A stretch of DNA of 14,480 nt from a virus (taxonomy: Duplodnaviria > Heunggongvirae > Uroviricota > Caudoviricetes): the IMG/VR virus record IMGVR_UViG_2778261572_000004; one strand, written 5' to 3'. Positions within the stretch are counted from its first letter, which is position 1. Each line of letters opens with the position of its first letter. The notes below the pieces were generated by a model that worked only from the letters and a program-made list of their open reading frames with translations, did not search any database and had not been told where the DNA came from. Positions 1-14,480 of this stretch are shown here, one piece after another. Both the position numbers and the translations under genes were made by a program.

Positions 1-167
1 TCACTGTCCAGCACCGGCGTACTGTTCAGCAGCACGCTTTTTAATCCATCCACCGGACCTTCAATCGGCCCTTCGCTGATGACATCGATCACACTCAGCA
101 GCTGCGTGGACTTCAGGTTGTCCTTCGCTTCGCGCGGGGTATGCCCCTTACTGCTGCCTTTACCCAT
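1..167 (-). CDS. J: Tail tip / central tail fibre protein J, N-terminal fragment; gene continues beyond the window start
   Basis: Reverse-complement reading from an ATG at 167-165 gives MGKGSSKGHTPREAKDNLKSTQLLSVIDVISEGPIEGPVDGLKSVLLNSTPVLDS, open to position 1. A GAGG Shine-Dalgarno sits a few nt upstream. Position immediately after gene I matches the lambda order. Missing from the ORF track only because the fragment is under 60 aa. Confidence 0.8.
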   Translation of the reverse strand, partial: MGKGSSKGHTPREAKDNLKSTQLLSVIDVISEGPIEGPVDGLKSVLLNSTPVLDS

Positions 168-227
168 TCCTCACGCTCCATAAACGACAAAACCGCCCGC
201 AGGCGGTTTCACATAAAACATTTTTCA

Positions 228-869
228 TCAGCGACCAATCACCACAACCTGACCACCGTCCCCTTCGTCTGCCGTGCTGATCTCCTGAGAAACAACCCGC
301 GACCCCACACGCATTTCACCGTACAGAACGGGCAGGACATTGCCCTGGGCAACCATATTATCCAGTGAAGAAAAATAGGTGTTCTGTTTGCCGTTATCCG
401 TTGTCTGTGTGCGGGGGGTTTTGGGTTTAGGGGCCAGCATCTGTGCAACACCGCCAAGCGTCATACTGGCACCGAGAGAAAACAGCAGATTACTCGCCAT
501 AATTCCTACCCCCGGCATCCATATAGCAACCGCCATAACAGCCGCCCCCAGCACAGCCTGAAACACACCGCCACTTTTGGCTCCTGCCAGACGCGGCACG
601 ATATGGATCACAGCACCATTTGCCAGCGGTTCATTAAGACGGGCTGATAATTCCGTTTCACCTGCATCACGCCCGGCAATGCGTACCTGATACCAGCCGT
701 CGCTCAGTTTCTGACGAAACGCCGGGATCTGCGTGGCCAGCGCCCGGATGGCTTCGGCCCCCGTTTTCACACGAAGGTCGATGCGGCGGCCAAATCGTTG
801 TAAATCCCCGTAAAGGCAGATGCGTGCCATTCCCGGTGACGCCAGAGGGAGTGTGTGCGTCGCTGCCAT
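228..869 (-). CDS. I: Tail assembly protein I (lambda gpI-like)
   Basis: 213-aa ORF beginning MAATHTLPLASPGMARICLYGDLQRFGRRIDLRVKTG with a hydrophobic glycine-rich middle, as recalled for lambda gpI. Its 5' end overlaps the 3' end of K by about 100 nt, as in lambda. Stop TGA at 230-228. Confidence 0.9.
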   Translation of the reverse strand: MAATHTLPLASPGMARICLYGDLQRFGRRIDLRVKTGAEAIRALATQIPAFRQKLSDGWYQVRIAGRDAGETELSARLNEPLANGAVIHIVPRLAGAKSGGVFQAVLGAAVMAVAIWMPGVGIMASNLLFSLGASMTLGGVAQMLAPKPKTPRTQTTDNGKQNTYFSSLDNMVAQGNVLPVLYGEMRVGSRVVSQEISTADEGDGGQVVVIGR

Positions 870-1510
870 TTGTCGGTATACCTCTCTCGTTTGCTCAGTT
901 GTTCAGGAATATGGTGCAGCAGCTCGCCGTCACCACAGTAAATGGCGGCATGATTCGGCACCGATGAACCAAAACAGCACAACAGCACATCGCCCGGTTG
1001 TGCTGATGACAACGGCACCTGATACAGCCCCGTGGCCTCCAGATTATCCAGATAGAGATTCTGACCGTTACGCCACCAGTCATCCCCGCGATGAAAATCC
1101 GGCATCTCAATCCCCGCCAGATGATAAGCATCCCGGAACAGCGTGTAACAATCCGTCACCCCGTGCTCAAAGCGCCGCCCGGTGAGATGCGGCACACAGC
1201 GGAACTTATGAATCGTCCCCCGACAGACCAGCCACCACGGCAAATCACTCTGCACCTGCAGCCGCCGGTCGGCCTCACTCAGCCAGGGCAGACCACCGGG
1301 GTGGCTGTGGACCAGCGCCACAATCTCACCCTGCATTTCTGCCTGCAGCCAGTCCTCCGGCGACAGCCTGAAATACGCCTCCGGCTTACCGGAGATATTC
1401 ACACAGGGAAAATATCTTTCCCCTTCCGGCGTTCTCACCACGAAGCCGCACGACTCCGCTGGCGCACATCGCCGGGCGTGCGCCAGAATCGCTGATTCTG
1501 TCTCTGTCAT
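767..1510 (-). CDS. K: Tail tip assembly protein K (JAMM/MPN plus NlpC/P60 peptidase domains)
   Basis: The ORF-track start at 1552 is a TTG; the first ATG is at 1510 (MTETESAILAHARRCAPAESCGF...). The protein carries a HSHPGG...SEAD JAMM-like motif and a C-terminal NlpC/P60-like Cys/His region. ATG lies 4 nt after the L stop, suggesting translational coupling. Confidence 0.85.
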   Translation of the reverse strand: MTETESAILAHARRCAPAESCGFVVRTPEGERYFPCVNISGKPEAYFRLSPEDWLQAEMQGEIVALVHSHPGGLPWLSEADRRLQVQSDLPWWLVCRGTIHKFRCVPHLTGRRFEHGVTDCYTLFRDAYHLAGIEMPDFHRGDDWWRNGQNLYLDNLEATGLYQVPLSSAQPGDVLLCCFGSSVPNHAAIYCGDGELLHHIPEQLSKRERYTDKWQRRTHSLWRHREWHASAFTGIYNDLAAASTFV

Positions 1511-1514
1511 GGGT

Positions 1515-2213
1515 TTACTGCGAAAGTTTGTTAATGGAAAGGAAGCCGCCAAAGTTGCCGACGTTATTGCGGAACTTACATCCGCTCAGGCATTTGCTGC
1601 ATTTATCCTTCGTGATATCGGACGTTGGCTGGTCATATTCATCCGCGACCGCCGGACCGTGATAACCGCACTCATCACCACGATAGGTCCAGGTACAGGT
1701 GTTGGCCAGCATGATGCGCCCCGGAAAAACGGCACCATCCGTTTCCGTCGGCGTGGAGAGCACAAAGGAGGCACTCACCGCACTCAGTTCGCTGCACTGC
1801 TCAATGCGCCAGCGGCTGATCACCTCCTGCTCCGGATCGGCGTCACTGTTTCCGTTGACGAAGTTCACCGCATCCAGAAAACGGGCGTAAACCTTACGCC
1901 GGACCACCGTTCCGCCGACCAGACTCTGCAGATCTTCGGCCATCCCGGTGACCATGCCGTGCAGATTAGAGACTTTCAGCGTTGGCCTTGCACTGGCTCC
2001 CTTGCCGTTCATCTCAAAGCCGCTCCCCTGAATAGGGTACGCCTGATACTGTCGCCCCTGCCATGTGACCGGCTCACCTTTTTCGTTCTGCTCATTACAG
2101 AAAAAATAACGATCTCCGCCGACCTCTGTCAGATCAATTTCCCAGAGCACGACCAGCGCGGATTGCTCCGTTTTAGTGCACTCATTAAGTGTTTCCTGCT
2201 GTATATCCTGCAT
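1515..2213 (-). CDS. L: Minor tail protein L (lambda gpL-like)
   Basis: 232-aa ORF MQDIQQETLNECTKTEQSALVVLWEIDLTEVGG..., with a C-terminal Cys cluster (CSKCLSGC). Its ATG at 2213-2211 overlaps the TGA of M (ATGA arrangement). Confidence 0.93.
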   Translation of the reverse strand: MQDIQQETLNECTKTEQSALVVLWEIDLTEVGGDRYFFCNEQNEKGEPVTWQGRQYQAYPIQGSGFEMNGKGASARPTLKVSNLHGMVTGMAEDLQSLVGGTVVRRKVYARFLDAVNFVNGNSDADPEQEVISRWRIEQCSELSAVSASFVLSTPTETDGAVFPGRIMLANTCTWTYRGDECGYHGPAVADEYDQPTSDITKDKCSKCLSGCKFRNNVGNFGGFLSINKLSQ

Positions 2214-2554
2214 CAGTGAGTGACCTCTTCAAAGGTACAGTTAAAATCGGTATACATGGCATTATCCGAAATACTCCACTCCCTGCAGACAACCCGGACG
2301 GTCCTGTTGTATTTTGGCGGACGCCACAAAAAAGCACGCATCCCGGCATGACGGGATAAAAAACTGTCCAGCGCGGCACGGGAATATTCATCTGTGACAC
2401 GAAATACCGGTTTAAACGTTTTCAGATCCGCATTCAGACCACCAGCCCGTCGCTGTTCATATCCGTCACCAAACTTTACCGTAATAACTGATGGCTTTCG
2501 TGTCGTCTCCATCCCCTCACGGGGGATCCAGTTAAAAACTTCAGGCTCAGGCAC
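2213..2554 (-). CDS. M: Minor tail protein M (gpM family)
   Basis: Conserved F.W...GM....PSV..V.FGDGY.QR N-terminal signature of gpM-like proteins. The ORF-track start at 2599 is a TTG. I favour the GTG at 2554-2552, which has a GGAGGA Shine-Dalgarno 7 nt upstream; the in-frame ATG at 2569 is the alternative. Overlaps the 3' end of the tape measure gene. Confidence 0.75.
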   Translation of the reverse strand: MPEPEVFNWIPREGMETTRKPSVITVKFGDGYEQRRAGGLNADLKTFKPVFRVTDEYSRAALDSFLSRHAGMRAFLWRPPKYNRTVRVVCREWSISDNAMYTDFNCTFEEVTH

Positions 2555-5500
2555 TGTACAATCCTCCATCCCGACGCGATGACTGCATAATTGACACAAC
2601 CCTGCTGTCGATCAGATCCACCAGTCCCCTGGCTGAGCGCGCATCTATCTCGCCATTGCTCCCTTGATTCTGAATGCTGATGTGATACACGGGAGAATAA
2701 ACAAATCCACCGCCACCATTCACATTTCCAATGGCCCTGACCCCAAGAGAGCCGTCCGCTGCCCGTGTCAGTGGCATGATTGCTTCAGGCCCGGCCTCGC
2801 CCATCAACCCGGCACCTTTCGCAAAAGCAAAATACGTCGGTGTATCCACAATAGTGTTACTGTAAGCACTCAGATTTGCCGATGTGTAAACACCACCTTT
2901 TGCGTTTGCCACTGCCCCCGAAATCCATCCGCCGACCGTACCAAGCCACCCTCCGGCACCGGAGAGTGATTTCAGTCCGTTAACAATGGCTGCATTCATC
3001 AGAATTTTTGAAACTTCCCGGAGAACTGAACTCCCCCAGTTCCTCCAGTCCACAACATTCCCGGCCAGTGCATCGGAAATATTTGATACCAGCCCGTCCA
3101 TCGTGGAAACGACAGCATCTGCCGCCTGTGAAGCATAATCGGTGGCACTGTCTGCCCAGTTGGTCAGTCCCTCCTGGAGTCCGGCATTCCAGTTATTACG
3201 TAAAGCATCGGCCTTTGCATAATAATTCTGCTGATCGCTGAGACGCTCTTCCAGATATTTTTTATTCAGTTCTTTCTCCTGTTTCCACAGGGCTTCTTCA
3301 ATTTCTCCGGCCTGATACTGTCTCAGCAGCTCGTTATTTTTCTGCTCAAACGTCTGCCGGATACTCCACATTTCCTGGAGTCGTTCACGCATCCGTGAGC
3401 CTTCACCATATCCCAGCAACTGCGCTTCGTCAGATGCCCGGGCACTGGCATTACTGTCCGCCAGACTGCTCTCATACGCAGCAAGCTGCTCACGAATCTT
3501 TTTCTGGTCGATGAGTGCTGCATTCTGCAAAAGCGTTTTTTTCTGCGCTTCTGACAGGGTTGATAATTCGCCCTGACTGACCTGATATTTCATCTTAGCC
3601 AGTTCAGTATTCTGCCCTGCCAGTGCTATCTGTTCTTTTTGCTGTTTAATCAGCCGTTTATAAATATCCTCTGTTTTTTCCGCTTCGGTTTTTTTATGCG
3701 GTTTATTTGCCTGGTTATTTCGCCAGGCATCCAGTGAGTTATTGATATAATTCTGTCTGGCTGTCTGATACGCCTCTCCCACAAAGCCGAGATCATCCGC
3801 AGCATAGCCCAGTCGGGCACGCTCACGCGCTTCCCCCTTCAGGCGGGACAGAGCCAGTTCGCGCTTGCTGTTATTCAGTGCGGTCTGCTGTTTATCATCC
3901 AGGGTTGCCTGTGGTAGCCGTAACGGTACATTCACCAGCCCCTGTCGCTGCTGAAGTAATTCATTACCAAGCCCGAGAAGGCGATTAAACTCGGTATGCT
4001 GCCCATTCATGATCAACAGGGACTGATACGCTTTGTTTTGTTCCGCTGCCTGTTGACGGATCAACGCCACCCGTCGCTCCTCCAGCCTGGCAAGCACATC
4101 CTGAATGGATTGCGCTTTGCCCTGCATTTGAGTGAGACGGGATTGTTCAACTGCCAGTTGATTTGTTGCTTCGGCAAGCCCTTTAAGGATGATTTCAGCA
4201 CCCGAACCACTCTGCGAACTTTCATCAAGCCAACGTTGATAATCAGCAATTTGATTTTTCAGTCCGCGAATTTTTCCTTCCTGTTCGCTAATCAGGCGAT
4301 TTTGTTCCTCCAGTGCCTGCCGCGTCTTTTCCTCATTATCTGACGCTTCAGGAAGCGACATTGCCGACGTTTTCTGGCGAATTTCGTCGATTGTTGCGGC
4401 ATACTGGCGTGCAGATTCTCTGGCCTGCTCCTGATTCTGATACATCGTGTACCAGGCCGCAGCCCCCAGCATGACGAGTCCCGGCACACCACCAACCAGC
4501 CCCAGTGCGCCACTTAATAAACGACTCCCCACTGACGTAACATTATTCAGCGTTGTCTGTGCCGCTGTTCTGGCCGCAATATTACGGGTAAGTGACGCCT
4601 GGGCAGCTGTCAGCTTCGCTTCTGCTGCGGCCTGCCTTTCGGTACCGCGAGCAGCAACAACCGCCTGTTGCGCACGATAAACCGCCGCACGCGCCCTGGC
4701 GGTTGCTATCTGTGTCCCCCGAAGTTGCGCTTCAGCAAGAGCCACTTCGTTTCTGGCTGCAGTAATTAATCCGGCAGTTGCAGATCCAGCAGACGACGCC
4801 ATATTGCCAAAATATCGGGCTACCCCGACGGCAACCAGAGCACCGACAGCGGTTGCCACGGTGTCAATGTTGCCTGCAACACCATTCAGCACCCCGGAGA
4901 GCGCCTTCGTCACTCCGCTTGCCTCGTTCGCACCACCAACCCAGGCCATAAAGGCGTTTTCAACTTTGATTGCAGAGGATGAAACCGTATCAGGCATTGC
5001 TGCATATTCATCACGCAACGCCCCAAGCTGGCTAATCAACGCAGGAACAACCTTATCGGCGGTCAGCTTTCCGTCATCCGCCATGGCCTTCAGATCCTTA
5101 CGGGCAACGCCCATTCCCGCAGCCAGCGCACGAATAACACGATCACCGCTCTCATTCACGGCGTTAAACTCTTCACCACGCAGCACTCCCTGTGCCAGTG
5201 CCTGGCTGAACTGCGTGATCACCGAACTGGCTTCTGCTGCACTGGCGCCGGATAATTTCAGCCCCGTGAAGATCGCCTCGGTGACTTTCAGTACCACCTC
5301 AGAACTGTAACCATACTCTCGCATGGAAGCTGCAGAGCGGGCAAAAAGGCTGGCGTTATCAGAAAAAGCCGTCCCCGTTCTCTGGCTGATTGCCATTAAT
5401 TCACGTTGTGATGCCTGAAAATCATCACTGGACTGCGTGGCCTGCTTCAGACGGGCATTTACTGAACTCCATTCATCCGCAAGAGATATTAGATGTCCAG

Positions 5501-5747
5501 TGGCAAAAGCACCGGCAAATGCCCCCGCCATATTCAGTGCCGAAGACTTCGCCGTATTTATCTGATCCGTCACTTCTGCCAGTGCACGCCGCATTTCACG
5601 GGATGCAGCAGCAGACTGTCGGCCTCCGTTCTGCATGGTGCGGTAGTAATCCTGCCCCATACGCGAAGCCCGGGCGATCTCTGACTGGAATGACCGGGAG
5701 TTTGCCGAGATTTTAATAATCAGTTCACGTAATGTCGCCACACTCAT
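2547..5747 (-). CDS. Tail tape measure protein (about 1066 aa)
   Basis: Very long alanine/glutamine-rich protein with coiled-coil character, a GEEFNAVNE-type N-terminal TMP motif and a glycine-rich hydrophobic C-terminus, in the canonical position between G-T and M. The ORF-track start at 5867 lies inside the upstream gene (different frame) and upstream of a hairpin; the start is placed at the ATG at 5747 (MSVATLRELIIK...), which follows a GGAGA motif. Confidence 0.85.
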   Translation of the reverse strand: MSVATLRELIIKISANSRSFQSEIARASRMGQDYYRTMQNGGRQSAAASREMRRALAEVTDQINTAKSSALNMAGAFAGAFATGHLISLADEWSSVNARLKQATQSSDDFQASQRELMAISQRTGTAFSDNASLFARSAASMREYGYSSEVVLKVTEAIFTGLKLSGASAAEASSVITQFSQALAQGVLRGEEFNAVNESGDRVIRALAAGMGVARKDLKAMADDGKLTADKVVPALISQLGALRDEYAAMPDTVSSSAIKVENAFMAWVGGANEASGVTKALSGVLNGVAGNIDTVATAVGALVAVGVARYFGNMASSAGSATAGLITAARNEVALAEAQLRGTQIATARARAAVYRAQQAVVAARGTERQAAAEAKLTAAQASLTRNIAARTAAQTTLNNVTSVGSRLLSGALGLVGGVPGLVMLGAAAWYTMYQNQEQARESARQYAATIDEIRQKTSAMSLPEASDNEEKTRQALEEQNRLISEQEGKIRGLKNQIADYQRWLDESSQSGSGAEIILKGLAEATNQLAVEQSRLTQMQGKAQSIQDVLARLEERRVALIRQQAAEQNKAYQSLLIMNGQHTEFNRLLGLGNELLQQRQGLVNVPLRLPQATLDDKQQTALNNSKRELALSRLKGEARERARLGYAADDLGFVGEAYQTARQNYINNSLDAWRNNQANKPHKKTEAEKTEDIYKRLIKQQKEQIALAGQNTELAKMKYQVSQGELSTLSEAQKKTLLQNAALIDQKKIREQLAAYESSLADSNASARASDEAQLLGYGEGSRMRERLQEMWSIRQTFEQKNNELLRQYQAGEIEEALWKQEKELNKKYLEERLSDQQNYYAKADALRNNWNAGLQEGLTNWADSATDYASQAADAVVSTMDGLVSNISDALAGNVVDWRNWGSSVLREVSKILMNAAIVNGLKSLSGAGGWLGTVGGWISGAVANAKGGVYTSANLSAYSNTIVDTPTYFAFAKGAGLMGEAGPEAIMPLTRAADGSLGVRAIGNVNGGGGFVYSPVYHISIQNQGSNGEIDARSARGLVDLIDSRVVSIMQSSRRDGGLYSA

Positions 5748-5757
5748 TCTCCGGACG

Positions 5758-5783
5758 AAAAAAAAACCGCCGAAGCGGTTTTT
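5758..5783 (-). terminator. Putative rho-independent terminator downstream of the inserted gene
   Basis: In mRNA sense: AAAAA-CCGC-UUCG-GCGG followed by 9 U. A short GC stem closed by a UUCG tetraloop with flanking A and U runs, immediately 3' of the stop at 5793-5791 and 5' of the tape measure start. Also reads as a weaker hairpin plus T5 on the plus strand. Confidence 0.55.
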
Positions 5784-5790
5784 GTATTCT

Positions 5791-6132
5791 TTAAAGAAGT
5801 CCGGCCTTACGCCTTGCTTCCTGAAGATATTCATCATCCGTTTTTTGTGAAACGGAACTATCTGCATTGCAAATTAAATCACTACCACAATGCTTACATT
5901 TAATAGCCTCTTCTTTGATCAACTCCGCACAGTAAGGGCATTTCTTCATGCCATTGCTTACCATTTGTTGTTCATGTGCCTTCTCATCTCTTTGGATTAC
6001 TAGCGAATGAACCAGAGCAACAATAAAGATCATCGCACCATATACCCACCATCCTAAAAATGAGCGACCTTTGCTTTTCGCAATAATAGCTGGAATTAGT
6101 CCCAAAACTATTGAAATAAGTAAAAATTCCAT
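5791..6132 (-). CDS. Moron-like insert: small inner-membrane protein with two predicted TM helices and a C-terminal CxxC-x(n)-CxxC zinc ribbon; candidate superinfection-exclusion or defence protein
   Basis: 113 aa from the ATG at 6132 (the ORF-track M at 6135 is a TTG): [51 protein letters not shown]...[23 protein letters not shown]... AAGGA Shine-Dalgarno 7 nt upstream. Visibly AT-richer than all flanking genes. Sits between G-T and the tape measure gene, which are normally adjacent. Confidence 0.7.
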
Positions 6133-6149
6133 CAATGTTTCCTTACTTT

Positions 6150-6182
6150 CTCAATAAAATGGGAATAATAATCCAGTCAAGT
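6150..6182 (-). promoter_or_regulatory. Possible sigma70-type promoter for the inserted gene
   Basis: On the minus strand, TTGACT (5/6 match to the -35 consensus) lies in the 55-nt gap after the G-T stop, followed 15-18 nt later by weak -10 candidates (TTTATT / TTATTG), then the SD and ATG. The -10 element is poor, so this is tentative. Confidence 0.25.
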
Positions 6183-6189
6183 GAAAAGA

Positions 6190-6878
6190 TCATCGAGCTG
6201 CAACAAATAATGCCTTCTCAATCTCAGCAAATGGATCTGAGGTGCCTTCTGTCTGCTCCTTCTCCCACTGAAGAAGCGCATCATTCAGTGGCACTTTGAC
6301 CCCCTGCGCACCGTAAACAGCTGAAACAATCTGGGCAGCCCGGATATCAGCCCGTTCGTCCCCCAGCGGGCTGAACCTGTCAAATTCTGCCCACATCATG
6401 ATTTCTGATGCGGACATTTCCCGGCGTAACTCTGACAATGTGCGCCCCATCCTGAGCGCCAGCATCATCAGAAAACGCATCCCCGGAAGCGCTACTTTTT
6501 TTTAACCTCTCCGGCATCACTGATCAGTTCCAGAGACTGGCGAAGAAGCCGGGCATGCACCGGACCATACACGGCAATCACCTGTTCACGATCACCCTCT
6601 GAAAATACGGGTTGCAGCCCGGTATCACATAGAACATCAATGAACAGTTCAACGTCCGCCTCCAGATTTCGGCGGGCACGCTCTGCAACAGATGGCGATG
6701 TATCATCTTCCCTGGCTTTAACGATCTCCTGCCAGCGCAACCAGGCTTCTGCAGAAGGTTCCCGTAACACAACCGTTGCCCCTTCCCATTCAGGCACATC
6801 AACGGTTTTATGGCGAAACCCCGACATCGTTGCCAGTGCCAGATTACGGATATTTTTAGTCATCACACCCATCCTCAT
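6190..6878 (-). CDS. Tail assembly chaperone G-T fusion, produced by programmed -1 ribosomal frameshift near 6495-6504
   Basis: The G frame ends ...GEVKKK-stop (TAG at 6494-6492). The last codons lie in the run GTT AAA AAA AAG. The -1 frame is open from 6501 and continues through VALPG into the 96-aa ORF at 6190..6480 (MRFLMMLALRMGR...). Same gene position and logic as the lambda G/GT frameshift. Confidence 0.8.
6492..6878 (-). CDS. Tail assembly chaperone (gpG-like), unshifted product
   Basis: 128-aa acidic protein directly downstream of the major tail gene and upstream of the tape measure gene, ending in a slippery A-run. The ATG at 6878 overlaps the major tail stop (TAATG); an in-frame ATG at 6863 (MTKNIRNL...) with a GAGG 9 nt upstream is an alternative start. 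Confidence 0.8.
   Translation of the reverse strand: MRMGVMTKNIRNLALATMSGFRHKTVDVPEWEGATVVLREPSAEAWLRWQEIVKAREDDTSPSVAERARRNLEADVELFIDVLCDTGLQPVFSEGDREQVIAVYGPVHARLLRQSLELISDAGEVKKK
6495..6504 (-). other. Slippery heptamer A AAA AAG (8-A run) for the G-T -1 frameshift
   Basis: Plus-strand T8 at 6496-6503; in mRNA sense GTT AAA AAA AAG TAG. Shifting -1 at A AAA AAG enters the downstream ORF frame (codon tops congruent to 0 mod 3). Confidence 0.8.
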
Positions 6879-7582
6879 TAACTGACGGTTACAGTGCAGG
6901 AAGTGGAGGTCACCTTGTTAACCGGGCTTGCAGAATCAGAAATCTCGCAGGTATACGCACCCGCATCACCGGATACTGCTGATGCCTTGCTGAACGTTGC
7001 CGCTGTCTGTCCGGAAACAGGAGAACCACCTTTTTTCCAGGCATAAGAATAAGGCGGCACACCACCCGCAGCCTCAACCACCATTTCGAGTTTCGCTCCG
7101 GCAGAAACCTGCAGCGTGCTGTTTAAATCGACCTTCACTTTCAGCGGCTCTGTCGTCAGCACAGGTTTACCTTTCAGACGCAGGGAAAACGTTGCAGCCA
7201 CAACACCATTGGTTCCTGCAGACCAGGTATGCTGACGCACCTCTGCCATAAAGGTAAATCCGTTGCCTGACGGAAAAATAACTTTAAAGCCATACGTGGT
7301 GTCATTGTCATAGGCACTGCGCAACGCGTTCTGGGCAGCGTTGAGATAAAAGTTTCCTGACATGGAAATCTCTGAAGCAGCCCCAAGACCGTTAATATTT
7401 TCCTGCTCAACAGAACACAGCGTAGTGACATCAATATCCTGCTTTTGTCCAGCGGTAAACTGCACTTCTTTGATTGTACAGCTCAGCCCAAGAAAGCTGG
7501 CAGAATCCAGGGTTTCTGCTGTTACCGGTGCAGACGAAATCATAATTTTCGTCAGTTGCGAACGCTCAAAATTAGAGGACAT
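6878..7582 (-). CDS. Major tail protein with C-terminal Ig-like (Big_2-type) domain
   Basis: 234 aa from the ATG at 7582 (MSSNFERSQLTKIM...), which has an AGGAG Shine-Dalgarno 6 nt upstream. The C-terminal ~80 aa (VKVDLNSTLQVSAGAKLEMVVEAAGGVPPYSYAWKK...YTCEISD...) looks like a bacterial Ig-like domain, as on lambda gpV. The in-frame ATG at 7633 is an alternative but would place the hairpin and U-tract inside the coding sequence. Confidence 0.8.
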   Translation of the reverse strand: MSSNFERSQLTKIMISSAPVTAETLDSASFLGLSCTIKEVQFTAGQKQDIDVTTLCSVEQENINGLGAASEISMSGNFYLNAAQNALRSAYDNDTTYGFKVIFPSGNGFTFMAEVRQHTWSAGTNGVVAATFSLRLKGKPVLTTEPLKVKVDLNSTLQVSAGAKLEMVVEAAGGVPPYSYAWKKGGSPVSGQTAATFSKASAVSGDAGAYTCEISDSASPVNKVTSTSCTVTVS

Positions 7583-7594
7583 ACTCGTCTCCTG

Positions 7595-7620
7595 AAAATA
7601 AAAAACCCGCCAGCGGCGGG
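7595..7620 (-). terminator. Putative intrinsic terminator / attenuator between the neck genes and the major tail gene
   Basis: In mRNA sense: CCCGCC-GCU-GGCGGG (6-bp GC stem) followed by UUUUUUAUUUU. Lies in the intergenic gap just upstream of the major tail gene's SD. Confidence 0.5.
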
Positions 7621-7641
7621 TAGGTAAAATCATTAACGACC

Positions 7642-7986
7642 TCAGGCTATTACCTGAAATTCAAGCGTGGCTCTGCTCAGACGGGAGTCAGGATCATAAC
7701 CCTGCGTTTTAGAAATAACGGAGGGTGCCAGTTGCCTTACCGCATCAAGCGCCTGCTCACGAATATCATCTGCGTCATCAGGTACTGTCGCCCAGACATC
7801 GATCTGCACGGCAATTCTGGATTCAGCCTGACCATCAAGCACATCAGATGCCGTGTCAGACACCACAGAAAACACCAGCCACGGCGGAGATACCGCAGGC
7901 TTTCCCTCCGTCAGCGGGACCACATAAGGATAAACCTGTCCTCCGGCCAGCTGAGACAGCAGGGAATACAGTGTGGCCTCCCTCAT
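7642..7986 (-). CDS. Tail terminator / tail completion protein (DUF3168-like; functional analogue of lambda gpU)
   Basis: 114-aa ORF MREATLYSLLSQLAGGQVYPYVVPLTEGKPAVSPPWLVFSVVSD..., last gene before the major tail gene. Its ATG overlaps the upstream stop (ATGA). Family assignment is from memory of DUF3168-type sequences. Confidence 0.7.
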   Translation of the reverse strand: MREATLYSLLSQLAGGQVYPYVVPLTEGKPAVSPPWLVFSVVSDTASDVLDGQAESRIAVQIDVWATVPDDADDIREQALDAVRQLAPSVISKTQGYDPDSRLSRATLEFQVIA

Positions 7987-8429
7987 TTACTTAAGACCTC
8001 ATCAATAGCCTGATTCATTCGCTGTATGGCAACCTGCGCCGCCAGCTCCTCTGTCGTATCGAAAGCCGGGCGAATGAATGGATGCGCGGGCATGTTTATC
8101 GTTCCCAGCTCCACAAAGCGCCAGTAAAACGCATTTCGGGGATCGCTGGCTTTCATGCTGTTATCACTGTTTCCGGTTCGCAGGTTCCGTCCGCGAATGT
8201 GGACACCCGAGATAATTTCCCCCCGACGCTTTGAACGCTGCGTGAGAACAACCACATTTTTCTTCAGTTTCCCGGTTCGCTCCGGTGCACGTTCAACAAC
8301 TGCATCCCGCATAACTTCAGCACCGGCACGGGTGGCATCGCGCAGAACCTTATTGTTTTCTGCCCTGCTGAGCGTCTCCAGATCCCGTGCAATATCCGCC
8401 AGGCCGGAAAAATCAAGACTGAAATCCAT
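7983..8429 (-). CDS. HK97 gp10-family neck / tail-completion protein
   Basis: ORF containing ...NAFYWRFVELGTINMPAHPFIRPAFD..., typical of the HK97 gp10-like family. The ORF-track start at 8432 is a GTG; the ATG at 8429 overlaps the upstream TGA (TGATG). Confidence 0.75.
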   Translation of the reverse strand: MDFSLDFSGLADIARDLETLSRAENNKVLRDATRAGAEVMRDAVVERAPERTGKLKKNVVVLTQRSKRRGEIISGVHIRGRNLRTGNSDNSMKASDPRNAFYWRFVELGTINMPAHPFIRPAFDTTEELAAQVAIQRMNQAIDEVLSK

Positions 8430-8767
8430 CACACATTCCCCTTCAGGCTGCAGAGTATTTCAAGCCGGGTAGCGCGTGCATCCGGTATCGGTGGACCGTC
8501 TATACTCAGAATGGCTCCTTTAAATGCACCGGTCAGCACTTTCAGACATGAAGCTGCCGTCACATCGCGCCGTAATCTCATCCAGACTCTCACCGTGGCC
8601 TGAGCGGTTTCTGCGCCTCCTGATATTCTCTCCCTCCCACTGATCCCCTTAACTTCTGCCCATACGGTTGCCCCCTCCGTCATTGTCTCCACCGAATGCC
8701 CTGACGGAGAACGGACGGTGGTGACATTCAGAATAGTTACGCGATCACGTAATCTGCCCGCCTGCAT
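8429..8767 (-). CDS. Head-tail adaptor / head closure protein
   Basis: 112-aa ORF with an AGGAGG Shine-Dalgarno 4-5 nt upstream of the ATG at 8767. Small protein in the conserved neck-gene position between the gp6-like connector and the gp10-like gene. Confidence 0.7.
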   Translation of the reverse strand: MQAGRLRDRVTILNVTTVRSPSGHSVETMTEGATVWAEVKGISGRERISGGAETAQATVRVWMRLRRDVTAASCLKVLTGAFKGAILSIDGPPIPDARATRLEILCSLKGNV

Positions 8768-8775
8768 GGTTCCTC

Positions 8776-9093
8776 CTACAAAGGAATAAAACGATAAGGC
8801 TCCAGCAGAGAAGAAAAACCAAACGGGATTGGTGCCTTGCTGACATCTGAGGAATTTTCCCGGTTTTCGTACCAGTGCCCGACCAGCAACATAAGCGCCA
8901 GCAAAACATCATCAGCTATAAGCACCCCTTCTGGATCCCCCTCCGGCACCGTCTCCTCATAAAGCTTACGGTTGATAAAATTTTCTGCCTTGCGGCAGGC
9001 AGCCCGGAAATACAGCATCAGTAACTCATCATCAGTTGCATCATCTGTATCAATACGGCACTGCGCCCTGAGTTTTTCCACTATTGTTGCCAT
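8776..9093 (-). CDS. Head-tail connector protein (gp6-like)
   Basis: Start placed at the ATG at 9093 (MATIVEKLRAQCRIDTDDATDDELLMLYFRAA...), which has an AGGAG Shine-Dalgarno 6 nt upstream. The ORF-track start at 9171 lies inside the capsid gene. First gene after the major capsid protein. Confidence 0.75.
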   Translation of the reverse strand: MATIVEKLRAQCRIDTDDATDDELLMLYFRAACRKAENFINRKLYEETVPEGDPEGVLIADDVLLALMLLVGHWYENRENSSDVSKAPIPFGFSSLLEPYRFIPL

Positions 9094-9136
9094 CAGAAAC
9101 TCCTGCCCGCAACACTGTGCGGGCATAAAAACCGCA

Positions 9137-10360
9137 TTACGCTGCGGCTTTCTGGCGGGTTGCAGCCCCAATTTTCATCAGCTTAATCGCCTGAGAATCC
9201 ACCAGCATACCGCCGGTTCGTTTGGTGGTATAAAAGCCCACAAACGGTTTGTTGGTGTACGGGTCACGCAGGATACGGGTACCGATGCGATCAACGATGG
9301 TATAGCCGCGTTTGAAGTTACCAAACGCAATGGCTTTTGCATCGGCGGCAATATCCGGCATCTGCTCATTTTCAACGATGCCATACCCTGCCAGAGAAGA
9401 AGGCTGCCCCAGCTCAATACCCGGGCGCCACAGATAATTTCCGTCGTTATCCTTCAGCAGACGAATGGCAAACAGGCTGCTGTTGTTCATCATAAACTTC
9501 GCGCCGCTACGGTGCGCCTTGCGCAGGGTGTAAATCAGTTTAATGATCGCATCGGCAGTCACGCCGGAAGCCGCACCGGAAGCAATGTGCTGAAGTTTGC
9601 CAAACGCACGGGTCTTGTCATCTTCATCGGTGGACTCGTAAGCCAGAAAACCTTTTGGTTTTTTGCTGCCGTCGCCACTGGTAAAGGCAATTTCTTCCTG
9701 TTCGGCAAATTCCAGCGCCAGCTCACTGTTGATCCAGTCTTCCACATTGAAGAAAGCGTCATCGAGCATTTTCTGGGTGGCCTGCGGGTTGCCGTAGATT
9801 TCCCCCATAAAGGGTTCAATCAGACCCAGTTTTGATGTGGCGGTTTCCGGACGAGCATCCGTTTCCCCCACCCATCCGGACGTTGTGCCGCCCAGATTCA
9901 CCAGTTTTTTATAATCCGAGCCACCGAGGGTGATCACAGTGGCTTCCTGGCGCATCACCACCTCATCTTTCAGCAACGTCAGAATGGTGCGGTCCAGTTC
10001 TTCCGGAATGGCATAACCACCATCTTCATCATTGCCCACCTGCATCGCCTTACGCTCAAGCTCACGCAGGCCGTCTTCACGCCCCTTGCGCATAAATCCG
10101 ATAAACGCTTCTTTATGTTCACCGGCAACTTTATTTTGCGTGCCGCCTGCCGGACGCTTGACTTCAGCCAGTTCAGCTTCAAGATCGCTTTTCAGATTTT
10201 CCAGTTCAGCCAGTTTTCCGTTGAGGGTTTCCACTTCACCAGCAAGTTTTCCCTTTTCCTGCTCGATCGCGTCGATACGTTTGTCGTTTTTTTCCTTAAA
10301 ATCGTCAAACTTCCGCTGCAACTCCTGCGCGACCTGTTCCACATCTTTAACATCAGCCAT
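9137..10360 (-). CDS. Major capsid protein, HK97 fold, with N-terminal coiled-coil delta (scaffolding) domain
   Basis: 407 aa. The N-terminal ~100 aa is strongly charged and heptad-like (MADVKDVEQVAQELQRKFDDFKEKNDKRIDAIEQEKGKLAGEVETLNGKLAELENLKSDLEAELAEVK), followed by a capsid-like body. AGGAGA Shine-Dalgarno 6 nt upstream. Immediately downstream of the prohead protease with no separate scaffold gene. Confidence 0.9.
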   Translation of the reverse strand: MADVKDVEQVAQELQRKFDDFKEKNDKRIDAIEQEKGKLAGEVETLNGKLAELENLKSDLEAELAEVKRPAGGTQNKVAGEHKEAFIGFMRKGREDGLRELERKAMQVGNDEDGGYAIPEELDRTILTLLKDEVVMRQEATVITLGGSDYKKLVNLGGTTSGWVGETDARPETATSKLGLIEPFMGEIYGNPQATQKMLDDAFFNVEDWINSELALEFAEQEEIAFTSGDGSKKPKGFLAYESTDEDDKTRAFGKLQHIASGAASGVTADAIIKLIYTLRKAHRSGAKFMMNNSSLFAIRLLKDNDGNYLWRPGIELGQPSSLAGYGIVENEQMPDIAADAKAIAFGNFKRGYTIVDRIGTRILRDPYTNKPFVGFYTTKRTGGMLVDSQAIKLMKIGAATRQKAAA

Positions 10361-10374
10361 TATTTTTCTCCTGG

Positions 10375-11025
10375 TTAAAATTTAAGATTTTTCAGTGCAT
10401 TCAGTGCGGCATCCACATCCTCAGCATCACGCAGGGATAAAGCGCCATATCCCCCGGCCATGAATGCTTTGGCCTGGGTTCGCGAGAGTCCAACATCGCG
10501 CAGGACCCGCTCAATAATTTTCTGATCAGGGATCTCCCCACGCGCCAGCGCATTTTTCACATCGCTGATGCGTGCTTCATCATTGGAAGGAAACGTCACC
10601 AGACTGACCTCCCACAGGTCGATCTCTTTCAGCAGGAATACCCCTTTTTCCCGATCGTACTCCCAGTCTTTCAGAATGTAGCCAATAGAAAGGCCGGTTA
10701 AAGAACCGGCCTTCATATGGGCATGTGCACGTTTTGCCAGGGGATCATCATCAACGAGTAATCGCCCCCTGACATAAAGCCCGACATCATCTTCTTTCAT
10801 TTCGGTGTACACACCGATGGGCTCATCCATGCGGTGCTGCCAGAGCAACGCAGGCAGCGCCTTTTTTTCGCTCCATTTCTGGAGTGTTGTGGTAAAGGCT
10901 CCGGGGACCACCACATCATCGTGGCTGTCCTTAACACCAAAAACAGAACCGTAACCTTCAAATTCCCCGGAATCACTGACGGATTTCAGGTTCAGCGGTA
11001 TATCAAGACGCTGCTTTGTCTGCAT
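10375..11025 (-). CDS. Prohead maturation protease (HK97 family, S78-like)
   Basis: Contains GYGSVFGVKDSHDDVVVPGAF, typical of HK97-family prohead proteases. Start placed at the ATG at 11025 (MQTKQRLDIP...), which has an AAGGAG Shine-Dalgarno; the ATG at 11055 has none and lies deeper in the portal gene. Confidence 0.85.
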   Translation of the reverse strand: MQTKQRLDIPLNLKSVSDSGEFEGYGSVFGVKDSHDDVVVPGAFTTTLQKWSEKKALPALLWQHRMDEPIGVYTEMKEDDVGLYVRGRLLVDDDPLAKRAHAHMKAGSLTGLSIGYILKDWEYDREKGVFLLKEIDLWEVSLVTFPSNDEARISDVKNALARGEIPDQKIIERVLRDVGLSRTQAKAFMAGGYGALSLRDAEDVDAALNALKNLKF

Positions 11026-12244
11026 CTCCACTCTCCTTTTTCTTACCGTTGTCATCGCCAGCAGAGGGACTGGTGGTCATGTTCATCGGCGTCAGATACA
11101 CATCACCGCCCGGGCGGGGATTCATATCTTCCAGATCACGGCAGTCATTAGGGGAATAAATCCCCCAGTTGATCCCCGTGGCATACGCTTCAAAGCGGGA
11201 TTTCATGTCGCCACGCAACAATGCTCCGGCATTAAATTTGGCGTAAAACTTCCCCTGTTTGCTCTCCCTGACCAGCCCTGTATTGATCCGCTGTTCAATA
11301 CGGGTCAGATACGGCACAAGGGAATAGTTAATGAAGCCAAGCCCCAGCTCTTCAATATTGTTGAAGGTGGCGCGATCGGTGTTCTGCACCATATGCAGCG
11401 GCACGCGGAACAGGCGACAGATTTCTTCCAGCTGAAACTTGCGGGTTTCCAGGAACTGGCTGTCCTCGGCATTCAGTGCCACCGGCTTCCAGTCCAGCCC
11501 CATTTCCAGAATCATCGGACGGTGCGCATTACCCAGCCCAAGATGCCGCTCCTCAAAATCCCTCTTCATGCGCTCATAAGCATCCGGCGTGAGCTTTTGT
11601 TCCGTACGCAACACACCGGATGTCACTGCACCGTTACCAAACAACCTGGCGCCGTGCTCCTCAGTTGCCGCTGCCAGTGAAATGGCCTCACGCGCATACG
11701 CAATGGGATTCAGCCCGACCAGTCCGTCCAGCGTCAGAGTGCGCACATGCCAGATTTCATTCTGGGTCAGCACATCCACGGAGCCATCCGGAAACGTCAC
11801 CTGATAAACCGGCTGCCACTGGCTGTTCAGCTTCGGTTCCACACAGCCCGGATCTATCGGAAGAAGCTCCACAACTTCCCCCAGAGCCTTTACCTTGTAG
11901 GCGTAAAAATTACCCCGCAGACACAGGCAGACGATAACCAGTTCCCAGAATTCCTGCGGCGTCATGTAGCCATTGGGTTTTGCCGAAATCAGCTTATGCA
12001 GCCGTTCATCCACCGCCCGTGTTTTAAGGGTGCCGCTGATTTTGTAGAGACTGCAGGGCAGCATACCAACAGACTCAGCCAGCACCCTGACGCAGGAATA
12101 CACCGCCGTCAGCCGCATGGCCCGCTGGCTGCTGATCCGCTTTCCGGTATAGGTGTCGTATGACAACCCCAGCTCTTCCGCAAGCATCCCGGGCGTTGTG
12201 ACGGGGGTGTTATTTTTGCGTTGAAAAAGCCCCTGGAAAAACAT
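11003..12244 (-). CDS. Portal protein (HK97 family)
   Basis: 413-aa ORF between terminase and protease with a portal-like sequence (...AVYSCVRVLAESVGMLP... and an acidic C-terminus). GGAGGTGA Shine-Dalgarno upstream; the start overlaps the stop of the small upstream ORF. Confidence 0.9.
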   Translation of the reverse strand: MFFQGLFQRKNNTPVTTPGMLAEELGLSYDTYTGKRISSQRAMRLTAVYSCVRVLAESVGMLPCSLYKISGTLKTRAVDERLHKLISAKPNGYMTPQEFWELVIVCLCLRGNFYAYKVKALGEVVELLPIDPGCVEPKLNSQWQPVYQVTFPDGSVDVLTQNEIWHVRTLTLDGLVGLNPIAYAREAISLAAATEEHGARLFGNGAVTSGVLRTEQKLTPDAYERMKRDFEERHLGLGNAHRPMILEMGLDWKPVALNAEDSQFLETRKFQLEEICRLFRVPLHMVQNTDRATFNNIEELGLGFINYSLVPYLTRIEQRINTGLVRESKQGKFYAKFNAGALLRGDMKSRFEAYATGINWGIYSPNDCRDLEDMNPRPGGDVYLTPMNMTTSPSAGDDNGKKKESGDADKAAS

Positions 12245-12426
12245 TACTCACCTCCGGAGGCGACCCGGTGACCGCGATCGAGATAACGCGCAACCAGCCA
12301 CGACCAGCACAGACACAGCGCCCCGGCAACAACAAAACCAGCCGGGGGATAAATCAGCCAGGCGCCATACGCCAGCAAAAGCGCCCCCAGCACGCCCACC
12401 AGTGGCGTGAGAATTATCAGAAACAT
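12244..12426 (-). CDS. Small hydrophobic protein with two predicted TM helices, between terminase large subunit and portal
   Basis: 60 aa: [64 protein letters not shown] Shine-Dalgarno 5 nt upstream of the ATG, 10 nt after the terminase stop; its stop overlaps the portal start. It fills an otherwise unexplained ~190-nt gap. Coordinates are taken from the ORF track, because my base-by-base count in this stretch disagreed with the track by one nucleotide. Confidence 0.5.
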
Positions 12427-12437
12427 AATGACCTCGG

Positions 12438-14195
12438 TTAAAGCGAGCGGATACCAACGCTGACCAGATGCTCAGACAGATCCGGCTCCGGTTCACCGCC
12501 ATTGACCAGCATCCGGCTCATTGCTGTAAACATCGCAACAGGACCGTCGATTTTGGCTTCCGGCGTGGATTTGTTCGGGAAGATATTGTCGTTTTTGTCC
12601 GGTTTTACCGTAACGTTAGACATCATCCAGTTCATGACCGGGTGATTGCTGTGGTGAAAACGCCCGGCATAGACCAGTGATTCCGTTTCCTTCATGGCCT
12701 CTGACAGATTGCGGACCGTCTGCGGAACTTCCACCAGCGGTATACCTTCTTCAGCCAGCGCCAGACTGAACTGCATTGCGCTCCACGGGTCAAATCCCAG
12801 TTCCCTCAGGTTTTCACCGCCAATCCATTCCAGCAGGTCACTTTTTATCTGAGTATGATCGATAACATCACCATCCGTCAGGATGAGTTTATCCATCTCC
12901 GCCCATTTCCGGTAAAGTTCTGCCTGCTGCCGTGAGCATCGTTCCAGCCGTCCTTCCGGAAGCCAGAATTTAAAATCGGCATGAACATGCCCGTTATCCG
13001 TTCGCCAGAGTTTTGCCGCCGCACAGATATCAATCTTATGAGCAAGGTCGACGCCGACCCACATGGGATAGGTTTTCAGCTCATGCTGTGGAGCAATGTA
13101 TTCGCACTTCTCCCACTTAATCATATCCATCCAGGCAGATTCGGCAGTGACCCACACATTCATGTGTTTGGTAAAAAAATTCACCCGCGCAGAGACCTGT
13201 TCTTTCGCTTTTTTCGCCAGACGACGCAGATCATCCCAGCGTTTACAGATGCCCAGGCCCGGATTCGCTTTCTGCCAGACCGTTTCATCAAACGGATCAT
13301 CTCCCTCATCGAGCGTGTAAATGATCGCAAAGTAGGAGTCGTCTTTTACTGCGCCCTCCACGTTGCTGTTATAGCCACGCAATACCTTGATGGCGTAATC
13401 GCGTTGCTCGTAACAAATCCCTTCCTTGTTAAAGCCCGCCGTGGTGATACCAAATAACAGGGACTGCAGACGGGCACCGGTTGCCGTTTCCAGAACGTCC
13501 CACACGTCGCGGGTTTTATGTGCATGCAGCTCATCAATAATGGCACAGTGGATGTTCAGACCGTCCAGGTTGTTTGCATCCGAGGAAAGCGGTTCAAATT
13601 TTGATGCGCTCTGCTCCTGGTAAATCGCCAGCTTGTTGAAATCAAACAATCGCCCGAGTGTCGACCGGGCTTTTCTGACCATATTTTTGGCGTCTTCAAA
13701 CACAATTCTGGCCTGGTCACGCGTGGTTGCGGCTGAATACACCTCAGCACCGCCTTCACCATCTGCCCCCGTCATATACAGGCCGATACCCGATGACAGG
13801 GTTGATTTTGCGTTTTTACGGGCGACTTCGTTGTACGCCGTACGGAACCGGCGCACCATCACCGGACGTCCGCTGCCATCGCTGCGCATGACAACTTCCC
13901 CGGTCTCTTCATTGACCAGCGGAATGACAAAACCAAAAATATTAATGAGGATAAATACATGCCAGTCCATCAGTTCAATGGGCTGGCCTGCCAGCGCCCC
14001 TTTTACATGGGGCACAAATTTGTAGAAATTCAGGATGTGCTGCGCACGGGGTTCACTGAAATAAATCCCCCGCTCTTCGCCGTACTTCAGATCATCAAGA
14101 AAACGCTGGCAGGCCAGACGGACAAATTCGCCAGCGACAATTTCTCCTGCAACAACACGTTCGGCGTAGCGGATCCCGTCAGCCACTTTTGCCAT
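12438..14195 (-). CDS. Terminase large subunit
   Basis: 585-aa ORF immediately downstream of the small-subunit gene (ATGA overlap at 14195), with size and position typical of phage TerL (ATPase N-terminal region, nuclease-like C-terminal region). Confidence 0.9.
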
Positions 14196-14480
14196 CAGTC
14201 TCTCGCTTTTAAAAGCTCCGCCAGCGGATCAACATCATCCGGTCCGGCGGTATTTACTTTCGCCCGGCTTGCCGGTGACATACCAAATTCTGCAAGCATC
14301 GCCCGGATCCGCTTCCAGGCATCCGCTTTCATCGCAGCAGCCGGGTGTGCCTTAATCAGCACATCACCGTTCTGCGTTTTCGTGCGGTAGGTATACCCCT
14401 CAACATCGAGTGTTTCGCAGTGATGCCGGTATTCGGTGTAGGCTTCCACCAGTAACTCGAGTGCACGCGCATCAAGCTGA
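14195..14480 (-). CDS. Terminase small subunit (P27-family-like), C-terminal part; gene continues beyond the window end
   Basis: The frame is open to the window edge; the ORF-track M at 14449 is a GTG inside the frame (...QLDARALELL-V-EAYTEYRHHCETLDVEGYTYRTKTQNGDVLIKAHPAAAM...GMSPASRAKV...). Stop overlaps the TerL start. Confidence 0.8.
   Translation of the reverse strand, partial: QLDARALELLVEAYTEYRHHCETLDVEGYTYRTKTQNGDVLIKAHPAAAMKADAWKRIRAMLAEFGMSPASRAKVNTAGPDDVDPLAELLKARD

Follow-up and report, generated by a model that had tools for sequence, protein, structure and literature searches.

The hairpin with a UUCG loop and a U-tract that stands between the tail chaperone gene T and the tape measure protein (TMP) gene in the 14,480-nt stretch of DNA analysed here (the window) is probably, at roughly 60%, a resident and conserved terminator-type element of the HK97/lambda-like tail module, and not part of the cargo of the moron that precedes it. 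Such an element would stop polymerase that has not been modified by Q, whereas Q-modified polymerase would read through, and insertions just upstream of it would be harmless, which would make the junction a hot spot. It is apparent that the hairpin is present at the equivalent site in insert-free genomes, and that low-GC inserts of several kinds all lie upstream of it. A GC hairpin with a U-tract is kept ahead of the TMP gene across Enterobacterales and in one Pseudomonas phage, with compensatory changes in the stem.

Gene context of the hairpin

All of the genes in the window lie on the − strand: those for terminase, portal, protease, capsid, the head-tail proteins and the major tail protein, followed by G, T, a small low-GC ORF, TMP, M, L, K and I. 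The features that flank the hairpin are the following.

6190..6480, − strand: gene T, coding for the T part of the G-T tail assembly chaperone (PF06223/DUF4035) and situated upstream of the junction
5784..6224, − strand: DNA specific to the moron allele, comprising the diverged 3′ end of T, the T-moron spacer, the moron ORF and an AT-rich 3′ spacer
5791..6132, − strand: moron ORF of 113 aa, start ATG 6132, 38% GC, encoding a small membrane protein with a zinc-ribbon domain (PF13248)
5749..5752, − strand: Shine-Dalgarno sequence of the TMP gene, GGAG, 5 nt past the U-tract and 7 nt ahead of the GTG start
2547..5741, − strand: TMP gene, start GTG 5741

A reading of this DNA made earlier from its letters (the sequence-only reading) had placed the hairpin inside the late operon just before the TMP start, a placement that was confirmed, the end of the U-tract being 5 nt from the TMP Shine-Dalgarno sequence. 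GTG 5741 is the start assigned by PGAP in the 100%-identical locus of Escherichia coli TUM1881; the depositors of PhiR49_2 chose the equivalent start, and relatives have ATG at the matching codon. The program-made TMP ORF begins instead at ATG 5867, in a reading frame that crosses the hairpin, and was rejected as the real start.

Two further observations concern neighbouring genes. The run at 6496-6503 (T8 on the + strand, A8 on the − strand) falls in GUU AAA AAA AAG UAG, which ends gene G and contains the slippery heptamer A AAA AAG. From this heptamer onward the T frame is open, as fits a programmed −1 frameshift making the G-T tail chaperone fusion. The terminase ORF of the window is intact (12438-14195). 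In the TUM1881 prophage (L126 8480-25360), the large terminase gene is split by a segment of approximately 17 kb with its own integrase, capsid, protease, portal and terminase genes and an IS3 element, which may be a satellite or a second phage inserted in the terminase gene.

Sequence, folding and terminator anatomy

The hairpin consists of three parts.

5779..5783, − strand: A5 tract 5′ of the stem, which can pair with the first five U residues to give a stem of 9 bp
5767..5778, − strand: GC core CCGC-UUCG-GCGG with a cUUCGg tetraloop (CCGC 5778-5775, UUCG 5774-5771, GCGG 5770-5767), −5.4 kcal/mol
5758..5766, − strand: U9 tract directly 3′ of the stem, 7, 8 or 9 residues long in 80 close relatives

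On the gene-sense (−) strand, positions 5783..5758 read AAAAA-CCGC-UUCG-GCGG-UUUUUUUUU (U9), exactly as first described, and the + strand (5758-5783) is A9-CCGC-CGAA-GCGG-T5. The hairpin does lie immediately 3′ of the moron, as had been claimed: the moron stop codon TAA occupies 5793-5791, and the A-tract begins 7 nt past it. The stem had been given as only 4 bp. This is correct for the GC core, which is weak (−5.4 kcal/mol for the 12 nt by themselves), but the full stem is not confined to 4 bp, because the A5 tract can pair with the first five U residues. The folding calculation that had been proposed as a check was performed on the 26-mer and gave a hairpin of −10.8 kcal/mol with a 9-bp stem (4 G-C and 5 A-U pairs) and a z-score of −4.0 relative to dinucleotide shuffles, 1 of 200 of which was as stable. 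The A5 tract lies on the AT-rich insert side of the junction, and insert-free relatives have only AA there; the GC core is unchanged between the moron-bearing and moron-less E. coli phages examined. This core is shorter than in most terminators and, at 4 bp and −5.4 kcal/mol, the weakest among the relatives examined, and the termination efficiency of the hairpin may be low.

The anatomy is that of a canonical intrinsic terminator, in agreement with the sequence-only reading. A GC-rich stem with a short loop (CCGC-UUCG-GCGG, extendable to 9 bp) is followed directly by a U run (U9, 5766-5758), the site is intergenic, on the sense strand and at the end of a transcription unit, and compensatory changes among homologues were found in a loop-anchored alignment of individually detected hairpins (see below). 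Termination at this site is suggested by its anatomy together with its conservation.

Terminator-like patterns, loosely defined, are common in the window, with 25 sites as compared with 13.9 ± 3.8 expected in shuffles. A strict criterion was therefore set, which asked for a GC core of 4 bp or more, six or more T among the 9 nt that follow and a ΔG of −5 or below; it gave five sites on the sense strand and none on the antisense strand. The main argument against a chance pattern comes from the comparison with relatives described below. Three of the five are intergenic, namely 5783-5758 and two others, at 7621-7595 (ahead of the major tail gene) and 9147-9123 (over the capsid stop codon).

7595..7621, − strand: second terminator-like hairpin, ACCCGCC-GCU-GGCGGGU then UUUUUAUUUU, in the gap that separates the tail completion gene from the major tail protein gene, which starts at 7582
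9123..9147, − strand: third terminator-like hairpin, CCGCAGCGUAAUGCGG then UUUUUAUGC, its loop containing the stop codon of the major capsid gene (9139-9137)

The second hairpin is stronger than that at 5758-5783 and has counterparts in nearly all of the 34 distant loci described below and in HK97 (6692-6719). A program-made ORF from 7633, the gene start in the PhiR49_2 record, would cross it.

A bidirectional terminator was also considered for 5758-5783, in view of the A9/T5 symmetry and the presence of the loose pattern on both strands. The hairpin resembles the classical E. coli cUUCGg bidirectional terminators in its GC stem, UUCG loop, U-tract of 7-9, upstream A-tract and near symmetry. 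Unlike them, it faces no convergent gene on the + strand, all of the neighbouring genes being co-directional, and its + strand version fails the strict criterion. The assignment was rejected.

Close relatives with and without the insert

When the junction was compared with phage genomes by megablast, 11 E. coli phages matched both flanks but were without approximately 400 bp. In PhiR49_2, T is followed by ...TGAGTCAACATAACCGCTTCGGCGGTTTTTTTTCGTCCGGAGAATGAGTGTGG, that is, by the same hairpin, U-tract, Shine-Dalgarno sequence and start, and by no insert. In an alignment of the two alleles, the moron-bearing one diverges from approximately 6224, inside the last codons of T, to the A-tract, and homology is regained at AACCGCTTCGG; the segment 5784..6224 takes the place of approximately 60 nt present in insert-free relatives. 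As homology resumes at the hairpin, the hairpin lies outside the inserted DNA. It is also unaltered next to variants of the moron at 88% and 84% identity. The 88%-identical copy, in E. coli 2014C-3075 (L002 1507-1946), has deletions and no annotated CDS and is likely a pseudogene; the hairpin and TMP leader beside it are intact.

All 80 of the IMG/VR contigs recovered by means of the T protein (L005-L084) carry CCGCTTCGGCGG followed by 7-9 T; the moron is present in 10 and absent from 70. The T-tract of these near-identical relatives is 7 long in 16, 8 in 59 and 9 in 5, and never shorter than 7; in the window and in TUM1881 it is 9. The invariance of the hairpin across this set was dropped as evidence, because the flanking 5′ region of TMP is equally invariant, which makes it uninformative. 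Among 5,426 complete E. coli genomes, the moron was found in 46 and the insert-free junction, matched over at least 80% of its length, in 856, a figure that may count moron-bearing genomes with the two flanks joined, so that insert-free genomes number at least approximately 810.

The inserted DNA

Morons, in the definition of Juhala et al. (2000) as given in PMC3594210, are extra DNA with promoter and terminator elements of their own, and the same source names HK97 gene 15, between the tail chaperone and tape measure genes, as the first application of the concept. The segment studied here is extra DNA between genes that are adjacent in relatives, being absent, at approximately 400 bp, from the 11 phage records and from PhiR49_2. 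Its base composition is deviant: the insert, which lies just ahead of the hairpin, is 36.9% GC as compared with 53% in its flanks, and inserts in relatives are 34-43% GC in surroundings of 48-55%. A terminator inside the inserted DNA was not found, the hairpin being outside the insert and identical in insert-free genomes.

The promoter that the sequence-only reading had placed upstream of the gene is likewise putative: a promoter scan listed no sigma-70-like promoter between the T stop codon and the moron start. TTGACT can be seen by eye upstream of the moron, at 6180-6175, but is not conserved in the 88% and 84% variants; a TATTAT/TATGAT hexamer at 6170-6165 is conserved, with a weak −35 that overlaps the T stop codon. 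Since the insert ends before the hairpin, the mobile unit comprises at most a promoter and a gene.

The zinc-ribbon membrane protein (PF13248) turns up repeatedly at the T/TMP junction: in prophages of Enterobacterales, in Salmonella phage FSL SP-016 and, with 37% identity, in Pseudomonas phages (window 5791-6132; L089, L090, L092, L093, L095, L111, L128 and L130). Its gene is unannotated in Pseudomonas phage vB_PaeS-D14C, and a homologue is named 'immunity to superinfection' in one Pseudomonas phage record. By analogy with HK97 gp15, a role in superinfection exclusion is plausible. The YebO/gp15-like moron of a Pantoea prophage (L115 1784-2095) ends in ...HLEEARKKAGL, similar to the C-terminus of the zinc-ribbon moron (window 5794-5830), and the codons of the two differ synonymously. 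Unrelated morons therefore have a common C-terminal tail just upstream of the hairpin, which could be a mosaic joint or a functional motif.

Distant relatives and covariation of the stem

A 26-sequence alignment of the T protein yielded 38 loci, in which each species is represented by one genome and T is 47-67% identical; for 34 of these the start of TMP could be located. A strict-criterion hairpin with a U-tract was found within 60 nt upstream of the TMP start in 29 of the 34, as compared with a background of 0.032 per 60 nt. The remaining strict sites in the 34 loci numbered 58 on the sense strand, mostly ahead of the major tail gene or between it and G, and 13 on the antisense strand.

The GC hairpin and U-tract lie 15-23 nt upstream of the TMP start whatever the junction contains. 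The gap between T and TMP is 28-35 nt in 14 loci and 9 nt in one Burkholderia locus, giving 14-15 empty junctions; those of 28-35 nt, in Yersinia, Enterobacter, Kluyvera, Pantoea and Kosakonia, are made up of the hairpin and a Shine-Dalgarno sequence. A homologue of the zinc-ribbon moron occupies the junction in six loci, and other inserts, of 277-1127 nt, are present in approximately 14. At least eight unrelated types of insert precede the hairpin, and their products include lipoproteins, YebO-like proteins (homologues of HK97 gp15) and a TPR protein. In the Pseudomonas phage vB_PaeS-D14C, which has a 37%-identical zinc-ribbon gene between T and TMP, the corresponding sequence is GCCGCC-UUCG-GGCGGU, U6, AUUGUCCGGAG and AUG, with GGAG before the start.

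The stems vary among loci (CCGC/GCGG, CCCGC/GCGGG, CCCACC/GGUGGG, CCGGC/GCCGG, GCCCGC/GCGGGC, ACCGCC/GGCGGU and others). In a loop-anchored alignment of 16 distinct hairpins with 4-nt loops, both-sided changes were seen at five of seven stem pairs. Paired cells amounted to 92.9%, as compared with 35-54% when the partner columns were slid, a percentage inflated by the anchoring of the alignment on individually detected hairpins; as anchoring favours it, the counts of pair types are the informative part. The covariation score was 0.506, versus 0.17 in shuffles, 0 of 500 of which reached that value. For 27 TMP upstream regions aligned plainly with MAFFT, RNAalifold gave no pairs because stems of unequal length were aligned out of register, and it was replaced by hairpin detection in each locus and the loop-anchored alignment.

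Comparison with HK97 and other known systems

The record of HK97 (NC_002167) has an annotated putative terminator at 8398-8422, between the gene 15 moron and the tape measure gene, 16. Its sequence is GACCCGCUAUCAAGCGGGUUUUUUUUAUGGGUGAAAAUAUG, and its position, ahead of a homologous TMP start, matches that of the hairpin described here; the TMP N-termini are MATLRELIIKI in HK97 and VATLRELIIKI in the window. In both phages a GC stem with a 4-nt loop and a U-tract (U8 in HK97) is followed by a Shine-Dalgarno sequence and a start codon, and in both it comes after a moron for a small membrane protein. The two differ in the stem (CCCGCU/AGCGGG in HK97, CCGC/GCGG here), in the TMP 5′ leader (AUGGGUGAAAAU in HK97, CGUCCGGAGAAUGAGU here) and in the moron itself (YebO-like gp15 in HK97, a zinc-ribbon protein here). 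The HK97 hairpin adjoins a gene that its record labels a moron product, whereas the data presented here indicate that the hairpin is resident at the junction. The HK97 terminator block is similar to the block of hairpin and leader found in insert-free loci such as L108-L121. HK022 was tried as an insert-free comparator for HK97; as its TMP N-terminus is not homologous and the hairpin is absent, it has no bearing on residency.

Further putative terminators are marked in the HK97 record downstream of the portal and capsid genes, on either side of the major tail gene (ahead of it, and between it and G), before I and before J; the strict criterion recovers five of the seven. That at 5192-5213, just past the major head gene, may be compared with the hairpin at 9123..9147 in the window. 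At the I/J junction, where HK97 has morons and a terminator, no such terminator site was found in PhiR49_2, and the idea of a resident terminator thus does not extend to every junction.

Rho-independent terminators have also been predicted between the structural genes of the antiterminated operon of phage L/P22 (bioRxiv 10.1101/2020.10.05.325894), and two proposals were made there: partial termination, or the blocking of spurious transcription begun without antitermination. Intrinsic terminators between late structural genes are thus common to phage L/P22, HK97 and the window. As far as was found, the present case is unlike those examples in that the conservation of one site has been followed across genera and states of insertion. 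Since the HK97 record marks several of them, terminators within late operons are already recognised, and the hairpin at 5758-5783 is, putatively, an ordinary Rho-independent terminator-type element of that kind.

Proposed mechanism and alternative explanations

In lambdoid phages, antitermination by Q turns on the late operon (PMC2629481). Both PhiR49_2 and the TUM1881 prophage have a gene for a Q antiterminator, located ahead of their lysis and structural genes; Q was thus seen in the closest relatives, outside the 14.5-kb sequence of the window itself, and on that ground read-through of the hairpin is expected in lytic growth. Polymerase unmodified by Q, coming from a moron promoter or from spurious starts in the lysogen, would be released at the U-tract, so that the moron transcript would end at the hairpin and TMP and the distal tail genes would stay silent in the prophage. 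In lytic growth, Q-modified polymerase from the late promoter would pass the hairpin, perhaps with some loss. A promoter and gene inserted just upstream of it would form a self-contained and harmless transcription unit, and a terminator already standing at the T/TMP junction would explain why that junction is a moron hot spot.

One consideration counts against this mechanism. If Q-modified polymerase ignores the hairpin and insert-free phages have no upstream promoter to insulate, there is no evident selective reason for its retention in them. This same conservation of the hairpin in phages that have no lysogenic promoter upstream favours a partial attenuator acting in lytic growth as well, which would provide less mRNA for TMP and the distal tail proteins, needed in few copies per virion, than for the major tail and chaperone proteins. 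The capsid and major tail genes, which are highly expressed, likewise have hairpins of this sort around them, and partial termination is one of the two proposals in the literature cited above. Antitermination of the lambda Q type is, however, processive and generally suppresses intrinsic terminators, and a similar hairpin stands directly ahead of the major tail gene, which needs high expression. Attenuation is compatible with a resident terminator, but we consider it rather unlikely.

The sequence-only reading had taken the hairpin to be the moron's own terminator in a promoter-gene-terminator cassette. Under that explanation the hairpin arrived with the moron, and insert-free genomes have lost the promoter and gene while keeping the terminator. 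The layout agrees with the classical definition of a moron, and the equivalent hairpin in the HK97 record adjoins a gene labelled as a moron product. The exact sequence CCGC-UUCG-GCGG is, in addition, common to zinc-ribbon-moron loci of E. coli, Leclercia, Enterobacter, Superficieibacter and Salmonella phage FSL SP-016, so that joint exchange of hairpin and moron by recombination is conceivable. Against this, insert-free E. coli genomes with the hairpin outnumber moron-bearing ones approximately 18-fold, and the hairpin is present in the insert-free junctions of the five other genera named above, that of Yersinia having the 5′ flank ACAUAACC(C)GC in common with insert-free E. coli. It follows at least eight unrelated types of insert, one of them a reverse-oriented gene for a 251-aa lipoprotein between T and TMP in a Buttiauxella prophage (L086 1794-2832), which, being reverse-oriented, the hairpin cannot terminate. 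In Klebsiella phage KP12, where the zinc-ribbon gene lies outside a tail module, neither the hairpin nor any U-tract was found after the gene. With the hairpin present in insert-free and distant relatives, and homology resuming at the hairpin itself, the cassette interpretation was not supported, and arrival of the terminator as cargo appears improbable. In the Buttiauxella locus, an AT-rich sense-strand hairpin with T7 was observed after T, and the resident GC hairpin ahead of the TMP gene.

A role in mRNA stability or processing is slightly less probable again. Rather than working chiefly by polymerase release, the hairpin would then shield the upstream V-G-T or moron message from 3′-to-5′ exonucleases once it had been cleaved, or would give an RNA derived from the moron a 3′ end that binds Hfq. 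In favour of this, the stem-loop is stable and stands between two cistrons, and the several hairpins of this type are all on the sense strand. The stem is, however, short, Rfam gave no match at gathering thresholds over the whole window, and a protective hairpin needs no adjacent run of 6-9 U, yet the U-tract is kept in 29 of the 34 distant loci. A pure RNA-stability role is inadequate, because the conserved U-tract stays unexplained.

Control of TMP translation, by a long-range helix that encloses the hairpin and joins the TMP Shine-Dalgarno sequence to the 3′ end of the preceding ORF (coupling) or by a U-tract acting as an enhancer that binds ribosomal protein S1, is very improbable: a 71-nt fold does pair CCGGAC (5803-5798) with GUCCGG (5756-5751), insert-free PhiR49_2 can form an interrupted 11-bp helix over the Shine-Dalgarno sequence, and the U-tract is close to that sequence (5 nt), but when more of the flanking sequence is folded the helix does not have the lowest energy, and the outer helix was rejected as a means of sequestration, since in 27 loci shuffling of the upstream sequence did not leave the Shine-Dalgarno sequence more accessible (mean z +0.22).

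Implications

What is modestly new here is the suggestion of a moron hot spot at the T/TMP junction, with a terminator that is resident there. In a broader form, the T/TMP terminator would be a resident 'punctuation mark' of HK97/lambda-like tail modules and at the same time a landing pad, just upstream of which promoter-bearing foreign genes, such as those for superinfection-exclusion-type membrane proteins and lipoproteins, survive preferentially; we regard this as an even bet. Were it true, the terminator of the founding example of a moron, HK97 gene 15, would be part of the recipient phage instead of the mobile unit, and morons at T/TMP would be promoter-gene units that borrow an existing terminator. 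For annotation, the gain is a corrected set of limits for the moron, the kind of hairpin being already marked in the HK97 record.

If the terminator is functional, it would provide a reason for the repeated gathering of lysogen-expressed membrane-protein genes at the T/TMP junction. It would also offer a simple system, based on insert-free and insert-bearing phages with an identical hairpin, in which to study the role of terminators within late operons, a question that is open in the literature.

Follow-up and report, generated by a model that had tools for sequence, protein, structure and literature searches.

A predicted membrane-anchored zinc-ribbon protein encoded by a moron gene in the HK97 gp15 slot of an Escherichia coli prophage tail module

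The window analysed here (the whole 14,480-nucleotide stretch of the virus record IMGVR_UViG_2778261572_000004) was found to include the tail module of an HK97-like E. coli prophage, in which the slot that gp15 takes in HK97 is filled by a moron cassette. The moron gene lies on the minus strand (5791..6132, stop codon included), where the open reading frame from the ATG at 6132 to the TAA at 5791-5793 translates to a 113-residue zinc-ribbon protein that is predicted to be membrane-anchored and is placed by its matches in PHROG 8436 and PF13248. The same sequence is named ‘zinc ribbon domain-containing protein’ in RefSeq, which supported the gene call of the initial annotation. Superinfection exclusion is our best guess at the role of this protein, and is offered tentatively. 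That the morons of prophage tail operons can encode exclusion and defence proteins is proven, yet few such morons have been characterised. The family to which the gene described here belongs is large and conserved but wholly uncharacterised, and the slot is the one for which the term ‘moron’ was first used (HK97 gene 15), with phages, lysogens and assays already available.

Gene order and presence/absence at the tape measure junction

The moron gene had been placed between G-T and the tape measure gene, and the neighbouring reading frames bore this out. Upstream are the G chaperone (6492-6878; PF06222) and the tail assembly protein T reading frame (6190..6480, minus strand; PF06223, E 1.6e-20), T being expressed as G-T via a -1 frameshift (the end of G has the slippery run A AAA AAA G, 6495-6503). 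Downstream is the tape measure gene (2547..5747, minus strand, from its reading frame and the annotation of relatives), which starts with the ATG at 5747 or, as annotated in relatives, with the GTG at 5741; an extension of this reading frame to 5867 was rejected as an artefact of ORF calling. The moron gene lies within the late tail operon and points in the same direction.

By reading the sequence and aligning it with the empty site of phage vB_EcoS-640R1, the segment inserted or replaced relative to empty-site phages was delimited to 446 bp (5781..6226). It replaces approximately 45 bp that include the last 12 codons of T, so that the 3’ end of the T reading frame lies inside the insert and the earlier description of an insertion purely between genes had to be corrected. 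The AT-rich compositional break that had been reported was confirmed, with a GC content of 0.373 over 5783-6227 relative to 0.532 for the rest of the window, and a minimum of 0.458 among the 657 other 445-bp windows, all of which it falls below.

Comparison of the junction across related prophages, the check proposed in the initial annotation, found the gene in some and its absence in most, as expected of a moron-type insertion. Forty-four of the 902 complete E. coli genomes with a T-tape measure junction carry the insert, the identical gene being annotated in 44 complete genomes, among them that of E. coli TUM1881, where the cassette lies in NZ_CP128979 near 2,878,242-2,878,842. Of 60 junctions sampled, 55 were empty, spanning 197-199 bp with no gene between G-T and the tape measure gene (the empty state was counted in this sample rather than in all 902); outside the 44 filled genomes, the prophages sampled lacked the insert. 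Eleven deposited phages also have the empty site, prophages 97-99% identical over 14 kb lack only this segment (3%), and a decayed copy of the gene was seen in strain JNEC-KY180. Under the definition of a moron used for HK97 and HK022 (summarised in PMC3594210), the segment is therefore extra DNA between otherwise adjacent genes, it deviates in base composition, and a terminator follows it in the form of a hairpin and U-run shared with the empty slot. A structural or essential tail gene was ruled out by this presence/absence polymorphism, as empty junctions dominate the sample, and the 113-residue protein matched no tail protein family in Pfam or PHROGs.

Where present, the gene is functional and under strong purifying selection, because its dN/dS relative to a second E. 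coli allele is only 0.078 (0.08 when rounded) at a dS of 0.90. The Shine-Dalgarno AAGGA that had been proposed for it, read from the sequence at 6140..6144 on the minus strand, 7 nt before the ATG, is present; the 81% allele and Cronobacter keep it, as AAGGA or AGGGA.

Flanking signals and the cargo of the slot

The promoter-like element claimed upstream of the gene held in part. A candidate overlapping the T stop codon can be read by eye (ATGATC-17-TATTAT at 6165..6193, minus strand), with boxes at 6193-6188 and 6170-6165, a spacer of 17 and 8/12 matching positions, but it is weak and below threshold, the promoter scan upstream of the moron gene returning no site in the window. An alternative -35 box TTGACT (6180-6175, also by eye) is paired with a poor -10. 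In the cassettes of Cronobacter and Salmonella, the aligned site passes the scan (GTGACA-17-TAGGAT, 9/12). The same scan gave no match for HK97 gp15 either, though gp15 is known to be expressed.

Downstream, a terminator-like hairpin and U-run (5758..5783, minus strand) stands directly upstream of the tape measure ribosome binding site, and was defined by folding and by comparison of junctions. The hairpin (5762-5783) has a 9-bp stem and a UUCG loop, and the U-run extends to 5758, resembling an intrinsic terminator; an Rfam scan of the whole window, insert included, matched no RNA element. Both hairpin and U-run were present, with compensatory changes in the stem, in 9/9 junctions compared, which represent six slot states (five cargo types plus empty) and among which are empty-site phages, HK97, where the hairpin is annotated as a putative terminator, and sites with three other cargo genes. 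Thus the hairpin and U-tract noted in the initial annotation exist but are not specific to the insert. Being common to all slot states, the empty one included, the hairpin is on this comparison a backbone feature of the slot rather than part of the cargo.

The slot was equated in the initial annotation with that of HK97 gp15 by position. This is strengthened by the hairpin and by the homologous N-terminus of the tape measure protein (HK97 MATLRELIIKISANS relative to ...ATLRELIIKISANS in the window), and as both are homologous to those of HK97, the slot is the HK97 gp15 moron slot. In each case the gene follows T and precedes the conserved hairpin and U-run and a homologous tape measure gene. 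Both genes are AT-rich extra DNA found in some relatives only, and both encode small inner-membrane proteins (by prediction for the window protein). The proteins differ in that gp15 has 62 residues, a single transmembrane helix and no zinc ribbon. Their bodies are unrelated, in agreement with the ‘unrelated-looking’ of the initial annotation: in the YebO/gp15 family (PF13974, phrog_5031) the window protein matches only with residues 95-112 (profile positions 58-75 of 75, E 1.3e-3), leaving its body unmatched, whereas HK97 gp15 itself matches phrog_5031 positions 1-61. Experiments have shown that the prophage expresses gp15, that gp15 resides in the inner membrane and excludes phages, and that this exclusion depends on the tail region of the superinfecting phage (PMC3594210); of the two proteins, gp15 alone has a proven exclusion function (PMC3594210). 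Across phages the slot is a cargo hot spot, being either empty or filled with the window protein, a lipoprotein (phrog_2320), a YebO-like protein (phrog_5031) or a soluble phrog_19323 protein.

Protein architecture, family and C-terminal peptide

The two N-terminal hydrophobic helices and C-terminal zinc ribbon described in the initial annotation were both recovered. AlphaFold2 modelled helices at residues 2-20 and 25-46 (5995..6129, minus strand) with pLDDT of 82-90, and Kyte-Doolittle hydropathy gave two hydrophobic segments. Among 77 family sequences the loop between the helices, KSKGRS, is near-invariant, and P14, A18, K21, G22, W28, W29 and G32 are invariant. Positive-inside charge counts left the topology ambiguous (2.2 K+R in the loop; 2.9 K+R with 3.9 D+E in the C-terminal flank). 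The Cys4 zinc ribbon (residues 62-86; 5875..5949, minus strand) has the motif CPYC-x10-CKHC, with C65, C68, C79 and C82 invariant in the 77 sequences, and matches PF13248 (Zn_ribbon_3) at 34.7 bits relative to a gathering cut-off of 27 (E 1.1e-8), as do all 77 family members. Searches for structural relatives returned small zinc ribbons only (Foldseek against the PDB, E>0.2) and weak bL32-type ribbons only (profile search of solved structures, E>0.1), and NCBIfam gave sub-threshold zinc-ribbon matches only.

Class II holins are small proteins with two hydrophobic helices and a charged tail. As the size, helices and charged C-terminus of the window protein resemble these features, a lysis-timing protein of class II holin or antiholin-like type was considered, and one distant relative does adjoin the endolysin in Marinomonas phage P12026. 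We regard this as highly improbable: zinc ribbons are not a feature of holins, no holin family was matched at E<=1, the gene belongs to the tail module and is remote from any lysis cassette, and the sampled related prophages are mostly without it.

A small membrane protein carried by a prophage could also be an abortive-infection or defence effector, in which a cue of infection, sensed by the zinc ribbon, would lead the hairpin to permeabilise the membrane. PADLOC-DB 2.0 gave no significant defence match, the best being HEase and LmuB (E 1.2e-3 and 6.7e-3, zinc-ribbon segment only); these lend such an effector some weight, but they lie below a meaningful level, and a known anti-phage defence system was rejected on the same grounds. 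A protein of 113 residues, with no partner gene in the cassette, also has little room for both sensor and effector, making this role very unlikely.

The protein belongs in full to PHROG 8436 / RefSeq WP_021543566.1, from which it shows no difference and whose function is listed as unknown; the match to phrog_8436 is full-length (E 2e-50, residues 1-111 to profile positions 1-108 of 110). A literature search on the family found no paper and no experimental datum for any member. At E<=1e-30 the family searches returned 228 clusters, a number that rose to 3,772 at E<=1e-10, and the C-terminal extensions vary among them. The core (residues 1-86) is 50-57% identical in genomes of Acidobacteria, Chloroflexi, Nitrospira and Planctomycetes, in non-phage contexts. 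Members also recur directly beside tape measure genes in independent lineages, among them the HK97-type modules found in E. coli, Cronobacter, Salmonella and Hafnia, and Klebsiella phages with a TMP_2-type tape measure protein. Judged by these homologues, the large family PHROG 8436 is bacterial, and temperate siphophages have repeatedly captured its genes into their tail modules.

The breadth of the family favours a lysogenic-conversion or host-physiology factor with a generic membrane function, for example in regulating a conserved membrane machine or stress response. The number and variable extensions of the clusters, the identity of the core across distant phyla in ordinary chromosomal neighbourhoods and the want of a defence-family match all point this way. 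Such conservation outside phages would fit a generic membrane role later co-opted by phages, as has been proposed for gp15 and YebO (PMC3594210), and is not what one would expect if the protein recognised particular phage tape measure proteins. Against a host-physiology factor, the gene recurs beside the tape measure gene in tail modules of Enterobacterales, Pseudomonas and Klebsiella phages, and the protein ends in a slot-specific peptide shared with gp15 homologues; furthermore, gp15/YebO is likewise a host family captured by phage, yet gp15 excludes (PMC3594210). On balance we find a host-physiology role doubtful, and superinfection exclusion remains the reading that we prefer.

The slot-specific peptide comprises residues 97-113 (5794..5844, minus strand; helix predicted at 99-109), and was recognised from PHROG matches shared with other slot proteins, the matches to phrog_5031 and phrog_19323 being weak and confined to residues 95-113. 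The same peptide ends a YebO-like protein of Klebsiella and the soluble phrog_19323 protein; HK97 gp15 is without it, although Klebsiella gp15 homologues end with it. Among the 385 proteins compared it was found in 46, namely 45 family members of 110-137 residues and one 74-residue fragment, and a 45-residue double-motif query of a large protein database, which generated few candidates, returned YebO-family proteins only. The conserved part is KTDEEYLEEAR, while the extreme C-terminus varies (AGLL, AGLS, VWKQ, AGINE). The codons of the peptide differ synonymously at 11/17 positions with the amino acids conserved, and the peptide region had no DNA-level match to other cargo genes; a recombination scar as the source of the shared peptide was rejected on these two findings. 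A ‘RRKKAI-like’ C-terminal degron for ClpX, which we took as a candidate for the ...ARRKAGLL end, was not adopted, since it is the extreme C-terminus that varies and the upstream KTDEEYLEEAR that is conserved.

The carriers of the peptide are three unrelated protein bodies, one of them a soluble cytoplasmic protein, all encoded directly upstream of TMP_3-type tape measure genes, and the peptide is absent from relatives beside TMP_2-type genes or in other slots; the pairing of the peptide with the TMP_3 type was seen in eight cases. It is conceivable, though we think it unlikely, that the chaperone/tape-measure slot of HK97-type (TMP_3) modules is a modular cargo site in which the conserved peptide K-T-D-E-E-Y-L-E-E-A-R-x-K... 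serves as a portable docking signal on at least three unrelated bodies (the two-helix zinc-ribbon, YebO/gp15-like and soluble phrog_19323 proteins) for one common cytoplasmic partner, which may be the tape measure protein with the entry machinery or a host factor. If so, phages would have in this slot a ‘warhead plus address tag’ system, with exchangeable parts, for competing with one another. The shared peptide is in any case a concrete, mutable element that could reveal a common partner of unrelated slot occupants.

The same distribution, with one carrier soluble and the peptide always directly upstream of TMP_3-type genes and missing beside TMP_2-type genes and in other slots, together with the orientation of the gene within the late tail operon, would suit an accessory of the phage’s own tail or injection. 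Such a protein would be expressed late and dock through the peptide to the TMP_3-type tape measure protein or its chaperones, to be loaded and delivered or to modulate assembly. However, the gene is not needed for virion production, given 55 of 60 empty junctions and isolate phages that are without it; its AT-rich composition and 5’ promoter-like site are typical of morons that a prophage expresses, and gp15 of HK97 acts without any such peptide. We consider a tail accessory quite unlikely.

Superinfection exclusion and the likeness to T4 Imm

For superinfection exclusion, a function at DNA entry is suggested because the window protein bears a remote likeness to T4 Imm and shares its C-terminal peptide with gp15 homologues. 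In the lysogen, the moron gene would have a transcript of its own, begun at a weak sigma-70-type promoter and ended by the conserved hairpin that precedes the tape measure gene; in the lytic cycle the gene would be read through as part of the late operon. The protein would insert in the inner membrane with its zinc ribbon and C-terminal peptide in the cytoplasm and, as an Imm-/gp15-like factor, may interfere with the DNA-entry channel made by the tape measure protein of an incoming siphophage. If it does block DNA entry, it would be a third architecture targeting tape-measure-mediated entry besides T4 Imm and HK97 gp15, and would give a handle on the role of a membrane-tethered zinc ribbon there.

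Imm of phage T4 prevents the entry of DNA and binds the T4 tape measure protein; for exclusion, the Imm residues R33 and W50 matter (bioRxiv 10.64898/2026.03.06.709160). In a single hhalign comparison, the membrane hairpin of the window protein aligned with Imm_superinfect-type hairpins at a Prob of 72% (E 3.5e-5, score 26.7, with a 10-residue gap), relative to controls of 10.4 +/- 2.5 (maximum 19.5) for 150 column shuffles and 10.5 for the reversed template. R33 and W50 of Imm align with the invariant K21 and W28. This suggests that the membrane hairpin remotely resembles the T4 Imm domain, both being small helical hairpins of the inner membrane (by prediction for the window protein) with the motifs [LI]P-x-x-IA...basic...GW; Imm differs in lacking a zinc ribbon, in belonging to a lytic myovirus and in that the imm gene does not adjoin the tape measure gene. 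Direct membership of the Pfam family Imm_superinfect was rejected, as the window protein did not match PF14373 at E<=1, and the 25 Pfam families that the 77 family members match most often at E<=1 do not include it. T4 Imm itself matched PF14373 at E 7e-16, and gp065 of Pseudomonas phage YMC11/02/R656 did so at E 1.6e-18.

This last protein is also related to that of the window, being 33% identical to it (BLASTP E 5e-15) and matching phrog_8436 at E 1.7e-18. It has the same order of membrane hairpin, linker, ribbon (CPYCAE...C..CG) and variable tail, and its gene likewise lies between the tail chaperones and the tape measure gene. In contrast to the window protein, gp065 has a hairpin that is a true PF14373 domain and whose loop is longer, and a different C-terminal domain without KTDEEYLEEAR; the adjacent tape measure gene is of TMP_2 type. 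By homology only, gp065 is annotated as ‘immunity to superinfection’.

Position of the gene and contents of the slot

The window spans the minus-strand late region of a siphophage prophage resembling HK97, in which the large terminase gene (12438-14195, -) is followed by those for the portal, protease, major capsid protein and head-tail connectors, and then by the major tail protein gene (6878-7633, -; C-terminal Ig-like domain PF13895/PF13927 at residues about 171-250), tail chaperone gene G (6492-6878, -; PF06222) and T (6190-6480, -; PF06223). The 113-aa gene of interest (ATG at 6132, TAA at 5791-5793, -) lies between T and the tape measure gene (-, 1,060-aa class) on its 3' side, after which come M, L, K and I homologues. 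A tape measure start at 5867, overlapping the gene of interest, was rejected as an artefact of the ORF list, as relatives annotate the start at the equivalent of window 5741 and the N-terminus ...ATLRELIIKISANS matches HK97. The end of G (window 6492-6506, -) reads ...GTT AAA AAA AAG TAG, with the A-run at 6496-6503 and following G forming a slippery site for -1 shifts; in that frame, reading continues as ...VALPGMRFLMML into T, and the G-T fusion by frameshifting is therefore intact.

HK97 has gp15 (annotated 'moron product') after T, with a putative terminator separating it from the tape measure gene. Homology with the window extends to both the hairpin and the N-terminus of the tape measure protein of HK97, so the shared inter-gene position proposed in the initial annotation is a true equivalence and not just an analogy. 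The compositional break was also borne out, with a GC content of 0.373 over 5783-6227 against 0.532 elsewhere (all other 445-bp windows being at least 0.458), as was the AAGGA Shine-Dalgarno, found by inspection 7 nt upstream of the ATG. Comparison of the junction across related prophages by searching 5,426 complete E. coli genomes with a 601-bp probe spanning it showed the gene to be polymorphic in presence: the junction was found in 902 genomes, only 44 of which carried the insert. Within 60 evenly sampled records, 55 had a junction span of 197-199 bp, meaning that T directly adjoins the tape measure gene in them, and the empty site was also present in eleven deposited phages. Whole-window matches (97-99% identity) covered 97% of the window in two pieces, a pattern consistent with lack of the insert segment.

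Alignment to the empty site placed the segment replaced at about 5781-6226, in exchange for about 45 bp that include the last 12 codons of T. The insert brings its own final 12 T codons (window 6190-6226, -; ...EIEKALFVAAR), unlike those of empty-site relatives, which indicates that cassette exchange recombines within T rather than in intergenic space. Two E. coli alleles of the gene were found (about 99% and about 81% nucleotide identity), with dS 0.90, dN 0.07 and dN/dS 0.078; dN/dS against Cronobacter and Salmonella was about 0.1, and the gene is under strong purifying selection. E. coli JNEC-KY180 (L003:1591-1925) holds a decayed, frameshifted copy, split into two ORFs and missing the first CxxC, so the gene can be lost by decay and not solely by clean replacement.

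Morons in the HK97 gp15 slot were already known as a kind, and RefSeq and PHROGs already list the gene itself, though without a function. New here are the demonstration that the slot has at least five alternative contents, a putative remote Imm-like hairpin in the protein and a slot-associated C-terminal peptide; the searchable literature yielded none of these three findings. In E. coli F719 (NZ_OY754392.1; L025:1292-1633) the cargo is a different 113-aa protein (phrog_2320) whose signal is of lipoprotein type (MRKSVVTLACLFFISAC...), beside a tape measure gene annotated as truncated.

Terminator-like hairpin and candidate promoter

The initial annotation had listed a hairpin with a U-tract downstream of the gene. 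Such an element exists (5758-5783, -; 9-bp stem, UUCG loop, -15.9 kcal/mol), but it is not insert-borne, as all nine junctions aligned keep it immediately 5' of the ribosome-binding site for the tape measure gene, whether the cargo is the zinc-ribbon gene (four junctions), nothing (one), the lipoprotein gene (one), gp15 (HK97) or something else (two Klebsiella phages), with compensatory changes distinguishing the stems. A terminator within the late operon is thus retained even without a moron, and the conserved hairpin may serve as insulation or as a landing pad for cassette exchange. The promoter-like element upstream was upheld only in part: ATGATC-17-TATTAT (6193-6165, -) matches at 8 of 12 positions and overlaps the T stop codon, and it fell below reporting by the promoter scan, which gave nothing upstream of the gene in the window. 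The aligned site in the Cronobacter and Salmonella cassettes, GTGACA-17-TAGGAT (9 of 12), was reported. The negative scan weighs little, as it was also blank upstream of HK97 gp15, which is known to be prophage-expressed (PMC3594210).

Membrane hairpin, zinc ribbon and relatives of the protein

Hydropathy analysis gave two transmembrane-grade segments, in agreement with an AlphaFold2 model (77-sequence alignment, mean pLDDT 76) with helices at residues 2-20, 25-46 and 50-59, a small beta ribbon at 62-86, a disordered linker at 87-97 and a helix at 99-109. The two N-terminal hydrophobic helices first described were thereby confirmed, as was the zinc ribbon in the C-terminal half, which scored above the PF13248 threshold and has four invariant cysteines; P14, A18, K21, G22, R23, S24, W28, W29 and G32 are also invariant or nearly so. 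The protein matched PHROG 8436 (function unknown) over its full length (E 2e-50), and PADLOC, NCBIfam, a PDB sequence search and Foldseek returned generic zinc ribbons only. Action as an abortive-infection effector appears improbable, and a role in lysis timing highly improbable.

In Pseudomonas phage YMC11/02/R656, the genes for the tail chaperones (PF08748, PF08809) and the tape measure protein flank that of a 195-aa protein, which combines an Imm_superinfect domain (PF14373, E 1.6e-18), the family of T4 Imm, with a zinc ribbon of the same kind as in the window protein and a tail that differs, an architecture that is common. The two proteins share 33% identity (E 5e-15), and their alignment has a 10-residue gap in the loop of the hairpin. 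PF14373 did not match the window protein and was not among the frequent matches of its 77 relatives. When the window-family hairpin profile was compared by hhalign with Imm-type hairpins, zinc ribbons having been taken out, a score of 26.7 was obtained (Prob 72%, E 3.5e-5), against 10.4 +/- 2.5 for 150 column shuffles (maximum 19.5) and 10.5 for the reversed template. K21 and W28 of the family aligned opposite R33 and W50 of T4 Imm, mutants of which show weaker exclusion according to a 2026 preprint (bioRxiv 10.64898/2026.03.06.709160), in which binding of Imm to the tape measure protein of T4 is also shown. It is plausible that the hairpin is remotely related to Imm, short of PF14373 membership.

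We tentatively propose that the lysogen would transcribe the gene from the weak promoter overlapping the T stop codon, with the slot hairpin terminating the transcript, and that the protein would sit in the inner membrane and hinder the tape-measure-dependent opening of the DNA channel by incoming siphophages, in the manner of T4 Imm and HK97 gp15. Direct testing of the window gene is feasible with existing HK97 tools.

Relatives were numerous: a word-index search gave 1,623 clusters at 90% identity, and of 1.84 billion representatives searched exhaustively, 228 reached E<=1e-30 and 3,772 reached E<=1e-10 (94-471 aa), conserved over residues 1-86 and variable in their tails. In Cronobacter, Salmonella phage FSL SP-016, Hafnia and one metagenomic relative, a PHROG 8436 gene separates T from the tape measure gene; in Edwardsiella it lies between L and K, and in Atlantibacter between K and I/J. 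Two Klebsiella phages have more distant zinc-ribbon membrane relatives (phrog_8032), encoded immediately 5' of a tape measure gene of the TMP_2 type. Capture beside tape measure genes is recurrent. In these prophage-derived Klebsiella phages (L117:3483-3914, L118:3483-4039) a third hydrophobic C-terminal segment replaces the peptide described below, and one of the two has a second small zinc-ribbon ORF 3' of the relative's gene.

Beyond Enterobacterales, the core was found at 50-57% identity in Acidobacteria, Chloroflexi, Nitrospira, Planctomycetes and others, where the neighbourhoods checked were not phage-like. This conservation across phyla in non-phage contexts means that the core function may be generic, and it favours a general membrane role unconnected with exclusion, which we consider unlikely. 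A parallel is offered by HK97 gp15, proposed to derive from the bacterial YebO membrane family, captured by phage and turned to exclusion (PMC3594210). In a Parvibaculum MAG (L035:4968-6152) a 394-aa protein, with an HTH regulator and a ShlB-type transporter as neighbours, has the hairpin and zinc-ribbon module at its N-terminus, an example of the module as membrane anchor for larger non-phage proteins.

A C-terminal peptide common to slot occupants

Matches of the window protein to phrog_5031 and phrog_19323 were confined to residues 95-113. The former is the gp15 family (HK97 gp15, E 5e-29) and includes a 77-aa, YebO-like Klebsiella gp15 homologue (E 2e-37), encoded immediately 5' of a TMP_3/HK97-type tape measure gene and ending in ...EKDYLDEARKKAGLI; the latter includes an unannotated 137-aa protein without a hydrophobic segment at the same position in Klebsiella phage 2 LV-2017 (E 8e-87), which carries the peptide as the window protein does. 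The consensus KTD(D/E)EYL(E/Q)EAR(R/K)KAGL(L/I) (window 5794-5844, -; L119:2144-2554; L120:1483-1713) therefore occurs on three unrelated families, phrog_8436, phrog_5031 (YebO/gp15-like) and phrog_19323 (soluble), all encoded immediately 5' of TMP_3-type tape measure genes. HK97 gp15, unlike its Klebsiella homologue and the window protein, is without it. The window and Klebsiella phage 2 genes differ synonymously at 11 of 17 peptide codons and in only 2 residues, with no DNA-level match, indicating that selection acts on the peptide.

The KTDEEYLEEARxK core was present in 46 of 385 collected proteins (45 family members of 110-137 aa and one 74-aa fragment), and all six such genes checked for context occupied the slot that follows T and precedes the tape measure gene in HK97-type modules; those relatives that lie elsewhere or beside TMP_2-type genes were without the peptide. 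A role instead in the phage's own tape measure biology, as an accessory factor made late and docked by means of this peptide, strikes us as rather doubtful. As one carrier is soluble and without a signal sequence, the peptide most likely works in the cytoplasm. Where charge counts alone gave no decision on topology, this speaks for a cytoplasmic zinc ribbon and C-terminus in the window protein, a location that also suits the Cys4 site.

What the first reader, a model, noticed from the sequence alone, without database searches (positions are those of the whole stretch)
6190..6878. Programmed -1 frameshift joining the tail chaperone to the downstream ORF (G-T), directly readable in the sequence
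The chaperone ORF ends ...GEVKKK-stop, and its last codons lie in an 8-A run (GTT AAA AAA AAG TAG). The -1 frame is open from within that run and continues for about 100 codons, passing through the listed 96-aa ORF (6190..6480). This is the conserved G/GT arrangement of long-tailed phages, and it means the 96-aa ORF is probably not an independent gene but the C-terminal extension of a low-abundance fusion protein of about 229 aa.
Basis: partly seen in the sequence, partly recalled or inferred. Interest (0 to 1): 0.5.

Follow-up and report, generated by a model that had tools for sequence, protein, structure and literature searches.

The report
Phage tail chaperone G/GT frameshift site
This is the standard programmed -1 ribosomal frameshift that lets an HK97-like E. 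coli prophage make both a short tail-assembly chaperone and a longer chaperone-plus-T fusion from one stretch of mRNA; it is real, but it is an ordinary, well-known feature.

Summary
On the minus strand, the chaperone ORF (best start ATG 6863, stop TAG 6494..6492) ends GTT AAA AAA AAG TAG. The -1 frame is closed by TAA at 6504..6502 and open from 6501 to the stop at 6190. The only place a -1 shift can join the two frames is therefore the heptamer A_AAA_AAG (6501..6495).

The predicted 224-aa fusion carries Pfam Phage_TAC_1 (9e-57) and Phage_tail_T (1.8e-19). It aligns without gaps at 63% identity to phage HK97 gp14, whose GenBank note reads "translated due to a -1 frameshift".

T lies in the -1 frame in 123 of 131 related loci (41-100% G identity). 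After thinning to 33 representatives, every one keeps A_AAG or A_AAA at the same lysine codon. Some have only 3-4 A's there. Third-position entropy falls from 1.4-2.0 bits to 0-0.7 bits at the site.

The ATG at 6480 is ATG in only 9 of 33 representatives and has no properly spaced Shine-Dalgarno. The -1-frame linker (V-x-x-P-G...FLM) is still conserved as protein.

I found no conserved stimulatory RNA structure. Protein-level proof is lacking.

Verdict: interpretation supported, already known, low interest. The practical value is an annotation fix, because RefSeq lists G and T as separate genes.

The parts
6492..6863 (-). Gene G: tail assembly chaperone, 123 aa plus stop TAG (6494..6492). An alternative upstream ATG at 6878 would give 128 aa but is unlikely.
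   Evidence: The ORF and its translation are. It matches PF06222 Phage_TAC_1 at 9e-57 and phrog_344 'tail assembly chaperone' at 2.6e-44. It matches PDB 2ob9, which is HK97 gp13, at 1.8e-48. The Shine-Dalgarno duplex is -9.0 kcal/mol for ATG 6863 against +0.9 for ATG 6878. PGAP uses the 123-aa start.
6495..6501 (-). Slippery heptamer A_AAA_AAG in X_XXY_YYZ register; zero-frame codons are AAA 6500-6498 and AAG 6497-6495. It is the only segment where both frames are open.
   Evidence: The -1-frame stop TAA is at 6504-6502 and the zero-frame stop TAG at 6494-6492, so the frames overlap by 7 nt. The motif is A_AAA_AAG in 84 of 106 unique related G-T sequences and carries an A_AAG or A_AAA core in all of them. 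Third-position entropy is 0.68, 0.00 and 0.33 bits at the last three codons, against 1.4-2.0 bits at the six codons before them.
6496..6503 (-). Run of eight A's that contains the slippery site. It could in principle also support RNA-polymerase slippage.
   Evidence: The run length varies in a few relatives: A7 in L053, L100 and L106, and A9 in L047.
6190..6495 (-). The T segment, read in the -1 frame after the shift: 101 codons (VALPG-MRFLMM...VAAR) plus stop TGA 6192..6190. The predicted GT product is join(6863..6495, 6495..6190) = 224 aa.
   Evidence: The translation is. It matches PF06223 Phage_tail_T at 1.8e-19, phrog_337 at 2.5e-38 and phrog_14766 at 4.2e-39. The fusion aligns gaplessly at 63% identity with the HK97 gp14 fusion.
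6481..6495 (-). Linker codons GTA GCG CTT CCG GGG (V-A-L-P-G), which lie upstream of the first ATG of the T frame. They can be translated only by ribosomes arriving from G.
   Evidence: The -1-frame linker is conserved as V-x-x-P-G/x...F-L-M across divergent relatives. The zero frame ends 0, 1, 4, 5, 8 or 11 codons after the site in different lineages.
6878..7633 (-). Upstream neighbour: major tail (tube) protein with a C-terminal Ig-like domain. The real start is probably internal, near 7582.
   Evidence: Pfam gives Ig_2 and Ig_3 hits and weak Phage_TTP_11 and Phage_tail_2 hits. RefSeq and GenBank annotate it as 'major tail' or 'immunoglobulin domain-containing protein'.
2547..5741 (-). Downstream neighbour: tail tape measure protein. 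The PGAP-type GTG start is at about 5741; the mechanical ORF list extends it to 5867.
   Evidence: It matches PF06120 Phage_HK97_TLTM at 3.3e-83, TMP_3 at 1.1e-54 and Tape_meas_lam_C at 1.9e-13.

Best explanation
This is the G/GT recoding site of an HK97-like siphovirus prophage of Escherichia coli.

Most ribosomes translate the chaperone gene (6863..6492, minus strand) to the TAG stop and release the 123-aa gpG-type tail assembly chaperone.

A minority slip one base backwards. This happens when tRNA-Lys occupies AAA (P site) and AAG (A site) of A_AAA_AAG (6501..6495), and the tRNAs re-pair with AAA AAA. Those ribosomes then read GTA GCG CTT CCG GGG ATG... in the -1 frame as far as 6190. The product is a 224-aa G-T fusion.

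By analogy with lambda, the G part (free and within GT) coats the tape measure protein. The T part recruits the major tail protein, so the tube polymerises around the tape measure. Neither G nor GT ends up in the virion.

What is shown here:
- the sequence anatomy;
- the domain content of the fusion;
- homology to HK97 gp13/gp14;
- conservation of the frame arrangement and of the shift site at synonymous positions.

What is inferred:
- that the shift is ribosomal;
- that its efficiency is low;
- the chaperone mechanism.
For: **1. Anatomy.** The two frames overlap only over the heptamer, which is bracketed by a -1-frame TAA and a zero-frame TAG.

**2. Domains.** The fusion carries PF06222 and PF06223, both far above their gathering scores. 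The 224-position phrog_14766 profile spans both halves.

**3. Orthology.**
- G matches PDB 2ob9, which is HK97 gp13, at 1.8e-48.
- The fusion is 63% identical to the HK97 gp14 fusion, without gaps, and both are 224 aa.

**4. Synteny.** The order is major tail protein, G, T, (moron), tape measure protein.

**5. Comparative evidence.**
- T is in the -1 frame in 123 of 131 loci.
- All 106 unique sequences carry A_AAA_AAG (84), G_GAA_AAG (13), GCA_AAG (7) or A_AAA_AAA (2) at the same lysine codon.
- Among 33 representatives under 90% identity, the last codon is AAG in 31 (E. coli uses AAG for about 24% of lysines, PMC3296357 Table 2) and the preceding base is A in all 33. Third positions of the six codons upstream are nearly random.

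**6. Ribosomal rather than transcriptional.** Relatives with only 3-4 A's keep the same arrangement.

**7. T is not independent.**
- The ATG at 6480 is ATG in 9 of 33 representatives.
- The Shine-Dalgarno-like GGGG abuts ATG 6480 with zero spacing, and sits 11 and 14 nt before ATG 6468 and 6465, at only -4.5 to -5.7 kcal/mol.
- The linker V-x-x-P-G upstream of the ATG is conserved in the -1 frame.

**8. Literature.**
- A_AAA_AAG is among the most shift-prone sequences in E. coli and is the dnaX shift site.
- G-T frameshifting is widely conserved in long-tailed dsDNA phages.
- In lambda, the gpG:gpGT ratio of about 30:1 is required for tail assembly (PMC5009743; PMC3296357).
Against: - There is no protein, ribosome-profiling or reporter evidence for this locus. 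The efficiency and even the occurrence of the shift are inferred.
- No stimulatory element was found. The downstream fold is not better than shuffles (z -1.5 and -0.1).
- The only conserved hairpin, GCGCUC-N6-GGGCGC, lies about 38 nt downstream. It shows no useful covariation (covariation term 0.11) and encodes the conserved A-L-R-M-G-R.
- The upstream GGAG (GGA GAG) is replaced by GGC or GGT in close relatives.
- An internal Met (F-L-M, ATG 6468) is conserved in nearly all relatives, and PGAP uses it as the T start. Some independent initiation of a shorter T cannot be excluded.
- An 8-A run could also allow RNA-polymerase slippage, which would give the same protein.
- A few relatives have A7, A6 or A9 runs that break the -1 arrangement.
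Confidence: 0.88

Rival explanations
1. The fusion arises by transcriptional slippage. RNA polymerase stutters on the run of eight A's (T's in the template) and adds one A to a fraction of mRNAs. Ordinary translation of those mRNAs then gives ...GEVKKK-VALPG..., the same GT protein as a -1 ribosomal shift.
For: - The run is 8 A's long; L125 and L126 have 9 A's and L050 has 9.
- Inserting one A gives exactly the same amino-acid sequence, as can be read directly from the sequence.
- Bacterial RNA polymerase slips efficiently on runs of 9 A's or T's, and Thermus dnaX uses this (PMC5009743).
Against: - Eight is below the 9-base run for which efficient slippage is documented (PMC5009743).
- Homologues keep the same -1 arrangement and the same shift codon with only 3-4 A's: HK97-type CGG GAA AAG and Klebsiella/Pantoea-type GCA AAG. 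The family-wide mechanism therefore cannot depend on a long A run.
- What is conserved is the register-specific A_AAG ending in G. That matters for tRNA-Lys re-pairing, not for polymerase slippage.
Confidence: 0.07
2. G and T are two separate genes, as RefSeq and GenBank annotate them. T would be translated on its own from ATG 6480 (96 aa) or ATG 6468 (92 aa), and the slippery sequence would be incidental.
For: - The ORF 6190..6480 starts with ATG.
- PGAP calls a 92-aa 'phage tail assembly protein T' from ATG 6468 in 899 complete E. coli genomes.
- The Met of F-L-M is conserved in almost all relatives.
- A G-rich stretch (GGGGA) lies 11 nt upstream of ATG 6468.
Against: - ATG 6480 is replaced by ATT, ATA, ACN, GGN and others in 24 of 33 representatives.
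- The Shine-Dalgarno-like pairing is weak (-4.5 to -5.7 kcal/mol) and mis-spaced (0, 11 or 14 nt), against -9.0 for G.
- The codons between the heptamer and the ATG are conserved as protein in the -1 frame. They would be untranslated under this model.
- Synonymous sites of the heptamer are frozen.
- HK97 and lambda precedent: no free T is reported for lambda, and GT is required (PMC5009743).
Confidence: 0.04
3. The frame break is an artefact or a mutation: a homopolymer sequencing error or a decayed prophage. The true gene would be a single in-frame G-T ORF, or a dead one.
For: - Rare single-ORF G-T proteins exist in databases (P0001-P0003).
- Homopolymer length differs in a few relatives: A7 in L053, L100 and L106, and A9 in L047.
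Against: - The A8 version recurs in about 100 independently assembled loci and the -1 arrangement in 123 of 131 loci. The junction region is present, and annotated as two CDSs in all listed hits, in 899 complete E. coli genomes.
- P0001 and P0003, each from a single contig, carry additional frame errors; P0002 is likewise from a single contig.
- Distant relatives with different slippery motifs keep the same break.
- Both ORFs are intact and conserved.
Confidence: 0.01

Closest known systems
Phage HK97 gp13 / gp14 (tail assembly chaperone and its -1 frameshift extension; GenBank AF069529; gp13 structure PDB 2ob9)
   Same: - It is an orthologue: the fusion is 63% identical over all 224 residues without gaps.
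- It has the same Pfam families and the same gene order, including a moron slot before the tape measure gene.
- The shift occurs at the same aligned lysine codon.
   Different: - The shift motif differs. HK97 has CGG GAA AAG (G_GAA_AAG, 4 A's), and its zero frame runs on for 5 codons (SQPPA*).
- The window has A_AAA_AAG (8 A's) with the stop codon immediately after it.
- The moron that follows T is unrelated to HK97 gp15.
Phage lambda gpG / gpGT (Levin, Hendrix and Casjens 1993; Xu, Hendrix and Duda 2004, 2013, 2014; as reviewed in PMC5009743)
   Same: [quoted passage not shown]
- tRNA-Lys decodes AAG at the A-site codon.
- The T part belongs to the lambda T family (PF06223).
- No known RNA-structure stimulator exists in either case.
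   Different: - Lambda's heptamer is G_GGA_AAG (PMC3296357).
- The G part here belongs to Pfam Phage_TAC_1 (PF06222, HK97 type), and no other chaperone family scored in the Pfam scan.
- The ratio and function have been shown experimentally for lambda only.
E. coli dnaX gamma/tau -1 frameshift
   Same: It has the identical heptamer A_AAA_AAG, decoded by the single E. coli tRNA-Lys (PMC5009743).
   Different: - dnaX reaches about 50% efficiency with the help of an upstream Shine-Dalgarno-like element and a downstream stem-loop. Neither is conserved or detectable here.
- In dnaX the shifted frame terminates at once and gives the shorter product. Here it gives the longer product.
Thermus thermophilus dnaX and IS-element transcriptional slippage on A/T runs
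   Same: A homopolymeric A run sits at the junction of two frames, and one extra A would give the fusion.
   Different: The run here has 8 bases, not 9 or more. Homologues with 3-4 A's keep the arrangement.

Membership tests
Long-tailed phage G/GT tail assembly chaperone frameshift (lambda/HK97 type) | Two ORFs lie between the major tail protein gene and the tape measure gene. | tested here: met
   The order on the minus strand is major tail protein (6878..7633), G (6863..6492), T (6495..6190), moron, then tape measure protein (about 5741..2547).
Long-tailed phage G/GT tail assembly chaperone frameshift (lambda/HK97 type) | The downstream ORF is in the -1 frame relative to the upstream one, overlaps its 3' end, and has no stop between the shift site and the T domain. 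| tested here: met
   The overlap is 7 nt, and the -1 frame is open from 6501 to 6190. The same arrangement holds in 123 of 131 related loci.
Long-tailed phage G/GT tail assembly chaperone frameshift (lambda/HK97 type) | A slippery sequence in the correct register lies inside the overlap. | tested here: met
   A_AAA_AAG lies at 6501..6495 in X_XXY_YYZ register. It is conserved at synonymous sites.
Long-tailed phage G/GT tail assembly chaperone frameshift (lambda/HK97 type) | Sequence membership of both halves in chaperone and T protein families. | tested here: met
   PF06222 scores 190.8 bits (cut-off 25) and PF06223 scores 70.4 bits (cut-off 25.9). The match to PDB 2ob9 (HK97 gp13) is 1.8e-48. 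Identity to HK97 gp14 is 63%.
Long-tailed phage G/GT tail assembly chaperone frameshift (lambda/HK97 type) | Both G and GT are made, at a fixed ratio with G in large excess, and both are required for tail assembly yet absent from virions. | not testable with these tools
   This needs protein detection and genetics. It is known for lambda only (PMC5009743, PMC3296357).
dnaX-type stimulated -1 frameshift cassette | A_AAA_AAG shift heptamer. | tested here: met
dnaX-type stimulated -1 frameshift cassette | A conserved Shine-Dalgarno-like stimulator upstream and a stable stem-loop a few nucleotides downstream. | tested here: not met
   The upstream GGAG is not conserved; close relatives have GGC or GGT there. 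The downstream folds are no better than shuffles (z -1.5 and -0.1). The only consensus hairpin lies about 38 nt away and lacks covariation.
Programmed transcriptional slippage | A homopolymeric run of about 9 or more A's or T's at the frame junction, conserved as a run. | tested here: not met
   The run is 8 A's here. Homologues have 3, 4, 6 or 7 A's with the same frame arrangement. The threshold comes from PMC5009743.

The most novel reading that the evidence does not exclude
The most novel reading that the evidence leaves open concerns the A8 tract with its abutting TAG stop, which might do more than host a lambda-like low-level ribosomal shift. It could combine ribosomal slippage with some RNA-polymerase slippage and a 'shifty stop' effect, so that the GT:G ratio is set differently from lambda or HK97 and responds to RF1 or tRNA-Lys modification status. 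Alternatively, the A7/A8/A9 length variants seen in relatives could be real, heritable on/off switches of tail assembly in prophage populations rather than sequencing errors.
Probability: 0.08. Interest if true: 0.3.

Novelty: already known. Interest (0 to 1): 0.1.

Why it matters
Scientifically it adds little. The G/GT frameshift is a textbook recoding event, and this locus is an orthologue of the annotated HK97 case.

Its practical value is for annotation:
- All database records inspected here for this prophage family list G and T as two independent CDSs; the junction occurs in 899 complete RefSeq E. coli genomes, annotated as two CDSs in all 12 hits listed.
- PGAP starts T at an internal ATG, so the real 224-aa GT product is missing from protein databases.
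- The comparative series collected here gives a compact natural data set on which shift sites this chaperone family tolerates. At one aligned lysine codon it contains A_AAA_AAG, G_GAA_AAG, GCA_AAG and A_AAA_AAA, with the stop 0 to 11 codons downstream.

Tried and rejected
1. **Downstream stimulatory structure.** I folded 6503..6400 and 6495..6440. The z-scores were -1.5 and -0.1, no better than shuffles. RNAalifold on 14 divergent homologues found only a 6-bp hairpin about 38 nt downstream. It has essentially no covariation and coincides with the conserved codons A-L-R-M-G-R. Rejected as a stimulator.

2. **Upstream Shine-Dalgarno-like stimulator.** The GGAGAGG at 6512..6506 varies at synonymous positions in close relatives. 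Rejected.

3. **Heptamer frequency as evidence.** AAAAAAG is not over-represented in the window: 5 copies against 2.9 expected. The argument therefore rests on register, position and conservation.

4. **Database single-ORF G-T fusions as 'Rosetta stone' evidence.** P0001-P0003 come from single contigs, and P0001 and P0003 contain further frame errors. I treat them as sequencing indels and give them no weight.

5. **ATG 6878 as the G start.** Rejected in favour of ATG 6863.

6. **NCBIfam.** No model matches the fusion.

7. **Primary literature.** Xu et al. 2004 was not available by PubMed id. I relied instead on the Atkins et al. 2016 review (PMC5009743) and on PMC3296357.

8. **Similarity of the inserted zinc-ribbon ORF to HK97 gp15.** None was found.
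Full report
**1. The observation**

Reading the minus strand, the ORF listed as 6492..6878 ends ...GAG GTT AAA AAA AAG TAG. Its translation ends ...SDAGEVKKK*.
- The eight A's occupy 6503..6496.
- The zero-frame stop TAG is at 6494..6492.
- Translating 6504..6190 in the -1 register gives *KKVALPGMRFLMMLALRMGRT...FVAAR*.
- So the -1 frame has a stop (TAA, 6504..6502) immediately before the last two lysine codons. It is then open for 103 codons to the stop at 6192..6190, running through the 96-aa ORF 6190..6480.

The two frames are both open only across 6501..6495. That segment is exactly A_AAA_AAG in X_XXY_YYZ register.

The heptamer by itself is not statistically remarkable, with 5 copies in the window against 2.9 +/- 1.7 expected. 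Its register, its position and its conservation are what make it remarkable.

**2. Gene boundaries**

The upstream ATG at 6878 overlaps the stop of the major tail gene, but it has no Shine-Dalgarno (duplex +0.9 kcal/mol). ATG 6863 is preceded by GAGGA at a good spacing (-9.0 kcal/mol). Several other lines agree with 6863:
- The Pfam chaperone profile starts at residue 6 of the long version.
- Homologues begin at the equivalent of 6863.
- PGAP calls a 123-aa protein.

G is therefore 123 aa. The frameshift product join(6863..6495, 6495..6190) is 224 aa, not about 229.

**3. What the proteins are**

- The fusion matches PF06222 Phage_TAC_1 (9e-57, full profile) and PF06223 Phage_tail_T (1.8e-19, 70.4 bits against a cut-off of 25.9).
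- In PHROGs, G hits 'tail assembly chaperone' families. Both halves hit phrog_14766, a 224-position profile: G covers positions 1-121 and T covers 129-222.
- The only solved relative is PDB 2ob9 (1.8e-48), which is identical to HK97 gp13.
- The neighbours are a major tail protein with a C-terminal Ig domain upstream and an HK97/lambda-type tape measure protein downstream.
- The region is an E. coli prophage. About 900 of 5,426 complete E. coli genomes carry it at 95-99% identity, always on the chromosome. So do 11 Escherichia phage records.

**4. Relation to the known case**

A tblastn search of the fusion against phage genomes finds it in two pieces in 230 records, including HK97.
- In the HK97 GenBank record, gp13 is 'tail assembly chaperone'.
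- mEpX1 carries the same note on a separately annotated T CDS, and Burkholderia phage KS9 annotates a joined CDS.
- I built the HK97 fusion by shifting at the aligned lysine codon and compared it with the window's fusion. The result is 63% identity over 224 of 224 residues with no gaps, E 4e-108.

This is an orthologue of a described recoding event.

**5. Comparative test of the mechanism**

I collected 46 loci from one-genome-per-species bacterial genomes and 80 from IMG/VR using a G-protein alignment. I added the annotated phage and E. coli loci.

*Frame arrangement.*
- T lies in the -1 frame relative to G in 123 of 131 loci, from 100% down to 41% G identity (Escherichia to Orbus and Zophobihabitans).
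- Burkholderia phage KS9, added afterwards, extends this to 30% G identity.

*Shift motif.* Among 106 unique G-T nucleotide sequences, the aligned last lysine codon and its context are as follows:

| Motif | Sequences | Notes |
|---|---|---|
| A_AAA_AAG | 84 | |
| G_GAA_AAG | 13 | HK97 type |
| GCA_AAG | 7 | |
| A_AAA_AAA | 2 | |

*Synonymous-site conservation.* After thinning to 33 representatives under 90% identity:
- The final codon is AAG in 31 and AAA in 2. E. coli uses AAG for about 24% of lysines (PMC3296357).
- The base before it is A in all 33.
- Third-position entropy is 0.68, 0.00 and 0.33 bits at the last three codons, against 1.38-1.98 bits at the six preceding codons.

*Where each frame ends.* The zero frame ends 0, 1, 4, 5, 8 or 11 codons after the site in different lineages. 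The -1 frame consistently encodes V-x-x-P-G/x...F-L-M-x-L-A-L-R-x-G-R/K-T.

These patterns are what selection on a ribosomal A_AAG slip and on translation of the -1 frame from that point would produce.

**6. Is T an independent gene?**

- The ATG at 6480 is ATG in only 9 of 33 representatives. It is ATT or ATA in relatives with 76-94% G identity and ACN or GGN in distant ones.
- Its only Shine-Dalgarno-like sequence (GGGG, which encodes the conserved Pro-Gly) abuts the ATG. The same stretch lies 11 and 14 nt before ATG 6468 and 6465, with weak pairing.
- The five codons between the heptamer and ATG 6480 are conserved as protein.
- The conserved Met of F-L-M (6468) is the start PGAP uses. Low-level internal initiation there cannot be excluded, but nothing supports it.

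**7. Stimulators**

None was found.
- The folds downstream are not better than shuffles.
- The alignment fold gives one 6-bp hairpin about 38 nt downstream. It lacks covariation and coincides with conserved codons.
- The upstream GGAG varies synonymously in close relatives.
- In the window and many relatives the stop codon follows the heptamer directly. That is a classical 'shifty stop' context (Weiss et al. 1987, cited in PMC5009743). It is not conserved across the family, so it is not essential.

**8. Rivals**

*Transcriptional slippage* on the A8 run would give the same protein. Three points count against it as the main mechanism:
- Efficient slippage is documented for runs of 9 (PMC5009743).
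- Homologues with 3-4 A's keep the arrangement.
- The conserved feature is register-specific.

*Sequencing error or pseudogene* is excluded by recurrence in over a hundred independent assemblies. The rare fused ORFs in databases (P0001-P0003) each come from a single contig, and P0001 and P0003 carry additional frame errors.

A few relatives have runs one A shorter or longer. L053, L100 and L106 have A7, L028 has A6 where its relatives have A7, and L047 has A9 and is fused. These are either homopolymer errors or real indels, and I could not tell which.

**9. How it most likely works**

- *Shown:* the anatomy, the domains, orthology to HK97 gp13/gp14, and evolutionary conservation of the site and frame.
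- *Inferred from established knowledge* (lambda: Levin et al. 1993; Xu et al. 2004, 2013, 2014; reviewed in PMC5009743):
  - A minority of ribosomes slip -1 on A_AAA_AAG with tRNA-Lys and produce GT.
  - G and the G part of GT bind the tape measure protein.
  - The T part recruits the major tail protein.
  - Both leave before the tail is complete.
  - The G:GT ratio matters.
- *Not shown:* the actual efficiency here is unknown. A_AAA_AAG is intrinsically very shift-prone in E. coli, so the efficiency could differ from lambda's roughly 3-4%.

**10. Verdict**

The feature is already known: it is an orthologue of an annotated case in a family where the frameshift is textbook. Interest is low.

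The useful outcome is an annotation correction. None of the GenBank/RefSeq records inspected for this prophage family annotates the 224-aa GT product.

Noticed in passing
window 5762..6135 (minus strand): ORF 5791..6132/6135 and hairpin 5783..5762: A low-GC (33-40%) insert sits between the T stop and the tape-measure start. It encodes a 113/114-aa protein with a hydrophobic N-terminus and a C-terminal zinc ribbon (PF13248 1e-8; phrog_8436 2e-50, function unknown), followed by a terminator-like hairpin with a T-run. It occupies the same slot as the HK97 gp15 moron, a superinfection-exclusion protein (PMC3594210), but shows no sequence similarity to it. Only 44 of the 903 E. coli genomes with this tail module cover at least 80% of the query and so appear to carry it, and all 11 matching phage records lack about 22% of the query in two-piece alignments, consistent with its absence. 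It is a candidate prophage-expressed membrane moron, possibly an exclusion or defence function.
   Followed up: partly
window 10861..10867 (minus strand), inside ORF 10375..11055: A second A_AAA_AAG in the shift-prone X_XXY_YYZ register lies inside the 226-aa ORF between the portal-sized and capsid-sized ORFs (the prohead-protease position). The -1 frame closes after 12 codons (GAACVALAAPHG*), so a shift would only truncate the protein. It is probably incidental.
   Followed up: partly
L053, L100, L106 (about 2860..2870), L028, L047 (about 2855..2865): The homopolymer length varies at the slippery site in relatives. Three close IMG/VR relatives have A7, which puts T in the +1 frame. L028 has one A fewer than its relatives. 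The endosymbiont Candidatus Symbiopectobacterium endolongispinus has A9, which fuses G and T in frame. These are either sequencing errors or real indels that would abolish the G:GT balance.
   Followed up: partly
window 6468..6190 and 5741..5867; L001: There are annotation issues in public records. PGAP starts 'phage tail assembly protein T' at the internal ATG 6468 (92 aa) and never joins it to G. One phage record (ON470580) splits T into two 'tail assembly chaperone' CDSs. The mechanical ORF for the tape measure protein (start 5867) runs upstream through the moron terminator, whereas the annotated start corresponds to GTG at about 5741.
   Followed up: partly
window 6878..7633 (minus strand): The major tail protein carries a C-terminal Ig-like domain (Ig_2 and Ig_3 hits at residues 171-250), as in many lambdoid tail tube proteins. 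Its stop TAA overlaps the unused ATG at 6878 (TAATG).
   Followed up: no

Follow-up and report, generated by a model that had tools for sequence, protein, structure and literature searches.

The window analysed here (the whole 14,480-nucleotide stretch of IMG/VR virus record IMGVR_UViG_2778261572_000004, Caudoviricetes) carries on its minus strand a large terminase gene and a portal gene, and the short gap between them is filled by an ORF of 60 codons (Table 1), whose ATG (12426..12424) and TAA (12246..12244) are given both by the ORF list and by reading of the sequence. The original prediction had described it as a small, very hydrophobic ORF with a good Shine-Dalgarno sequence and tight coupling at both ends, and its coordinates, hydropathy and junctions all agree with that description. 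At the upstream end, the TerL stop codon (12440..12438) is followed by an 11-nt spacer holding the GAGG and then by the ATG of the small ORF. At the downstream end, the stop codon of the small ORF and the start codon of the portal gene overlap in TAATG, and the final Gly-Gly codons of the small ORF form the Shine-Dalgarno sequence of the portal gene (GGAGG, 12255..12251). As read from the sequence, the TAATG overlap is translational coupling, and the small gene, which follows TerL in close coupling, is one of the genes of the late operon for morphogenesis. The geometry recurs in homologous loci: of 134 distinct junctions, 52 place the start of the small ORF 12 nt beyond the final base of the TerL stop and 68 have it overlap TerL by 7 nt, while the 1-nt overlap with the portal start occurs in 124 of 130.

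Table 1. Features of the terminase-portal junction and of the gene lying in it.
Feature	Coordinates	Strand	Basis or remark
Large terminase gene (TerL_ATPase + TerL_nuclease)	12438..14195	-	Pfam; upstream neighbour as a rule, though exchangeable
Shine-Dalgarno GAGG of the small ORF	12432..12435	-	Sequence reading; 5 nt ahead of the ATG
YmfR-family small membrane protein CDS	12244..12426	-	ORF list, phrog_502, identity to YmfR, substitution tests
Predicted transmembrane helix 1 (residues 2-25; invariant G11, G14, G21, W23)	12352..12423	-	Hydropathy, AlphaFold2
Tight turn Y-P-P-A-G (residues 26-30)	12337..12351	-	Motif best conserved in the family
Predicted transmembrane helix 2 (residues 31-46; G35, C38-L39, W41-S42-W43)	12289..12336	-	Conservation, hydropathy, AlphaFold2
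C-terminal tail (residues 47-60), short, variable, net-basic, predicted cytoplasmic	12247..12288	-	Charges, alignment
TAATG junction	12242..12246	-	Stop of the small ORF and portal start codon share one base, 12244
Portal gene (PF04860)	11003..12244	-	Pfam, E 3.4e-108; invariant downstream partner of the small ORF
Alternative 84-aa ORF	12248..12502	-	Rejected as a gene; 65-nt overlap with the 3' end of TerL

By its length alone the ORF lies within chance, because the window contains 69 ORFs that reach 60 aa or more, and many of these run across the long annotated genes, either in a different frame or antisense to them; it is conservation that lifts the 60-aa ORF above chance. A comparison of this junction among relatives, which had been proposed together with a test of synonymous against non-synonymous substitution, gave a clear answer: the 60-aa frame is open in 15 of the 15 relatives checked (including PY54, with corrected coordinates), and the substitution pattern favours it as well. 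Among close relatives dN/dS is 0.39 in this frame versus 0.90 and 1.69 in the other two, and among distant relatives pN/pS is 0.52 versus 1.05 and 1.44, the mean pairwise difference at the three codon positions of the latter being 0.43/0.30/0.63, with the third position varying most. The overlapping frame that had been pointed out as a competitor does exist (84 aa); however, the comparison of frames shows that the 60-aa frame is the coding one. In 6 of 7 distant relatives the 84-aa frame has at least two stops inside the span of the small ORF; in phiKO2, the window and the close relatives of the window it has one, which in the window is its own terminal stop. The 84-aa ORF has zero matches in Pfam, PHROGs or NCBIfam, and the stops, the pN/pS-type ratios of 1.44 to 1.69 and the missing family rule it out as a gene. 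An antisense ORF of 57 aa (12268..12441) is ruled out by stops in distant relatives and by the lack of a family match. The frame is thus conserved and its competitor is not coding, so that both objections raised in advance against the prediction fall away.

Two further candidates in the gap were rejected. A structured RNA or regulatory element is not supported, as the gap folds no better than its shuffles (z = +0.71) and an Rfam search of it returned nothing at E <= 1. As for the "putative rho-independent terminator" annotated in SfII inside the ORF, in the window it amounts to a 5-bp stem (12393..12381) with conserved coding sequence on both sides, and we did not treat it as functional. Judging from the comparison of frames and from the family match, the sequence 12426..12244 on the minus strand truly encodes a protein, one that belongs to the YmfR/phrog_502 family.

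Its product matches phrog_502 ("membrane protein") over residues 1-54 (E 6.1e-26) and is 80% identical both to YmfR (b1150) of the e14 element of Escherichia coli K-12 and to SfII gp03; identity is 78-85% to the enterobacterial members of the family and 43% to phiKO2 Gp3. In total, 165 homologues were retrieved at E <= 1e-3, one of them identical in sequence, and the identical protein (P0001) is recorded on 987 contigs. The family spans 494 clusters at 50% identity, and the junction is carried by 1075 of 5426 complete E. coli genomes, i.e. about a fifth. The suggestion that the gap might harbour an unannotated family therefore has to be withdrawn: a YmfR-type gene between TerL and the portal gene is an already known and annotated prophage family, with homologues annotated in phiP27, SfII (gp03), SfI (gp003), ST64B (Sb3), phiKO2 (gp3) and others. 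The names given to it vary. The RefSeq product name of the K-12 e14 ymfR gene is "IPR020297 domain-containing protein YmfR", the phiP27 record has "putative integral membrane protein" for the homologue L37, and several GenBank records call YmfR homologues "head-tail joining protein W", which is an annotation error. The small protein has no significant match in NCBIfam, Pfam, the sequences of PDB or the PADLOC defence models. In the literature on ymfR, b1150, the phiP27/ST64B membrane protein and terminase-portal transmembrane proteins we found no functional study; ymfR is mentioned only within lists of deleted e14 genes. The annotation of the window itself is settled: the 60-aa frame is the gene, and its right name is "YmfR-family membrane protein".

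The locus invites comparison with lambda, where the gene of the head-tail adaptor gpW (68 aa) is of the same size and lies in the same slot, where it overlaps terminase A on one side and portal B on the other. The general premise that terminase and portal genes normally adjoin or overlap accordingly holds in part: in HK97 the two genes overlap directly, but in lambda gene W sits between them. Homology to gpW was nevertheless rejected. The two proteins gave no BLASTP alignment at E <= 100, and no adaptor family is found among the PHROG or Pfam matches of the small protein. While gpW is a soluble head-completion protein, the protein of the window is hydrophobic through residues 1-46; moreover, an Ad1-type adaptor is already encoded elsewhere in the window (8776..9171).

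The predicted fold of the product is a hairpin of two helices that an invariant Y-P-P-A-G turn connects, and the earlier proposal of a two-helix membrane protein is in keeping both with the hydropathy and with an AlphaFold2 model. The protein has a GRAVY of +1.18, is hydrophobic throughout residues 1-46 and has R47 as its first charged residue; the model (pLDDT 75.7) contains two helices, 2-25 and 27-57, with a break at residue 26. Invariant columns of the alignment are G11, G14, G21 and W23 before the turn, Y26, P27, P28 and G30 within it (these four across 17 diverse members), and G35, C38, L39, W41, S42 and W43 after it; in distant representatives the P-A-G core of the turn persists, and across the 494 clusters this turn is kept together with a conserved pattern of Gly and Trp. 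The family pattern, i.e. about 60 aa with a [YF]-x-P-A-G turn and the motifs G..G..G-x-W and C-L-x-W-S, is present in the protein of the window. Its tail carries R47, D50, R51, H53, R54 and E60, and each of the 17 aligned members, like most of the distant ones, has an R or K after helix 2, while the tail stretch is only 54-56% identical to that of every close relative. A structure search of BFVD with the AlphaFold2 hairpin returned only non-significant, uncharacterised small helical proteins (best E 0.85), a 60-residue hairpin holding too little fold information for such a search. The prediction of two helices with a charged tail is compatible with a holin, yet generic to many small membrane proteins.

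The position of the gene was examined from both sides. In loci found via the small ORF the order TerL-small ORF-portal is seen in 43 of 44. When loci were picked by the portal alone, the small ORF was directly upstream of the HK97-family portal gene in 156 of 156, namely in 79/79 with window-like portals and in 77/77 with AS1/phiKO2-like portals, although the latter are only about 37% identical to the portal of the window. Of six distant metagenomic members, five have a PF04860 gene as their immediate downstream neighbour, the sixth contig ending before its downstream gene (several contigs of very distant members are too short to show both neighbours), and distant members keep the PF04860 neighbour even where the upstream gene is no recognisable TerL. 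Identity of TerL to that of the relatives is about 37% or about 99%, whereas the small ORF and the portal stay steady at 78-96%, and the identity of the small protein tracks that of the portal (r = 0.85) better than that of TerL (r = 0.54). As these identities indicate, TerL was swapped while the small ORF and the portal stayed together. Compared with phiKO2, the small protein is 43%, the portal 34% and TerL 37% identical, so the small protein has diverged about as fast as the structural genes beside it.

The portal of the window begins with MFFQGLF and so carries the motif MF-x-x-x-[ML]-F, which is common to YmfR-linked portals and weaker in the most distant members; in HK97 the gp3 portal is without this N-terminal motif, and the small ORF is absent. 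In e14, a decayed prophage with only remnants of TerL and the portal, ymfR is still intact, and a Citrobacter locus has an intact ymfR-family gene and no TerL. Considering all these comparisons, we regard it as practically certain that the small ORF is a true gene of the YmfR family and that it is fixed within the portal module. The unbroken, overlapping linkage to the portal is a concrete lead on the function of a widespread family.

As to the function itself, our confidence is far lower. The explanation we prefer, tentatively and at somewhat less than an even chance, is that the protein is a late inner-membrane hairpin acting as a portal-dedicated accessory, comparable to gp40 of phage T4. 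It would be inserted in the inner membrane such that both termini face the cytoplasm, as suggested by the positive-inside rule, because a basic tail follows helix 2. Made late in infection together with the portal protein, it would retain nascent portal subunits at the inner membrane or act there as their chaperone, possibly through a contact with the conserved hydrophobic N-terminus of the portal, and the assembly of the ring and procapsid would begin, or packaging would occur, at this membrane. Such an assembly or tethering mechanism, modelled on the analogy with T4, is slightly more doubtful than the general assignment. The broader supposition that YmfR hairpins make up a previously unrecognised class of portal-dedicated morphogenetic factors, translated together with HK97-family portals in a very large group of proteobacterial temperate phages and docking the portal N-terminus, goes further still, and we consider it rather improbable. 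If it were true, heads would be initiated or DNA packaged at the membrane, a gp40-like step in phages thought to assemble their heads free in the cytoplasm.

Several observations restrain this proposal. The YmfR protein cannot be universally needed for HK97-type heads, because HK97 does without it; since HK97 builds portal-containing proheads in this way, a membrane step is not intrinsic to the head type. The linkage to the portal and the coupling are, besides, equally expected of any late gene that happened to occupy the slot. Should YmfR work with the portal, the assembly of HK97-type heads would gain a membrane step; otherwise, YmfR is one more small late membrane protein.

The first of the competing explanations makes the protein holin-like or a protein of lysis timing, which would oligomerise via its glycine-rich helices and permeabilise or depolarise the membrane, or modulate the main holin. 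Class II holins and pinholins, such as S68 of phage 21, are proteins of about 60-70 aa that are expressed late; they have two transmembrane helices, which are rich in glycine, a charged tail at the C-terminus, and both termini on the cytoplasmic side. The size of the YmfR protein, its predicted N-in/C-in two-helix topology, its Gly-rich helices and its basic tail match this class, and the small ORF lies in a late operon. Even so, no holin family was matched at E <= 1 in Pfam or PHROGs, and YmfR is flanked by TerL and the portal and not by an endolysin; SfII has a complete S/R/Rz/Rz1 cassette elsewhere, about 5 kb off, beyond the genome ends. Close relatives start with M-I-M, a faint echo of the dual-start motif, but conservation of this start is lacking (it reads MFL in the window), as is the charged residue of true dual starts, and the family has no conserved dual start. 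A lysis role would also leave unexplained the invariant overlapping linkage to portals only about 35% identical to each other. For these reasons we find the lysis explanation unlikely.

Slightly less likely again, in our view, is a superinfection-exclusion or other lysogen-benefit gene (a moron), i.e. an inner-membrane protein made by the prophage at a low level and blocking the entry of incoming phage DNA, as HK97 gp15 does. Prophages classically use small inner-membrane proteins for exclusion, and the persistence of an intact ymfR in the decayed e14 element and in the TerL-less Citrobacter locus could hint at such a host-side benefit. PHROGs, too, places phrog_502 in the category "moron, auxiliary metabolic gene and host takeover"; this category, however, appears to rest on nothing beyond the label "membrane protein", and the PADLOC search gave no match. 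Exclusion morons of the HK97 gp15 type are small prophage-encoded inner-membrane proteins amid virion genes; they have their own promoter and terminator and occur sporadically. The gene of the window shows neither signal: the promoter search gave one weak 9/12 match, with its -10 inside the ORF and within the shuffle expectation (shuffle mean 0.7), and there are only weak 5-6 bp hairpins. Its composition is like that of its neighbours (GC3 0.639 versus 0.647 in the portal gene), it is coupled to late genes, and within the two portal clades sampled its presence is universal, not sporadic. The same features (fixation in the portal lineage, no promoter or terminator of its own, GC3 like that of the portal) speak against the idea, put forward at the outset, of a small accessory gene.

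Much less probable is that the frame serves as a coupling or leader ORF, relaying ribosomes from TerL to the portal and setting the ratio of the two, with the peptide itself unimportant, or, in a variant of this idea, that its conserved core mainly serves recombination, linking the terminase module to the head module. The extreme conservation of the junction geometry at both ends, the portal Shine-Dalgarno sequence inside the last codons of the small ORF and the mosaic character of the joint (a nucleotide core conserved at 94-98% between unrelated TerL types and a divergent tail) would all suit it. Yet the amino-acid sequence is under purifying selection, which is not expected if only translation of the frame mattered, and the motif survives nucleotide divergence (third-position difference 0.63). 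Finally, that the gap is non-coding, or that its true product is the 84-aa or the antisense 57-aa ORF, has a negligible chance of being right: neither of these two ORFs is interrupted in the window or its close relatives, but both are stop-broken in distant relatives and match no family, only the 60-aa frame fits the substitution pattern, and the gap has neither an RNA family nor unusual RNA folding.

Returning to the portal-dedicated accessory, its model is T4, whose gp20 portal is assembled on the membrane, assisted by gp40, a viral chaperone (PMC9958956). The likeness consists in a small protein of the phage making it possible for the portal to assemble at the inner membrane, a role that we propose for YmfR from synteny, while the T4 portal and head differ greatly from the HK97-type module of the window. 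Gene 40 of T4 is not known to lie next to gene 20. The closest known counterparts of the gene are its orthologues in K-12, phiP27, SfII, SfI, ST64B and phiKO2, with which it shares the length, the two-helix pattern, the YPPAG turn and the slot between terminase and portal; what sets the protein of the window apart from other members is the N-terminus MFLIIL, found also in 606R7 and phi467, and a lineage-specific 11-residue stretch of the C-terminal tail.

The long genes of the window are all on the minus strand and make up a single late operon, in which the small ORF separates the large terminase (TerL) and portal genes. Its ATG at 12426 is located 11 nt past the TerL stop, with GAGG 5 nt upstream; at the other end, the sequence TAATG makes base 12244 common to the small-ORF TAA and the portal ATG, and the portal GGAGG falls inside the last codons of the small ORF. 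As read from the sequence, these features agree with the original prediction of an ORF with a Shine-Dalgarno motif and translational coupling at both ends. Among 134 distinct junction sequences, 52 place the small-ORF start 12 nt beyond the final base of the TerL stop, and 68 have a 7-nt overlap of the ORF with TerL; a one-base overlap of the ORF stop and the portal start is present in 124/130 junctions. The C-terminal Gly-Gly of the small protein (…SGGE; …GGGK in relatives) coincides with the portal Shine-Dalgarno, so the conservation of these residues may reflect the ribosome-binding site in the RNA and not the peptide.

Features of the window discussed in the text
Feature	Coordinates	Strand	Remark
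Small-terminase (TerS) fragment	14195..14449	minus	at window edge
TerL	12438..14195	minus	
Small ORF	12244..12426	minus	60 aa
Portal	11003..12244	minus	
Prohead protease, major capsid protein		minus	other late-operon genes
Adaptor, head-closure, neck proteins, tail terminator, major tail protein		minus	other late-operon genes
Tail chaperones, tape measure, minor tail proteins		minus	other late-operon genes
Major tail protein, C-terminal part	6878..7633	minus	
C-terminal Gly-Gly of small protein, with portal Shine-Dalgarno GGAGG	12247..12255		
Portal heptapeptide MFFQGLF	12224..12244		codons 1-7
Equivalent of putative SfII terminator	12381..12393	minus	probably not functional
Apparent mosaic joint	12177..12456	minus	
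84-aa frame	12248..12502		rejected as gene
Antisense ORF	12268..12441		57 aa; rejected as gene

The TerS ORF matches only positions 122-203 of the 246-position small-terminase profile, and the gene is thus truncated at the edge of the window. In relatives (loci L011, L012 and L208) TerS is preceded by an HNH endonuclease gene, an arrangement usual for HNH/P27-type cos packaging. For the major tail protein, the C-terminal part has further matches to the Hoc-like/Ig-like decoration families phrog_2973 and phrog_4069, resembling lambda gpV-type tail tubes with an Ig-like domain.

Sixty codons are no proof of a gene, since the window holds 69 ORFs of at least 60 aa, and it is the comparison that decides. 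In eight close relatives (phiP27, SfII, SfI, ST64B, 606R7, phi467 and e14 being those named), dN/dS is 0.39 in the 60-aa frame; the two remaining sense frames have 0.90 and 1.69. In nine diverse relatives (phiKO2, Marinobacter AS1, YeP1, PY54, P840, KpLi5 and others), pN/pS is 0.52 versus 1.05 and 1.44, and the mean pairwise differences at the three codon positions of the 60-aa frame are 0.43/0.30/0.63. This frame is open in every relative checked. The choice between it and the overlapping alternative, called for at the outset, is therefore settled by substitution pattern and conserved openness in favor of the 60-aa frame. In most distant relatives, stops break up both the 84-aa frame and the antisense ORF, neither of which has a family match. 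The small-ORF region has no match in Rfam, and its RNA folding is not unusual. In the SfII record (locus L002, 2370..2419) the small ORF contains an annotated "putative rho-independent terminator"; its window equivalent, a stem of just 5 bp with TTTTGC after it, is part of conserved coding sequence and thus is probably not functional.

The small protein matches phrog_502 "membrane protein" (E 6e-26) and shares 80% identity with YmfR (b1150), encoded by the cryptic E. coli K-12 prophage e14, where ymfR has the terminase remnant aaaE on one side and the portal remnant beeE on the other. All testable defining features of the YmfR/phrog_502 family were found in it, and it is a member of this family. 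RefSeq names the e14 protein "IPR020297 domain-containing protein YmfR", the phiP27 homologue is annotated as L37 "putative integral membrane protein", and annotated homologues also occur in SfII, SfI, ST64B (sb3), 118970_sal3, phiKO2 (gp3), Yersinia YeP1-3 and Marinobacter AS1. Hence the original prediction was right about a real gene in a conserved frame and wrong about a possible unannotated family: both gene and family are already known and annotated, which makes the ORF ordinary as a discovery. In SfIV (KC814930/NC_022749) and PY54 (AJ564013/NC_005069; locus L009, start 2295) the homologue is unannotated though the ORF is intact, and several recent records (ON470580, ON470603, ON470584, PQ793804) wrongly label it "head-tail joining protein W", an identity that we reject, as the homologue has no similarity to lambda W. 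The identical protein is on record in 987 contigs, and, of 5426 complete E. coli genomes, 1075 contain the junction sequence. When 1.84 billion representatives were searched with a profile, 494 clusters were obtained at E <= 1e-3, nearly all of 50-70 aa and with the pattern G-x-x-G...G-x-W-L-x-[YF]-x-P-A-G-[FYL]-I-x-x-G...L-x-W-S. The literature searched yielded no experimental work on any family member. Two Gram-positive-attributed records, OR844959.1 ("Enterococcus phage Efm 3-10", 1764 bp) and JAEWTL010000102.1 (locus L021, "MAG: Bacillota bacterium"; portal 85% identical), carry E. coli/Salmonella-type YmfR junctions with small proteins 78-80% identical, probably as a result of contamination or mis-binning.

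The small ORF is embedded in the late operon, and its linkage and coupling to the portal gene are obligatory. The order TerL-small ORF-portal was found in 43 of 44 loci chosen by the small ORF; with IMG/VR loci chosen by the portal, the ORF was present in 79/79 with portals at least 85% identical to that of the window and in 77/77 with portals 63-95% identical to that of AS1 (~37% to that of the window). Six distant metagenomic members were looked up, some from contigs of ~62-69% GC: in five the ORF immediately precedes a PF04860 gene, in the sixth the contig stops before the downstream gene, and in two the upstream gene is no recognisable TerL. Small-protein identity follows portal identity (r = 0.85) more closely than TerL identity (r = 0.54). 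YmfR-linked portals (loci L001-L204) start with a conserved hydrophobic heptapeptide MF-[FLIW]-x-x-[ML]-F, weaker in the most distant members (e.g., MGLFSRL, MKGLFRSL). HK97 has no such ORF, its TerL and portal genes overlapping directly; its portal gp3 starts with MEEPKYT and is 32% identical to that of the window from residue 15 on.

Up to its stop, the window TerL has 94-100% nucleotide identity to 606R7 and phi467, but only ~37% protein identity to phiP27 and SfII. In the small ORF, the part for the transmembrane core shows 94-98% identity to every relative from E. coli, Shigella and Salmonella, the ORF tail and the first ~100 nt of the portal gene are only 54-72% identical to any compared relative, and the remaining portal gene is 90-100% identical to phiP27. 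Judging from this identity pattern, the small ORF lies at a mosaic recombination joint and travels with the portal, and its conserved core may be a site at which the terminase and head modules cross over.

A membrane hairpin is predicted for the small protein. Its GRAVY is +1.18, residues 1-46 are uncharged, AlphaFold2 gives helices 2-25 and 27-57 (pLDDT 75.7, 17-sequence alignment), and the Y-P-P-A-G turn is invariant, as are several Gly and Trp. Helix 2 is followed by Arg or Lys in each of the 17 aligned members and in most of the distant ones, and the C-terminal tail, though variable, is basic; the positive-inside rule would thus put both ends on the cytoplasmic side.

Neither a promoter nor a terminator of its own was found for the small ORF, its GC3 equals that of the portal gene, and it diverges about as fast as the neighbouring structural genes. 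Together with the portal linkage, this speaks against a moron and in favor of a function of long standing in the head and packaging module. We tentatively suggest, by analogy and with less than even confidence, that the portal is what the small protein acts on. At the inner membrane, it would tether or chaperone portal subunits and thus bring the initiation of the ring or procapsid, or packaging, to that site. A holin-like or lysis-timing protein would fit the predicted topology, but the small protein has no holin profile match, and a full S/R/Rz/Rz1 cassette is present elsewhere in SfII. Superinfection exclusion would be in line with the PHROG category of phrog_502 and the intact ymfR of the decayed e14; however, moron signals are absent and PADLOC gave no match. 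A pure coupling ORF, the peptide itself being irrelevant, conflicts with the selection that acts on the peptide. As to decayed or rearranged prophages, the ORF is intact in e14 (locus L014, 5550..5732), where terminase and portal are remnants, and in Citrobacter sp. Awk 4 (locus L037, 3001..3183), where the upstream TerL-like gene is absent; this could be chance, the target being small, or hint at a host-side benefit.

To the known family our analysis adds the proof of frame, the corrected "W" label, the strict portal linkage with 1-nt overlap over very divergent lineages, the co-occurring portal N-terminal motif and the mosaic joint at the conserved core. The small protein shares only generic features with class II holins and with small exclusion proteins, several defining features of these classes having been sought and found absent. 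Lambda W occupies the same slot, yet is unrelated. For the proposed action on the portal at the inner membrane, T4 offers a precedent, its portal initiator gp20 being membrane-bound and dependent on the viral chaperone gp40 (PMC9958956).
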